Notes under the pieces: generated by a model
What the model was told of the DNA's origin: nothing
The model's database searches: none
What the model saw: the letters and a program-made list of their open reading frames with translations, nothing else
Origin: Candidatus Marinacidobacterales bacterium
GTDB lineage: Bacteria; Acidobacteriota; Vicinamibacteria; Marinacidobacterales; SMYC01
Direction: 5' to 3'
Assembly (NCBI GenBank): GCA_965224085.1
Contig: CBDCYI010000005.1
Location: forward strand, 928,001-992,000
DNA length: 64,000 nucleotides
Shown: positions 1-64,000 of the stretch, one piece after another
Numbering within the stretch: the first letter of the stretch is position 1
Layout of the letters: the number at the start of each line of letters is the position of its first letter
Position numbers and translations under genes: made by a program

Positions 1-198
1 GCAATCAATCAAGCATCAGGGAGGACGATCTCGATGCCGACGATATAGCGCTTGAAAAGTGCTCCTCGCCGATGCGGGGCGGAGTCGCCGCCTGGGACGC
101 CCGAAGCACGGCAATGTCCCGAGCAGCAGCATCGCGAACCTGTTCGCTTCGTTACGCCGCAGCCTACGACGTAAATCTCGTCGACGATGAGATACCGA

Positions 199-640
199 AT
201 GGCAGACGAATTCAACTTCGATTCGATATCAGACGACGAGCTACTGCGAAGGCTGTCGCAGATCTTGAAAGAGTCTCGGCGCGTCGAGGTCGAGCTGGTT
301 GCACATCTCGGCGAAGTCGACGAGCGTCGGTTGTCCGCACGGACCGAAGCCTCGCCGATGTTCAGATATTGCGCTGAGCTGCACTTGTCCGAGGCCGAAG
401 TCTACTTGCGTCTCGCCGTCGCGCGCGGCGCGTAAGCATCCGGCTATTCTGCCGATGCTTCAAGACGGTCGTCTTCACTTGAGCGGTATCGCGAAGCTCG
501 CGCCTGTTCTCACCGAGGCGAATAGCGCCGCGTTACTCGCTCGCACGACGCACGAGACCATGCGGAAGATCGAGGAGTTAGTTGCCGAAGTGGCACCAAG
601 CGGACGTACCTCCTACGATGCGCAAAACTCCAATAAGTGC
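199..640 (+). pseudogene. N-terminal remnant of a DUF222-like/HNH endonuclease family gene, frameshifted
   Basis: 'SDDELLRRL...ELVAHLGEVDERRL...HLSEAEVYLRLAVAR' continues in another frame as 'RKHPAILPMLQDGRLHLSGIAKLAPVLTEAN'; no C-terminal HNH follows. Confidence 0.6.
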
Positions 641-694
641 GTATTCCAGCGCGGAGGTGATTTCGACCGATCACCCCCGCACTCGAGTTTCTGA

Positions 695-1149
695 CTACGA
701 GCAGCAGGTCGGCTCGCAGCAAGGCTCCTCGGACGCGGCAGCTTGCACCGCCGGATCGCTCTTTGCGGTCACGTCATCTTCCTTGACGACAAAGACTTCC
801 CAGCGATAGCCGTTCGGGTCGGTGACCCAGACTTTGTCTTGAAGCGCGTAGCAGCACACGGCGTCGTTCTCCTCGAGGGTCTCGAAACCGGCTTCGGCCA
901 GGCGCTTCGTTGCACGGACGACCTCCTCGGTAGAGCTCACTTGAATACCGAGATGGTTGAGCGAGCTGGGGTCCTTCGGAACCTCTGAGCTCTTGTTGAG
1001 CGTGAAGTTCAGCCCGGGCGACTCGAGCTCGAATTTCGCATATCCGGGTTTGAGCTTTAGGGGCTCTTTTCCGAAGAAGCCGCGAACGCGATGGACTCAT
1101 CGAACTTGTTGGTGTTCAAAGCGACGTGGATTTTTTGGCTTGTCGTCAT
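695..1149 (-). pseudogene. ArsI/CadI-family VOC (glyoxalase-fold) metalloenzyme, frameshifted near 1083
   Basis: ATG at 1149 gives MTTSQKIHVALN...; after a frame change it reads FFGKEPLKLKPGYAKF...LNHLGIQV...CCYALQDKVWVTDPNGYRWEVF, with a Cys-rich tail. Confidence 0.8.
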
Positions 1150-1164
1150 ACTTTTGCTCCTATG

Positions 1165-1183
1165 TTTCTAGATAAATCGAATT
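1165..1183. promoter_or_regulatory. Putative ArsR operator upstream of the arsI/cadI-like gene
   Basis: TTTCTAGATAAATCGAATT, 17/19 identical to the reverse complement of 1545-1563. Confidence 0.55.
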
Positions 1184-1220
1184 GTTGAGTTGGCTTTCGG
1201 CTCGACGGTGGGTCATGGGC

Positions 1221-1544
1221 TTACACTTTGGTGGGTACGGAGATGTTGACGACGGGCTGCCGGGTGCAGCACTCGGCGTAGAGGAAGTTCAAAAGTTTTT
1301 GGAGAGACTCGGTCCCGGCGCGGTAGCGAAGAAACCGCCCCTCGCGCTCCTGTTCGACGAGCCTTTCGTGCCGTAGCGCGTCGAGATGATGGGAGAGAGT
1401 CGACGCTGGGATAGCGAGCTCTTCCTGGAGCTCGCCGACAACGAGACCCGTGGGGTGCGCGGCGAGCAGCAGGCGGATGATGGCCACGCGTGATTCGTGG
1501 CCGAGGGCCCCGAACATGCGTGCGACGTCCGCCGTGTTATTCAT
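1221..1544 (-). CDS. arsR: ArsR/SmtB family transcriptional repressor
   Basis: ALGHESRVAIIRLL...IPASTLSHHLDALR...EREGRFLRY...ECC. Confidence 0.9.
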   Translation of the reverse strand: MNNTADVARMFGALGHESRVAIIRLLLAAHPTGLVVGELQEELAIPASTLSHHLDALRHERLVEQEREGRFLRYRAGTESLQKLLNFLYAECCTRQPVVNISVPTKV

Positions 1545-1579
1545 AATTCGATTATTCTAGAAATGACGGTTAATGTCAA
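1545..1579 (-). promoter_or_regulatory. sigma70-like promoter overlapping an ArsR operator; probably leaderless
   Basis: TTGACA (1579-1574), 17 bp spacer, AATAAT (1556-1551); ATG follows within 7 nt; operator-like sequence at 1545-1563. Confidence 0.5.
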
Positions 1580-1765
1580 GAGGTTTTTGATGAAAGAACG
1601 TAACCTGTTCCTCCCGAGGGACTTCTTCGTCGAGCTGTGCGACGGCAAGCATCGAGCAAAGCTCGCATTCCACGAGTTTGCCTGGCATCGAGCCATGCGT
1701 TCTTCGGACGAATACTGATCGGGTCGTGGGCGGCGAGGCTACAATGGCCTTCGCAGGAGGACTCC

Positions 1766-3400
1766 ATGTTGCGTCTCGCCGTCACCCTAGGCTTTGTCGT
1801 CGCCTTTTTCGCATGCCAGAGCGCGCCCGAACCCGAGCCGGACGCGCCCGCGAGCCCGATGCGGGAGCTTCTCGGTAAATACACGACGGTCCGTCTCACG
1901 ACGGATCTCGACGCGCTCACCGAGTCGGAGCGCGCGATGCTGCCGCATCTCATCCGCGCGGCCCAGGCGATGGAGGGTCCTTACTGGAAGCAAGCCTATG
2001 GCGACCGCGATGCGTTCATGGCGTCGCTCGACGAAGACGCCAGGCGTTTCGCAGTGATCAACTACGGTCCGTGGGACCGTCTCGACGACAACGCGCCTTT
2101 CATACCCGGCACGGACGAGAAATCCGCAGGCTCGAATTTCTACCCCGCCGACATGACCAAAGAAGAGCTCGAGGCCGCGGACAACCCTGAGCTTCGAAGC
2201 CTCACGACGATGGTGCGGCGCGACGACGACGGCGCGCTCACGGCGATCCCGTACTCGGTGTTCTTCGAAGACGCGTACGACGCCGCGGCCCAGGAGCTGC
2301 GAGCCGCGGCTGCGCTTGCCGAAGACCCTGGCCTCAAACGCTATCTCGAGCTTCGCGCCGAGGCGCTTTTGACCGACGACTATCGCGCGAGCGACATGGC
2401 GTGGATGGACATGAAGAACAACACGCTCGACATTGTCATCGGCCCCATCGAAACCTATGAAGATCAACTCTTCGGCTCGAAAGCGGCGAACGAGTCCTTC
2501 GTGCTCGTCAAGGACCAGGAATGGAGCGCCCGGCTCGCGCGCTACACGTCGCTTCTACCAGAGCTCCAAGAGGCCCTCCCGGTTGCGGACACGTACAAGC
2601 AGGAAACGCCCGGGCGCGACTCGGACTTGAACGCCTATGACGTGATCTACTACGCCGGCGACGCCAATGCGGGCTCGAAAGCGATCGCCGTCAACCTGCC
2701 GAACGACGAGGAAGTGCAGCTCCAGAAAGGCACGCGGCGGCTTCAGCTCAAGAATGCCATGCGGGCGAAGTTCGACAAGATCCTCGTACCCATCAGCGAG
2801 CTCGTTATCGCCGACGATCAGCGTGAGCTCGTCAACTTCGACGCGTTTTTCGCCAACGTCATGTTCCACGAAGTCGCCCATGGACTCGGCATCAAGAACA
2901 CCGTCAACGGCCGCGGTCGCGTCCGGAACGCGCTTCAAGAGCGCGCCTCGGCTCTCGAAGAAGCGAAAGCCGACGTGCTCGGTCTATTCATGATCACCGA
3001 GCTCATCAAAAAGGGGGAGCTCGAGGACGAAAGCCTCAACGATAACTACGTCACGTTTCTCGCGTCGATCTTCCGCTCGGTGCGCTTCGGCGGGGCGAGC
3101 GCGCACGGGCGCGCGAATTTAATGCAGCTCAGCTTTCTCGCCGAGGCCGGAGCGTTCTCCTACGACGTGAGCACCGAGACCTATCGGGTGGACCTCGAGA
3201 AGATGCAGCAGGCGGTTAACGACCTCGCCAGTGTGATTTTGAAGATCCAGGGCGACGGGGACTATGAAGGTCTCGGCGCTTTCATGGAAAAACACCAGGT
3301 CACGACCGACCGGCTCCGTGAGAGCCTCGACCGGCTTGCGGCCGAAGGGATCCCCGTCGACATCGTCTTCGAGCAAGGGCCTGCTGTCCTCGGACTTTAG
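1766..3400 (+). CDS. Peptidase M49 (dipeptidyl peptidase III-like) zinc hydrolase, probable lipoprotein
   Basis: GGAGG RBS; lipobox-like FFAC; IGPIETYED, FHEVAHGLG, LEEAKAD motifs. Confidence 0.85.
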   Translation: MLRLAVTLGFVVAFFACQSAPEPEPDAPASPMRELLGKYTTVRLTTDLDALTESERAMLPHLIRAAQAMEGPYWKQAYGDRDAFMASLDEDARRFAVINYGPWDRLDDNAPFIPGTDEKSAGSNFYPADMTKEELEAADNPELRSLTTMVRRDDDGALTAIPYSVFFEDAYDAAAQELRAAAALAEDPGLKRYLELRAEALLTDDYRASDMAWMDMKNNTLDIVIGPIETYEDQLFGSKAANESFVLVKDQEWSARLARYTSLLPELQEALPVADTYKQETPGRDSDLNAYDVIYYAGDANAGSKAIAVNLPNDEEVQLQKGTRRLQLKNAMRAKFDKILVPISELVIADDQRELVNFDAFFANVMFHEVAHGLGIKNTVNGRGRVRNALQERASALEEAKADVLGLFMITELIKKGELEDESLNDNYVTFLASIFRSVRFGGASAHGRANLMQLSFLAEAGAFSYDVSTETYRVDLEKMQQAVNDLASVILKIQGDGDYEGLGAFMEKHQVTTDRLRESLDRLAAEGIPVDIVFEQGPAVLGL

Positions 3401-3410
3401 TGTGCTTCGA

Positions 3411-3775
3411 TCAACCTAAATCACTCGCCGTCAGCGATCGGACGGAGTCGAGCCCAGCGAAGGGGAGGGCGGTAGCGAAGCTCAGACCCGCGAGAGCGGG
3501 GATCGCCCAGCCCAATAGATCGAGCCGCTCAGAAGCGTCGATGAAGCCTGCAGCGATGAGCGGTGCTACGAGCGACGCATAGCCGAAAACGACCGTAAAG
3601 GCCGGGTTCGCCCGTGAGAGGTCCAGGACCGGCGTGCACTCGCCGAGTAGCGCGAGGCTCACGGGAAAGATACCGCCTGCAGCGCGCAGCCGACGAGGAT
3701 GAAGCTCGTAAGAGCGAGCGTCGTCCGCTCCGGCAGCCACGCTGCTGAGATGTAGCCGGCCGCGACCGCCGCTAG
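3411..3775 (-). pseudogene. 3' part of an MFS transporter gene split by IS1634, with an additional frameshift
   Basis: Joins in frame to the 5' half (GFL|AAVAAGYISAAW...), then shifts frame to AAGGIFPVSLALLGE... Confidence 0.75.
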
Positions 3776-5777
3776 CCCATGTTTCCCTTTTAGGTCTCTA
3801 AGTCATCATAAACAAAGGACTGAGATCCGCGGTTTGTCTCTACGCTGACAGCACCTCCTCGGAGAAGGCTGGCGGGTCGCGTTCAACGATTCCGAGTGCA
3901 GTCAGGATCGAGTTGGCGCGAGCGGTACCGCGCGTGACGACGCGCTTGGTCCGCCCAGAACCCAGCTGTAAGTCGACGAGCCGGACCGAGCGTAGCGCTT
4001 GTAGTGCCTCGGTTGCGGACAGGTCGAGTTCGGCGACCTTGAGCTTTTTCTCAAGAGCCCGATGCACAAGGAAGGCCAGCGTAGCTACGAAAAGATGTGC
4101 CTCCACACGCTCATCGGTCTGGTGGTAAACGGGACGCATCTCAATGACATCCTTAAGGCATGAGAAGGCTCGCTCGACCTCGTTTAGGTCCTTGTAAAGG
4201 CGCACGGCGTCGACCGGAGAGAGGTTTTGCTCCTCGGTTTGAATAACGTACTTACCCTCGTAGGCTTGCTCGCGCTTGAGGTTGACCGGGTGCTCGAAGA
4301 AGCGGAAGCGAGCGTTTTTGTACTCCCAGTCGTAGTAACGGTGACCGTGGTGGCGTGCCTGTATGCGCGCGGCGGCGGCACCGATTTTCTCGGGGGCTTT
4401 CAATCGTCCCTCGCGCACGCGGCGCTCGAGGGCCTCGAATGCCGCACGGGCACGTCCCATGGCCCGCAGCCTCTGCCCGCGCTCGTAGGCGAGCCTTTCG
4501 TCGCTGTGAACGACGAAGATGCGCACGCCAGACTGCTCGGAGCGGACTTCTTGCACACGAGTCTTAGGTGGCTCGGCTTTTTCGCTCACCGTGATGCCAC
4601 CAGGGCAGTCGATCCACTCTCCGCTGGCGCGCTCGATGTAACGATAGACCTCCTCGCGCCGTCGTCTTTGCAGCCCGACGAGATAGCCCTGCTTGCGCGA
4701 GCGCACCACCGCCAGGCTGTCGCTCGTTACCATCCCTCGGTCGCCGACAAAAACCACGCGGTGCAAACCGAATCGTTCGTTGAGATCGTTGAGCACCTGC
4801 GGCACCGTTTTCGCGTCACGCCAGTTGCCGGCGAAAACATGGTGGGCGATCGGCCAACCGTCCACCATCACCAGACCGACAAGCACTTGCCGGTTACGCG
4901 GTCTGCGGTCGCGACTGTAGCCGTGGGCGCCGAGCCCCGGAGGGCCTTGACCTTCGAAGTACGTCGACGTCAGGTCGTAAAACACCATGTCAACCTCAAG
5001 CGAAAACAGATCCCGCAAGCGCAAAAACAGCTCTTTCTCGATCTGTTCTTTGCGGGCATGCAGCTGGTCGAGCGTTCGGTACCATTGCTTGAGTTGGCAA
5101 AACTCCACGCGAACCCGCGGGGAGCGACTCGCTCGCCGCTCCCCATCATCGCGCCACTGCGGCACCCACCGCCGCCCCTGCCGGTCGCAGACGAAGTCGG
5201 TCTCGAGCCAGCGCGCCAGACCGTGCTCGCTTGACGGAGCACATAGCCGGTTGGCGACCAGCACCAAAGCTCGCTCGCTTAGCGCCACTCCGTCGCGCTT
5301 GCCGCGGCCTCCGAGCCGGTCGAGAATCTGCTCCAGTCCGAGCTCGCGCCACAGCGTCGCCGTCACCACCATCGGACCCCAATCCCACGCGTCTGCCCCC
5401 GCGATCTGCTCGGCTGCTCGCTCGGTGTCGGCCGGTTCACCGGCCCCAAGCAACCGATTGAGGGAGTCGAGATTGGCAACTAGGAGATCCTTGCGCCCCA
5501 AGTTGCACACTACGCGTTGCCTCGGCTTGCCGTGCTCCCGATACGACTCGACCAGGCGGACATACTCATGTTGAACCCCTTTGCCGCCTGCGGCCCGAAC
5601 GATGCGGAAGAACATAACCTGTCCTCACGCATACTACATATCATTGTCCACGATTACAACGTATTAATGGCGCTCAAAGCACAATATCTGTCTCTACGTT
5701 TTGGGCAAATTCAACCCCCGTTCCTTTGAATTCAGTCACTTACGAGCGTTAGGGTGCCCATAAAGGGTAAACATGGG
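3776..5777 (-). mobile_element. IS1634-family insertion sequence
   Basis: Terminal inverted repeats CCCATGTTT(A)CCCTTT at 3776 and 5777; TAG present on both flanks; interrupts the MFS gene. Confidence 0.85.
3840..5615 (-). CDS. IS1634 family DDE transposase
   Basis: YVRLVESYR..GKPRQR, FYDLTSTYFEG, GYSRD, VGDRGM, VERAF..LK, RPVYH motifs. Confidence 0.9.
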   Translation of the reverse strand: MFFRIVRAAGGKGVQHEYVRLVESYREHGKPRQRVVCNLGRKDLLVANLDSLNRLLGAGEPADTERAAEQIAGADAWDWGPMVVTATLWRELGLEQILDRLGGRGKRDGVALSERALVLVANRLCAPSSEHGLARWLETDFVCDRQGRRWVPQWRDDGERRASRSPRVRVEFCQLKQWYRTLDQLHARKEQIEKELFLRLRDLFSLEVDMVFYDLTSTYFEGQGPPGLGAHGYSRDRRPRNRQVLVGLVMVDGWPIAHHVFAGNWRDAKTVPQVLNDLNERFGLHRVVFVGDRGMVTSDSLAVVRSRKQGYLVGLQRRRREEVYRYIERASGEWIDCPGGITVSEKAEPPKTRVQEVRSEQSGVRIFVVHSDERLAYERGQRLRAMGRARAAFEALERRVREGRLKAPEKIGAAAARIQARHHGHRYYDWEYKNARFRFFEHPVNLKREQAYEGKYVIQTEEQNLSPVDAVRLYKDLNEVERAFSCLKDVIEMRPVYHQTDERVEAHLFVATLAFLVHRALEKKLKVAELDLSATEALQALRSVRLVDLQLGSGRTKRVVTRGTARANSILTALGIVERDPPAFSEEVLSA

Positions 5778-6639
5778 ATAGGAATCCCAATAGGGAGAAC
5801 GCGTAGAGTATTCGCAGGTTCCCAAAGCGGTCCGCGAGCCATCCAGCGGCGGGCTGTACGAGGACGCTCCCGAGCGCCATGAAGCCTACGAATCGCAGAG
5901 TCTCGGCGCGTGTCAAGCCGAGGCGCTGGCCTTCGACGGGGTAGGTCCCCGACATCGCCACGTCGAGTACGGCGTAGACGACGGCACCGTAGAAAGCGAT
6001 CGCAAGTCCTCGCCAAGCGACGGCCGCCGGAGTCGTGGTTTCATGATGCGCACGCGTTTCCACGTCCATATTCCGCAAGCCCCAATGTGCGAGCGGCGCG
6101 ATGGCGGCGGCGGCAGCCGTGAAGATCCAAAACACGGGAAGACCGAAGGCGTCGTATAAAGGATTGCTCACGAAGACGCCGCCCATGAAGCCGAGCCCGA
6201 AGCCGGCGGTGTAGGCGGCCATCACTCGGGCTCTACGGCTGCTCGGCGTACCCTTCAAGAGCGCGTACTCGGCCGCGACGAATGTGAGCGCGTCCGCAGC
6301 GCCGAGCCACAGTCTCACCCCGAAGAGCATGCGCTCGTCCCACAGAAGGGCCAAGTGCAGCGCGCCTAAGCCGATGCCGGAGAGCAAGATCCCGATCACG
6401 TTGATGGGCCTCGGGCCGTGGCGTTCCACGAGCCGTCCCGCTAGGGGGCTGCACAAAGCGAGACCGAGCGCGAGCATGGCTACGACGCCCCCGGTAAAGT
6501 ACTCGCTGAACCCACGATCCTCGAGAAGCGCCGAGACGAGCGGCGAGGAACCGCCGATGCTGACGCCGACAAAAAACAGCGACAGAATGAGGGCCGCCGT
6601 CTCGAGCGCCGTGAGATGACTAGGTGCGCTTGCGGACAA
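5778..6639 (-). pseudogene. 5' part of an MFS transporter, truncated by IS1634
   Basis: Multiple TM helices; motif-A-like GRLVERHGPR and GWLADRFG. Confidence 0.8.
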
Positions 6640-7414
6640 GATAATCGACCTGATGCGCGATATAGAGGAGGCTGGCTTTTTCGAGCTGAAGGCGCCGCGC
6701 CGACGCCCAATCCCTCGCGACCTCGCTACCGACGGCGCTTTCGATCATCTCCAGGATGTGGTCTAGGAAAAAGGCCTCCTCCGCGGGATAACGGCCCTCG
6801 GTTGGGTGAACGATCCAATCGGAGCTTCCGATTTCCAAAACTTCGACCGGGTGGCTCGCGAGCGCGTGGAAAAGCCGTCTTCCGGTCTTGCTGCCGCTAC
6901 CGCCACTACCGATCGTCTCGTGATACTGCTCGAGAACCTCACCGTCCGACGGGTGCTCCGGCTCGAAGATGGTCTCGCCGTCGAACGTAATGGGGAAGTA
7001 AAGCAGACCACCCGGGCGGGCGAGCCCGATGAGCGCCTGAAGGCTTGTGCCGAGATCGACAATGTCGAGAAAGGCATGAGCGAGGACGAGGTCGAACCGG
7101 CCCTGCTCGGAGGGATCCGAAGCGAAGTTTTCGAGTGTTTCCGCGATGAAACGGCCGTGGACGCGATCCCGCAAGCCGTGCTCGGCGATTTCGAGAAACG
7201 CGGGGCTCTCGTCGACGGCCGTGTAGTCGCGCGGCGCGGGGAGGCCGAATTCTAGATAGCGCTCGAGACCGATCCCGATCCCGGCCCCTACATCCACGAA
7301 GCTGGGTGCTCCTCGGGCTTCGAGCTCTGTTCTGAGCCTTGCTAAGACCCGGCCATTGAGCGCCCGGTCGTCGACCGTTCGCTTGGCTTCGAGGTAGCGC
7401 TGGGATATCGACAC
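6620..7414 (-). CDS. Class I SAM-dependent methyltransferase
   Basis: YLEAKRTVDDRALN, VDVGAGIG, DLVLAHAFLD. Confidence 0.85.
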   Translation of the reverse strand: MSISQRYLEAKRTVDDRALNGRVLARLRTELEARGAPSFVDVGAGIGIGLERYLEFGLPAPRDYTAVDESPAFLEIAEHGLRDRVHGRFIAETLENFASDPSEQGRFDLVLAHAFLDIVDLGTSLQALIGLARPGGLLYFPITFDGETIFEPEHPSDGEVLEQYHETIGSGGSGSKTGRRLFHALASHPVEVLEIGSSDWIVHPTEGRYPAEEAFFLDHILEMIESAVGSEVARDWASARRLQLEKASLLYIAHQVDYLVRKRT

Positions 7415-7481
7415 GCGCGGTATCTTAGCCTCTCATACGGTAGGATAGACAGGCTACGATGCTGGAGAAAAGGAGCCCGTA

Positions 7482-8195
7482 CTGAGCGCGATCCTAGCGG
7501 ACCTCTACGCGCGACTCTCGAACGCCAAGGAGACGTCGTCCGGAAGGGCCCGCCCCTATGTCACGTTGGCCTATGCCCAGAGCCTCGATGGCAGCATTGC
7601 CGGTGACACAGGTCGTCCACTGGGCTTGAGCGGTCCGAGCTCTCTGCAGCTCACCCATGAGCTCCGGGCCGCCCACGACGCGATTTTGGTCGGGGTCGGC
7701 ACGGTGCTCGCCGACGATCCGCAGCTCAACGTTCGCCTCGTTAGCGGACGCGACCCTCAGCCCATCGTCGTCGATTCGCGCTTGCGTCTCCCCGAGACGT
7801 GCCATTTGCTCTCGAATGGCCGCGGTGCCTGGGTTGCGACGACAGATGACGCGAGCGACGAGGCCGTTTCGCGCATCCGTGCCAAGGGCGCCGACGTGCT
7901 CCGCTTGCCGGCGCTCAAAAACGGCTGGGTCGACCTCGAGAGCGTGATGGCCGTGCTCGTCGAGCGCGGCACGTCGCACCTACTCGTGGAAGGCGGGGCC
8001 CGCGTCCTCACGAGCTTCTTGAAGGCCCGTCTCGCAGACTACGTTGTCCTCACGATGGCGCCTCGCTTCGTCGCGGGCGTGCCAGCGCTCGTCCAGCACG
8101 AGCTCTCGCCGTTTCCCGAGCTGTCATCGTGGCAAAGCGAGCGTCTCGGGGAAGATCTCGTCCTGGCCGGTGAGTTGAGCTGGTCCGACGCATGA
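7482..8195 (+). CDS. RibD C-terminal (pyrimidine reductase/DHFR-fold) protein; start uncertain
   Basis: RPYVTLAYAQSLDG, DAILVGVGTVLADDPQL, LLVEGG; AAGGAG precedes a CTG at 7482. Confidence 0.85.
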   Translation: MSAILADLYARLSNAKETSSGRARPYVTLAYAQSLDGSIAGDTGRPLGLSGPSSLQLTHELRAAHDAILVGVGTVLADDPQLNVRLVSGRDPQPIVVDSRLRLPETCHLLSNGRGAWVATTDDASDEAVSRIRAKGADVLRLPALKNGWVDLESVMAVLVERGTSHLLVEGGARVLTSFLKARLADYVVLTMAPRFVAGVPALVQHELSPFPELSSWQSERLGEDLVLAGELSWSDA

Positions 8196-9211
8196 AGCGT
8201 CGTACGCTAACCTTCACGGCGCCGCGCCGCATCGAGATTCTGGAAGATGACGTCCCCACTCCCTCCGAGAAGATGCTCCTCGTCCGCACGGCTTCCTCGG
8301 CGATCAGCGCCGGCACCGAGCTCCTTGTTTATCGCGGCGACATTCCAGAAGGTCTCGTCCTCGACGAGGGCTTGCCGGCATTTCGAGCACCGTTTCTCTA
8401 CCCCGCGAGCTATGGTTATGCCGCGGTCGGCGAAGTGGTGGGGATCGGTGCCGGCGCGGACCGCTCGTGGATGGGAAAGACCGTCTTCAGCTTTCAGCCC
8501 CACACGAGCCACTTTCTCGCGGCCGAGGACGCGCTCTACCCGATTCCGGAAGGCGTTACCGCAGAGGCGGCGACTCACTGGCCGATGCTCGAGACCGCTG
8601 TCAACCTCGTCCTCGACGCGCAACCGCTCGTAGGCGAGCGCGTGCTCGTGGTCGGCCAAGGCGTGGTGGGGCTAGCGGCCACGAAGCTCTTGGCCCGTTT
8701 TCCTCTCGCGCTCCTGTGGTCGGTCGACCCCTTCGCGTCTCGGCGGCGAGCTTCGCTTCGCGCGGGCGCAAGCCGCTCTCTGGGTCCAGACGAGATGGAA
8801 GCCGAGAGTGACTTCGATTTGAGCTTCGAGCTTTCAGGAACGGCGGCCGGGCTGAACGTCGCCATCGCCGCCACGGGCTTCGAGGGGCGTGTCGTCATCG
8901 GTTCGTGGTATGGCGCGAAGCGCACCGAAGTGGATTTGGGAACGCACTTCCACCGGGGGCGTCTTCGTCTCGTGAGCAGCCAGGTGAGCCATCTCGGCTC
9001 GCCGCTTCTTTCGCGATGGTCTAAGAAACGCCGGATGGACGTGGCGGGCAAAGCTCTTTCCCTAGCGAATTCCGATGACGATAACGACGACAATGAAAAT
9101 TTCAGTGCGCTCATCACGCACCGTTTCCCGCTCGAGCGCGCCTTTGAAGCCTACGCGCTTTTAGACGAGCACCCTGAAGATTGCCTCCAGGTTTTGCTGG
9201 CCTATACTTGA
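8192..9211 (+). CDS. Zinc-binding alcohol dehydrogenase (MDR) family protein
   Basis: SAISAGTE, GYAAVGEV, VVGQGVVG Rossmann motif, GSWYG. Confidence 0.85.
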   Translation: MKRRTLTFTAPRRIEILEDDVPTPSEKMLLVRTASSAISAGTELLVYRGDIPEGLVLDEGLPAFRAPFLYPASYGYAAVGEVVGIGAGADRSWMGKTVFSFQPHTSHFLAAEDALYPIPEGVTAEAATHWPMLETAVNLVLDAQPLVGERVLVVGQGVVGLAATKLLARFPLALLWSVDPFASRRRASLRAGASRSLGPDEMEAESDFDLSFELSGTAAGLNVAIAATGFEGRVVIGSWYGAKRTEVDLGTHFHRGRLRLVSSQVSHLGSPLLSRWSKKRRMDVAGKALSLANSDDDNDDNENFSALITHRFPLERAFEAYALLDEHPEDCLQVLLAYT

Positions 9212-9218
9212 GGCCGAC

Positions 9219-9623
9219 ATGGCGAAATACGCGCTCGGCGTGAACACTGATTTCGCCGCGAAGCACTACCTTGTTGGAGGCGATTTCGGCCCCGAGGGCG
9301 AGCCCCACTCGCACGACTACCGTGTCGAGGTAGTCCTCGAGGGCGACCGCCTGGACGAGCACGGCTTTCTCGTCGACATCGTTCGCGTCAAAGCAGAGCT
9401 CGGTGAGCTCGTGGACCGCTATCGCGATAATATGTTGAACGATCTCCCCGAATTCGCGGGAGCGTCTACCGGCTGCGAAGCATTCTCCCGGGTTGTCGCG
9501 GAGGCGCTTTCTGAGCGGCTCGGCTTGGCCGGGATATCCCGGCTGCGCGTGAGGATCTGGGAGAACGCCGAAGCTTGGGCCGAAACGAGGCTCGATTTAG
9601 CATCGAATAACGATGCGGAGTAA
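9219..9623 (+). CDS. 6-pyruvoyl-tetrahydropterin synthase/QueD-fold (COG0720) protein, atypical subtype
   Basis: FAAKHYL, PHSHDYRVEV, GFLVD, LNDLPEF, WE; lacks the CxxxHGH cysteine. Confidence 0.85.
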   Translation: MAKYALGVNTDFAAKHYLVGGDFGPEGEPHSHDYRVEVVLEGDRLDEHGFLVDIVRVKAELGELVDRYRDNMLNDLPEFAGASTGCEAFSRVVAEALSERLGLAGISRLRVRIWENAEAWAETRLDLASNNDAE

Positions 9624-9625
9624 CG

Positions 9626-11521
9626 ATGGCGAAAGAGACCCACCAATTCCAAACCGAAGTCCAACAGCTCCTCGAGCTTTTGATCCACTCTCTGTACTCG
9701 CACAAAGACGTGTTCTTGCGGGAGCTCATCTCGAACGCGTCGGACGCGCTCGACCGGTTGCGGTTCGAAGCTTTGACGAAGCCCGAGCTTCTGGCGGAAG
9801 GCCCTGAGCTCCAGATCCAGCTCGAAGCGGACGCCGAGGCCCGTACGCTCACGATCCACGACAACGGGATCGGGATGAGCCGCAAGGAGTTGATCGACAA
9901 TATCGGGACGATTGCGAAATCGGGCTCGCGCGAGCTCGTGAAGAAGATGAAAAAGGCGACGTCCGGCGATGCCGAGATTGGCGAGCTGATCGGGCAGTTC
10001 GGTGTCGGCTTCTACTCCTCGTTCATGGTGGCAGAGAGAGTCGTCCTCGTCACTCGTCGCGCCGGCAAGAAAAACGCCATCCGCTGGGAGTCCGGGGGGA
10101 AAGGCGACTACACGATCGATCGCGCGGAGCGGGATTCGAGCGGCACGAGCATCACGCTCCATCTGCTGCCCGTCGACCAAGAGCAGGGAGTCGAGGACTT
10201 CGCCGACGAGCACGCGGTCACGAGCATCGTGCACCGCTACTCCGATTTCATCGCCTATCCGATCGTGCTGAAGACCAAAAACGAGGACAAGACGCTCAAC
10301 TCGATGAAGCCCATCTGGGAGCGGCAGGCCTCCGAGGTCACGGATGAGGAATATGCGGAGTTCTACAAACATATCTCGCATGACTGGCGTGAGCCGCTCG
10401 AGCGTATTCTTCAACGGGCGGAAGGAACCATCGAGTACCGGGCGCTCTTGTTCATCCCCAGCGAGGCTCCACTCGACCTCTATTACGTTGGCGCCGAGGC
10501 CGGCCTTCGGCTCTATGTGAAGCGGGTGTCGATTATGGAGCGCTGTGAGGAGCTCCTGCCCCGCTATCTCCGTTTCGTGCGGGGCGTCGTGGATTCGTCA
10601 GATCTGCCGCTCAACGTCTCGCGCGAGATGCTGCAGCACGACCGGCAGATCCGGCAAATCCGCAAAGGCCTGTTGAAGAAAATCCTCGATGCGCTTCAAA
10701 AGATGAAAGCGGACGACGACGAAAAATACTTGAAGTTCTGGGGGCCCTTTGGCCGGTCGCTCAAAGAGGGCGTCTCCGAGGACTCCGACAATCGAGACAA
10801 GTTGACCGAGCTTCTACTGTTTCCTTCCTCCGCCGATTCCGGGAAGCTCACGTCCCTCGCCAACTATGTGTCGCGGATGAAGGACGGCCAGGACTCGATC
10901 TACTACTTGACGGGCGACAGTCAGGATGTGGTCGAGAGCTCACCTCATCTCGAAGCCTTTCGCGAGAAAGGCGTGGAGGTGCTTTATCTTACGGATGCGG
11001 TCGACGAGCTCGTGGTCCAGGCGCTGACGGAGTATGACGGCAAGAAACTGCAATCCGCCGGGAAGGGTGCTGTCGATCTCGGCACCGAAGAAGAAAAAGA
11101 AGAGCAGAAGAAGGAGCTCGACGAGAAAGGCAAAGCTTTCGAGACGCTTCTCGCGCGTACCCAGGAAGCCCTCTCGGATCGTGTGAAAGAGGTACGACTC
11201 TCGACCCGCTTGACCACGTCGCCCGCCTGTCTCGTCAGCGGCGAAGGGGATGTGAGCCCGCGCATCGAGAAATGGCTACGGCAGCAGCAAGGAGATATGC
11301 CGATACAACAGCGCATCCTCGAGCTCAACCCGGGCCACGAGATCATAACGAGGCTCAAAGCGAAGCTCGACGTGCAAGAGAGCTCGGAAACGGTTCCCCA
11401 ATATGCCGAGCTTCTCTACGGATACGCGCTTTTGGCTGAAGGCTCCGAAGTCGCGGACCCGGTGGATTTCGCGCGTCGTTTTGCTGCGCTCATGGAGCGC
11501 GGGCTCAATGCGCCAGATTGA
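9626..11521 (+). CDS. htpG: Chaperone HtpG (Hsp90)
   Basis: FLRELISNASDA, DNGIGM, IGQFGVGFYS, LPLNVSRE. Confidence 0.97.
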   Translation: MAKETHQFQTEVQQLLELLIHSLYSHKDVFLRELISNASDALDRLRFEALTKPELLAEGPELQIQLEADAEARTLTIHDNGIGMSRKELIDNIGTIAKSGSRELVKKMKKATSGDAEIGELIGQFGVGFYSSFMVAERVVLVTRRAGKKNAIRWESGGKGDYTIDRAERDSSGTSITLHLLPVDQEQGVEDFADEHAVTSIVHRYSDFIAYPIVLKTKNEDKTLNSMKPIWERQASEVTDEEYAEFYKHISHDWREPLERILQRAEGTIEYRALLFIPSEAPLDLYYVGAEAGLRLYVKRVSIMERCEELLPRYLRFVRGVVDSSDLPLNVSREMLQHDRQIRQIRKGLLKKILDALQKMKADDDEKYLKFWGPFGRSLKEGVSEDSDNRDKLTELLLFPSSADSGKLTSLANYVSRMKDGQDSIYYLTGDSQDVVESSPHLEAFREKGVEVLYLTDAVDELVVQALTEYDGKKLQSAGKGAVDLGTEEEKEEQKKELDEKGKAFETLLARTQEALSDRVKEVRLSTRLTTSPACLVSGEGDVSPRIEKWLRQQQGDMPIQQRILELNPGHEIITRLKAKLDVQESSETVPQYAELLYGYALLAEGSEVADPVDFARRFAALMERGLNAPD

Positions 11522-12281
11522 GATGGCGGACGATGCGGCGCACTGCCGCGCGCGGCGACACGCGCACCGTTAGCGCCAATAGGCGATTCAACAAACCCGG
11601 GATCGCGACCGCTTGACCGCGCTCCATGGCGCGGTAGCCGATCGCGGCCACCGGGCGCGCATCCTGAAGACCGAAGCGGGCGAGTCGCGAGCCTCCCATG
11701 TTCGCCCGTGCTTGAAACTCCGTCCGGGTCGGGCCGGGGCAAAGAGCGGTCACGGTGACGCCGGTGCCGCGGAGCTCTTCGGTGATCGCTTCCGAGAAGG
11801 AGAGTACGTAGGCTTTGGTCGCGTAATAGACCGCCATGAAGGGGCCGGGCTGGAGGGCGGCGGTCGAGGCGACGTTCAGTATCTGGCCGCGGCCTCGCGC
11901 GATCATGGGCGGAAGCAATCGATGAGTCAGCTCGGTGACTGCCTCGATGTTCAAGCGGAGCATGGAAAGCTGCATGTCGAGATCGGTCTCGTGAAAGGCC
12001 GCGAGATTTCCGAATCCGGCATTATTGACGAGGGTTCCGATCTCGAGCCCGCGCTCCTCGAGCTTCCTTCGTGTTGTCTCCACGGCGTTTCCGGTCGCAA
12101 GATCCTGCACAACGATCTCGACGCTAACGCCGTGTTCGTCATGAAGCGTTTTTCCCAGCGTTTCGAGCTTGTCCGGGCTCCGTGCGAGAAGCACGAGGTC
12201 GCGCCCATTCTCGGCCGAGATGTGAGCGAGTGCTTTTCCGATGCCTGTCGATGCTCCGGTGATGAGCGTGAACCTACCCAT
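11505..12281 (-). CDS. Short-chain dehydrogenase/reductase
   Basis: TGASTGIG, NNAG, YYATK. Confidence 0.92.
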   Translation of the reverse strand: MGRFTLITGASTGIGKALAHISAENGRDLVLLARSPDKLETLGKTLHDEHGVSVEIVVQDLATGNAVETTRRKLEERGLEIGTLVNNAGFGNLAAFHETDLDMQLSMLRLNIEAVTELTHRLLPPMIARGRGQILNVASTAALQPGPFMAVYYATKAYVLSFSEAITEELRGTGVTVTALCPGPTRTEFQARANMGGSRLARFGLQDARPVAAIGYRAMERGQAVAIPGLLNRLLALTVRVSPRAAVRRIVRHLNLAH

Positions 12282-12377
12282 AGCTGGCCCACTATACTCC
12301 GTCCAGCGCGCCCGCTTGTCAGCCCCCGTCCCTCCCGGTAAACTGGTCGACAGCTCACACGCGGCCTGGTTTTTCTA

Positions 12378-12860
12378 ATGGTGATCCGTTGTTCAAATTG
12401 CGAGATCTCGATCCCGGAAGAGGAGCTTCCGCGGATTGGAGACTCCTCGAAGGTTCTCTGTCCTAGCTGTCTCGAGCCGCTCGCGCTGCCCGAGTTAACG
12501 CTCCCCCTTGGTTACGCTGGGAAAACTCTTGCCCCTCCGACGGCCGGGTTGGATGTCGGCCGAAAATATTCGCTCCTGGTTGTAAGCGGCCCGGAAGCGG
12601 GGAAGGTTCTCGATATCACCAAGGCAGAGATCATAATTGGCCGCGACGGTTGCGACCTAGAGCTCGACGATCCTGAGATCTCACGCCGCCACGCGCTCGT
12701 CTCCATCGAGGGTGCGCGTGCGCGTCTTCGGGATTTGCGCAGCACCAACGGGACATTCGTCGCCGAAAAGCCGATTGAAGAGACGATGCTCGAAAATAGC
12801 GACCAATTCCGCGTGGGTAGTCACGAGGTAGCGCTCGTCGTCACCGAGAACGACGCCTAG
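12378..12860 (+). CDS. Zinc-ribbon plus FHA domain protein
   Basis: CSNC...CPSC; IGR, SRRHA, STNGT FHA motifs. Confidence 0.85.
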   Translation: MVIRCSNCEISIPEEELPRIGDSSKVLCPSCLEPLALPELTLPLGYAGKTLAPPTAGLDVGRKYSLLVVSGPEAGKVLDITKAEIIIGRDGCDLELDDPEISRRHALVSIEGARARLRDLRSTNGTFVAEKPIEETMLENSDQFRVGSHEVALVVTENDA

Positions 12861-12913
12861 CCCGTTTCTCGGTATAATACGGTCCCTTTGGACTCCATTC
12901 TTAATGGCGGACG

Positions 12914-14983
12914 ATGAGCTATCCCTATAGAAATAAAGAAATTAGCTGGCTTTCCTTCAATGCCAGAGTGCTCCAGGAGGCGAGCGATCAGAGCGTCCCG
13001 CTCATCGAACGGCTACGTTTTCTCGGGATCCACTCCTCGAATCAAGACGAGTTCTTTCGCGTGCGCGTCGCCACGTTGCATCGTCTCGCGCGGCTCGGAA
13101 AGAAGGGTAAGAAGCTTCTCGGCCACGATCCACGCGGAGTCATCGCCGAGATCAAAGACATCGTCTCGAGGCAACAGGAGGTGTTTCAGGGCATCTACGA
13201 GCAGCTGCTCGATGAGCTCGTTGCCGATGGGATCCACGTCGTTGACGAGACGTCCTTGACGGCTGAGCAAGGCCGCTTCGTCGAAACCTATTTTCGCCAG
13301 GAGGTCCGCTCGAAGCTCACACCGCTGATGGTCAGCAAAAACTCGAAATTTCCGGAGCTCAGGGACAAGTCGATCTATCTCGCGACACGTTTGCGCAACC
13401 GGCAAGGAAAAAGCGATCGCTTTGCGCTCATCGAGGTACCGACGGATGCGCTCCCGCGTTTTCTCAGCTTGCCGCGCCTCGAGCGACGGCAATACGTCAT
13501 CCTTCTGGAGAACGTGATTCGCTACAACTTGAAGGACATTTTCTCGCTCTTTAAGTTCGAATCCATCGAGTCGCACCTTATCAAGCTGACGCGGGATGCC
13601 GAACTCGACATCGATGAGGACGTGACCGAAAGCTACTTGCGAAAAGTCATGAAGAGCGTCAAGCACCGGAAGGAGGGAAGTCCTGTCCGATTCGTCTATG
13701 ACCGCGAGATCTCGGACGAGCTTCTCGAGCTCATCAAGCGCAAGCTGCGCATTCGCGGCGAGGACAGCATGGCGCCAGGCGGGAGGACGCACAATTTCAA
13801 GGACTTCATCGACTTCCCGAAGATTGGCGAAAGCTCGCTCCTCTATCCGAAATTGGATTCCGTGCCTGTGGCGCCCATCGACCGCGCGCGCGGTATCTTT
13901 TCGGTCATGCGCACCCAGGAGATTCTTTTGCATTTCCCTTATCAATCTTTCGACTACGTGATCGACCTTCTGCGCGAGGCCGCCATCGATCCCAAAGTCG
14001 CCGAGATCAAGGTCACGCTGTACCGGGTGGCCCGCCACTCCGGCGTCGCTAATGCGCTCATCAATGCCGTCCGTAACGGCAAGGCGGTTACGGTGATCAT
14101 CGAGCTGCAGGCACGTTTCGACGAGGAGACCAACGTCGCGCTCGCGAATCAGCTTCAAGAAGAAGGCGCGCAAGTTATCTTTGGCGTCCCGACGCTGAAA
14201 GTGCACGCGAAGATCGGCCTCATCACGCGGCGAGAGAAAGGCAAACTTTCTCGCTACGCTTTTCTCGGAACGGGCAACTTGAACGAGGATACGGGCAAGC
14301 TCTACACCGACCATTGCCTCTTCACCACCGATAAGAGGCTGACGCGCGAAGTCGATGCGGTATTCGACTTTCTCCAGGACAACTACCGCGTCTCGTCTTT
14401 CAAGCATCTGCTCGTCGCACCCTTCACGTTCCGGAAGAGGCTCGTCGAGCTCGTGCAGCAGGAAATCGAAAACGCGAAAAACGGTATTGATTCGGCCATC
14501 GACCTCAAAGTCAATAACGTCACCGACCCCGGCATGATGGCGCTTCTTTACGACGCTGCGAACGCGGGAGTGAAAGTGCGTCTCAATGTACGGGGCATGT
14601 ATTCTTTGCTACCCAAGGCCAACGAGCGGCCCGAGAATCTCGAGGCGATAGGGATCATCGATCGTTACCTAGAGCACACGCGGATCTTCGTCTTCGCCCA
14701 TGGTGGTGAGCGGAAAGTGTTTCTTTCGTCCGGCGACTGGATGACGCGCAGTTTGGATCGCCGGGTCGAGGTAAGCTTTCCCATCTACGACCCTCGTATT
14801 CAGCAACAGCTCATCGACCTCTTGGACATCCAGTGGCGGGACAACGTCAAGGCTCGTGTTCTCGAAGATCTTTCTAACCGGTATCGGCCGAGAGTCGGTA
14901 AGGCCGTCCGGGCCCAGACGGCTTTCTACGAGCGGCTCCGCGGCCGCGCGGGCGACGAGTCCGAAGACAAAGCTTCCGCCTAA
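12914..14983 (+). CDS. ppk1: Polyphosphate kinase 1
   Basis: EISWLSFNARVL, LLHFPYQSF, ELQARFDEE, KVHAK, DRYLEHTR. Confidence 0.97.
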   Translation: MSYPYRNKEISWLSFNARVLQEASDQSVPLIERLRFLGIHSSNQDEFFRVRVATLHRLARLGKKGKKLLGHDPRGVIAEIKDIVSRQQEVFQGIYEQLLDELVADGIHVVDETSLTAEQGRFVETYFRQEVRSKLTPLMVSKNSKFPELRDKSIYLATRLRNRQGKSDRFALIEVPTDALPRFLSLPRLERRQYVILLENVIRYNLKDIFSLFKFESIESHLIKLTRDAELDIDEDVTESYLRKVMKSVKHRKEGSPVRFVYDREISDELLELIKRKLRIRGEDSMAPGGRTHNFKDFIDFPKIGESSLLYPKLDSVPVAPIDRARGIFSVMRTQEILLHFPYQSFDYVIDLLREAAIDPKVAEIKVTLYRVARHSGVANALINAVRNGKAVTVIIELQARFDEETNVALANQLQEEGAQVIFGVPTLKVHAKIGLITRREKGKLSRYAFLGTGNLNEDTGKLYTDHCLFTTDKRLTREVDAVFDFLQDNYRVSSFKHLLVAPFTFRKRLVELVQQEIENAKNGIDSAIDLKVNNVTDPGMMALLYDAANAGVKVRLNVRGMYSLLPKANERPENLEAIGIIDRYLEHTRIFVFAHGGERKVFLSSGDWMTRSLDRRVEVSFPIYDPRIQQQLIDLLDIQWRDNVKARVLEDLSNRYRPRVGKAVRAQTAFYERLRGRAGDESEDKASA

Positions 14984-15011
14984 GGGTTAGCGCCCATTGT
15001 GGAGGAAAAGC

Positions 15012-16553
15012 ATGCGCGCTATAGCGTTCGTCTGTTGTTTCGCCATCGCGTCGTTCGCGTCGTTCTCAACCGGCTCAACCGGCGCAGCCGGCGCAGCCGG
15101 CGCAGCCGGCGCAGCCGGCCAGCCGCTCGCTGATTTCGACGCCTATGTGCAACGGGCCGTGGCCGACTGGGACGTCACGGGCCTCGCCGTGGCCGTGGTC
15201 AAGGACGGAGACGTCCTCTTCGCGAAAGGCTACGGTATCCGCGAGCTCGGCAGTGGGGTGAAGGTCGACGAGCACACGCTGTTTGCCATCGGCTCCACGA
15301 CCAAAGCGATGACCGCGGCTGCCATCGGTATGCTCGTCGACGAAGGCAAGCTCGATTGGGACGATCCTGTCACGGACCACTTGCGGGAATTCCGGCTCTA
15401 CGATCCTTTCGTCACGAGGGAAATCACTATTCGCGACCTCTTGACGCATCGCGCAGGCCTTCCCAACGCGGATTTTCTCTGGTACGGCCAGGATCGCGAG
15501 TCCGACGACATCCTCTTCCGCATGCGCTATGTCGAGCCCGAGACTTTGCTCCGGTCGTCCTTTACGTATCAGAACATCATGTATGCCGCGGCGGGCGAGG
15601 TCGTGGCCGAGCTCAGCGGGATGAGTTGGGACGCCTTCATCCAGAAGCGCATCTTCGAGCCGCTCGAGATGAACGGGTCGATCGCCTCCGCGGCGACCCT
15701 CGACGCGCAGCCGAACGTTGCACGGCCGCACTATCGTGTCGACGGCGCCACCCGGGTCATCGAGAACGCGAGCGTGGACGCGATCGCGCCGGCGGGCTCG
15801 GTGTGGTCCAGCGTCTTCGATATGGCTCAATGGATGCGGTTTCTGCTCGAAGGCACGACACGGGACGGGACAGAGCTCTTGTCGAAGGAGACCCTCGAGG
15901 AGCTCTTCACGCCGCAGACACTGGTGGACCCAGAGGAGTTCTACCCCACGCAGCCGGTAACGAACCCCCACTGGATGACCTACGGTCTGGGCTGGTTCCA
16001 ACATGACTATCACGGAAGGGCGGTTGACTTTCATACCGGTAGCATCGACGGGATGGTCGCCATCCACGGTCTGATCCGTGACGAGCGGCTCGGCGTCTAC
16101 GTACTCGGGAATCTGGACCACGCGGAGATCCGGCACGCGCTGATGTATCACGTGTTCGATCGTTTCGGGGAAGGCTCGAACCGAGACTGGAGTGCTGCGC
16201 TCAAAGCTCTCTATGACGAGCTGAGTCGGAACGCGGACCTACGCCAGAGCGAAGCTAAAAAGACGCGCGGCGGCGGCACTACGCCAGCGCTCGCGCTCGA
16301 GCGCTACACGGGGACCTATGCTGACGAGCTCTACGGTGCCGTCCAGATTACGGGCGATGGGGATGGTCTACGTTTGTTTTACGGGTCTGGCCTGAAGGGT
16401 GAGCTCGAGCATTGGCACTACGACGTGTTTCGGGTGCACTTCGATGCGGCGTGGCGGGGGTCGACTCTGGTGAGCTTCGAGCTCGATCGAAAAGGGGAGG
16501 TAGCTGCGCTTTCGATGGGCGATGCTTCTTTCGCGCGTAAAGCGAAGAAGTGA
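15012..16553 (+). CDS. Secreted serine hydrolase (beta-lactamase family) with C-terminal DUF3471-like domain
   Basis: Signal peptide, SxxK (STTK), LLTH, YQN, HTG. Confidence 0.88.
   Translation: MRAIAFVCCFAIASFASFSTGSTGAAGAAGAAGAAGQPLADFDAYVQRAVADWDVTGLAVAVVKDGDVLFAKGYGIRELGSGVKVDEHTLFAIGSTTKAMTAAAIGMLVDEGKLDWDDPVTDHLREFRLYDPFVTREITIRDLLTHRAGLPNADFLWYGQDRESDDILFRMRYVEPETLLRSSFTYQNIMYAAAGEVVAELSGMSWDAFIQKRIFEPLEMNGSIASAATLDAQPNVARPHYRVDGATRVIENASVDAIAPAGSVWSSVFDMAQWMRFLLEGTTRDGTELLSKETLEELFTPQTLVDPEEFYPTQPVTNPHWMTYGLGWFQHDYHGRAVDFHTGSIDGMVAIHGLIRDERLGVYVLGNLDHAEIRHALMYHVFDRFGEGSNRDWSAALKALYDELSRNADLRQSEAKKTRGGGTTPALALERYTGTYADELYGAVQITGDGDGLRLFYGSGLKGELEHWHYDVFRVHFDAAWRGSTLVSFELDRKGEVAALSMGDASFARKAKK
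15065..15119 (+). repeat. In-frame 9-bp tandem repeat (CCGGCGCAG x4, preceded by CTCAACCGG x2)
   Basis: Encodes STGSTGAAGAAGAAGAAG after the signal peptide. Confidence 0.85.
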
Positions 16554-16557
16554 CCGG

Positions 16558-16767
16558 TCACGTCCGGGCTTTAGCGCGCTCTATCGCTTCGGTCACCCGC
16601 TCTTGGTGACGCTGCTTTATCGCTTGGAGAAGCTTGGGATATTCGCGGCGAACTCGTTGAGCTCGTCGCGGCCGATGCGAGAAGCTCGCTATCCTGTAGT
16701 CGGCTTGAAGCCGCGCAAGCTCTTGCTTCGGGTTGCGGGAGACAGACTTCGAGAGAGATTTGAACAT
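16558..16767 (-). CDS. Small basic hypothetical protein
   Basis: ORF only; fills the gap between two plus-strand genes. Confidence 0.3.
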   Translation of the reverse strand: MFKSLSKSVSRNPKQELARLQADYRIASFSHRPRRAQRVRREYPKLLQAIKQRHQERVTEAIERAKART

Positions 16768-16916
16768 CGAGGCCTCGATTGTTGGGTTGTGCCATCAGGA
16801 TCGCAACGCGTCGAGCTTTTATCAACGGGAACGCACCGCGATTTGGAACACTGTTTGCGGATTCAGTAGTAGCGCCTTTTCCAAAAGAGCGGTAGGCTAG
16901 TCAGAACGAGGGCAGA

Positions 16917-17475
16917 ATGTTGAAGAAGATCGTTGTTGTTTCGGCGGTTCTGTTGGTGGTGGTTGCGTTTTTGTTGATGCGGGACTACGACTCTCCTGAG
17001 CTTGGGCAGGCGCTATTGGATGAGGTCGGTGACGCCACCGGTATCGAGATGACTGCGACCGGGTTTCGATTTAGTCTTTTTAGCGGCGTCGAGCTCGACA
17101 ATGTGACGGCGACGTCCGAGAGCGAAGGGCGGAGTTTTGATTTTTCGCTCGATCAGCTGGTATTTGAGCATCGCCTTGGGCCGCTTCTTTCGGGTACGGT
17201 TGCTATCGATCGGATCGTGCTTGACCGTCCGCAATTCGAGCTTGTCGAAGCTTCGAGCTCTCCTGGCACTGAAGGCGAAGTTGAAGATGAAGCTAGAGTT
17301 GAAGGTGAGAGTGAGTCGGGCGAAGACGCGGGCGGGGCTGGGCTTGCTTTGGAGGTTTCTCGGATTCTTGTTCGCGACGGCACCATCGTTATAAAGTCGG
17401 AGGATGGCTCGTCGGAGACCCGTGTGGAGGGGCTAGATTTTGCGATGGAGAATCTAGCCTTCGACCCGACTGCAG
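16917..17475 (+). pseudogene. AsmA-family protein truncated by IS6
   Basis: N-terminal TM anchor, LGPLLSG..AIDRIVLDRP; reading frame runs into the IS6 end. Confidence 0.7.
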
Positions 17476-18281
17476 GGTATTGTCAAGTTGACGTTGAGCG
17501 AGCGAACCTATTGCGTCGAGCTGATTTCCTTTGCTCTCATCGGACGGCACAGGTTACCTCCTGCCAGACGATGAAAGCGCGGTCTCGTAGCTCCCGATGA
17601 TGATGCGCTTGCAACAAATGCCGTCCGACGCGAAAGAGGTTTTGCACGAGTCCATGCACGGTCAAGAATCGTTGCGCCTGCCCAGGAGTTTTAAACTTCC
17701 GCATCTGTCGTTCCCGTTGTCGCGTCGGTTCGTGCGAGACTTCGGTTAGGTTGTTTCTGTACTGGTCAGTGTCGTGGACGACGGACGGCATGACCTCGCG
17801 GTGAGCGGCGCTGTAGCTTCTCAGTTTGTCGGTGACCAGCTGCCAGGGCGGACGGCCTTGCCCTTTCAACAGCTTGCGGAAGAATCGTTTGGCGGCTTTC
17901 TGATCACGGCGAGGCTGGACGAGGATATCAATCACATCACCATCTTGGTCTACCGCGCGCCAGAGGTATTGGCGTTCGCCTTGTATCTTTATGAAGACCT
18001 CGTCCAGGTGCCACGTGTCACCAAGGCGACCCTGCCGACGCTTCAGTCGCCGAGCGTATTCCGGCCCGAACTTGATGCACCAAAGTCGGATCGCTTCGTA
18101 GGAAACCGTGATGCCTCGCTGAGCAAGCAGCTCTTCGACGTTTCGAAAGCTCACGCAGAATCGGTGGTAGAGCCAGACGGCGTGGCTGATGATTTCCGGT
18201 GGAAATCGATAGCCGTGGTAGCTTGGCGCATCGGTCTTCATTGGACCATTCTGTCAGTCACCAGCTCAATTTGACAGCAAT
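17476..18281 (-). mobile_element. IS6-family insertion sequence
   Basis: Imperfect inverted repeats GGTATTGTCAAGTTGA / TCAATTTGACAGCAAT around the transposase. Confidence 0.75.
17537..18241 (-). CDS. IS6 family transposase
   Basis: YHGYRFPPEII..AVWLY, WHLDEV, YLWRAVD, VTDKL..Y, NNLTE.SH. Confidence 0.93.
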   Translation of the reverse strand: MKTDAPSYHGYRFPPEIISHAVWLYHRFCVSFRNVEELLAQRGITVSYEAIRLWCIKFGPEYARRLKRRQGRLGDTWHLDEVFIKIQGERQYLWRAVDQDGDVIDILVQPRRDQKAAKRFFRKLLKGQGRPPWQLVTDKLRSYSAAHREVMPSVVHDTDQYRNNLTEVSHEPTRQRERQMRKFKTPGQAQRFLTVHGLVQNLFRVGRHLLQAHHHRELRDRAFIVWQEVTCAVR

Positions 18282-18329
18282 GGCATCGCCCGGGCGGGCG
18301 AAGGTAATCGGAGACTGACCCTTTGAGAT

Positions 18330-18526
18330 CTGTGGGAGGAAGTAGACTCCGATCGAGTGCAGCCGGGAGTCAAGGCCGAAGGTACGATGGTGCTCAGTGC
18401 CCGTTTGACAGCAAGGTCTGGAGGGTTAGCGGGAGTATCCGTGGTGGCATGTCGCGAGGCATGACCCCGTTCGAAAGAATGTTTTGAATCGCCCCTCTCT
18501 CCTGGTTGCGCCGAAAGGAGCGAGAA
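18330..18526 (+). ncRNA. IS110 left non-coding end, candidate bridge RNA; boundaries approximate
   Basis: About 200-nt non-coding leader of the IS110 gene with stem-forming segments (GACTCC...GGAGTC; GCATG..GCATG). Confidence 0.4.
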
Positions 18527-19977
18527 ATGGCACGTCGCGTCAGGACAAAAAGCAGTCGTCAAGCAAGACGGAAAAAATTGGAGCACGAGCTCGACACGGT
18601 AAATCTAGATGCTGCAGGGATTGATATTGGAGCGGAGTCAATCGTGGCGGCAGTCCCGAAGGGGCGCACTCCTGAGGGCGAACATGTCCGCACGTTTCAG
18701 AGCTTTGTATGCTCGCTGCGAGAGCTGGCCAATTGGCTGAAGGCGTGCGGCGTGTGCACGGTGGCGATGGAGTCGACCGGAGTTTATTGGATTCCACTGT
18801 ACGAGTTGTTGGAAGACGAGGGATTTGAAGTCTATCTGGTCGATGCTCGCAAAGTGAAAAACGTATCTGGGCGCAAGTCAGACGTGTCGGATGCGGAGTG
18901 GCTGCAACAGCTGCATACATTCGGGCTACTCCCAAAAACCTTTCGGCCGGAATCGGCGATTTGCGAGCTAAGGGCATACACCCGCCAACGAAGCTCGCTG
19001 GTGGAGTCAGCGGCTCGCCACATTCAGCATATGCACAAAGCGCTCAACCAAATGGGGCTCCAGCTACAACACGTCCTGCGCGACGTGACCGGAGTCACCG
19101 GCCTTGCGATCATCCGAGCGATCTTGAGAGGAGAGCGAGATCCTCGTGACCTAGCAAAACTGAGGCATGAACGTTGCCACAACGATGAGGCCACGATCGC
19201 GAAAGCCTTAGAAGGTAACTATCGGAGCGAGCATGTTTTCGCTCTTCAACAGTCGGTGGAGTTGTACGATTTCTATCAAGAGAAAATGGAAGACTGTGAC
19301 AAGCGGATCGAGAGATGCCTGTCCAAATTGGAGACCCGGCCTCAGGACGCTCGGCCTAAGCCGAAACCACGGACACGGCGAGCGCGTAGCGGCAACGGGC
19401 CGCGCTTTCCGCTCGCTGAGTCTCTATTGGGACTCACGGGGGTGGACCTAACCAGGGTTCCCGGCTTAGGTAGCTATGCCGTTCTGCAGCTCGTAGGAGA
19501 AACCGGTTGCGACATGAGCCCGTGGAAAAGTGACAAGCACTTCACCTCATGGCTAGCTCTCGCACCGAATAATAAGGAGTCCGCTGGTCGATACCCAAAC
19601 CGCGCTCGGCGCTGCGACATGAGCCCGTGGAAAAGTGACAAGCACTTCACCTCATCTTTCGCCGGGCCACCCCAATGAGCTCCAGTCGTGCTGCAAAACT
19701 CTTTCGCCTCGCCGCGTGCGCTGTCCGCAATACCCAAACCGCGCTCGGCGCTTTCTATCGACGAATCCGATCGCGACGAGGTGCTCCAAAGGCCATCACA
19801 GCTACCGCCCGTAAAATAGCGACCATCTACTTCCGCATGCTTGCGACTGGAGAGGAGTTCATTGAGCTCGGTCAGGACGCCTATGAAAGGCAATACCAGC
19901 AACGCCTCCTGAGTAATCTCCGACGCAAAGCTACCCGACTCGGCTTCAGCCTCGTTCCCGATCAATCCATATCATGA
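18527..19977 (+). pseudogene. IS110 family recombinase/transposase disrupted by a 65-bp insertion
   Basis: AAGIDIG, MESTG.YW, RKSDVSDA (DEDD), NKESAG, KAITATARKIA; frame restored if 19591-19655 is removed. Confidence 0.88.
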
Positions 19978-20013
19978 AAAATGCCTTCGGCCGGGAGTGT
20001 CAGTCGAAAGTAC

Positions 20014-20148
20014 CGTGCCGAGCAGTTCGCGCCACACCTCAGGCGCTTCGAGCACCAATCCCACATCGTGTTTTACACTCCGGAAGACTGGGGCGTGCTA
20101 ATCGTGCGTGTGCTTCACAAGAAAATGGACGTCCCAAGACATTTCTAG
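20014..20148 (+). pseudogene. C-terminal remnant of a ParE-family toxin
   Basis: Frame reads RAEQFAPHLRRFEHQSHIVFYTPEDWGVLIVRVLHKKMDVPRHF*. Confidence 0.6.
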
Positions 20149-20369
20149 CGGGCGCCACCTTGTAAGAAATCACACTAAACGTGATCCACCGCGATGAAAT
20201 ATCATTTGTGTCCCTGTGACCGGTTGCCCCACCCGGCGAAGGTCGAGGCGAGGAACTGCCATAGGTAAAGCTGCGTCGGCTGCAATCTAGCCGTTCGGGA
20301 CGGCAGCGCTATCTTTTTACTTCAGCAAGACGCTACCCTTCGAGGTGCTGCTTCGTGTCGGCTGAGTTT

Positions 20370-20592
20370 TGATACGAGGTCGACTTCGTCGTCTCGGGTG
20401 GACGCAACGTCGTCGCGATCGAGGTGAAGGCGGGGAGCCGCTTCCACGAAAAGGACCTAGTCGGTCTGCAGGCGTTGTCGAGCAAGACGCCCCGCCTCCG
20501 CGCCGCCGTGCTTGCGCATAACGGCGCCGAAGCCGTCAAGCTGGGAGACAAGCTACTACGCCATCCCGATAGCGACGCTACTTTCCTGATAA
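20370..20592 (+). pseudogene. C-terminal remnant of an AAA ATPase/DUF4143 protein
   Basis: EVDFVV...VAIEVKAG PD-(D/E)xK-like tail. Confidence 0.6.
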
Positions 20593-20670
20593 CCGCTAGG
20601 AAGACGATCGGATATCCGTTCGCGCGCTCGTTGTGGCACAATCCCGGAGCCACTCGTCAGGAGGGACGCC

Positions 20671-22956
20671 ATGACTCGGATAGGGATTACGCTTGCCTGG
20701 CTCCTCATGGGAGCTTCCGCTTTCCCCCAAACGACCATCGCCGACAGAACGGAGGGGTTCGAGCGCGTCGAGGGTTTCATCCCGTTTTACTGGGATGCGG
20801 CCCGCGATCGTGTTCTCTTCGAAGTTCCTGAACTTTCAGAGGAGATTCTCTACTATGTTTCGACCGCTCACGGTGTGGGCTCGGTCGAGCTCGGTATCGA
20901 CCGCGGCGTCACTCGCCAGATGGTGATCCGGTTCGAGCGCGCGGGAAGCCGCGTCCACGTCGTGCAGCAAAACCTCATCCATCGCGCCCAGGAAGGACAT
21001 CCCGAGCTCGTGCGGAACGTACGCGAATCGTTCGCCGCTTCGATACTCGCAGCGCTTCCCATTGAAGCCGAGGAAGGCGGCCGCATCCTCGTGGACGCTG
21101 CGCCGCTTCTCATCCGCGACGGGGCCGATTTGGCTGGTCGTCTACGCGACCGGAATCAGGGGAGCTTCCGGCTCGATCGCGATCGCAGCTCGTTCTACCG
21201 AGAGCGGACGCAGGCTTTTCCCGAGAACACCGAGGTCGAGGTCACCGTGACGTTCGCGTCCGACAACCCGGGCGCCCTCGTTCGCGGGGTGGCGCCGGAC
21301 GGACGCTCGCTCAGCTTGCGGATCCATCACTCCTTCTTGAAGGCGCCGGAGGGCTATCGTCCGCGGCGCGCCGATTCACGCATCGGTGTAGGCCGCCTGA
21401 GCTTCAAGGACTACGCGAAGCCTTTCGATCAAGATCCGGAAGTCTTCTGGATTCGACGGTGGCGACTCGAGAAGAAGAATCCGGGGGCCGCCATGAGCGA
21501 GCCGGTCGAGCCTATCGTCTACTATCTCGACCTTGCGGTCCCCGAGCCGGCTCGAAGCGCCATCCGAGACGGCGTTCTCTGGTGGAACCGTGCGTTCGAG
21601 GCGGCGGGATTCTTAAACGCCGTCGAAGTCAAGGACCCGACGCCCGACATGGATCCGCTGGACATCCGCTACGCGTTCATCCTTTGGGTGAACCGCGACG
21701 AGCGCGGATTCTCGAGTGGGGGTGGCATCACCGACCCACGCACCGGCGAGATCCTCGGTGCGACGACGCGCATGGACTCTCATCGAATTCGGACCATCGG
21801 CCATTACTGGCAGGCCTATCAGATGACCGACACCGGGGGCGACGACTGCGCGCTCTTCATGCCCGGCATCGAGTCTTTCCTGCCGGCACAAACGAGCGAT
21901 GGCTCCCCTACGATTGACGAGATGGTGCTCGCCCGGCAAGCCGTACTCGCCGCACACGAAGTAGGGCACACGCTCGGCTTCGGTCACAACTGGAACTCGA
22001 GCATCAACGACCGGGCATCCGTGATGGAGTACCCGACGCCGCGCGTTTCTGTGACGGCGGCGGGAGCGCTCGATTTCAGCAATGCTTTCGAGACCGACGT
22101 AGGCGCTTACGATCTCTTCATGGCCCGCTATGCCTATACGGAGCTTTCGCCGGACGGAGAAGCCGCGGAGCTCGAAGCGATCATCGACGAGATGAGGCGA
22201 GAGGGCATCCTCTACACTCCCTCGACGGATCCGCGCTGGAGCTGGTACGACGATTTGGAATCACCGGCGGACTACTTTCGGGAAACGATGGCGGCTCGGA
22301 GTGTGATGCTCGACTACTACGGACCGGGCATTCTTCGCGAAGGCGAGCCCATCGGCGAGCTTCGCGACATGAGGCTCTGGATGACCTACCTCCATCATCG
22401 CTGGGCCATCGAGCACGCCCTCGATTTCATCGGCGGGATGTATCACGAGAACGTGGTGAAAGGAGACGACCTGTCTCGTATCGCGCCAACGGAGATCGTG
22501 CCCGCGGCGCTGCAGCGAGAGCTCCTGGCGCTCGTCCTCGAGGCCCTCGAGCCGGAGAACCTGGCCATCCCTGAACGGATTCTGCGATATCTCACGACGA
22601 ACCCTTATAGCGCCCGTCTCGAGGACATGTCGGAAAACTACGCGTTCGATCATCTCCTTGCAGCGCGGATTCTCTCGGCGCTCGTCGTCGAGGAGATGCT
22701 TCAGCCCGAGCGGGCGGCCCGGTTGATTGCGTTCGCCGATCGGCAAGAGGGCGCGCTGAGCTTGCCGGAAGTGCTGGACGCGGTGCTGGCGAAGAGCTGG
22801 AACGCCCCGCGCGGCCCCGAGCCCCAGCTCCGTTCTCTGCGGCGTGTGAGCGAGCGGGTCGTGCTCGATTCCCTGATGATTCTCGGAGCGCATGACGAGA
22901 CAACGCCGGACGCTGACCGGCCGACATCCCAATATTCCCAAAATGATGAATTCTGA
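20671..22956 (+). CDS. Secreted Met-zincin metalloprotease (DUF5117/DUF4953, EcxA-like), possibly C-terminally truncated
   Basis: Signal peptide, RWRLEKK, DPRTGEI, AHEVGHTLGFGHN, SVMEY Met-turn. Confidence 0.85.
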   Translation: MTRIGITLAWLLMGASAFPQTTIADRTEGFERVEGFIPFYWDAARDRVLFEVPELSEEILYYVSTAHGVGSVELGIDRGVTRQMVIRFERAGSRVHVVQQNLIHRAQEGHPELVRNVRESFAASILAALPIEAEEGGRILVDAAPLLIRDGADLAGRLRDRNQGSFRLDRDRSSFYRERTQAFPENTEVEVTVTFASDNPGALVRGVAPDGRSLSLRIHHSFLKAPEGYRPRRADSRIGVGRLSFKDYAKPFDQDPEVFWIRRWRLEKKNPGAAMSEPVEPIVYYLDLAVPEPARSAIRDGVLWWNRAFEAAGFLNAVEVKDPTPDMDPLDIRYAFILWVNRDERGFSSGGGITDPRTGEILGATTRMDSHRIRTIGHYWQAYQMTDTGGDDCALFMPGIESFLPAQTSDGSPTIDEMVLARQAVLAAHEVGHTLGFGHNWNSSINDRASVMEYPTPRVSVTAAGALDFSNAFETDVGAYDLFMARYAYTELSPDGEAAELEAIIDEMRREGILYTPSTDPRWSWYDDLESPADYFRETMAARSVMLDYYGPGILREGEPIGELRDMRLWMTYLHHRWAIEHALDFIGGMYHENVVKGDDLSRIAPTEIVPAALQRELLALVLEALEPENLAIPERILRYLTTNPYSARLEDMSENYAFDHLLAARILSALVVEEMLQPERAARLIAFADRQEGALSLPEVLDAVLAKSWNAPRGPEPQLRSLRRVSERVVLDSLMILGAHDETTPDADRPTSQYSQNDEF

Positions 22957-22960
22957 AAAA

Positions 22961-23476
22961 CTACTTGTTCTCGTCCTGATAACGTCCCGCATAAGTCTTG
23001 GCCGCGGGGCCGTCCAGACCGTAGAATACGAGCTGCAGGACACGCGCATCCCGTTTGAGCCTTAGGCCTGCGGGGTTGTGCACGACGAGCACCGAGCCGC
23101 TGCGGCCCGAATAGCCCGAGTCCCAGAGGGCGGTGCCGATATGCGCGGCGCTTCTGAGAAGACTCGAGCGCGTGCGCGCCATCCCGAACATGTTGGCCGG
23201 GATGTTCACGATCTCGTTATAGACGACCCAGTAAGGGCCGGGCTCGAGATGCCACCATCCGTCGCTGTCCGGCTCGATGGGGAAAGTCTCGGGCGTCCGG
23301 CGCTCGGAGTTGTCGAAATCGATGGCGCCGGGCTCGTCCCCGAAGCGCGCCACCTCGCGCAGGGTGAAGTCGACGCCGTTCATTTGAATCTGCGTCTCTT
23401 GGTCGACGAAGTCTTCGACCAGCGGCGGATCGGCCGCGAGTCTCGCTTTGAGGGCGGCGCCTTCGACAAGCTTCAA
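22961..23476 (-). CDS. Trimeric dUTPase of the dCTP-deaminase-like (archaeal-type) family
   Basis: QIQMNGVDFTL, RSSLLR, WDSGYSGR, YAGRYQ. Confidence 0.8.
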   Translation of the reverse strand: MKLVEGAALKARLAADPPLVEDFVDQETQIQMNGVDFTLREVARFGDEPGAIDFDNSERRTPETFPIEPDSDGWWHLEPGPYWVVYNEIVNIPANMFGMARTRSSLLRSAAHIGTALWDSGYSGRSGSVLVVHNPAGLRLKRDARVLQLVFYGLDGPAAKTYAGRYQDENK

Positions 23477-23477
23477 C

Positions 23478-24044
23478 TTACTCCCCTTCCAGCTTGGGCA
23501 ACGTTATGTGCTCCTGCCCTTGATACTTGCCCCTCTTGTCCTTGTAGGACAGCGCGCAGTCTTCGTCGCTCTCGAAAAAGAGTACTTGGGCAATGCCCTC
23601 GTTCGCGTAGATGCGGCACGGGAGGGGCGTCGTGTTCGAGATCTCGAGTGTGGCGTTGCCTTCCCACTCCGCGTCAAAGCCCGTCACGTTGATGATGATG
23701 CCGCAGCGCGCATAAGTCGACTTGCCGATGCACACCGCATAAACGTTTCGCGGGATGCGAAAATTCTCGACCGTGTTCGACAGCGCGAAGGAGTTGGGCG
23801 GGATGACGCAGACGTCACCTTTGAAATCGACGAAGCTCTTTGGATCGAAGTTCTTGGGGTCGACGACCGCAGTGTTGACGTTCGTGAAGATCTTGAACTC
23901 GTCCGAGACACGGATGTCATAACCGTAGGACGAGAGCCCGTAAGAAATCACGTTCTCACGGATTTGATGATCGACGAACGGGTCCACCATCCCGTGCTCG
24001 AGCGCCATCCTCCGAATCCATTTATCCGCCTTGATGGACGGCAT
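23478..24044 (-). CDS. dcd: dCTP deaminase
   Basis: [32 protein letters not shown]. Confidence 0.95.
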
Positions 24045-24063
24045 CGCGCGTCTTCCTCAGTCC

Positions 24064-24483
24064 TCAGTCTTGAATCTGGAGCGACGTGAAGAAGTAGGGG
24101 ATTTCGGCCGCCGCCGTTTCGGGCGAATCCGAGCCGTGGATGACGTTGGCCTCGATCGAGCTCGCGAAATCCTTGCGAATCGTGCCTTCATCGGCTTTCG
24201 CCGGATCGGTCGCGCCCATCAGCTTCCGCAGATCCTCGATGGCGCTGTCCTTCTCGAGGACCATGACGACACAAGGCCCCGACGACATGAACTCCATGAG
24301 GCTTCCGAAAAAGGGCCGCTCTTTGTGCACGGCGTAGAAACCCTCCGCGTGCCGCCTCGTCATTTGGATCATGCGCAGGCCTAGAATCTTGAAGCCGGCC
24401 TCTTCGATACGCGCGAGGATCTTGCCGATGTCGCCTTGGCGCACGCCGTCTGGCTTGATGATGGAAAACGTTTTTTCACTCAT
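24064..24483 (-). CDS. ndk: Nucleoside diphosphate kinase
   Basis: [20 protein letters not shown]. Confidence 0.97.
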
Positions 24484-24499
24484 GAACGGTCTCTGTTAA

Positions 24500-25369
24500 T
24501 TAACTGAGGATGTCCTTCATTCTTTGGCCCATGTCGGCTGGGCTCTTCACTACCGTGACGCCCATCGCTTCGAGCGTCTCCATTTTGTCCGCCGCCGTGC
24601 CCTTGCCGCCCATGACGATGGCGCCCGCGTGGCCCATGCGCCGGCCTGGAGGCGCGGTCTGACCGGCAATGAAAGACACGACCGGCTTCGTGACATGGGC
24701 TTTGATGTACTCGGCCGCCGTCTCTTCGGCGCTGCCACCGATCTCGCCAATCATAATGATGGCTTCCGTTTCCGCATCCGCCTGGAACAGCTCGAGCGAG
24801 TCGACGAAAGTCGTTCCGATCACGGGGTCGCCCCCGATGCCGATACAAGTGGACTGGCCGATATCGCGCTTCGTCAGCTGATAAACGGCCTCGTAGGTCA
24901 AAGTACCGCTGCGAGAGACAACACCCACCGGGCCCTCTTTGTGAATGTGGCCGGGCATGATCCCGATCTTGGCCTTCCCAGGCGAGATGAGCCCGGGGCA
25001 GTTCGGTCCGATGAGCCTTGTCTTCGAGCCTTCGATGACGCGCATCACGTCGACCATGTCGAGCGCGGGAACGCCTTCAGTGATGCAAACGACGAGCGGG
25101 AGGTCGGCGTCGACTGCTTCCAAAATGGCATCCGCAGCGAATGGCGGCGGCACGAAGATGACGGAAGCATTGGCGCCGGTTTCTTTGACCGCGTCGGCCA
25201 TGGTGTTGAAGACGGGAACGCCTTCGACTTTCTGTCCGGCTTTGCCCGGCGTCACACCGGCGACGACCTCGGTCCCATAGTCGATGGCGCCTTTGGCATG
25301 AAACTGTCCTTCACGGCCGGTGATACCCTGAACGACGAGGCGCGTATTCTTGTCGATGAAGACGCTCAC
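24500..25369 (-). CDS. sucD: Succinyl-CoA synthetase alpha subunit
   Basis: [27 protein letters not shown]. Confidence 0.97.
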
Positions 25370-26532
25370 GCCGCACTTCCCAACTGCGCGACGACTTTGT
25401 CCGCAGCTTCCTGCATGCTGTCGGCCGTCAAGAAGTTCAGCCCTGACTCGGCGAGCATCTTCTTGCCGAGCTCTACATTTGTTCCCTCGGCTCGGATGAC
25501 GATGGGGATCTTCACATCGAGCTCTTTCACAGCGGCGATGACGCCCTCGGCGAGCCGGTCGACCCGCAAGATGCCGCCAAAAATATTGATGAGCACCGCT
25601 TTCACCTGATCATCGGAGATCAGGAGGCGGAACGCATTCTTGATCTGTTCGGCGCTCGCGCCTCCCCCCACGTCGAGAAAGTTTGCGGGGGCGCCGCCTG
25701 CGAGTTTGATGATGTCCATCGTCGCCATCGCGAGCCCAGCGCCGTTCACCATGCAGCCGACATTGCCGTCGAGCTTGATGTAGTTTAGCCCGAATTTCGA
25801 AGCCTCGACCTCGAGCGGGGACTCTTCGTCGGTGTCGCGGAGCTCGAGCACGTCCTTGTGGCGGAAGAGCGCGGCGTCGTCGAGATTGAGTTTCGCGTCG
25901 AGGGCGAGCACGTCGCCCTCTTGGGTCACGAGGCACGGATTGATCTCGACTTGCGAAGCATCGAGACCGCGGAAGGCTTCATAGAGCATTGTCAGGAAAC
26001 GCACCGCCTTTTTCAGCACGTCGCCCTCGAGCCCGAGGCCAAAAGCGAGCTCGCGTGCTTGGTAGGGACGCATCCCGATCGCAGGATCGATCTCGACGCG
26101 CAGGATCTTCTCGGGCGTCTCCTCAGCAACTTGCTCGATATTCACGCCTCCCGAAGCGCTCGCGATACAAATCGTGCGTCCTATGGCGCGGTCGATGAGG
26201 AAGCTGATGTAGAGCTCGTCCTTGATGTTGAGCCCTTCTTCGATAAGGAGCTTCCGGACGAGCTTGCCTTCCGGACCCGTCTGCGCCGTCACGAGGATCA
26301 TACCGAGGATCTCGCCCGCGAGCGTTTTGACGTCGTCTTCGGTCTTCGCGAGCCTGACGCCGCCGCCCTTGCCGCGGCCACCGGCGTGGATCTGCGCCTT
26401 CACGATGACGGGGAGCCCGAGCGACTGCGCCGCCGCGAGCGCCTCGTCCACCGTTTCGACTTTGATCCCGCGCGGCGTCTCGACCCCGAAGCGCGCGAGC
26501 AGTGCTTTTGCCTGATATTCGTGAACGTTCAT
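25366..26532 (-). CDS. sucC: Succinyl-CoA synthetase beta subunit
   Basis: [37 protein letters not shown]. Confidence 0.97.
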
Positions 26533-26536
26533 TGCG

Positions 26537-28875
<2,339 letters not shown>

Positions 28876-29016
28876 GGATCTCCTGTCAAATCCTCCGCCA
28901 GGAACGAAGCACCGACGGGGAGTGGGATGTGTGATCTAGGAAGTGGCTCGCTTACAAACAGCCTAGTCTAACATTCAGGCGCATTTTCCACCAAGCCGAG
29001 CGACTCTCCCCCGGTG

Positions 29017-30252
29017 CTACAACTCGAAGGCAAAACCCAAGCTTATCGTCGTGAGCTCTTGTTTGAGCTCGACCGCCGTTCCCGGAAACTCGAGAATCGT
29101 CCCGGTATTCGTGTGTGTGAAGGCGTAGTACACGCTCCCTACGAGATCGACCTTCTCGGTCAGAGCGAGGGAGGCGCCGATCGCGATGGCGCTTTTGTTG
29201 ATCGCGGGAATCTGGATATTGGCGAGCGTAGCCGCGTTCGGGATCGGGTTGCCGTTGTGCGAAAAGCCGCCGGAGATCTTCCATCTTTCGTTCAGCGTCC
29301 GCTCTGCGCCCACAGCGAAGGCCCAAATGCTTTGCCACTGAAGTCGTTCGCCGCCGAAGCCCTTCGTGTTGCCATAAGAGAAGTGCCGGAGGTCGAACGC
29401 GACCGTCGTGTTCTCGAGGCCGTAATAGCCGACGCCCAGCGACAGGATCGCCGGAAGCTCGAGCTCGAGCGAAAGCTTTCGGGCTGTACCGTTCGCAGTC
29501 TTGGAGTTGTACTCGAAAGTCTCGAACCACTGTTTCGTTTTGTAGGACGCGCCGACGCTCATCTTGTCGTTGGGACGGTAGTAGACACCTCCTTGGAAAC
29601 CGAGACCCCAATACGGGCGGGCTTGCGTCGCCGGGGGGAAGAGCCCATCCGGATTCCTTGGCGCAAAGAACGCGGGGTCGGCGGCGAGGAACATCGAGCT
29701 TACTTGCCCGCCGAATCCAACGGAGAGCTTCTCCGAAAGGTCTATCGACATGATGGGATCGATCTGAAGACCCGAGAGACGGGAGCCGACCGGCCCCACA
29801 CCGATGGAGTTCGGCGGGTCGAAGGGCTTCAGAATGGGATTGAACTCACCGCCAGGGAAATCGATCGTCCGACCGACGAGCCCGCGCATGTTGAGGCCCC
29901 AAGTATAGATGGAGCCCTCGGGGCGGCTCACGATCCCGACCGCGGGAAATGCGGCGAGTCCGCTGTCGCTCCGGTTGCTCCCGACAGAATTGGTGGCTGC
30001 GACACCAGCGGTCAAAGACGTTTCGGCGTACATGAAGTCGACGCCGATGAAGATTTCACTTTCTTCGAGCCCAGCCATAGCCGCGGGGTTCCAGTAAGTC
30101 GCGCCAGCGGCATCGAGCGGCGCGGCGGTCGATGCGCCCGCCATCGAGCGATGCTTGGCGCCGGTGCTAGGGAAAATGATGCCTTGTGCCCACGCGCTCT
30201 TCGCAACGAGAACGCTCAAAAGAAAAATTAGAAAAGACCCCCAGCGGAACAT
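29017..30252 (-). CDS. OmpP1/FadL/TodX family outer-membrane channel
   Basis: Signal peptide, SMAGA..A..DA...WNPA hatch motif, amphipathic beta strands. Confidence 0.85.
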   Translation of the reverse strand: MFRWGSFLIFLLSVLVAKSAWAQGIIFPSTGAKHRSMAGASTAAPLDAAGATYWNPAAMAGLEESEIFIGVDFMYAETSLTAGVAATNSVGSNRSDSGLAAFPAVGIVSRPEGSIYTWGLNMRGLVGRTIDFPGGEFNPILKPFDPPNSIGVGPVGSRLSGLQIDPIMSIDLSEKLSVGFGGQVSSMFLAADPAFFAPRNPDGLFPPATQARPYWGLGFQGGVYYRPNDKMSVGASYKTKQWFETFEYNSKTANGTARKLSLELELPAILSLGVGYYGLENTTVAFDLRHFSYGNTKGFGGERLQWQSIWAFAVGAERTLNERWKISGGFSHNGNPIPNAATLANIQIPAINKSAIAIGASLALTEKVDLVGSVYYAFTHTNTGTILEFPGTAVELKQELTTISLGFAFEL

Positions 30253-30291
30253 GTTGTTTCTCCCTCCTTAGAGTTTCGGAAAAATCAGGAG

Positions 30292-30360
30292 AAAATAGCA
30301 CTCCTGTACCGTAACGTCAAGATATTGTGTAGTCGGTAGCGAGACTAACTAGATATTGGG
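30292..30360 (-). promoter_or_regulatory. sigma70 promoter with two NrdR-box-like motifs
   Basis: TTGACG-17bp-TATTTT with extended -10 TG; CAAGATATTGTG and CTAGATATTGGG 31 bp apart. Confidence 0.45.
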
Positions 30361-30439
30361 GCTGATACGGGTGGGCGCTTATTGTCCGGGCCGGCAATGA
30401 GCTTTCTACATATTCTCTCAATTCACGCGGCTTCGGCGT

Positions 30440-30910
30440 TTACTCGCTGAGCTTGGCGTCGAGGGCCGCGTTTGTCAGGCCTAGAATCTCGGCGGCCGCG
30501 GGACGGTCGCCTCCGCATTGCTCGACGACCCGATCGATATAGTCGGTCTCCACCTCTTTGAGGGTCATAAAGTCGCCGCGAGCCATCATCTCGGGCCTCG
30601 GAGGCCCTCGTTTCAGGCCGAGATGGGTCCACACGTCGGTACCGACCCGCGCTTCGAAGATGTCGGAGAAAGACTGCGCGCTCCCAATGGTCTCGTCCTC
30701 GCTCACACGCTCTACCCGGTGGATCGGGAGAAACGTCGTGGTGAGACCCATTTCGCCCTCGCCGCGCGCGACGGAGCGGGACCAATCCTCGAAGGAGTTC
30801 AAGTCGATCCCGCGGAGGGTAATGCCGCTCGACTGGTTCGAAAGCAGGAGACCCCAGAGCTTCTCGCGCGGGTTTTGAAGACTGACAAGAACGGCGGAGA
30901 GCTTTTTCAT
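30440..30910 (-). CDS. Hypothetical protein with a C-terminal Fis-type HTH
   Basis: MTLKEVETDYIDRVVEQCGGDRPAAAEILGLT; translationally coupled to the upstream gene. Confidence 0.7.
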   Translation of the reverse strand: MKKLSAVLVSLQNPREKLWGLLLSNQSSGITLRGIDLNSFEDWSRSVARGEGEMGLTTTFLPIHRVERVSEDETIGSAQSFSDIFEARVGTDVWTHLGLKRGPPRPEMMARGDFMTLKEVETDYIDRVVEQCGGDRPAAAEILGLTNAALDAKLSE

Positions 30911-32106
30911 GAAGCGGAACGGGACGAAAAGAAGCGCTGCATACGCACGATGCCTTCCGCGATACGCTCGCGCGAGCAGGCGAAGCTCGTGCGCAGGTGG
31001 CCGTCATGCCCGAAAGCAAGCCCGGGGACGACGGCAACACGCTCCTCGCTCAAGAGCTCGCCGGCAAAGTCGGTCGACGTCTCGCCGCCGCGGAGATAGG
31101 CCGCGACGTTCGGGAACAGATAAAAGCCTCCCCCCGGCATCGCGACGCGGACGTCGGGGATCGCGAGCAAACCGTCGCGAAGCCTCTTCGCGCGCCACGC
31201 GTATTCGGTAATCATCTCGGCGAGCGGCCCCTGATCCGAAGTGAGCGCTGTGAGCGCGGCTTTCTGGGAGATGGAGCTCGCGTTCGACGTCATGTGACTC
31301 TGGAGCGACGCGCATGCTTTGATGACGAACTCGGGGCCCATGGCCCAGCCGATCCGCCAGCCCGTCATTGCATAGGCTTTCGACGCCGTGCCTGCGATGA
31401 GAAACCGATCGCCGAGCTTCTTCTGAACCGCTTGAAATGCAGCAGAGGGCGCGGGCTGGAACATGAGTCGCGCATAGGTGTCGTCCCAAAGGAAGAAGAT
31501 GTCGCGATCGGCAACGAGATCGCCGAGCGCTCGAACTTCGTCGTCCCCAATGACCGCGCCCGTCGGGTTCGCCGGAAAATTCACCAACAAAATGCGGGTG
31601 CGATCCGTGATCGCGGGTGCCATGACTTCGGCCGTCATGCGAAAGCCGTCCTCTTCCGAGGTCGGCACGAGGACAGGCTTCCCTCCGGCCAGGCGGACTT
31701 GCTCCGCAAAAGTCATCCAGTACGGCGTCGGGATCACGACCTCGTCGCCCGCATCCACGAGCGCGAGCATGAGGTCGAGCAGAGCGTGTTTGCCGCCGCT
31801 AGTAATTATGACGTTCGCCCTACCGAACGCCAGTCCGTAATCCTCATGATAGCGATCGGCCACCGCCTGGCGAAGCTCCGGCATGCCTGGATTCGCGGTA
31901 TAGCGGGTGAAGTCGTCTACTATCGCGTCCTCACCAGCTTTCTTGATGTGCGCAGGCGTCGGGAAATCCGGCTGACCCGCCGAGAAATCGACGACGTCTT
32001 CACCTTCGGCCGTGAGCCGCATCGCCTCGGCCATCACTGCCATCGTGGGCGACGGGCTGATCTGGCTCACGCGCGAGGCGAGGTGCAAAGAACTCGTCTT
32101 CGTCAT
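30907..32106 (-). CDS. PLP-dependent aminotransferase class I/II (aspartate aminotransferase-like)
   Basis: GQPDFPTP, PANPTG, SKAYAMTGWRIG. Confidence 0.92.
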   Translation of the reverse strand: MTKTSSLHLASRVSQISPSPTMAVMAEAMRLTAEGEDVVDFSAGQPDFPTPAHIKKAGEDAIVDDFTRYTANPGMPELRQAVADRYHEDYGLAFGRANVIITSGGKHALLDLMLALVDAGDEVVIPTPYWMTFAEQVRLAGGKPVLVPTSEEDGFRMTAEVMAPAITDRTRILLVNFPANPTGAVIGDDEVRALGDLVADRDIFFLWDDTYARLMFQPAPSAAFQAVQKKLGDRFLIAGTASKAYAMTGWRIGWAMGPEFVIKACASLQSHMTSNASSISQKAALTALTSDQGPLAEMITEYAWRAKRLRDGLLAIPDVRVAMPGGGFYLFPNVAAYLRGGETSTDFAGELLSEERVAVVPGLAFGHDGHLRTSFACSRERIAEGIVRMQRFFSSRSAS

Positions 32107-32600
32107 GATGTCCGCACTCTCTCCAAAAGCCGGGCCTCGACACCCTCCGGGACGAGTCCGGTCACTTTGCCGCCGAGGCTCGCGACTTCTTTCACGATTC
32201 GGGAGCTCACATAAGAATATTCCTCGGCGGGCATCATGAAGACGGTCTCGATCGTGGGCGCAAGTCGCCGGTTCATCAGCGCCATTTGAAACTCGTACTC
32301 GAAGTCCGAGATAGCGCGAATACCGCGCACGATCGTGCTCGCCTTCCGACCCGCCGCATATTCCACCAGAAGTCCGCTGAACGCATCGGCCTCAACGTTC
32401 TCGCTCGTTTTGAACGTGTCCTGAATCATCTCGATCCGCTCGTCGACAGTGAAGAGCGGCTTTTTGCTCACGTTCTCGAGAACCGCCACGATGATGGTGT
32501 CGAACAGAGCGCTTCCGCGCTGAATGATGTCCACATGACCCATGGTCAACGGGTCGAACGACCCTGGGTACAGCGCGACGCGGGGAGGTAGGCTCGGCAC
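32103..32600 (-). CDS. coaD: Phosphopantetheine adenylyltransferase
   Basis: YPGSFDPLTMGH, RGIRAISDFEYE, VSS. Confidence 0.97.
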   Translation of the reverse strand: MPSLPPRVALYPGSFDPLTMGHVDIIQRGSALFDTIIVAVLENVSKKPLFTVDERIEMIQDTFKTSENVEADAFSGLLVEYAAGRKASTIVRGIRAISDFEYEFQMALMNRRLAPTIETVFMMPAEEYSYVSSRIVKEVASLGGKVTGLVPEGVEARLLERVRTS

Positions 32601-32610
32601 GCAACAAAGC

Positions 32611-33189
32611 CTAGCATACCCGCGCGTAGAGCGTGAAACAGCTCTCGCCGGCCTTGAGCCGCCGCGCGAGCTCGAGCGCGCCGTAGCGCTTTTTCAGCTC
32701 CAGTTTGTGGTGATGTTCGACCACCACGCGTCCGTCTTCGGTAACCAGGCTAGACTCGCCGAGTGCCTCGAGAAGTTTCTCGAGCTCCTCCGCCTTTGGG
32801 GACGTCCTTTGACTCCGATAAGGCGGATCCGCAAAAACGAGATCGAAGGAACGGTCTTGCTCGGCTAGCCACGAAAGCGCGGAGCGGACGCTTAAAACCC
32901 GCAGCTCGGCGCACGCAGCGACGCCGAGCTCGTCGATATTCTTCTGGATCGCTTCCGCCGCGCGGCGACCGTTTTCCACGAACATCGCCTCGGCCGCGCC
33001 GCACGAGAGCGCCTCGATACCGAGCGCTCCCGCGCCGGCGAACAAATCCAAAACCCGCGCGTTTTCGAGCTCAGCGGAAAGGACATCGAAGAGGCTCTTC
33101 TTTAACCGGGCGCCGGTGGGCCGTGTCTCTTGGCCCTTGGGTGCGTGTAGCTTGCGCCCCCGAAACCTTCCACTTCCGATACGCATCAC
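32611..33189 (-). CDS. rsmD: 16S rRNA m2G966 methyltransferase
   Basis: GRFRGRKL, TRPT, LDLFAGAGALGIEALS, DPPY. Confidence 0.93.
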   Translation of the reverse strand: MMRIGSGRFRGRKLHAPKGQETRPTGARLKKSLFDVLSAELENARVLDLFAGAGALGIEALSCGAAEAMFVENGRRAAEAIQKNIDELGVAACAELRVLSVRSALSWLAEQDRSFDLVFADPPYRSQRTSPKAEELEKLLEALGESSLVTEDGRVVVEHHHKLELKKRYGALELARRLKAGESCFTLYARVC

Positions 33190-33191
33190 GC

Positions 33192-35294
33192 CTAGCCGCC
33201 CGCCGCCAACCCGAACCGCTCGCCCCAGAGATCCACCACATAACGCAGCAGCGCGCGACCCCTTTCGCTACCCACCTGCTCCGAAACCACGAAGTCATGG
33301 GCTTCCTTTTTCGCATCCTCCCGCATCTTCGCGTCGCGAATCATGTCTGCGATGCGAAACATAGGCGCGCCCGACTGCCGCGTGCCGAAGTAATCTCCCG
33401 GACCGCGAATCTCGAGATCTCGTTCGGCTATCACGAATCCTTCCTGCGTCTCGACCATGACGCCAAGACGCTCTTCCGCCTCGGGCGTTAGCGTCCCGTA
33501 GCTGAGGAGCACCGTGGTCGAGGGCGCGTGGCCGCGACCGACTCGGCCTCGAAGCTGATGAAGTTGCGACAAGCCGAAGCGCTCCGCGTGCTCGATGACC
33601 ATCATGGTCGCGTTCGAAACATCCACGCCGACTTCGACGACCGTCGTCGCGACGAGAACGTCGATGTCGCCGCGACCGAAAGCCTCCATCGTCGTCTCGC
33701 GCTCTTCCGACGCCATGCGGCCGTGGACGAGCGCGACCTGCCGCTTCGCGAAAGCACCTTCCTTGAGTGAGGCGTAGCGATCCACCGCGGCCTTGACGTC
33801 CAACTTGTCCGACTCTTCGACGAGCGGGCACACGAAATAGACTTGATGCCCTGCGTTTAACTCCCGTTCCATCTCCTGCAGCACGGCTTTGAGCTCGGTG
33901 CTCTGTTTGTGAACGGTACGGATGGGCTGACGGCCCGGCGGGAGCTCCTTCAGAAGCGATACATCGAGATCCCCGTGAATCACCATAGCGAGGCTTCTCG
34001 GAATGGGCGTCGCCGTCATCACGAGCAGATCGCAGCGGAGGCCTTTCTCGCGAAGCTCGTTCCGTTGGAGCACGCCGAAGCGGTGCTGCTCGTCGATGAT
34101 GGCGAGGCCGAGCTCTTTGAACACGACGCCTTGTTGGATGAGCGCATGCGTTCCTACAACGAGATGCACGTCCCCATTTGCGAGCTCCTCGAGGAGCGTC
34201 TCGCGCTCCGATTTCTTCAGGCGCGCGCTGAGAAGCGCCACCCGGTAACCGGCGGGCTCGAGAAGCTTGCGGATATTCGCGTAGTGCTGCTCGGCGAGAA
34301 GCTCCGTCGGCACCATGAAAGCGACTTGAGCGCCGCCTTCCATGACGATGACAGAGGCGAGAACGCCCACGATGGTCTTTCCCGTGCCGACATCACCCTG
34401 GACGAGGCGTCTCATCGGCACGTCGCTCGCGAGCTCGTCGGCAATCGTCTTCGAGACGTCGCGCTGCGCCGAGGTCAAACGAAACGGAAGGATCTTGCGC
34501 ACGATCTCGCGAATCTCATCGTCCACGACGAAGACACGCGGTTTCGTGAGCTTCGTGTCTGACTTTCTACGTAGCTCGACCGCAAGAAAGAAGAGAAAGA
34601 GCTCTTCGAAGATGAGCCGCTTCTGCGGCTCCGAGCGAAACGCGTTATAGAGCTCGAGCGGCGCGTCCTCCTCAGGAAAGTGAACGCGAGCGATGGCTTC
34701 CTCTCGCAACAACAGTCCCAAGCGGCGCACCAGCTCCTCGGGAAGAAGCTCGGGAACATCACGCGGCATGCCGAGAACGAGAAAGTGGATAACCCGGCGC
34801 AGAACCTTGGGGCTCATCGCGCCGACGCGCTCGTAAACGGGCACGATGCGGCCCGCGTGGGTGGTCTCGTCCTGGCCCTCCTCGAGGAGCTCGTAGTGAG
34901 GACTCTTGACTTCGAGGAACAACCCGATCCCCGTCTGCTCGAACGTGCCGTAGATCAAAACGCGGCTGCCGGGCGTCAGTGAGTCTTTGAGATATTCCTG
35001 GTTGAACCAGACGGCTTTGAGCTTTCCCGTCTCATCTTTCGCGACGACCTCGACGATCTTGAAGTTCCGGCGCCGGGTCGTGCGCACGTGAACCGACTGC
35101 ACCTCGACTTCGACGGTGGCGCTTTGCCCGGCTTGAACCTCGTTGATTGTCAGCCGGCGGCTTCGGTCTTCGTACCGGAAAGGCAGGTAGAGCAGCAGAT
35201 CGTAGACGGTGTTGATACCGACTTTGGCGAGCGCCTCAGCTTTCTTGGGGCCGACGCCTTTGACGAACTGGATGGGGGTGTGGATATCGAGCAT
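33192..35294 (-). CDS. recG: ATP-dependent DNA helicase RecG
   Basis: QGDVGTGKT, DEQHRFGV, MTATPIPR, QLHQLRGRVGR. Confidence 0.97.
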   Translation of the reverse strand: MLDIHTPIQFVKGVGPKKAEALAKVGINTVYDLLLYLPFRYEDRSRRLTINEVQAGQSATVEVEVQSVHVRTTRRRNFKIVEVVAKDETGKLKAVWFNQEYLKDSLTPGSRVLIYGTFEQTGIGLFLEVKSPHYELLEEGQDETTHAGRIVPVYERVGAMSPKVLRRVIHFLVLGMPRDVPELLPEELVRRLGLLLREEAIARVHFPEEDAPLELYNAFRSEPQKRLIFEELFLFFLAVELRRKSDTKLTKPRVFVVDDEIREIVRKILPFRLTSAQRDVSKTIADELASDVPMRRLVQGDVGTGKTIVGVLASVIVMEGGAQVAFMVPTELLAEQHYANIRKLLEPAGYRVALLSARLKKSERETLLEELANGDVHLVVGTHALIQQGVVFKELGLAIIDEQHRFGVLQRNELREKGLRCDLLVMTATPIPRSLAMVIHGDLDVSLLKELPPGRQPIRTVHKQSTELKAVLQEMERELNAGHQVYFVCPLVEESDKLDVKAAVDRYASLKEGAFAKRQVALVHGRMASEERETTMEAFGRGDIDVLVATTVVEVGVDVSNATMMVIEHAERFGLSQLHQLRGRVGRGHAPSTTVLLSYGTLTPEAEERLGVMVETQEGFVIAERDLEIRGPGDYFGTRQSGAPMFRIADMIRDAKMREDAKKEAHDFVVSEQVGSERGRALLRYVVDLWGERFGLAAGG

Positions 35295-35318
35295 AACCGC
35301 GTTTCTACCGCGGGAATG

Positions 35319-35894
35319 CTACTTGTTCGCTCGCTGGAGTACCAAAGCCGTGCCGGGCTCCAAGCGGATGCTCTCGAGATCGTAAGGAAGCGAGAACGCG
35401 TCGCCGAGGCGAAAACCCGGAGGCAGAAACTCGCTCGTGTCCACATCCCCGATGAACGAGGCGATGAAATCCGGAGGTAAGGGGACTCCAGCGAGAGTGA
35501 TGCGCTCGAGAACGAGCTTGCCCACACCGCCGCCCGCTTTCACACGCGCCGCGATTTCGACGGGCACCTGCCCCGAGAGAAATTGCAAGACACCCGATTT
35601 CGGAAGCTGGCCTTCGAGCTTGTCGAGATCGAGCGTTGCCCCTACGATGGCGAGGCTTTTTTCGAAACGGATCCAGGGTGACTCGATCCCCTCGGGAAGC
35701 TGATTCTTGCTTGGGTCTTTAAGATAGGCGTTCGCGTCTTCCTCACCGATTTCGAACTCTTTCGAGGCATCCGCGCCGTTCTCGTGCCGCACGCGGAGCT
35801 CCTCGAGCGTTTTGTCCAGCTCGTCACCGGCAACGACGCCGGGCGAGAACCCAAGCGACAGAATGCCTAGCGGAGGGAAGAAAGCCAGCTTCAT
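35319..35894 (-). CDS. Secreted hypothetical protein
   Basis: GGAG RBS, signal-peptide-like N-terminus, co-oriented with recG. Confidence 0.65.
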   Translation of the reverse strand: MKLAFFPPLGILSLGFSPGVVAGDELDKTLEELRVRHENGADASKEFEIGEEDANAYLKDPSKNQLPEGIESPWIRFEKSLAIVGATLDLDKLEGQLPKSGVLQFLSGQVPVEIAARVKAGGGVGKLVLERITLAGVPLPPDFIASFIGDVDTSEFLPPGFRLGDAFSLPYDLESIRLEPGTALVLQRANK

Positions 35895-35941
35895 ATGTCT
35901 CCATCCTACTCCAAAACACGTTTGGACTGGATGAAGGGAGC

Positions 35942-36553
35942 CTATTCGATCTCCAACTCGGCGCGCAAGCGTTTCGCCTCGTCGTGCCCTGGCTCGAGGG
36001 CGAGTGCCTTGTCGACCTGTGTCAGCGCTTTTCCGGGATCCTCGAGCTCGAGATAGAGCCGCAGATCGACCGCGCCTGGATCGCGATGGATGCTACGTTG
36101 TAGAAGTTGAATCGCCTCATCGAGGCGGCCCCGCTCGCGCAGCGCCTGGACGTCGAAGAGCGCGGCAAGCGCCATCACGTCCTTCTCTCGATCCGCGTGC
36201 AGGTCTACCGGAGCGCGAACAATCGCCGGTTTCTCTTTGATACGCGCGAGATCCGTCGCGGTCGCGGGATCGACGTCGGCGAGGTGCGGTGAGAGCATCA
36301 GGGCTGTCGAGCGGGCGCGCTCGGCGAGCTCGAACTTCGCTTGCGAAGACGCGGCCGAGGACAACAAGAGGTGCACTTCACCATCGCAAGGCATGAGCTC
36401 CGCGGCACGCTCCAAATGCTCGAGCGCGGACGCCCCTTTGCCCAGCCGCCACTGACTCCAGCCGAGGTTGAACAGAAAAGTTGTGTCGGCCCCATCGGCG
36501 TCCATCGCCAACTGGAAGGCCTCCGTCGCTTCCACGTGCCGGCCGAGCTGCAT
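35942..36553 (-). pseudogene. TPR-repeat protein, probably 5'-truncated
   Basis: TPR-like helices; ORF starts mid-repeat (GVAL-MQLGR) with only about 50 bp before the divergent gene. Confidence 0.55.
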
Positions 36554-36602
36554 CAGCGCAACGCCTTGAAGCCTCGTACCCCCTTTTGGTAGTATCTGAG
36601 TC

Positions 36603-36995
36603 GTGGTGCCGGCTTATCGGTCACCGCGGTTCGATGCGCACAAGCCGCTGGTGTTTCGCGAACGCCGCCGCAATGGGAAATCGGCTCTGAAAAGCCAAAC
36701 GAAGAATTTGTCGCGCAACGGAGCGCTCCTCGAAAGCCGTGTTCCGTTCAATATCGGCACGGAGCTCGAGATCGACATCCATTTGCCACAAAACAGCGCG
36801 GACGTCACTTTGAAGGGCCGCGTTGTCCGGCTGGAGGAAGCGTCAGAAGACACCGGAGACACCCGCTACCACGTGGGCGTCGTCTTTCTCGCCGACTCCG
36901 AAGAGGACAATCGCCGGCTCGAAGGCTTCGCTTCCGAGATCTACCGGCCACTCGTCCACGATCACTCTGGCGAAGACATGGATCCTCCCGGCTAA
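36603..36995 (+). CDS. PilZ domain protein (candidate c-di-GMP receptor)
   Basis: Arg-rich RSPRF and (D/N)xSxxG (NLSRNG), GRVVR, VGVVF. Confidence 0.8.
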   Translation: MVPAYRSPRFDAHKPLVFRERRRNGKSALKSQTKNLSRNGALLESRVPFNIGTELEIDIHLPQNSADVTLKGRVVRLEEASEDTGDTRYHVGVVFLADSEEDNRRLEGFASEIYRPLVHDHSGEDMDPPG

Positions 36996-37017
36996 ACGCC
37001 GTACACTCTTAGGCGGA

Positions 37018-38265
37018 ATGAAACTCTGGGAGCCAACGCCGCCAAAACGCTCGGAACTTGGAGACCACGACGTGCGCCCGTTCGGACAGCATTTGGCTGG
37101 AAAACGGGTCGCGTTGATGGTTTCAGGCGGGATCGCTGCCATCAAAGCCCCGTTCATCGCGCGGGCGCTACGAAAACAAGGCGCCGAGGTCATCGCCTAT
37201 TGCTCGAAAGAGGCGCTCCGCTACACGACCGAAGACGCGCTCGAATGGTCGACGACGAAACCTGTCGTCACCCGCCTGACCGCTTCGGCCGAGCACTTGA
37301 ACGACGCCTTGAGCTTCGACGGCTACCTCATCGCCCCGGCCACCTACAACACCATTAATAAGGTTGCCACGGGCATCGCCGATGGCGTTTTAACGGCCAC
37401 TCTCGCTGCGGCGCTCGGCCGCATGGAGCGTTCTGACACCAAAGTGCTCGTAGCACCCACGATGCACGGTGACATGCATACATCGATACTCACCGAGTCC
37501 CTGCGCAAGCTACAGGGGATGGGCGTCCGGGTCATCCCCCCTCGCGACGATTATGGCAAGCACAACATCCCGGACACGCCGACGCTCGTCGCCGAAGTCT
37601 GCGCGGAGCTCAGCACCTCGCGGCTCAAGGGCCGGAGAATCCTCGTCACCGGCGGTCCGACACCGGTCCCGATCGACAACGTCCGCATCATCACGAACCG
37701 CTTCACGGGAAAGCTGGGCACCGCCATCGCCGACGAGCTCACGCTCCGGGGCGCCGACGTGAAATTCATCCTCGGCAAAACCGGGCTAACACCGCCGAGC
37801 TATATCGATTGCACGCGCGCGAGGACCTTCGACGAATACCGGGACGCCGTTTTGGACACGCTCGCCGACGACGAGTACGACGCCGGCATCTTTTCCGCCG
37901 CCGCGGCCGACTACAAACCGCTAGAAGTCACCGAGGGCAAGATACCCTCGGGCGGAGCCCTGAAGAGCATTCCACTCACTCCGACCGAGAAAGTGATCGA
38001 CCTCGTCCGCGAGAAATTCCCCAAGATGCCGACGATCTCCTTCAAGTACCAGGAAAACCTGCCCCACGACGAGCTGATCGCGATTGCCCAGGACCGTCTC
38101 ACGAAAGGCCACCTCGCCGTCGTCGCCAACCGCGGCGAGGAGACCGGCCCGAACGGCGAGCAAATCGCCTACATCATTTCCGAGGGCGCCGATCCCCGGC
38201 GCTTCCAAGACAAGCCCGAAATCGCCGCTGGTGTCGCCGATTTTCTCGAGAATGGGCTCAGCTAA
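37018..38265 (+). CDS. coaBC: Bifunctional phosphopantothenoylcysteine decarboxylase/synthase
   Basis: SGGIAAIK, APATYNTINK, APTMH, LVTGGPT..PIDNVR.ITN, VVAN. Confidence 0.88.
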   Translation: MKLWEPTPPKRSELGDHDVRPFGQHLAGKRVALMVSGGIAAIKAPFIARALRKQGAEVIAYCSKEALRYTTEDALEWSTTKPVVTRLTASAEHLNDALSFDGYLIAPATYNTINKVATGIADGVLTATLAAALGRMERSDTKVLVAPTMHGDMHTSILTESLRKLQGMGVRVIPPRDDYGKHNIPDTPTLVAEVCAELSTSRLKGRRILVTGGPTPVPIDNVRIITNRFTGKLGTAIADELTLRGADVKFILGKTGLTPPSYIDCTRARTFDEYRDAVLDTLADDEYDAGIFSAAAADYKPLEVTEGKIPSGGALKSIPLTPTEKVIDLVREKFPKMPTISFKYQENLPHDELIAIAQDRLTKGHLAVVANRGEETGPNGEQIAYIISEGADPRRFQDKPEIAAGVADFLENGLS

Positions 38266-38278
38266 GCTTTACGTTAAC

Positions 38279-38307
38279 TTGACATTCCCATGGACAGTGC
38301 GGATAAT
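38279..38307 (+). promoter_or_regulatory. sigma70 promoter of tRNA-Met
   Basis: TTGACA-17 bp-GATAAT. Confidence 0.75.
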
Positions 38308-38324
38308 ACTTCCCCTACGTTTGA

Positions 38325-38401
<77 letters not shown>

Positions 38402-38498
38402 ACTCCCCTTTAAAACAGAAGAACTTAGAGACACAGCTTCGGTGGGTTTTGTCTGCATGCTGGTCTCGGTAGGCATTTTGTCCGTGCTTTGTCCGCGT

Positions 38499-38820
38499 TC
38501 ACGCCTTGTGGCGTTTGATGTCGGCTTTCTTGCGTTCGGTCGGGAGGGTCGAGACGTAGCTGTCCGTATTCCTGACCGCTTCTCGGATGTCGTCCTCGTT
38601 GGTGATGTTGTATCTGTCGAAGACGGCACGAGTCTTGTGCCCGCTGATGGGTCGAGCAACGGTCTCGTTGACGCCAGCTCGCACCATGTTACGGATGCCG
38701 GTCCGCCTCAAATCGTAGGGCGTCTTGCCTTCCCTACCCGCAACGATGCCGGCCTTCTTGCAGGCTGTCTTCCACGTCTTCCGGAATTCGCCCATCCGCT
38801 TACCGCCCCAGGCCCTAGCC
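38499..38820 (-). pseudogene. C-terminal remnant of a tyrosine integrase
   Basis: YDLRRT..RNM...ISGHKT..VFDRYNI, next to the tRNA 3' end. Confidence 0.8.
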
Positions 38821-39129
38821 CTGCTCCTTAGCCTTCGCCAAGTACTCACTTACCGTTCCCACCGCCACGTGGAGCGCCTTCGCGATCGTCCGGTGCGTAA
38901 AACCCAGCTCGTGCTTAACCTCAGTATCTCGCGTATCTTTCTCATCCTGCCATTTTCTAGGTCGTCCTCCTTCCGCAACGACCTAGATTGCCTTGAAAAG
39001 CGCTACCGATGAGCGTTCACGGATGCCCGGAACGGGCGTTCACTTTGCCTGGAATCCGTGTTCACGATCCTCTGGAATGGTTGTTCACGTTCGGCTGGAA
39101 TCTGCGTTCACGATGCCCCGGAATACCCA
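38821..39129 (-). mobile_element. IS21-family left end with an istA N-terminal remnant
   Basis: Terminus TGGGTATTCCGGGGCATCGTGAACGC; MRKIREILRL...HELG...[14 protein letters not shown]. Confidence 0.75.
39013..39129. repeat. Five 22-23 bp GTTCAC..GGAA subterminal repeats of the IS21 end
   Basis: GTTCAC at 39015, 39038, 39060, 39083, 39106. Confidence 0.85.
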
Positions 39130-39288
39130 GTAGCATTAACGACTCTCGGACAGGACCGAGTTAGCCTGGCTAGCTCAGCTCGTCTTCTCTACCGCCGGTG
39201 GCTGTTGGGTCGCCTCAGAAAACAGCCAGCAGCCAACATTTTCTCAATGAGCGCTGGGAATCACCATCTTGGTCGCGCGACGGTCAGT

Positions 39289-39660
39289 CTACGAGTTTTC
39301 ACTTACTAAGTTTTGTTTTTTCAAATCCGTCGGTGTTGATTCATCAATAATATCTTTGAGTTTGTCTATGGATCGTTTTCCGAAACCTCCCATAGGTCCT
39401 TTCTTTTCATGGTCTATAAGATGTTTAACTTTCGTTATTTTTTCATCGATTTCTCTTTTCGATCGTCTTAGACTCTCATTTTTATTACGCAATTGAAAGT
39501 TTTCTCGCCTGAGAATTGAAGCAGGCATATCATCTTTTCGTTCTATTCCTTTAGGTCTTCGTGTCGTAAAGGTTTTGAAAGTTTCCGAGTCAACTATCTT
39601 CTTGATATTTTCAATATATTCCTGTGCGGCTTTCGCCGGCATGTCTTTCTTATTCTCTTC
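39289..39660 (-). pseudogene. AT-rich foreign gene fragment
   Basis: Abrupt low-GC segment, Lys/Glu-rich open frame, 5' end abuts the IS remnant. Confidence 0.4.
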
Positions 39661-40403
39661 AGGTTGTGACACTCGACTGTCGTTCGCTCAACTCACCGCG
39701 TCCGGACTTGCTCTCGATTCGTCCTTGCTCGGTATAAAGGCAGCCCAGCTTGACTTCCTGCCAGCGGCGGTCCACAAATACCATTCCTCCGTCTATCCCT
39801 ATGTAGAGCGGAGCCTTATCGATTTCGCCCGTTTCAGATTCAGCCAGCTCCGCAGGCTCTTTCGAAAACGCCTCCGCCTTTTTATCATCTCTGCGCACCA
39901 TGCTCAGAATTTTCTCCGAGCTCACCCCCACCCCGGTGAATTTTCCCAAGCAGTTGCTCGCTCGCAGAGCGGTAGGGCTCGATCACTCCCGCCAGCAGCG
40001 ACAACTCCTGTAGGGCTCGCGTGAATCCTTCACGGTCCACTTCCATCGGTTCCAGAAGCGGGTAGTTGCCTTGGTGGCATTCACAGCACTGCCCGTAGAA
40101 CACACTCAGCTCAACGTCTCGCCCTGCCAGTACCGTGTGTACCCGGAACGGTCGACGTTGTCGAAATCCCATCGCCGCGCCGCATTCGCATTCGCCCGAC
40201 ACTCCGAGACGCTCCGCGCGTTGGCTGAGCGCATTGCCTAGGACTTCGCGCAAGTATGCGCTGCCCTTGTCCCGCATCCACTCGTCACACCGCTGAACAT
40301 CGGATTCCAATTCCACAACCGCCTGCCACACTTCCTCGGCGAACTCCTCGAACAGACGACCGACCTCTTTACTGAACTCTTCCCGCGTGATATTTCTTTT
40401 CAT
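39659..40403 (-). pseudogene. ISKra4/UPF0236-like transposase remnant, frameshifted and truncated
   Basis: CECG..., HTVLAG.VEL...CCEC...PL, then LYIGIDGGMV..RWQEVKLG. Confidence 0.7.
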
Positions 40404-40555
40404 TGCGGTGTCCCTCCATTGGCCGCCTAGCTGCGACCGTTTTGTTTTTGCTATGTGAAGGACACCTCACCTTTCCCTTTTTGTCAAGCAATCATTTCTA
40501 TTGGAAAATCAACAGGATCACGGAAAATTTCACGCCCCTTCATTCAGGGTTTGCG

Positions 40556-40960
40556 TGTCCCTTCCACAAATTCGATCCGCGGAGGTGAAGCGCTCTCGCC
40601 CCCGGACTGAGTTCATTTCAATCGCTGCGGGCAGCATTACGGTGAGCGCGGGCTCGAAGCGCGCCCAAGAACGCTGCGCCTCGCGTGCCAGGGATACCAC
40701 GTCAAGCGCAACGAGCTCAAGCAGCGAGACGACCGTAATAATGATGGAGGGCGCCGACCTTGGGAACGACTATCACTCGCCCCATCGAGCGCCGCTGCAC
40801 CGGTCGTGGCTCGGGGGCTGCGTCGAGCCATTGACGGTCACCGGTAGCTCCATGGGAGTCTTCTTCAGCCTGGCATTCGCTCTCGAGTATCGTCGAAGGC
40901 GAAGAACCGCCAGAGTGGAAATCCTGGTTCACGTGATCCGAACTGCCGGCTCCCATCAGA
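40556..40960 (-). mobile_element. Right-end remnant of an integrase-core (IS481/IS3-like) IS
   Basis: C-terminus PEPRPVQ...VPKVGALHHYYGRLAA*; terminus CGGATCGAATTTGTGGAAGGGACA. Confidence 0.65.
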
Positions 40961-40970
40961 CGCACAGGCA

Positions 40971-41531
40971 CTAGAGCTCGTCGATACGAGGCAGGCGCGC
41001 CGGGTCGATATCCTTCAATCTCGGTGCGTTTGCGTCTCGCTCCGACAGAATCGGCGTTTTGACTGGCCACTCGATTCCAATATCGGGATCGTTCCACGCG
41101 ACCTCGATGCTGTTCTCCGGATGATAGCTATCAGCGCACTTGATGGTGATGAACGCAGTTTCGCTGACGATGCAGAAAGCATGGGCGAAGCCCGCGGGGA
41201 TATAGACGCGCCGTTTGTTCTCGTAAGAGAGCCCGATTGCAACCCATCGGCCGAAGTTGGGTGAGCCAACCCGCAGATCGACGGCAACATCTAGGACCTC
41301 GCCTTGAACTACATAAGCGATCTTGGCCTGCGGGTTGGGGTTTTGTAGGTGCAATCCACGGATCACGCCACCTCGTGAGAAAGACATGTTGTCCTGGACG
41401 AAGCGATCCCGGATGGACCACTTGCTATAGTGGCGGTAACTGTAAGCTTCCAGGAAGTAGCCCCGGTCGTCTTCCAGAACGTCGGGCTCGATCAATCGAA
41501 CACCCGGCAAAGATGTCTCGATGACCTTCAC
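40971..41531 (-). CDS. rfbC: dTDP-4-dehydrorhamnose 3,5-epimerase
   Basis: DDRGYF, FVQDN.SFS..GVIRGLH, IPAGFAHAF, WNDPDIGIEWP. Confidence 0.95.
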   Translation of the reverse strand: MKVIETSLPGVRLIEPDVLEDDRGYFLEAYSYRHYSKWSIRDRFVQDNMSFSRGGVIRGLHLQNPNPQAKIAYVVQGEVLDVAVDLRVGSPNFGRWVAIGLSYENKRRVYIPAGFAHAFCIVSETAFITIKCADSYHPENSIEVAWNDPDIGIEWPVKTPILSERDANAPRLKDIDPARLPRIDEL

Positions 41532-41593
41532 TTCGACACTTTCCTTCCGGCCAACCGCGGTGTGCCACGTTCGGTGCGCAGCAACCCGCGAGT

Positions 41594-42520
41594 CTACTGT
41601 GACGTCCCGGGATCGACAAGACCCCTTTCACGACGTAGCCGTTCGATGAATCCACCCCTTCGGCCGTAGCGCAGGAGATTCATGACTCCCCGTGGATTGA
41701 AGTGGAGAGCGATAGCGGCTCGTTTGATGAGGTTGACGAGGGATCTCTTTAGCAACGCCGCCACTCCGAGATCGAGACTATCGATGGCGTAGTTTCGCGC
41801 GATCGCGGTCGATTCCCGCTCGCGGAAGTCGGGCTCGCTCACGAGGCGGTTGTAGAGCGCCTCGTTTTCTAGGAATTCGCGCTTTGCATAGAGTCCGGGA
41901 CGGTTCGAGCTTTCGACTGCAACCACCGTCAGTTGCGGAATCCCGCGAATCGTCTTCCCCGCCCGCCAGGCGCGGTAGAGCCAGTCGCCCGAGGGCACGT
42001 CGAACGTCTCCCGATAGGAGCGCCAGGGGCCGACCTCCTCTATAGCCTCGCGGCGGATCACCCAGCTTGACGCGCGTACATCCATGTACGGTGCGAACGT
42101 TTGATCGGGGACCACGCTGCTCAGCCAGTTCGGCCCGTCTGCCCTCACTACTTCGACCATGGAAAAAACAACATCCGCCTCGTGGGTTTCCACCTCTCGC
42201 ACACAACTTTCCAAATGATCCGTCAGCCAAAGATCGTCGTGGTTGAGGTACGCGATGTAGCGGCCGCTGGAGCGCCGAAACCCCTCGTTGTTGGGGCCTG
42301 ACTGGTCGCCGACGTTTCGAGGCAAATTTACGAAGCGGATTCTCGGGTCGTCAAAGGAGCTCATGACTTCCTGTGTATCATCGGTGCAAGCGTCTCCCAC
42401 GACCCACAGCTCCCAGTTCTCCACGGTCTGGCGCACCACGGTGTCGATACAGAACGGGAGAATGTTGCTGCGGTTGTAGGTAGCCATGATGACGGAGACC
42501 AAGGGCGACGTATCCTTCAT
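41594..42520 (-). CDS. Glycosyltransferase family 2
   Basis: VSVIMATYN, VVGDACTD, AYLNHDD. Confidence 0.9.
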   Translation of the reverse strand: MKDTSPLVSVIMATYNRSNILPFCIDTVVRQTVENWELWVVGDACTDDTQEVMSSFDDPRIRFVNLPRNVGDQSGPNNEGFRRSSGRYIAYLNHDDLWLTDHLESCVREVETHEADVVFSMVEVVRADGPNWLSSVVPDQTFAPYMDVRASSWVIRREAIEEVGPWRSYRETFDVPSGDWLYRAWRAGKTIRGIPQLTVVAVESSNRPGLYAKREFLENEALYNRLVSEPDFRERESTAIARNYAIDSLDLGVAALLKRSLVNLIKRAAIALHFNPRGVMNLLRYGRRGGFIERLRRERGLVDPGTSQ

Positions 42521-42608
42521 GTCGATCAGCGGGGGCGTTGGGGATGGGATTATAGGCTAGGCTGGCTCCGTTCACCAGTTTTGGCCAATTCGGTACCCGG
42601 ACGGGCCC

Positions 42609-43831
42609 TGGTAGGGTCTCTGGCTGGCGCGGTAGATGTAGGTAAGGGGAGTAGCTGTTGCCGGCGGCTTTCGCCAAGTGCCGGTGCCTCAGTCCTTACC
42701 ATGTCCCCGTTTCCAGCCCCCGCCGCGTCGCACGCAGCATGCGGATTTCCCGCACTACGCGCTCCTGCACACTTCTGGTCAAGGGTTATGTGACCTATCC
42801 TGCGGGGGCAACTGTCGGCGAGAATCCAAAATCGTAGATCCCCCGTCGACTCCATCGCTTCCCGCCAAACTCTTGACGCAATAAAGCACCAGGACGGTTC
42901 GGCCTTCGCCTTGACGTATATCCTTCGTCTCAGCTCCTGCAGACTGACGGATGAGTTTGTCATCTCACCCCTGCCTCACTTGTCGAACGAAGGATCGGTG
43001 TGCAGCAGGGCCCCTTTGCTCCACAGGCGTTACCCCGCTTCAACGCTATTACGGACCCAGCCGCCACCGTCTCGTCTTCAGCCGATTTCCCGGGGGCGCC
43101 GGTTATACGACTTACCTTGCTCCAGACATTTCTGCCTGGGACGAGGACGGCTTCTCCAGTTGCTTGGCATGTCCTTGTCACCGTGCTGTCCCTACCACCC
43201 CGCCGGAGTGGCTCGCCGCGACAGTCAGATTGCGACCAGCCATGCTGCCTTCACCCGAAGAGAGAGGGCTCGGCCTCCGGACCTTTAAATTATCGAGGCC
43301 ACCTGTGGGTTCACTTGCGTTACGGCCCGGTAACTCGCTCACCATCCTAAAGATGGCTTTGTCAGTCAGCTTCTTCCCCTTCGTTTCCTCCACGAACGTG
43401 ACTTAAGCTACGGGGCTTCTGACTCTTGCCCCGGTGGGACTTGTCTCCCACTGAACATGCCAGCCTTCACTGGACGCACTCCCTTTCATTTATTCATCCG
43501 GGCGCGTCGCAGTTGATCGTTCACGCACGGCGGCTCAGCATCCCGGCATGATTTGGGTGTTTCTTCGCTCGCTCATCTTGGCGTTCAAGACTCGTCGCGA
43601 GATGGGGCGAGTGACTGTCGTTCCCAAGGTCGGCGGCCTCCATCACTATCACAGTCGTCTCGCTGCTTGAGCTCGCTGCGCTTGACGCGGTATCCCTGGG
43701 ACACGAGGCGCAGCGTTCCTGGGCGGGCTTCGAGCCCGCGATCACCGTGATGCTGCCCGAAGCGATTGAAATGAACTCAGTCCGGGGCGAGAAGCGCTTT
43801 ACCTCCGCGGATCGAATTTATGGAAGGAACT
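42609..43831 (+). mobile_element. Internally deleted (MITE-like) integrase-core IS whose left terminus is split by the intron
   Basis: Removing the intron yields left end TG|TCCCTTTCATTTATTCATCCG; transposase N-terminus MIWVFLRSLILAFKTRRE fused to C-terminus MGRVTVVPKVGGLHHYHSRLAA*; right end CGGATCGAATTTATGGAAGGAACT. Confidence 0.7.
42611..43479 (-). ncRNA. Group II intron ribozyme with an internally deleted RT/maturase ORF
   Basis: 5' GTGCG at 43479; domain V-like GAGCGCGTAGTGCGGGAAATCCGCATGCTGCGTGCGACGCGGCGGGGGC; 3' CCCTAC at 42611; IEP N-terminus MTNSSVSLQELRRRIYVKAKAEPSW sits directly next to IEP C-terminus ..KRWSRR...APAG*. Confidence 0.88.
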
Positions 43832-43952
43832 GGGGAGAGCGATGGCGGAAAAGCAATGTAGTATGCGCAGGTCGGTAGGAGCGAGAGCGGAAAACTGGTA
43901 GCATCTTCCGTCTGGCCGGCTTTTATCACTCTCGAGCGGAAAGGGTACGGAA

Positions 43953-44264
43953 ATGCCCGTCCCGCGATGGTTCGAAGCTACGTTTCTCGAAGCCGAACAG
44001 AGTACCGCTGCTGTCGACTTCACCCATCTTGGAGAACAGTTCGGGCTACGGATCGAGGAAGTAGTACGTCCGCGCGAGCTGAAGAAATGGTGGAGCCTCA
44101 CCAGCGAGTGGGCCGATCCGAAGGCCGTCGAGCCGAATCGCCTCGGCGATACGGAAAGCAAGATCCTGTCCTTTCTCGAGCAAGAATGCAGCGCCTGCAT
44201 GGCCCGCGTCCCCGAGGACAAGCGGGCCGACTTCTTGCGGGGCGTCTGGGCAAAAAGGAACTGA
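43953..44264 (+). CDS. Hypothetical protein
   Basis: ORF only, with protein-like composition. Confidence 0.4.
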   Translation: MPVPRWFEATFLEAEQSTAAVDFTHLGEQFGLRIEEVVRPRELKKWWSLTSEWADPKAVEPNRLGDTESKILSFLEQECSACMARVPEDKRADFLRGVWAKRN

Positions 44265-44273
44265 GCGGGTGCG

Positions 44274-44850
44274 CTCCATCGCCTAAAGGCGATGGGTTCG
44301 CGGGCGACTAAAGTCGCCTAAAGGCGCACGGCGGAGGATTACTCGCTTACCCTGAACGACTCGTCGTCTTCCGGCAGCCCTCCTTGCAGCTCGATGTACT
44401 TGGCCACAACCTCATCGGTCACGTTTCCGCTCGTCGCTACAAAATAGCCGCGCGCCCACAGGTGCCGACCCCAAAACTTCTTGCGGATCGCTCGAAAATC
44501 ACGCATCAGCTTGTGCGATGTCTTCCCCTTGATCGCCTGCATTACTCGGCTCGGCGACAGCCGTGGCGGCACGCTCAGCAACAGATGAACGTGCTCTGGC
44601 CGTACATGGCCCTTCAGTATTTCTATGTGGTGCGTCGCACAGATCTCTCTTATCAACTCCCGCAGGCGAAGTGCTACATCTCCTCTCAATACCGGCTTGC
44701 GGTACTTCGGGATGAATACGAAATGGTAGTTTAATTGATACGTCGTGTGCGATGATTTCCGATATCCTTTCATCCGGGGATCGTACCGCAAGCCTCCTAA
44801 AGGCTTCGCCTGAAGGCGAGGGGTTTCAACCATCCCCGAGTGAGACACTA
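44274..44850 (-). mobile_element. IS200/IS605-family element (TnpA only, no tnpB); ends approximate
   Basis: Hairpins at both ends (CCATCGCCTAAAGGCGATGG, GGCGACTAAAGTCGCC; CTTCGCCTGAAGGCGAGG). Confidence 0.75.
44339..44773 (-). CDS. tnpA: IS200-family Y1 HUH transposase
   Basis: YHFVFIPKYR, EHVHLL, IKGKTS, LWARGYF, KYI. Confidence 0.93.
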   Translation of the reverse strand: MKGYRKSSHTTYQLNYHFVFIPKYRKPVLRGDVALRLRELIREICATHHIEILKGHVRPEHVHLLLSVPPRLSPSRVMQAIKGKTSHKLMRDFRAIRKKFWGRHLWARGYFVATSGNVTDEVVAKYIELQGGLPEDDESFRVSE

Positions 44851-45089
44851 ACCGCTCTTCTCCGTCGAGGAATCTCGACCACGGCGGCGCTGACGATCAC
44901 ACGCCACTCTAGCACCTTAGGCTCCGATGTATCTCAACGGACCTTTCAGAATTGGCACGTCACGCGGCGACTGGCAAGTCGTCGAATGCTCCGCTCAGCC
45001 GGAACAGCAGGACGCAATGGACGCGGTTATTCTTGGTGCCAAAGCCGTGAGCCCCTAAGGGTCACCAAGTGTTCCCGCCCATGAGTACA

Positions 45090-45186
45090 CGCATCGTGCT
45101 GGAGGGTGCGTTCGATGTAGGGAACGGCTCGGCGGAGTGCTCAAATGCTACTACCGAGACGCGGCATGAGTTATTTGACCAGACGA
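45090..45186 (+). mobile_element. Small 3' remnant of another integrase-core IS
   Basis: ...ERLGGVLKCYYRDAA* followed by GTTATTTGACCAGACG. Confidence 0.45.
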
Positions 45187-45248
45187 CCTCGTCCATTCAA
45201 TGTTGATCGCTCGTGCGCCTCCTCGAGACGCTCACGACCTGCATCCGC

Positions 45249-45500
45249 TTAGGCGCCGGGCACATACGTTCTGTAGAGCGTGTACAGTTTTCCCGCACCG
45301 GGCGATCCGACCTTGTCGTAATCCGTGTGGAAAGCGATGGAGGAGAGCCCGCGAGTCACAAAACCGAGCGTGTCGTTGAAACGCGGGACTGGGCCAACCG
45401 ACGCCAGATCCAGGAATACACCGAAGAATGCCCCCGTCGACGAAAACGCCAAGATCTTCCCTTCGTTCATGCTCACAAAGATCCGTCCGGATCCGTCTTT
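45249..45500 (-). pseudogene. Fragment of a PQQ/sorbosone dehydrogenase-like beta-propeller gene
   Basis: DGSGRIFV, FLDL, RGLSSIAFH, GKLYT. Confidence 0.5.
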
Positions 45501-45539
45501 CGGGTGGTCGAATCCTTGGACTCCTCGTTGGAGTGAAAA

Positions 45540-45930
45540 ATGGCAAACGGTTCCGAGTGGTCGATGTGGAGCCCTGCCGCGCCGTACATCGCCTCCCGTC
45601 ACGGCCTCGATAGACGCATTGGTACCCGTCACGTTCGTGGACGCGCCCGACAACCTCGGCGGCAACATGTCGAGACTTGGCGGGCTCGTCTTTTTTAGCC
45701 ATCTCGTTGAGCGAGATGTGGCGCGGAGGCTCGCTGTTTTTTTCTCCGCCGCTCGAGCTTCCTCTTCGGGTCGTTCTTCTCGAGGGCGATGTCGAGGGCC
45801 TTCGCAAAAACCTCGGCCATATGTTTCTGAGCATTCTCGACGCCAATGACTTCCGCGAGTCGCTCGAACTTGTCCTTGAAATCCCGATCTGCTGAAAAGC
45901 GGAAGTTGAAGACCTCCGGACGAGCGGCTG
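45540..45930 (-). pseudogene. C-terminal remnant of a DUF222-like HNH endonuclease gene
   Basis: FRFSADRDFKDKFERL...; SRHVAAEV..RV.ERDGYQCVY.GRDGRRC; frameshifted. Confidence 0.65.
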
Positions 45931-46165
45931 CAGAAGAATAGGAAGGCAGCAGTGACCTATACTGCTGCGTGAACTCTATTTTCAGACGTGACCGCAACGC
46001 GAGGCATTTTGACGCGCAAAACGGGTCAAGCTTTTTTTCCTTTTCTTATCGTCAGGGACCGCTCGCGACACCCATTCCTCGGCGACGGCATCTCTCTCGA
46101 GCTGACTGGCATCGTCTCAGGAGATTTCGCCCACGAGACGTGCTATCGTCCCCGAATCGAAGCGT

Positions 46166-47188
46166 GTGTCGAGGAGGTTTTGCGTGGTCCGTCAACGTGT
46201 CACCTGGTTCCATGCCGGAGCCGTGGCTCTCGGCTCCCTTGTCCTTGCCGCCTCGCTGCTCGCCGGCCAATCCGAAACGCCGCGCACACCGTGGGGGGAT
46301 CCCGATCTCCAAGGGGTGTGGGCCAATAACAGTGCCACACCGCTCCAGCGGCCTCAGGCCTTTGGCGACAAAGCCACGCTGAGCGACGAGGAGCTTGCCG
46401 CGCTCAAAGCGAAAGCCGCAGAGGTCATCGACGGCGGCGACGCGTTTTTTGGGGACGATCTGATTCGGGCGGCCCTCGCGGACGGCACCGATTTCCGCTC
46501 CTTCGACGGGAACACCGGGAACTACGACCAGACGTGGCTCGTGGAAAGAGAGATCGAGAGCCGGACGTCTCTGATCATCGATCCCCCCAATGGCCGGTTG
46601 CCCGAGATGACTCCGGAGGGAAAGAAATGAAGCGGCAAAGCAACGAAAGGGTTTCTCGGGATCGAACCGGCCGGGCCGGAGGACTTGAGCAATGGAGTGC
46701 GTTGCATCACGTGGGGTGCGCCCAACATGCTCGCGGGCTACAACAGTTATTTCCAGATTCTTCAGACTCCCGATCACGTCGTGATCCTGCAGGAGATCGC
46801 CCACGAAGTGCGGATCATTCCGATGGGCGGACGCCCGCATCTCGACGACCACGTTCGTCCGTGGCTCGGGGATTCTCGCGGCCACTGGGAAGGCGACACG
46901 CTCGTCGTCGAGACCACGAATTTCTCTCCCAAGAGTTTCTTCAAAGGTACTGCCGAGAATCTTCACCTCGTCGAGCGCTTCACCCGCGTCGACGCCGAGA
47001 CGATTACCTGGGGGATCTCGGTCACCGACCCGACCACCTACGCGCGTCCCTGGACAGCGATGGTCCCTTTGAAGAGTAGTACGGATGCGATTTACGAGTA
47101 CGCCTGCCACGAAGGCAATTACGGACTCGAAGGCGTTCTGAAAGCCGCGCGCGTCGACGACAAAGCGGCGAAAAAGGCGTCGAAGTGA
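46166..47188 (+). pseudogene. Secreted conserved hypothetical protein of the 'RTPWGDPDLQGVW' type, frameshift near 46625
   Basis: RTSLIIDPPNGRLP, then RC...GDSRGHWEGDTLVVETTNF...YEYACHEGN in another frame. Confidence 0.7.
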
Positions 47189-47694
47189 GCCGGGTTGCGG
47201 CCGGGCTCGTCCTCGCGAGCACCCTCTTGTTCGCAAGCTGCGGGGAGGACCGTTCGGGGCCACCGTACAAGCCGATGGTGGACGTCAAAGGCCTCATGAT
47301 CTCGATTGTCGACCCCGCGGCCGCCGTTCTATGGGATTCGGTTGGGACGATCATTACCATAGAGGGCGTTGACGAGTGGTATCCCGAGACGGATGAGGAA
47401 TGGGCCGAGGTAAGAAACGCCGCCGTCGTCCTCATGGAGTCGGGGAATTTGTTAATGATGGGCGATCGCGCGCGCGACCAGGAAACGTGGATGCGCCTCT
47501 CGCTCGCGATGATCGACGCCGGCGAGGCCGCGCTCAAGGCGGCAGAGGCGAGAGATCCCGAAGAAATTTTTGCCATCGGCGAGCAAATTTACTTTGCCTG
47601 CGATCGATGCCACGGCATTTATTGGATCGGCGACGAAGATCGCGGTCGGATTCGGGACACACCCAGAAGCCGCGGTGAGACGAACGGAGAGTGA
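47185..47694 (+). CDS. Lipoprotein with a C-terminal CxxCH (cytochrome c'-like)
   Basis: Lipobox FASC, helical body, ACDRCH. Confidence 0.7.
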   Translation: MSRVAAGLVLASTLLFASCGEDRSGPPYKPMVDVKGLMISIVDPAAAVLWDSVGTIITIEGVDEWYPETDEEWAEVRNAAVVLMESGNLLMMGDRARDQETWMRLSLAMIDAGEAALKAAEARDPEEIFAIGEQIYFACDRCHGIYWIGDEDRGRIRDTPRSRGETNGE

Positions 47695-47856
47695 CTTTGG
47701 GACGTGACGTAAAAGCTCTCTGGGAGGCGGGAAATGCCATCATGGACGCTTGCGAGACCTGCCACGCAACGTACTTGTTCCCCGAAGACGGCTCGTAAGA
47801 AGGTAACGGCAGCCATCTCACCTTCCCCGACTCCACGGAACTCGATCCAAATTCCG

Positions 47857-49458
47857 ATGCGTCTTCCTGCAACGATGCTGGCTGCGCTCTCCTTCGCGAA
47901 CTGTCAGTCCGCGCTCGATCCCGACGCGCCGAAGCTCGCGCATCTCGTCATGGCATGGGACGGAACCCGAGAGCCCGCGTCACTCGACGGCCATATCGAA
48001 CCCTATCAGCCCGCGTGGCTCATCGACTCGCTCATCGCCGACCCGCTCCTGATTCTCGGACCGGACGGGGCCTATCATCCCGCCCTCGCGACGAGCTGGA
48101 CGTCCTCGCCGGAGGCGGACGCGTGGACGTTCACGCTGCGTGACGACGTGACGTTTCAAGACGGGACGCCTTTCGATGCGGAAGCGGTCAAGTACAACGT
48201 CGAGCGCATCCTCGCGCCGGAAACGCAGTCCGCGGAAATGGCGGCGCAAATCGGTCCGGTCGATCGCGTCGAGGTCGTGGACGCCACTACCGTCACTTTG
48301 CACTACAAAGTGCCGTGGGTGACGGTGCTCGATGCCTTCCGGCGCGCACCCATCTGGTCTCCGACCGCGGCCGAGAAATGGGGGCTTCACGAGTTCGCGA
48401 AACACCTCGTAGGTGCGGGCCCTTTCACGCTTTCGGAATGGGCACCGAACGATCACGTCACTGTAGAGAAATGGGACGGCTACGGCGGCTGGAACAGCAT
48501 CAGCGAGCATGGCGGCCCGGCGCATCTCGACCGCGTCACCATACGGTTCATCAGCGAAGAAGCCGTGCTCGGCAACGTCGTCCGAACGGGTGACGCGCAC
48601 ATTGCGATGAACCTACCCGCGACCTATGTCGAGGACTATCGCGATCGCGAAGGCTTCCGGCTCGTGCAGGGGTTTCAGGCGGGGACGGGGCTCTCGATGA
48701 TGATGAACACGCGCCTAGCGCCGTGGAACATTCTAGAGTTTCGCCAAGCGTTGCTCTACGGAACGGATCAAAAAGCCGTCAACGACCTCCTCTTCGATGG
48801 TAGCTATCTGATTGCCGACGGTCCGCTCAACACGGTGCACCCGTGCTATTGGGACGGTAACGCGGACTATTACCCGCATGACAAAGACAAAGCGGGAGCG
48901 CTTCTCGAAGAAGTCGGCTACGTCGATCGGGACGGCGACGGCGTGCGCGAGGCTCACGGGGTTGAAGGGGTCGAGGACGGAACACCGCTCGCGTTCCGAT
49001 GGACGATCCTGCACTATGAGGAGATCGGAGAAGCCGTGCAAACGCAGTGGCGCAAGCTCGGGATTGCGCTCACGATCGAGAAGATTCCCGGTCCGGTGCA
49101 GCTCGAGAGAGTCAACCGTCGCGATTTCGATCTCATCTACGAACGGCAGCGAAGCCCGGACCCGATGCTTCTCGACATGGTGTGGAACTCCGCGCACGAC
49201 GTCGTCGGCGGATGGGCGTGGAGCGGCTATGTCGATCCGGAACTCGATGGAGTCGTGGCTCAATTGCGGGTGGTGCCCGATCCCGACGCACGCTGCGAGA
49301 TCGCGAAGACAGCGCAAAAAATAGTCATGGACAACGCGCTGATGCTCCCCACGCTCAGCGAGCCGATCTTTTACGCCGTGTCGTCCAAGGTCACGGGGTT
49401 CGAGCTTTCATCCGAAGGCCAGTTCTTCTTTCTTCACAACACCCGAATTAGCGACTGA
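47857..49458 (+). CDS. ABC transporter substrate-binding protein, family 5 (Opp/Dpp)
   Basis: PALATSW, FTLRDDVTFQDGTPFDAEAVKY, GAGPF. Confidence 0.92.
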   Translation: MRLPATMLAALSFANCQSALDPDAPKLAHLVMAWDGTREPASLDGHIEPYQPAWLIDSLIADPLLILGPDGAYHPALATSWTSSPEADAWTFTLRDDVTFQDGTPFDAEAVKYNVERILAPETQSAEMAAQIGPVDRVEVVDATTVTLHYKVPWVTVLDAFRRAPIWSPTAAEKWGLHEFAKHLVGAGPFTLSEWAPNDHVTVEKWDGYGGWNSISEHGGPAHLDRVTIRFISEEAVLGNVVRTGDAHIAMNLPATYVEDYRDREGFRLVQGFQAGTGLSMMMNTRLAPWNILEFRQALLYGTDQKAVNDLLFDGSYLIADGPLNTVHPCYWDGNADYYPHDKDKAGALLEEVGYVDRDGDGVREAHGVEGVEDGTPLAFRWTILHYEEIGEAVQTQWRKLGIALTIEKIPGPVQLERVNRRDFDLIYERQRSPDPMLLDMVWNSAHDVVGGWAWSGYVDPELDGVVAQLRVVPDPDARCEIAKTAQKIVMDNALMLPTLSEPIFYAVSSKVTGFELSSEGQFFFLHNTRISD

Positions 49459-49465
49459 TGGACTG

Positions 49466-50413
49466 ATGCTGGCCCGATACATCGCGCGGCGGGCAGCACA
49501 GCTCGTGCCCGTGCTTTTCTTGGTCTCACTGATGATCTTCTCGATCATGCACGCGCTTCCGGGCGATCCGGTTCAGTTGATGCTCGCGGGTGCGGAGAGT
49601 GGCGCCGTTACGCCCGAGCGCCAGGAAGAGCTGCGCGAGCTCATGGGTTTGAACGACCCGCTCTACGTGCAGTACTTCCGGTTCATCGGGGGTGCTTTGA
49701 CCGGCGATCTCGGTAACTCCGTCCGCCTTCGCGAGCCCGTGCTCGACCTCATTCTGGAGCGACTCGGCTCGACGCTCGCGCTCGCACTCGGCGGGATCGC
49801 GGTCGCCGTCTCCATCGGAATGTCGACCGGTGTCCTCGCCGCGCTCAAACAAGGCTCGTGGGTCGACACCGCCAGCTTGGTCCTCGCCTATGCCGGCGTG
49901 TCGCTGCCTCTTTTTTGGCTCGGCCTGCTCCTCATTCTCGTCTTCTCGTTCTGGCTCGGCTGGTTCCCGCCCGCGGGTGCTATCGGCTTTCGCTCGCTCG
50001 TTCTCCCGAGCGTGACGCTCGGTCTCGTCTCGGCGGGCGTCATCAGCCGCCTGACGCGCTCGTCCCTCGTCGAAGTGCTCGTCGAGGACTACATGCGCAC
50101 TGCGCGCTCGAAGGGCCTCCCGGCGCGTATCGTCTATCTCCGCCACGCGCTCCGAAACGCGCTCTTGCCGGTGCTGACCATCGTCGGGCTCCAGTTCGGA
50201 GCGATGCTCTCGGGCACGGTCGTGACCGAGACCGTTTTCAGCAGGCCAGGGCTAGGACGTCTTGTCGTGAGCGCCATCCTGTGGCAGGACTACCCGCTCG
50301 TTCAAGGGATCGTCTTGTTCATGGCGACGATCTATGTCCTCGTCAACTTGCTCGTTGACATCAGCTACGCGTGGCTGGATCCGCGGATCCGCTACGGCGA
50401 CGCCGCGGGATAG
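49466..50413 (+). CDS. ABC transporter permease (OppB/DppB-like)
   Basis: PGDP, GDLGNS, DYMRTARSKGL, DPRIR. Confidence 0.93.
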   Translation: MLARYIARRAAQLVPVLFLVSLMIFSIMHALPGDPVQLMLAGAESGAVTPERQEELRELMGLNDPLYVQYFRFIGGALTGDLGNSVRLREPVLDLILERLGSTLALALGGIAVAVSIGMSTGVLAALKQGSWVDTASLVLAYAGVSLPLFWLGLLLILVFSFWLGWFPPAGAIGFRSLVLPSVTLGLVSAGVISRLTRSSLVEVLVEDYMRTARSKGLPARIVYLRHALRNALLPVLTIVGLQFGAMLSGTVVTETVFSRPGLGRLVVSAILWQDYPLVQGIVLFMATIYVLVNLLVDISYAWLDPRIRYGDAAG

Positions 50414-50417
50414 AACC

Positions 50418-51227
50418 ATGAACGCGCGCGCCAGTCTCATCGCCGGGCTATTGGTTCTCGTGGCCTGGACCATGATGGCGGCGCTCGCGCCAGGAGTGGC
50501 GCCCTACGATCCTTTCGAGACCGTGAGCGACGCCCGGCAAGCGCCCTCTTCCGAGTTCTGGTTCGGGACGGACCGCCTCGGGCGCGACGTACTGAGCCGC
50601 GTGATCTTCGGCGCGCGCATTTCCCTCGTGCTCGGCTTCATCAGCGTCAGCATTGGCGCGGCGGTGGGCACGACGCTCGGCATCGTCTCGGGCTACTACC
50701 GCGCAAGAGTTGACACGCTAATCATGCGCGCGATGGACGCCATGCTCGCCTTTCCCGGCATGCTGATGGCGCTCGTGATCATCGCCGCTCTCGGCCCGAG
50801 CATCACGAACGTGATGATCGCGGTCGGCGTCTCGACCATCCCCCGCTACGCGCGTCTCATCCGAAGCACCGTGCTCTCGCTGCGCGAGCAGGCTTACATC
50901 GACGCGGCGCGGCTTCTGGGACTGCGCGACCTGAAGATCATGTTCCGGCACGTGCTTCCCAACACGATGGCGCCTCTTCTCGTGCTCTCGACCCTTCAGT
51001 TCGGAAACGCCATTGCGGTGGGGGCGGGGCTCAGCTTTCTCGGCCTGGGCGCGCAACCGCCCACCGCGGAGTGGGGCTTGATGGCCGCGGTGGGGCGTGA
51101 GGTTCTGGGGCGGGCTTGGTGGATCTCGACCTTCCCCGGCCTCGCGATTTTCACCGCCGTCATGGCCTGTAACCTTCTCGGGGACAGCCTTCGAGAAAGT
51201 TTGGACCCGCGTTTGAGCTCACGGTGA
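50418..51227 (+). CDS. ABC transporter permease (OppC/DppC-like)
   Basis: GTDRLGRD, YIDAAR, RHVLPN, LSFLGLG. Confidence 0.93.
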   Translation: MNARASLIAGLLVLVAWTMMAALAPGVAPYDPFETVSDARQAPSSEFWFGTDRLGRDVLSRVIFGARISLVLGFISVSIGAAVGTTLGIVSGYYRARVDTLIMRAMDAMLAFPGMLMALVIIAALGPSITNVMIAVGVSTIPRYARLIRSTVLSLREQAYIDAARLLGLRDLKIMFRHVLPNTMAPLLVLSTLQFGNAIAVGAGLSFLGLGAQPPTAEWGLMAAVGREVLGRAWWISTFPGLAIFTAVMACNLLGDSLRESLDPRLSSR

Positions 51228-51246
51228 TACCGTGTCGCTCATAGGG

Positions 51247-51375
51247 AGTGCGTGAGCGGAGCGTACGACTTCGCCAAGGCTTCGTCGGGGCCTCGCCGAA
51301 GCCCGAAGGGCGGAGGCGGGAGCCCGGCCCGCTGGGCCGACGACACTCCGGGCGAGGCCAAGAGAGAGCGAGCTT
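51247..51375. repeat. REP-like palindromic intergenic element
   Basis: GC-rich stems CCTCGCCGAAGCCCGAAGGGCGGAGGCGGG and CGGCCCGCTGGGCCG. Confidence 0.45.
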
Positions 51376-51384
51376 AAGCAGGAG

Positions 51385-52797
51385 ATGACCGATCGAAAAT
51401 TTGTAGGCATGCAGCTTGGCCCCGTCAGTTTCGTCGACGAAGGCGTGGACGCGGTGCTCGATACACTCGCCGAGCGTGTCGGCGTCAACGTGCTCTTCAT
51501 CGGAACCGTGAGCTGGCTCGGGCTCAAGATCGGCCGGAGCATTTCGTGGGAGCTCGACGGCTGGCCCGACCACGGTGTCGCCGAGCCCGCCGAAGTCGCG
51601 GGTGGTTCGTATTTGACACCTCGACCCGAGCTCTACGACAACACACTTATCCGAAACTTTCGCGCGCCCGACGCCGGGATGAGGGACAAAGACATCTTGG
51701 AGATAGTCATTCCGGGTGCGCGGAAACGTGGCATGAAGGTAATGCCCGAGCTCATGGAGCCTCTCTTCAAATATGCGGGGCATGGCTCGGCGAAGGGGGT
51801 ACCCATCCCCAACTTGCCTCAATGCCTGGAGGTGGATCATCTCGGGCGAATCGGCCCTGAGCCGTGCCTCGAAAATCCCGACTATCGAAACTTCTGGCAT
51901 GCCCTCATTGAGGACCACTGTCGTAACTATGACATCGACGGCATCATGTGGTGCAACGAGCGAAGTAGCCCTCTCGACCAACTCGTATCGGGAACGGCGC
52001 CGACTTGCTTCTGTCAATTCTGTATCGAGAGCTTCCAGTCCTACGGCATCGACGTCGAGCGCGCCCGCACGGCCTCGGGAAAGCTTTATGCGTTCTTTCA
52101 AGCGGCGCGGGCGGGCGAACGCTTCGTCGACGGCACGTTTATCGAATTTCTCCGAGCGCTTCTGCAGCATCCAGAGATCCTGCTCCTGGAGCGTCACTGG
52201 GTGCGGCGCAACAAAGATCTCGACCGTGAACTCTACGGCATCACGAAATGGTGCAAGCCGGATCTCGAGTTCGGCCTCAACGTCTGGAACCGGAATCACT
52301 TCAACCCCATTCGAAAGGCCGAATATCCGTGGGCGGAAGCGGTTGACTACGCCGATTGGGTGAAGCCCATCACCTATCAACACCAATCGGGGCAAATCTA
52401 CGTGAAGGAGATGACCGCGTTCCACGAGACGCTGCTGCAGGACGCCACGCCCGAGGAGTGGAACCCAATCCTCTGCGAGATCCTCGGTCTCGAAGAGGCA
52501 GCCTGGGGCGAGCTCATAGAAAAAGGCATGGGGGCTAGAACCTATGTCGGCGGGCAGTGCCGCGACGCAGTCCAAGCCCTAGACGGGAAGCTCCCTGTCT
52601 ACATGGGCGTAGGCGTGGACGCGCCGCGTGTGAGCCCCGAGCAAGCCAAGTGCACGCCTGAGATCGTACACGAGAGCGTTCTCGCTACTTACGCCGCGGG
52701 CGGTGCCGGTGTCATCTTTTCTCCGAACTATGCAAGCATGAAACTCAGCAATTTGGACGGCGCCGCCCGTGCGCTCGAGGAGCTGGGTCTCAAGTGA
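51385..52797 (+). CDS. Uncharacterised glycoside-hydrolase-like (TIM barrel) protein
   Basis: PCLENPDYRNF, YDIDGIMWCNE, CFCQFC; AGGAG RBS; family call is tentative. Confidence 0.55.
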   Translation: MTDRKFVGMQLGPVSFVDEGVDAVLDTLAERVGVNVLFIGTVSWLGLKIGRSISWELDGWPDHGVAEPAEVAGGSYLTPRPELYDNTLIRNFRAPDAGMRDKDILEIVIPGARKRGMKVMPELMEPLFKYAGHGSAKGVPIPNLPQCLEVDHLGRIGPEPCLENPDYRNFWHALIEDHCRNYDIDGIMWCNERSSPLDQLVSGTAPTCFCQFCIESFQSYGIDVERARTASGKLYAFFQAARAGERFVDGTFIEFLRALLQHPEILLLERHWVRRNKDLDRELYGITKWCKPDLEFGLNVWNRNHFNPIRKAEYPWAEAVDYADWVKPITYQHQSGQIYVKEMTAFHETLLQDATPEEWNPILCEILGLEEAAWGELIEKGMGARTYVGGQCRDAVQALDGKLPVYMGVGVDAPRVSPEQAKCTPEIVHESVLATYAAGGAGVIFSPNYASMKLSNLDGAARALEELGLK

Positions 52798-52839
52798 CGT
52801 GATTCTCCAGAAATCCGAAACAACGAAAGGAGTTCAAGA

Positions 52840-54078
52840 ATGCCCGAAGCGCCCGCATGGAAATTTCAACCGCTGCTCCAGGAGCTCGCGGTCAAAAAAC
52901 CTCTGACCGCCATCCTCACCGGAAGGGTGATTACCGCGGTCGGCAACGAAGTCATCGAAGACGGCTATGTCGAGATTCGAGACGGCATCATCGAGGACGT
53001 CGGCACCGACGCCAATGCACGCCTGGCCAAGGGCACGAACGAGCACGAAGTGATTGAAACGCCGGGGACGATTCTCCCCGGCATCATCAACTCGCACGCT
53101 CACCTTGGCTGGGACGGCATCCACGACCTCGCTCATCAAGCCCTTCACGATCCGCCGGAAATCAGCGCCTACAAATGCGCCGCCAACATGCTCGCGAGCT
53201 TGAAGTCGGGAACGACAACGGTACGCGATCTCGGGATGAACAAGAGCGGCTATTTCGCGAAGCAAGCTGTCGAGCAAGGCATCTTTCCCGGCCCGCGCCT
53301 TCTCATCTGCGGCGAGGCCATCACCCAGACCGGCGGCCACACCTATTGGTGCTGCCGCGAGGCGTCCGGCCGGGACGAGATGCGTCGCGCGGTGCGCGAG
53401 CAAGTGATGCACGGCGCAGACCTCATCAAGATCATGACATGCCACGACAATCTAGAGCTCACCGACGCGGAGTTCGAAGCCGTCATCGACGAGGCGCATC
53501 AACACAAACGTCCCATCACAGCGCATGCGACCTTCGACGCCGCCATCGCCCGCTCCGCCAAATTCGGCATCGACGTCATCGAGCACGGCGGCGCCATGTC
53601 CGACGAGACCATCACGCTTCTTCTCGAAAAAGACATCCCTATCGTTACGACCTTCTCGCCGCTCGTGATGCAATCGGTCTCCGAAGTGGCACGGAAGTAC
53701 AACATCCCAGAGTGGAAAATCAAAGAGCGTCAGAAAGCGGTGGCCGACAAGAGCCGCTTCGACGGCATGGTACGCGCCGCAAAAGCGGGTGTCCGCATCG
53801 TCTTCGGGACCGACTCGGGAAGCCCGGTCGTCCGCCACGGCACCGTCGTGCCGGAGCTCGAGTTCATGGTGCAGATGGGCGTCGTAGGGGACAACCACGC
53901 GGCAATCATGGCAGCGACCCGAGACGCCGCGAAGATGAACAAGCTCGATGAAAAAATAGGGACACTCGAGAAGGGGAAAGAAGCCGATATCATCACGGTT
54001 GACGGGAACCCACTCGAGGATCTGAAGGCGCTTGGCGCCGTGACGCTGACGCTCCTACGGGGCGGTCGGCCGTTTTGA
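52840..54078 (+). CDS. Metal-dependent amidohydrolase
   Basis: PGIINSHAH, GTTTVRDLG, IKIM, AHA, IEHG, FGTD. Confidence 0.92.
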   Translation: MPEAPAWKFQPLLQELAVKKPLTAILTGRVITAVGNEVIEDGYVEIRDGIIEDVGTDANARLAKGTNEHEVIETPGTILPGIINSHAHLGWDGIHDLAHQALHDPPEISAYKCAANMLASLKSGTTTVRDLGMNKSGYFAKQAVEQGIFPGPRLLICGEAITQTGGHTYWCCREASGRDEMRRAVREQVMHGADLIKIMTCHDNLELTDAEFEAVIDEAHQHKRPITAHATFDAAIARSAKFGIDVIEHGGAMSDETITLLLEKDIPIVTTFSPLVMQSVSEVARKYNIPEWKIKERQKAVADKSRFDGMVRAAKAGVRIVFGTDSGSPVVRHGTVVPELEFMVQMGVVGDNHAAIMAATRDAAKMNKLDEKIGTLEKGKEADIITVDGNPLEDLKALGAVTLTLLRGGRPF

Positions 54079-54106
54079 GCTTCGTGGATCAAGAAGATAC
54101 AAAGCT

Positions 54107-55261
54107 ATGACGCTTCTCGCTAAGCGTGCTGTTGCGGTGAAGGCCAGTATTCGGACTCGTATGCTCGAGCTGGCGGCTGGGCTCGATGACATCATTCCTC
54201 TTGGTCGTGGCGACCCGGATTTTGATACACCCCGGGAGATCGTCGACGAAGGCGTCCGCGCACTCAACGAAGGGTTTCATCACTACACAATGCCAGCGGG
54301 CTCCGTCGAGCTGCGTGAAGCGATCTGTGAGAAGTTGCGGCGGGAGAACGGTCTCGACTACTCCGCCGGTCAAGTCATTGTCACGAACGGCTGTCAGGAG
54401 GCTCTTTTTATCTCCATCATGTGTCTCGTCGATCCCGGTGACGAAGTCCTCCTGCAGGCGCCGCGGTTCAACGCGTTCGACTATATGGTGAGTCTGGCGG
54501 GTGGTGAGGTCGTGTCGGTACCGACGACGGAAGAGAACGATTTCGCGCTCAAAGCGGCGGACATCGAGCGTGCTTTGACCGAGAAAACGAAGCTTCTTGT
54601 TGTTGCCAATCCCAATAATCCGACGGGGGCGTTGACCGAGAAGAAAGACTTGGCCGAGATCGCTGCACTCGCGGTCGAGCGCGATCTTCTCGTTTTGTCG
54701 GACGAGATTTACGAGAAGATTCTTTTCGACGGCCGGGAATATACGAGCCTCGCAGTGTTCGACGGGCTCTATGAGCGCACGGTGACGATCAACGGGTTCT
54801 CGAAGGCTTATGCCATGACTGGCTGGCGCGTTGGCTATCTGGCCGGTCCCGATTGGCTGATGGAGCCCGCCATCGAGGTGAAGCAAACGCTCAGCATCTG
54901 TACGCCGCCGGCACTTCAGCAGGGTGCGCTCGCGGCGCTCCGGATTGGGGCAAACGCGCAGCGCGCCATGGCAGAGGAGTACCAAGAGAGACGCGACATC
55001 ATCTTGAAGCGGCTCGACGGGCTCGGCATCAGCTACGGCTATCCGGGCGGTGGCATGTATGTCTACGCGAATGTCTCGAGCACGGGTCTCGACGCCGAGA
55101 CGTTTTGCTACGAGCTTTTGTGGCGGGAGCAGGTCATGATTTTTCCCGGTACGCTCTTCGCGGATGACACCAACCAACACGTACGCATCACGCTACTCTC
55201 GCCCAAAGACAAGATCGAACAGGCGCTCGACCGGCTCGCGAGATTCATCGAAAACCTATAG
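54107..55261 (+). CDS. PLP-dependent aminotransferase class I/II
   Basis: GDPDFDTP, NPNNPTG, SDEIY, SKAYAMTGWRVG. Confidence 0.93.
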   Translation: MTLLAKRAVAVKASIRTRMLELAAGLDDIIPLGRGDPDFDTPREIVDEGVRALNEGFHHYTMPAGSVELREAICEKLRRENGLDYSAGQVIVTNGCQEALFISIMCLVDPGDEVLLQAPRFNAFDYMVSLAGGEVVSVPTTEENDFALKAADIERALTEKTKLLVVANPNNPTGALTEKKDLAEIAALAVERDLLVLSDEIYEKILFDGREYTSLAVFDGLYERTVTINGFSKAYAMTGWRVGYLAGPDWLMEPAIEVKQTLSICTPPALQQGALAALRIGANAQRAMAEEYQERRDIILKRLDGLGISYGYPGGGMYVYANVSSTGLDAETFCYELLWREQVMIFPGTLFADDTNQHVRITLLSPKDKIEQALDRLARFIENL

Positions 55262-55270
55262 CGCGTTGCC

Positions 55271-56341
55271 ATGGCGATCGAAGGCGAGGTACGCGTCGTG
55301 CTCGTCGGAGCCGGCGTGCGCGGGCGGGTGTGGGCAGCCGTTTGCGCGGAAGCGCCGGGCGTCGCTCTCGTCGGGGTCGTCGACCGGGATCCGTCGACGG
55401 CAGAGTCCGTTTCCGAAGAATTGGCCTCTTACAAGGATGTCGCCTCAGCTCTCGAAGAGTGCCGACCTGACGCGGTCATCATCGCGACGCCGCCCGAGAC
55501 CCACTACGCGATCGGCAAGGCCGCGCTGACCGCGGGCAAGCACGTCCTTTGCGAGAAGCCTCTCTCCGAGGACATGGACGAGGTCGTCGATCTCGTCACC
55601 ACTGCCGAGGCACACGGCGTTCAGCTCCTCGTGGGGATGAACTTCCGCTACTTATCCACCTCGCAGCGCATCCGGCACTATGTGCAGAGCGGCGAGCTCG
55701 GCGTTTTGAGCTACGCGCAGTTTTCCTATGTGCGACACCGAAACGGCCGGCGTGTGGATCTCAACGACTATCCCCTCTCGATGCGCTACCCCATGCTCTT
55801 CGAGCAAAGCATCCATCACTTCGACTTGTTGCGCTATTGCTACGGCCTCGAAGTGGAGTCTCTTGTCGCGGATTCTTTCCGGCCGGCATGGAGCAGCTAC
55901 GAGAACGATTGCTGCGTCTCCGTCTTGTTTCGCTTCGAGTCTGGTGTACGCGTCAACTACCAAGGCACGTGGACTGCGGCCTGGAACAAGATGAGCTTCG
56001 ACTGGCGCAGCGAGTTTGCTTCAGGTGTTCTCGTGCAGCGCTCGCAATTCGACGATCTCGTACGCGTCGACTTCGATCCTGGGCTCGGCCTTTCGGGGCG
56101 GCGCTTCAAGTCGGCGGAAGAATCCGAGAAGCAGCAGGCCGTAGATCTTCCGCCCTGCGTCCCGTTTGTCGATGACACGCGGCTTCTTCTTCAAGAGCTC
56201 GTCGGGGCGATTCGCGGGGAGCTCGAGCCCACAACGACGGGGCGCGATCATCTGAAGAGTCTCAGTCTCGTGCAGGCGGCGATCGAGTCCAACGAGTCCG
56301 GACGCTGGGTCACGCCAGGAGTTTCACTGAGACTGAGGTGA
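55271..56341 (+). CDS. Gfo/Idh/MocA oxidoreductase
   Basis: VGAGVRG, ATPP..H, HVLCEKP, IHHFD. Confidence 0.92.
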   Translation: MAIEGEVRVVLVGAGVRGRVWAAVCAEAPGVALVGVVDRDPSTAESVSEELASYKDVASALEECRPDAVIIATPPETHYAIGKAALTAGKHVLCEKPLSEDMDEVVDLVTTAEAHGVQLLVGMNFRYLSTSQRIRHYVQSGELGVLSYAQFSYVRHRNGRRVDLNDYPLSMRYPMLFEQSIHHFDLLRYCYGLEVESLVADSFRPAWSSYENDCCVSVLFRFESGVRVNYQGTWTAAWNKMSFDWRSEFASGVLVQRSQFDDLVRVDFDPGLGLSGRRFKSAEESEKQQAVDLPPCVPFVDDTRLLLQELVGAIRGELEPTTTGRDHLKSLSLVQAAIESNESGRWVTPGVSLRLR

Positions 56342-57342
56342 TGATGAGCTCCGAAGCTCTTGTGCAGGTACGTGGTCTGAAGACCCGTTTTCACACGCGG
56401 CAAGGCGCGGTGCACGCGGTCAATGGTGTCAGCTTTTCGCTCGAGCGTGGAGAAGTGCTGTCTCTCGTTGGCGAGAGCGGCTGCGGTAAGTCGGCCACCG
56501 TGCTCTCACTGCTCCGCCTCCTGCCGTCTCGACAGGCGACGAGCACCGCGGAAGCCATCCAGTACGACGGGCAGGACTTGCTTTCGCTCGACGAAGAGGC
56601 GATGAGGCGCGTTCGCGGCGCAGATATCGGGATGGTGTTTCAGGATCCGCTCACGTCCCTCAACCCGGTCTTGACCATTGGACGCCAGATGACGGAGATC
56701 CTCGAAGTGCATCGCGGGCTCTCTTCGGTCCAAGCTCGAGACAAAGCCGCTGAGCTTCTGCGGGCGGTGGGCATTCCGCGTCCCCAAGAATGCCTCGACG
56801 ACTATCCTCATCAGTTCTCGGGCGGCATGTGTCAGCGCGTGATGATCGCGATGGCGCTTTCTTGCGACCCGGGACTGCTCATCGCGGACGAGCCGACGAC
56901 GGCGCTCGACGTCACCATCCAGGCACAGATTCTCGAGTTGGTCACCGAGCTCCGCGCCTCGCGGGATATGGCGATGATTTGGATCACGCACGACCTTCGC
57001 GTCGTCGCCGATCTCGCCGATTGGGTCGCGGTCATGTATGGCGGCTACATCGTGGAATATGCACGCGTCGGACCGCTATTCGCATCTCCCCAACATCCTT
57101 ACACCGTGGGGCTACTCGCTTCGCTTCCCCAAATCGATGCGGATAAGCAGGAGCGTCTGTCGACGGTCCCGGGACAGCCGCCCAGTATGACGGCGCTTCC
57201 TCGTGGATGTCCTTTCGCGGAGCGCTGTGAGCTCGTGTACGAGAAATGCCGAGAAGAGAACCCGCCGCTCATGAAGCTCGAGGACGACCGACGCGTCGCG
57301 TGCTGGTGGGACATCGAAGGCGGGCGCGAGCGTAGGGCGTAG
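56338..57342 (+). CDS. ABC ATPase (OppD/DppD-like)
   Basis: GESGCGKS, FSGGMCQR, ADEPTTALD. Confidence 0.94.
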   Translation: MMMSSEALVQVRGLKTRFHTRQGAVHAVNGVSFSLERGEVLSLVGESGCGKSATVLSLLRLLPSRQATSTAEAIQYDGQDLLSLDEEAMRRVRGADIGMVFQDPLTSLNPVLTIGRQMTEILEVHRGLSSVQARDKAAELLRAVGIPRPQECLDDYPHQFSGGMCQRVMIAMALSCDPGLLIADEPTTALDVTIQAQILELVTELRASRDMAMIWITHDLRVVADLADWVAVMYGGYIVEYARVGPLFASPQHPYTVGLLASLPQIDADKQERLSTVPGQPPSMTALPRGCPFAERCELVYEKCREENPPLMKLEDDRRVACWWDIEGGRERRA

Positions 57343-57344
57343 CG

Positions 57345-58301
57345 ATGGCAAAGGTGCTGCAAGTCGTTGGGCTCGAAAAGCACTACCCGATCCAGCGCGG
57401 CATCTGGCAGCGGCGGGTCGGTACGGTGCGCGCCGTCGACGGCGTTTCGTTCGAGCTCGAGCAAGGCGAGACGCTCGGCCTCGTCGGAGAAAGCGGGTGC
57501 GGCAAGACCACGCTCGCGCGCACGATCGTAAGGCTGACAGCGCCGACCGCCGGGCAGGTGCTTTTCGACGGAGTGGATGTGCACCGCCTCGACCGCCGCC
57601 CCCTCCGGAAGCTCCGCTCGAAGATGCAAATGATCTTCCAAGATCCTTATTCCTCGCTCAACCCGCGGATGAAGATTGGCGCCTCGATTGGCGAGCCCCT
57701 CGCCGAGCACACGAGCTCGAGCCGGACAGAGCGAGAGGAGCGGATCCGCGAGCTCATGGAGATCGTCGGCCTCGACCCATCTTTCAGCGATCGCTACCCT
57801 CACGAATTTTCCGGCGGCCAACGGCAACGGATCGGTATCGCGCGAGCGCTCGCGCTCAACCCGAACCTGATCGTCTGTGACGAGCCGGTCTCTGCGCTGG
57901 ACGTCTCGATTCAGGGGCAGATCGCGAACCTTTTGAAAGACATCCAGGAGCGGTTCGGTCTTTCCTACCTCTTCATCTCGCACGACTTGGGAATGGTCCG
58001 CCATCTCTGCGACCGTGTCGCGGTGATGTACCTCGGCAAGATTGCGGAGATCGGCTCCGGACAAGATCTCTTTCGAAAGCCCCGCCATCCTTATACGAAG
58101 GCTTTGCTCGCCTCCCTGCCGAGACCCAACCAAAAACGTGCGAGACAGGTGCTCGGAGGCGAGATTCCGTCGCCCGCACAACCCCCGGCGGGATGCCGCT
58201 TCCACACCCGCTGCCCGGAAGTCGAGCCGCAGTGCCGCAGCGAAACGCCTGAGCCCCGCGGCGTCGGTGAGAACCATCAGGCGGCTTGTCATTTGGTCTA
58301 G
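57345..58301 (+). CDS. ABC ATPase (OppF/DppF-like)
   Basis: GESGCGKT, FSGGQRQR, CDEPVSALD, ACHL. Confidence 0.94.
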   Translation: MAKVLQVVGLEKHYPIQRGIWQRRVGTVRAVDGVSFELEQGETLGLVGESGCGKTTLARTIVRLTAPTAGQVLFDGVDVHRLDRRPLRKLRSKMQMIFQDPYSSLNPRMKIGASIGEPLAEHTSSSRTEREERIRELMEIVGLDPSFSDRYPHEFSGGQRQRIGIARALALNPNLIVCDEPVSALDVSIQGQIANLLKDIQERFGLSYLFISHDLGMVRHLCDRVAVMYLGKIAEIGSGQDLFRKPRHPYTKALLASLPRPNQKRARQVLGGEIPSPAQPPAGCRFHTRCPEVEPQCRSETPEPRGVGENHQAACHLV

Positions 58302-58359
58302 AGTGAATGCTGCCCCTGTTGGAATACCTGCCTTGGAGACGCAGACGGGAAGGTTACGA

Positions 58360-58650
58360 CTAGAGCTCCAGCTTGGCTGATTCGACCGCGGCCGCGATAA
58401 CATCAGGCTCAACACCCTGTTGCTTCAAGCTGTCGATGAGCCTCGTAATATCGCTCGCGCCTTCCAAGCGTTCGAGATCTTTTCGAAAGCCCTGTCCGAC
58501 ATAGGCCCGAATCAAGGGTTGATATCCCGAAAACCCGAGCAAAGGCGCGATTCGTTTTAGATCCGCGACCACATCCTCCGGAAACCGGAGACTAATCGTC
58601 TTCATCGGACGATCGCGACGAAGGCGCTCTTGAAGCTTACTCTTCTTCAT
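58360..58650 (-). CDS. CopG/RHH (BrnA-like) antitoxin
   Basis: TISLRFPEDVVADLKRIA...GYQPLIRAYV. Confidence 0.7.
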   Translation of the reverse strand: MKKSKLQERLRRDRPMKTISLRFPEDVVADLKRIAPLLGFSGYQPLIRAYVGQGFRKDLERLEGASDITRLIDSLKQQGVEPDVIAAAVESAKLEL

Positions 58651-58710
58651 ACAGTTTTCGCTGCGTGGCGCTCGCAGCGCGTGCTGAGACGATTCTAAGC
58701 TCATCGCATA
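58637..58710 (-). pseudogene. C-terminal remnant of a BrnT-like toxin
   Basis: DELRIVSARAASATQRKLYEEE* overlaps the antitoxin start. Confidence 0.6.
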
Positions 58711-58978
58711 TACGTTGTCAATACGTTCACGTTGTTGCTTTTTGTTACTATTCGTAACGGACGAGAAAGAAGTTAACCGGGCCTCCTTACGTTCACGCAG
58801 AAACCAGGTTAGAGCCGCTGACAATCTGGTTTCGCCAACGGATCACTGCCCCGCGAATAGGTTGCGGCGCGGGCTAGGTGGGGCTCCTGGAAGCGCCGCA
58901 TGGTGTCGCGCCTTTCTGATGAGGCGCTCTAGGCGCTCGCCGCCGTGTGAGTCTCGCCGCCCAACGCGCTTTCACTCA

Positions 58979-59025
58979 ATTAATCATGGAAATCAGGACT
59001 TGATATACTGATTTTCATGATTAAT
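58979..59025. promoter_or_regulatory. 18-bp-arm inverted repeat upstream of the AAA ATPase gene
   Basis: ATTAATCATGGAAATCAG-11 nt-CTGATTTTCATGATTAAT (17/18). Confidence 0.7.
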
Positions 59026-59035
59026 ACTAAAGAAC

Positions 59036-60190
59036 GTGCTCCCACGACCTCGAGCCCTCGCGCGCGTCGACCGTGCGCTGGAGCTCCATCCCGTGGCCGC
59101 CCTTCTCGGCCCGCGCCAATCTGGGAAAACCACGCTCGCCAGGATGATTGCGGATCGCGAGCCTTGCGAGTTCTTCGATCTGGAAAACCCCGTCGATCGA
59201 GGCCGCCTCTCAGCCCCAATGACCGCGCTCGAAAAGCTGTCCGGGTTAGTCATCGTCGACGAAGTCCAAAGGCAACCAGATTTGTTCGAGCTTGTCCGCG
59301 TGCTCGTGGACCGTCCGAAAAATGCGGCTCGGTTTCTACTGCTCGGCTCTGCTTCTCCTGGAATCGTTCGAGGCGTCTCCGAGTCTCTCGCGGGCCGCAT
59401 CGGCTTCATCGACCTGTCGGGATTCGACCTCCGTGAGACCGGCGACGAAGCCCAAGATCGCCTTTGGGTTCGAGGTGGCTTCCCGCGCTCTTTTCTTGCC
59501 GCGGACGACGCGGCAAGTTTGGTTTGGCGCGAGGATTTCGCGCGTACGTTTCTCGAGCGGGATATTCCTCAGCTCGGAATCACTATTCCGGCTGAAACAC
59601 TGCGCCGGTTCTGGACGATGATCGCTCACTACCACGGCCAGATCTGGAACGCCGCCGAGCTCGCGAGATCGCTGGGCGCTTCCGAGAAAACGGCGCGGAA
59701 CTACCTCGATATTCTCGCGGGCGCTTTTATGGTTCGCGTGCTCCCTCCGTGGTTCGAGAACGTTGGCAAGCGGCAAGTAAAGTCTCCCAAAGTCTATCTC
59801 CGCGACACCGGCATTCTTCACGCGCTTCTCAAAATCGCGACGCTTTCGGAGCTGCAATCGCATCCGAAGATCGGCGCCTCATGGGAAGGTTTCGCGATCG
59901 AGCAGATCGTTGGTCTATTCAACACGAGAGACGCGTACTTTTGGTCGACACATGGCGGCGCGGAGCTCGACTTGCTCGTGATGCTCGGAGGCAAGCGCTA
60001 CGGATTCGAGTTCAAGTATCAAGACGCGCCCCGACGAACGAGGTCGATGCGGATCGCCCTGGAGGATCTCGGGCTTCAAAAGTTGTGGGTCGTCTACCCC
60101 GGTTCGAAGGAGTACGCCTTGCACGACACGATCGATGTGGTACCGCTCACGTCGATCCCGACCCTCGCCGCTGCTCTGGGCGCCTCGTAA
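59036..60190 (+). CDS. AAA ATPase with DUF4143 domain
   Basis: GPRQSGKTT, VDEVQ, LLGSA, GGFP, KSPKVYLRDTG, ELDL...GFEFK. Confidence 0.9.
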   Translation: MLPRPRALARVDRALELHPVAALLGPRQSGKTTLARMIADREPCEFFDLENPVDRGRLSAPMTALEKLSGLVIVDEVQRQPDLFELVRVLVDRPKNAARFLLLGSASPGIVRGVSESLAGRIGFIDLSGFDLRETGDEAQDRLWVRGGFPRSFLAADDAASLVWREDFARTFLERDIPQLGITIPAETLRRFWTMIAHYHGQIWNAAELARSLGASEKTARNYLDILAGAFMVRVLPPWFENVGKRQVKSPKVYLRDTGILHALLKIATLSELQSHPKIGASWEGFAIEQIVGLFNTRDAYFWSTHGGAELDLLVMLGGKRYGFEFKYQDAPRRTRSMRIALEDLGLQKLWVVYPGSKEYALHDTIDVVPLTSIPTLAAALGAS

Positions 60191-60216
60191 GAGCGTCCCT
60201 AGCTGACCTGGGCGCT

Positions 60217-60490
60217 TTACTTTCGAATCAAGGAATACACCGCCGGAGCTTCCTCGCCGTGGTCGAGTCCAGTGAACGTGATCTGGACGCGGTCTTCGTC
60301 TTTGAACACGATCGTAATCTCCCGCGTGTAGTACGCGTCCGGCTCGGAGAGGTTGGTAATGTCTACGAAATCGAAGAATTCGAGCACACCCTTCTTCGGA
60401 TCGTAGCTACTGGCGCGCAGCCTTGGTTGGTTGCCGGCGCCGCAGTAATGAGTGAGCCGAAGCTCGTCCCCGTCCATGTGGTAAACACTC
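60217..60490 (-). pseudogene. 3' fragment of a conserved hypothetical gene
   Basis: VYHMDGDELRLTHYCGAGNQPRL; no clear 5' part. Confidence 0.45.
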
Positions 60491-60608
60491 CCCTGTACTC
60501 TCGGATCCGATAGCTCCGATGATCTCGTAGGGGCCGAGGCGCGTGCCAGCGGTGAGAGACATCGCGAAAACTTAGCGGAATGACATAGAACTTACAACCC
60601 GCGTGGCT

Positions 60609-61816
60609 CTAGCGTGCCAACAAGTGCTCGACCGCTTCCAGGTTTCCGTCGTTGGGCGCGGGATCGAACTCCAGGATGTGCGTAAGAAGGCTATAGACGT
60701 GAATGTTGCTGAAGGGCTCGACCACGACGCCCTTCTTGAAAGCAGGGCCGTGTGCGACGAAAGTAGCCCGCATGTTGGGGAGCGTGTTGTCGTAACCGTG
60801 GGCGCCGCCTGCGACGGGACGCGCGCTTTCACGAGCGCGAATCGTCCATCCGTCGCCGGCGATGGCGAGAATCGGCGGAATGCGGCGATGGTTCCGATAG
60901 TGAAACCGTTCGGGAATCTCCTCCTTCTTGTAAACACTCATGTTGGGGTGGGCGATCGCGAGTGCTGCGTAAACGTCCTTTTCTTCGTCGGGCTGCGGCC
61001 AGAGGAGTGCACCCGAACCCGTGCCCACAACGTTCACGCTCGACAGGTCCATGTAATCGTCGAGGTAGATGACGCGCTCTTCGCTCACGGGCGTCATGCC
61101 GTGATCGGAGCGATGACGATGTGGACGCCATCGAGGAGACCTCTCGCCTCGAGCCCTTCGACCAGCCGGCCCACGTGCCGGTCGGCTTCCTCGGCAGCGG
61201 CGATGGTCTCAGGCCCGCCCGGCATGTGCGCGTGGCCGGCGTTATCGACGTGGCTCATGTAGAGCGTCACGAAGGAAGGCCGCTCCTCGCGAGGAAGATC
61301 GAACCATGCAAGCACGTTGTCCACCCGCGCCTCGTTGGTAACAGAGCCGTCGTAGGGATGCCAATAAGTCCGGCAGGACGCCGCCTATCTCGACGTCGGT
61401 ACCGCCCCAAACACGGCCGCACTGATGCCGCCCTGCCTCTCGACGGTTACCCACAGGGGCTCGCCCTCACCTTGCCAAAAGCGGCTCTCAGAAAACGTCG
61501 CTGGATTCTTGAATCCGAACTCCGCCTCGAGCTCGGGGTCGTAGAAGTTGTTGTCCACGATCCCGTGGTTCTCCGGATAGAGCCCTGTGACGATCGTGTA
61601 GTGATTGGGAAACGTGTTCGCAGGGTAAACGGGCTCCATCAATTCTGCCCGCACGCCGTTCGCGATGAGCCGATCGAGATGCGGCGGTTGCGCGAGATCG
61701 ACATAGTCGGAGCGAAAGCCGTCGATGGAAATGAGGATGACCGTGGGTCCGGCCGGCTCCCGAGCGCAGCCGGCCATCATAGAAATGGCTAGGAGCAAGC
61801 ACCCAAAGCGACGCAT
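60609..61816 (-). pseudogene. Ectonucleotide pyrophosphatase/phosphodiesterase (alkaline phosphatase superfamily) lipoprotein, about 3 frameshifts
   Basis: LISIDGFR, TFPNHYTIVTGLYPENHGIV, DNAGH, DHGM, GAHGYDN spread over several frames. Confidence 0.85.
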
Positions 61817-61878
61817 CGCGAAAGTCTAAGGCCTCGCTCTCAGCAGTCGCAAGTTGTGCTCACGTAGGGTACTGTGAT

Positions 61879-61926
61879 TACATTGATACATTAGTACATT
61901 AGTATATTAGTATATTAGTACATTAG
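61879..61926. repeat. Six tandem 8-bp units TA(C/T)ATT(AG/GA)
   Basis: TACATTGA TACATTAG TACATTAG TATATTAG TATATTAG TACATTAG. Confidence 0.9.
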
Positions 61927-61933
61927 AGATTCT

Positions 61934-62377
61934 ATGAAATCCGCGAAACACACTGCCGCTTTCGAAATGACGCAGCCGATCGAGAAGCTATTTCCTTTGT
62001 TCAGCCCAGAGGGAGAAAAAAGCTGGGTTCCCGGGTGGGACTACGTCAATGTAATGGGAACGACTGCGCTCGCCGAGAACTACGTCTTCTTGACGACCAG
62101 TCACGACCATGCCTCTACCGAGGCGATATGGGTCACGAAGGCTTACGAGCCGGAGTCCAAGCGCGTTCAGTTCTACAAAGTCGAGCCAGGCGACAAGGTC
62201 GGGGTTATCACCGTCCAGTGCTCGGAACAAGGGGCAGATCGCACGGAGGTCGAAGTCACCTACGAGTACATCGCGATCGCGGAAAAGGGCGAGCGCTTCG
62301 TCGAGAGCTTCGACGAAAAAGCCTATGCGGATTTCATCGGCGAATGGGAAACGCTTCTACAAAAGCATTTCGAATAG
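61934..62377 (+). CDS. Hypothetical protein, SRPBCC/START-like
   Basis: LFPLFSPEGEKSWVPGW, TEVEVTY, C-terminal helix. Confidence 0.65.
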   Translation: MKSAKHTAAFEMTQPIEKLFPLFSPEGEKSWVPGWDYVNVMGTTALAENYVFLTTSHDHASTEAIWVTKAYEPESKRVQFYKVEPGDKVGVITVQCSEQGADRTEVEVTYEYIAIAEKGERFVESFDEKAYADFIGEWETLLQKHFE

Positions 62378-62386
62378 CCGAAAACA

Positions 62387-62407
62387 GGGGAGGCCGATCG
62401 GCCCCCC
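62387..62407. terminator. Hairpin between convergent genes
   Basis: GGGGAGGCC-GATC-GGCCCCCC preceded by an A-run. Confidence 0.45.
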
Positions 62408-62428
62408 AATCCTCGTCAAAACGAATGG

Positions 62429-63796
62429 CTACACTTTAGCGAGTGCTTTCGCCATGTTGTCGAGCGCGAGCTTGATGAGCTGACGCGACGTTCCGAGGTT
62501 CATGCGCATGTGGCCTTCGGCGCTCGTGCCGTAGGACGTCCCCGGGTTCAATTGCACGCCCGCATTGTCGACGAACCAGCGCTCGACGATCATCTCGGCC
62601 GACACCGGGCGCTCTCCCTCGTCTTGTTTCTTGGTCTCGGCGGCAGCTTGTCCTTTGGCGTCGATCTTGTCGATCACTTTGGCGACGTCGATCCACGCGA
62701 GATAGGTTCCCTGCGCCTTGGTGTAGTCGACGAGTGGCATCTTGTCACGGGTATAGGCCTCGACGAATTCGTGGTTGCCGTCGATATACACCAACAACTG
62801 ATCCAGCCAAGCATCGCCATCGGTCAGCGCCGCCTGGTTCGCAACGACGCCCAGGGTGTTGATGTCTGCCCGGTGATTGGCTTTCACCCTTCCAAGAAGG
62901 TCAGGATTGGTCGAGAAGAAGAAAGCGTTCTTCATCGCCGCGAGGCTGAACGTCTTGCTCGCGGCTTTGAACGTGAGGCTGTTATTGACGATGTCCTTGT
63001 CCGGAAGACTCGCGAAGGGTGTGTACTTCTGCCTCTTCATGACGAAATCGCAATGGATCTCGTCCACGAGAAGAATCACTCGATGCTGCAGGCACATACG
63101 GCCCACGCGCATGAGGTCCTCCGGCGACCAGCAGTTGCCCGTCGGGTTTTGCGGGTTGCAAAGAATCATCGAATGGGTCTCGTGGCTGATGCGCGATTCC
63201 AAATCGTCGAAATCGATGGAGTAGCGCCCGCTCGAAAGCTTCAGCGGGCTGTCTGCAGCCTTCGTGCGGCTCCAACGAAGGTCCCCGTAGAAGCCGTTAT
63301 ATCCCGGCGTCAACAGGAGAACCTTGCTGCCCGGAGGCGAGAACGTCCTGAGCCCTGCGATGAGCCCCGGATGCACACCGCTCGAAATCACGATGGTATC
63401 GGGATCGATGTCGAGGTCGTAACGCCGTTTGTTCCACTTGACGAGGGTCTCGATGTAGGACTTCGGGCTCGCTAGGTAGCCCCAGTTCTCGTGGTGGAGG
63501 CGCTCCTTCAGCGCTTCGGTGATGCACGGCGCCGCTTTGAAATCCATATCGGCGATGCCCATGCCGACCTGAATTTTCTCCTTGCCGAAGCGCTCGACCT
63601 GACGGTCCCATTTAATGCTGTCCGTTCCGACACGGCTATACGGAGTGTCGAAATCGAACACGTCGTCCGGCGGCGTGGGCGGGGTGCCGGGTGCGACGGC
63701 CGCTACTGAGTTCCCGGTCGAAACGGCGCCGGCGAGAGCCGTAAATCCTGCGCTCCTCAAGAACGCTCTTCGATTCCATCCGTTTTTTTGTGACAT
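62429..63796 (-). CDS. MalY/PatB-family PLP C-S lyase with a twin-arginine signal peptide
   Basis: NRRAFLRSAG; DSIKWD, IADMDF, CNPQNPTG, DEIHCDF, SKTF. Confidence 0.88.
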   Translation of the reverse strand: MSQKNGWNRRAFLRSAGFTALAGAVSTGNSVAAVAPGTPPTPPDDVFDFDTPYSRVGTDSIKWDRQVERFGKEKIQVGMGIADMDFKAAPCITEALKERLHHENWGYLASPKSYIETLVKWNKRRYDLDIDPDTIVISSGVHPGLIAGLRTFSPPGSKVLLLTPGYNGFYGDLRWSRTKAADSPLKLSSGRYSIDFDDLESRISHETHSMILCNPQNPTGNCWSPEDLMRVGRMCLQHRVILLVDEIHCDFVMKRQKYTPFASLPDKDIVNNSLTFKAASKTFSLAAMKNAFFFSTNPDLLGRVKANHRADINTLGVVANQAALTDGDAWLDQLLVYIDGNHEFVEAYTRDKMPLVDYTKAQGTYLAWIDVAKVIDKIDAKGQAAAETKKQDEGERPVSAEMIVERWFVDNAGVQLNPGTSYGTSAEGHMRMNLGTSRQLIKLALDNMAKALAKV

Positions 63797-64000
63797 GGTT
63801 TTGCTCCGTCGTGCCGGTGAACGCTTCCCGAAAGACTCCGCTAGCGGCGTTGCTGGCGGAGGATTAGATAAGGTTTTTCGCGCGCGTTGAGCGAATCCAC
63901 GCAAGGAGGGAACTTTTCGCCAGTCTGCTCGTAACCGTCATTCGTAGGACGTGAACGGATCTGGAGGGGCCCGTTCAATTTCTTGAATTCACCCGATTGA

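What the first reader, a model, noticed from the sequence alone, without database searches (positions are those of the whole stretch)
42609..43831. Group II intron whose EBS loops match the terminal repeat of the IS it occupies
Seen: the intron (minus strand, 43479-42611) has 5' exon ...CGGATGAATAAATGAAAGGGA and 3' exon CA.... Joined, these give ...AAAGGGA|CA, the terminus of a miniature integrase-core IS, so the intron sits 2 nt inside the IS end. The d3-like hairpin GCCGAGCCC-TCTCTCTTC-GGGTGAAGGC carries UCUCUU (43263-43258), which pairs with IBS1 AAGGGA with one G-U. An upstream AUUUA (43290-43286) pairs with TAAAT at exon positions -13 to -9. An unoccupied IS end with the same AAGGGA|CA junction lies at 40556-40563. 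Known: EBS-IBS pairing sets group II intron targeting, and some introns home into IS genes, terminators or attC sites. Inference: this lineage may specifically parasitise multicopy IS ends, gaining many safe sites and disabling the end by separating the terminal dinucleotide.
Basis: partly seen in the sequence, partly recalled or inferred. Interest (0 to 1): 0.75.

Follow-up and report, generated by a model that had tools for sequence, protein, structure and literature searches.

The report
Dead intron inside transposon tip
A decayed, protein-less group II intron sits two bases inside the end of a small transposon because its RNA guide sequences match that end, a new target detail for the already known habit of bacterial introns living inside other mobile DNA.

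Summary
A group II intron lies on the minus strand at 43479-42611. Its EBS1 (43263-43258) and EBS2 (43290-43286) pair with the last 13 nt of its 5' exon. That exon is the left inverted-repeat tip of an internally deleted rve-type IS, and the IS terminal CA lies beyond the intron at 42610-42609. EBS-IBS pairing covaries across 32 distinct copies.

Close full-length relatives (93-97% identical) occupy the same IS tip in two other genomes. A sister subfamily occupies the equivalent position in a second IS family. In all, 30 of 34 5' junctions examined are at IS tips.

The window copy is a fossil:
- It has no reading frame for its protein.
- Three bases are changed in the domain VI stem next to the branch adenosine.
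- The genome holds no matching intact intron protein.

Occupancy is low: 1 of about 46, 1 of 11 and 1 of 113 such ends in three genomes. Most ends carry a mismatch at -2. The wider intron clade also targets other introns and kinase genes.

Introns homing into IS elements, ORF-less derivatives and shifting target specificity are all known (RmInt1, Thermosynechococcus). The new detail is the terminal-repeat tip as target. Inactivation of the IS end is plausible but untested.

The parts
42611..43479 (-). ORF-less group II intron, 869 nt
   Evidence: GTGCG 5' end. Rfam RF02003 at 113 bits. The 3' end is fixed by alignment to 8 homologous copies and to 2010/2011-nt full-length relatives.
43315..43453 (-). 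Domain I 5' part, matched by Rfam group-II-D1D4-4
   Evidence: 113 bits, E = 1.7e-24, model positions 1-138 of 138.
43286..43290 (-). EBS2 (AUUUA)
   Evidence: Lies in the 17-nt loop of a GGCCUCG/...GGAGGCC hairpin. Covaries with exon positions -13..-9.
43258..43263 (-). EBS1 (UCUCUU)
   Evidence: Aligned column for column with UCGUGU, UCCUGU, UGCUGU and UAGUGU of relatives whose exons end ACACGA, ACAGGA, ACAGUA and ACACUA. 93.8% of cells are paired.
43480..43485 (-). IBS1 (AAGGGA), the last 6 nt of the 5' exon and the subterminal bases of the IS left inverted repeat
43488..43492 (-). IBS2 (TAAAT), exon positions -13..-9
42609..42610 (-). CA: the first two bases of the 3' exon, read as the terminal dinucleotide of the IS, separated from it by the intron
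   Evidence: 45 of 45 unoccupied ends of this IS type in the genome continue with CA and then diverge. +1 is C in all 9 3' junctions listed.
43480..43831 (-). Internally deleted copy (352 nt plus the CA) of a 1256-bp rve-type IS ('IS-A'). The right inverted repeat is at 43831, the left inverted repeat at 43480. The transposase gene would read on the + strand, so the intron is antisense to it.
   Evidence: BLAST to full copies at C4:1829840-1831095 and C11:360595... Transposase: Pfam rve_3 at 44.2 bits. NCBIfam IS481 at 79.5 bits and IS3 at 73.1 bits, both below cut-off.
42883..42963 (-). Remnant of the intron-encoded protein gene (MTNSSVSLQELRRRIYVKAKAEPSW...). About 1.1 kb is deleted after 42883.
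   Evidence: The full relative encodes a 436-aa RT/maturase (TIGR04416 at 343.7 bits).
42730..42764 (-). Domain V hairpin with a 5-nt loop (GAAAU) and a 2-nt bulge
   Evidence: Fold. Conserved in all copies aligned.
42611..42724 (-). Long domain VI (~114 nt), with the putative branch A at 42617
   Evidence: In the full-length relative a single A is bulged 7 nt from the 3' end (z = -3.36).
42619..42621 (-). AGA where relatives have CCC or CUC. This breaks 3 base pairs of the domain VI stem beside the branch A.
   Evidence: Alignments. Fold energy is -46.3 kcal/mol against -55.4 kcal/mol.
40556..40800 (+). Second, truncated IS-A copy: the right-inverted-repeat tip TGTCCCTT at 40556-40563, unoccupied
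   Evidence: 40688-40794 matches 43699-43593 at 90%.

Best explanation
The feature is a non-autonomous and probably inactive copy of an endonuclease-less group II intron. Its RNA features resemble those described for bacterial class F.

How it got there (inferred):
- An ancestor of this copy retrohomed, by reverse splicing guided by base pairing, into the left terminal inverted repeat of an rve-type (IS481/IS3-like) insertion sequence.
- EBS1 pairs with the 6-7 subterminal IS bases. EBS2 pairs with positions -13..-9. The lineage always has C at +1.
- The intron therefore enters between ...GGGA and the terminal CA, reading outward and antisense to the transposase gene.

The wider pattern:
- Related subfamilies have shifted their EBS sequences to follow other multicopy targets: the tips of a second IS family, a conserved kinase motif, and domain-V hairpins of other introns.
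- This is the known way such introns escape target saturation.

What happened afterwards to this copy:
- It lost about 1.1 kb of its protein gene.
- It acquired a 3-nt change that opens the domain VI stem at the branch site.

Shown here: anatomy, boundaries, pairing, covariation, and recurrence of the junction in other genomes.
Inferred: the retrohoming mechanism, present inactivity, and any effect on the IS.
For: Intron identity: Rfam 113 bits; GTGCG start, domain V and domain VI.

Boundaries: 8 homologous 3' ends and 5 homologous 5' ends in the same genome.

The target is an IS tip:
- 45 unoccupied ends, all followed by CA.
- Full copies are 1256 bp with inverted repeats and a 339-362-aa rve_3 transposase.

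Pairing:
- 6 of 6 and 5 of 5 at the window copy.
- Across 32 distinct EBS/exon combinations, self pairing averages 5.6 of 6 against 3.2 of 6 for 980 cross pairs.
- Formal count: 93.8% and 86.5% paired, changes on both sides at all 11 pairs, no shuffle of 500 reaching the observed score.

Recurrence:
- Full-length copies in G013 and G016 (2010 and 2011 nt, 93-97% identical) sit in ...AAATGGAAGGGA|, with unrelated 3' flanks and with 5' exons that differ at several bases.
- 5' fragments in G033 and G003 lie at the right-repeat tip ...TTTATGGAAGGGA|.
- 25 junctions of the sister subfamily lie in ...TTTTTGGACACGA|CG. Their IS interiors differ beyond about 35 nt, and EBS1 changes compensate (ACAGGA/UCCUGU, ACAGUA/UGCUGU).

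Intron protein: 436 aa, TIGR04416 at 343.7 bits (above the 300 cut-off), ending after the maturase domain.

Decay: ORF deletion; AGA in place of CCC/CUC in domain VI; tblastn finds no intact cognate protein gene, and the other intron proteins in the genome are at most 42% identical.
Against: - No direct evidence of splicing or mobility. No promoter-like site was found upstream.
- A single-sequence MFE fold pairs part of EBS1 in a small alternative hairpin (z = 0.12). Only the comparative structure puts it in a loop.
- In G013 the 3' exon starts CT, not CA.
- The window IS copy has A at -7, where the full-length relatives' sites have G pairing with the next EBS base.
- Occupancy is very low, and most ends mismatch at -2. 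Any specialisation is therefore on a minor variant of the end.
- The IS cannot be assigned to IS481 or IS3 by curated cut-offs.
- Class F assignment rests on two RNA features described in a paper (PMC3753933, passages). It does not rest on a phylogeny.
Confidence: 0.85

Rival explanations
1. Hitch-hiking. The intron entered one IS copy once. The copies seen in several genomes were then spread by movement or duplication of the IS-plus-intron unit (or a larger segment), not by repeated retrohoming into IS tips.
For: - The G033 and G003 fragments share the same 5' exon and the same downstream truncation although the genomes belong to different families. This looks like one event moved horizontally.
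- Only 3 intact A-type junctions are known.
Against: - The 3' flanks of the three A copies are unrelated directly after CA/CT.
- With the intron between the repeat and the terminal CA, the end should not be usable by the transposase (inference).
- The 5' exons differ from one another more than the introns do (about 87% against 93-97%).
- The 25 B junctions lie in IS/MITE copies whose interiors differ beyond about 35 nt.
Confidence: 0.08
2. Reverse order. The intron was there first, and the IS inserted beside its 5' end, because ISs of this family prefer intron sequence as a target.
For: ISs of these families do land in introns:
- An IS-A end interrupts domain VI at C5:1978763.
- A ~125-bp B-type MITE interrupts domain I at C9:566097.
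- In L061 an IS-A tip ...AAGGTACA abuts an intron that lacks its first 2 nt.
Against: - The IS terminal CA lies on the far side of the intron.
- EBS1 and EBS2 are complementary to IS sequence, and they covary with it.
- The same junction recurs with an intact GTGCG.
Confidence: 0.03
3. Functional link to transposition. The tip position is not only base-pair convenience. The intron exploits, or blocks, transposition intermediates at IS ends.
For: - The offset is the same (2 nt from the last invariant base) in two IS families with different end sequences.
- The intron always reads outward.
- The intron protein lacks an endonuclease domain, so it needs a primer made by something else (established for RmInt1-type introns; abstracts listed).
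Against: - A fixed C at +1, together with the invariant C of the terminal CA/CG, explains the offset without any link to transposition.
- One relative (L119) appears to sit 2 nt outside a similar tip.
- Occupancy is very low.
- No experiment bears on this.
Confidence: 0.07

Closest known systems
RmInt1 of Sinorhizobium meliloti in ISRm2011-2
   Same: An endonuclease-less group II intron whose natural homing site lies in a multicopy insertion sequence. It is recognised by EBS1, EBS2 and a +1 pairing, and it behaves as a retroelement rather than a spliced intron (PMC4238363, passages; PMC1802570, abstract in the search listing).
   Different: - RmInt1 sits in the transposase coding region, in sense orientation, so splicing decides transposase expression. 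The intron here sits in the non-coding terminal repeat, 2 nt from the tip and antisense to the transposase, so RNA splicing cannot restore the IS.
- The IS families differ: IS630-Tc1 against an rve type.
- RmInt1 is class D. The RNA here has the 5-nt domain V loop and long domain VI described for IIF.
Thermosynechococcus elongatus TeI3/TeI4 intron families
   Same: - ORF-less derivatives arose from a deletion in domain IV.
- EBS sequences diverged into families with new targets.
- Insertion is preferentially into insertion elements (family F4 in ISEL1) and into other introns.
- Mobilisation of ORF-less copies by proteins acting in trans is proposed (PMC2882425, passages).
   Different: - Those introns encode endonuclease-containing proteins (a figure legend lists D and En domains), and they proliferated within one genome.
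- Here the subfamilies are spread over several genera.
- The IS target here is the terminal-repeat tip.
- The window genome holds no intact cognate protein.
Bacterial class F (IIF) introns such as So.us.I2, Ge.ur.I1 and Pe.th.I2
   Same: - A 5-nt loop in domain V and a long, structured domain VI. PMC3753933 passages describe both for IIE/IIF and for IIF respectively.
- An RT/maturase without an endonuclease domain (PMC3552965, passages).
   Different: Membership was not tested by phylogeny. PMC3552965 itself questions whether class F is one clade. None of the passages I read gives insertion sites for those introns.
Group IIC introns that insert after terminators or attC sites
   Same: Specialisation on a recurrent genomic motif lying outside genes (PMC12584367, introduction).
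   Different: IIC introns recognise a DNA hairpin, use a short EBS1 and have no EBS2. Here there is a full EBS1 plus EBS2, and the target shows no hairpin.

Membership tests
Group II intron | 5' GUGYG and conserved domain I-IV architecture | tested here: met
   GTGCG at 43479-43475. Rfam RF02003 at 113 bits against a 49-bit cut-off, over the full model length.
Group II intron | Domain V hairpin with a 2-nt bulge | tested here: inconclusive
   The fold gives a 7-bp stem, a 2-nt bulge, a 4-bp stem and a 5-nt loop, and the hairpin is conserved in all copies. However, (E up to 1) listed only RF02003 in 42000-44500, so no Rfam family matched the domain V-VI part.
Group II intron | Domain VI with a bulged branch adenosine 7-8 nt from the 3' end | tested here: inconclusive
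   Met in the full-length relative (single bulged A at -7, z = -3.36). In the window copy, AGA replaces CCC and the A lies in a 5-nt internal loop.
Group II intron | EBS1-IBS1 and EBS2-IBS2 pairing with the 5' exon | tested here: met
   6 of 6 and 5 of 5 in the window. 93.8% and 86.5% paired, with covariation, on 32 copies.
Group II intron | Intron-encoded RT/maturase in domain IV | tested here: not met
   The window copy keeps only about 27 N-terminal codons and the C-terminal remnant. The relative in L018 has a 436-aa protein: TIGR04416 at 343.7 bits (above 300) and Pfam RVT_1. The window copy is therefore an ORF-less derivative.
Bacterial class F (IIF) | 5-nt domain V loop and long structured domain VI (as described in PMC3753933) | tested here: met
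   GAAAU loop; domain VI of about 114 nt.
Bacterial class F (IIF) | Intron protein groups with class F references in a phylogeny | not tested
IS481/IS3-type insertion sequence (the host element) | DDE transposase with an integrase (rve) core | tested here: met
   Pfam rve_3 at 44.2 bits against a 26.5-bit cut-off, on the 339-aa protein of the full copy.
IS481/IS3-type insertion sequence (the host element) | Family-level profile match above the curated cut-off | tested here: not met
   NCBIfam IS481 at 79.5 bits (cut-off 224) and IS3 at 73.1 bits (cut-off 160).
IS481/IS3-type insertion sequence (the host element) | Terminal inverted repeats ending 5'-TG...CA-3' | tested here: met
   TGTCCCTT(C/T)CA... 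at both ends. CA follows 45 of 45 ends.
IS481/IS3-type insertion sequence (the host element) | Target-site duplication flanking the copy | tested here: not met
   No direct repeat flanks the window copy (the flanks are ...CTCTCCCC and GGGCCCGT...). The paralogous flank at C11 stops matching 2 nt from the tip.

The most novel reading that the evidence does not exclude
A clade of endonuclease-less group II introns has specialised on the extreme tips of rve-type transposons because transposition itself supplies what they lack.

The reasoning, from the recalled IS3/IS911 model of copy-out-paste-in transposition, is this:
- The transposase leaves a free 3'-OH on the flanking DNA strand a few bases outside an IS end.
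- That strand is the one opposite to the strand the intron enters.
- It points into the IS, and it would lie about 5 nt downstream of an intron reverse-spliced at GGGA|CA.
- This is the geometry needed to prime reverse transcription.

On this reading the intron would be a hyperparasite that fires during IS transposition and caps the end it used.
Probability: 0.07. Interest if true: 0.8.

Novelty: new variant of a known kind. Interest (0 to 1): 0.45.

Why it matters
This is a clean natural example of how group II introns retarget. Small EBS changes track the terminal repeats of two transposon families, a kinase motif and other introns, and the covariation is clear across several bacterial families.

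The terminal-repeat tip is a homing site at which RNA splicing cannot repair the host element. If such an insertion really kills the IS end, introns of this kind would act as one-way brakes on IS spread. That would differ from the splicing-dependent control proposed for RmInt1.

It also gives annotators a practical rule: in these genomes an IS end that seems to lack its terminal CA may have an intron in it.

For the window itself the biological consequence is small, because both the intron and its IS are decayed.

Tried and rejected
- RNA evidence. The look-up of sequencing runs listed 22 runs, all kept as contigs. Read laying on X1, X3, X4 and X16 showed no joint linking 43480 to 42610, so neither a spliced RNA nor an empty IS tip was seen. 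Contigs cannot show absence, so this says nothing either way. The RNA run X16 covers only conserved intron parts and probably comes from other organisms.
- Promoter scan of 42400-44400: 0 sigma-70-like sites against 0.5 expected. Uninformative.
- Empty-site search. The 3' flank (42607-42443) is 96% identical to C11:103136-102972, but the C11 sequence upstream is unrelated to the far side of the IS. No pre-insertion site could be reconstructed.
- Are occupied IS copies more decayed? All 4 examined lack an intact transposase gene. However, only 3 uninterrupted full-length hits exist in the genome for about 46 ends, so the comparison carries no weight.
- Rfam with a permissive threshold on 42000-44500 added nothing beyond RF02003.
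- tblastn of the intron protein against plasmids gave one 72.5% relative, in a Cupriavidus record. The other listed rows were about 29-36% identical. It did not help to assign the class.
- A first regex for 5' ends in the 80 loci was too strict. One search replaced it with BLAST anchoring, which placed 64 of the 80 loci. The 16 unanchored loci were dropped.
- My regexes do not count the window's own end, and the B-end regex was offset by one base. Occupied B ends are therefore taken instead.
- Literature. Searches found no paper describing homing into an IS terminal-repeat tip. The main compendium of bacterial intron insertion sites (Dai and Zimmerly 2002) is not held and may list such cases. 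Supplementary tables of PMC3552965 and PMC2882425, which could give insertion sites of class F and Thermosynechococcus introns, were not opened.
Full report
WHAT IS THERE. On the minus strand the sequence reads ...CGGATGAATAAATGAAAGGGA|GTGCGTCCAG... at 43480|43479. Rfam's group-II-D1D4-4 model matches 43453-43315 over its whole length at 113 bits, against a gathering score of 49. BLAST of the region against the window's own genome (12 contigs, 6.87 Mb) found related intron copies and fragments at about a dozen places. Aligning their 3' parts shows that all share ...ACCGCGCCAGCC(CUC/CCC)GACCCUAC, followed by C and then unrelated sequence. It keeps the first ~27 codons of an intron protein (MTNSSVSLQELRRRIYVKAKAEPSW, from 42963) and a C-terminal remnant. 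Compared with 2010- and 2011-nt relatives in two other genomes (L018, L019), about 1.1 kb is missing. The relative's protein is 436 aa, passes NCBIfam's group II RT/maturase model (343.7 bits, cut-off 300), and ends after the maturase region, so it has no endonuclease domain.

THE HOST ELEMENT. In one search, 23 further places in the genome match the last ~100-125 nt of the 5' exon, and these matches stop at window 43484-43480 (listed with flanks). A regex found 45 unoccupied ends of this type, and every one continues with CA and then diverges. Two full copies (C4:1829840-1831095 and one on C11) are 1256 bp long. They have inverted repeats TGTCCCTT(C/T)CA... and an open frame of 362 codons, of which 339 aa from the first Met carry Pfam rve_3. 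NCBIfam's IS481 and IS3 models match only below their cut-offs, so I call the element an rve-type, IS481/IS3-like IS. The window copy (43831-43480 plus CA at 42610-42609) lacks about 900 bp of interior. The transposase gene starts about 70 nt inside the end that carries the intron and reads the other way. The intron therefore lies in the left inverted repeat, antisense, between the subterminal ...GGGA and the terminal CA.

ARE THE EBS CALLS RIGHT? Yes, and this is the strongest part of the finding. When domain I of the copies is aligned, the window's UCUCUU (43263-43258) stands in the same columns as:
- UCGUGU in copies whose exon ends ACACGA;
- UCCUGU where the exon ends ACAGGA;
- UGCUGU for ACAGUA;
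- UAGUGU for ACACUA;
- UGUCUG for CAGGCA, and so on.
The window's AUUUA (43290-43286) stands where others have AAAAA (exon UUUUU), GAAGU (ACUUC) or GAAUU (AAUUC). Over 32 distinct EBS/exon combinations, each intron pairs with its own exon at 5.6 of 6 and 4.6 of 5 positions. For 980 mismatched intron-exon combinations the figures are 3.2 and 3.6. The formal count on alignment A1 gives 93.8% and 86.5% of cells paired, changes on both sides at all 11 pairs, 38-52% paired when the partner is slid by 1-3 columns, and no shuffle of 500 reaching the observed covariation score. The three pairs that close the EBS1 loop also covary (CG to UA in 13 rows). A single-sequence fold is less clear: EBS2 lies in a 17-nt loop, but part of EBS1 is drawn into a small alternative hairpin, and the fold is no better than shuffles. 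Genome-wide, only 37 of 13.74 million positions satisfy the window intron's IBS2 + IBS1 + C(+1) rule. Four of those are other unoccupied IS tips.

DOES THE LINEAGE GO FOR IS ENDS? I searched 40 relatives; 14 hold related introns. I read every 5' junction I could fetch. Of 34 junctions:
- 5 are in tips of the first IS family. Three are left repeats (window, G013, G016). Two are right repeats (G033, G003), which look like one event.
- 25 are in ...TTTTTGGACACGA|CG, the tip of a second family of rve-type ISs and ~125-bp MITEs. One search lists about 50 such ends in the window's genome, and sequence conservation stops 2-3 nt after the insertion point.
- 2 are antisense in Ser/Thr kinase genes, at the conserved GEVY(R/K)A motif.
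- 1 is at an unrelated site with poor pairing.
- 1 is an IS tip abutting an intron that lacks its first two bases.
The B-family junctions lie in IS copies whose interiors differ beyond about 35 nt. They are therefore separate insertions, not copies of one locus. In the much wider set of 80 loci encoding proteins 40-76% identical to the intron protein, 64 could be anchored. Roughly half of these sit directly after a domain-V-like hairpin of another intron. Several others end in IS-tip-like sequences such as ...TTTTGGCGAAGCA| or ...TTTGCGGAGGA|CA. So the subfamilies around the window copy do home to IS tips, while the clade as a whole homes to multicopy mobile DNA in general.

HOW SUCCESSFUL IS IT? 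Not very. The window's genome has 1 occupied end among about 46. G013 has 1 of 11 and G016 1 of 113. G033 and G003 hold 192 and 177 ends (the reversed-pattern control gave 0). Most ends read AAGGCA, which puts a C-C mismatch at -2. Only the rarer AAGGGA variant fits.

The window copy itself looks dead. It has no protein gene. tblastn finds no intact cognate gene anywhere in the assembly (95% complete), and the other intron proteins are at most 42% identical. AGA at 42621-42619 replaces the CCC/CUC that pairs beside the branch adenosine in all relatives, at a cost of about 9 kcal/mol, and it turns the single bulged A into a 5-nt internal loop.

COMPARISON WITH WHAT IS KNOWN. That bacterial group II introns live mostly in intergenic DNA and in other mobile elements is textbook (PMC12584367, introduction read; PMC4424553, passages).
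- RmInt1 homes into ISRm2011-2, but within the transposase coding region and in sense, so that its poor splicing limits the IS (PMC4238363, passages).
- In Thermosynechococcus, ORF-less introns derived from one deletion diverged in EBS. They insert preferentially into an IS (ISEL1) and into other introns, and are mobilised in trans (PMC2882425, passages).
- The 5-nt domain V loop and long domain VI seen here are described for the IIE/IIF and IIF lineages (PMC3753933, passages). A Solibacter intron is among the class F founders (PMC3552965, passages).
Against this background the finding is a new variant. The homing site is the non-coding terminal-repeat tip, used in two IS families and several genera. 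At that site, splicing cannot restore the host element. I found no description of this in seven literature searches. However, the main compendium of insertion sites was not available to me.

MECHANISM AND RIVALS.
- The simplest reading is ordinary EBS-guided retrohoming by an endonuclease-less intron, with the offset set by the lineage's fixed C at +1 meeting the invariant C of the IS's terminal CA/CG. I give this 0.85.
- Spread by hitch-hiking of an IS-plus-intron unit is unlikely for the B family and cannot be fully excluded for the three A copies (0.08).
- IS insertion next to a pre-existing intron is contradicted by the split CA and by the covariation (0.03).
- A functional tie to transposition intermediates is geometrically attractive but untested (0.07).

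Public contigs from three runs bridge both junctions without a difference, so the arrangement is not an assembly artefact. These runs may include the source sample.

Noticed in passing
G000:C9:853151-856086 (L003/L005): Twintron. A B-type copy (its first 16 nt deleted) carries a 2036-nt insertion at the position equivalent to window 43048/43047. The insertion begins GTGTG and encodes a different RT/maturase, about 42% identical to the fragment used as query.
   Followed up: partly
G000:C5:1978763 and G000:C9:565800-566097: Reciprocal nesting. An IS-A end (TGTGCCTTCTATTTATTCATCC...) truncates domain VI of one intron copy. A ~125-bp MITE with B-type inverted repeats interrupts domain I of another.
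   Followed up: partly
L067-L146 (loci from other phyla): About half of the 64 anchored relatives begin immediately 3' of a domain-V-like hairpin (for example GAGCCGGAUGCGGGAAACCUGCACGUCCGGUU|GUGUG). They are therefore nested in other group II introns between domains V and VI. In L075 two 5' ends lie 800 nt apart, in tandem.
   Followed up: partly
G000:C11:1238930 (L004) and G010 (L057): A third subfamily is inserted antisense in Ser/Thr protein kinase genes, at the conserved GEVY(R/K)A motif, with EBS1/EBS2 matching 5 of 6 and 5 of 5. The C11 copy keeps a 220-aa truncated intron protein.
   Followed up: partly
window 42879-42890 and G000:C4:1590829+~590: The ORF-less A copy (window) and the ORF-less B copies share the same deletion junction. 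It lies at a 9-nt inverted repeat (CTTGGCGC...GCGCCAAG) that flanks the protein gene, although the window copy is otherwise 93-97% identical to a full-length A intron and only 81% identical to B. This means either recurrent deletion at the stem base or recombination.
   Followed up: partly
window 42443-42607: A 165-166-nt stretch (upstream region and first codons of the family 2 glycosyltransferase gene 41597-42520, minus strand) is 96% identical to C11:102972-103136. The match stops 2 nt from the IS tip, which suggests an IS-associated rearrangement.
   Followed up: partly
window 38325-38849 and 44342-44848: The surroundings are rich in mobile DNA:
- a tRNA gene (38325-38398, +) followed by a phage-integrase C-terminal fragment (38502-38849, -; 24.8 bits, below cut-off);
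- an IS200-like Y1 transposase (44342-44848, -; 145 bits).
A dTDP-4-dehydrorhamnose 3,5-epimerase gene lies at 40974-41531 (-).
   Followed up: partly
G033, G003, G016: The IS-A-type end GGATGAATAAATAGAAGGCAC is extremely abundant in relatives: 192, 177 and 113 matches at 2 or fewer mismatches, with 0 for the reversed control. Most copies in the window's genome lack a transposase gene, so much of the family may be MITE-like.
   Followed up: no
G012:C4:2538150-2538670 (L061): An IS-A tip ...AAGGTACA directly abuts an intron that starts at its third base (GCGTCCAG...). Either the IS inserted at the intron's extreme 5' end, or the junction has decayed.
   Followed up: no
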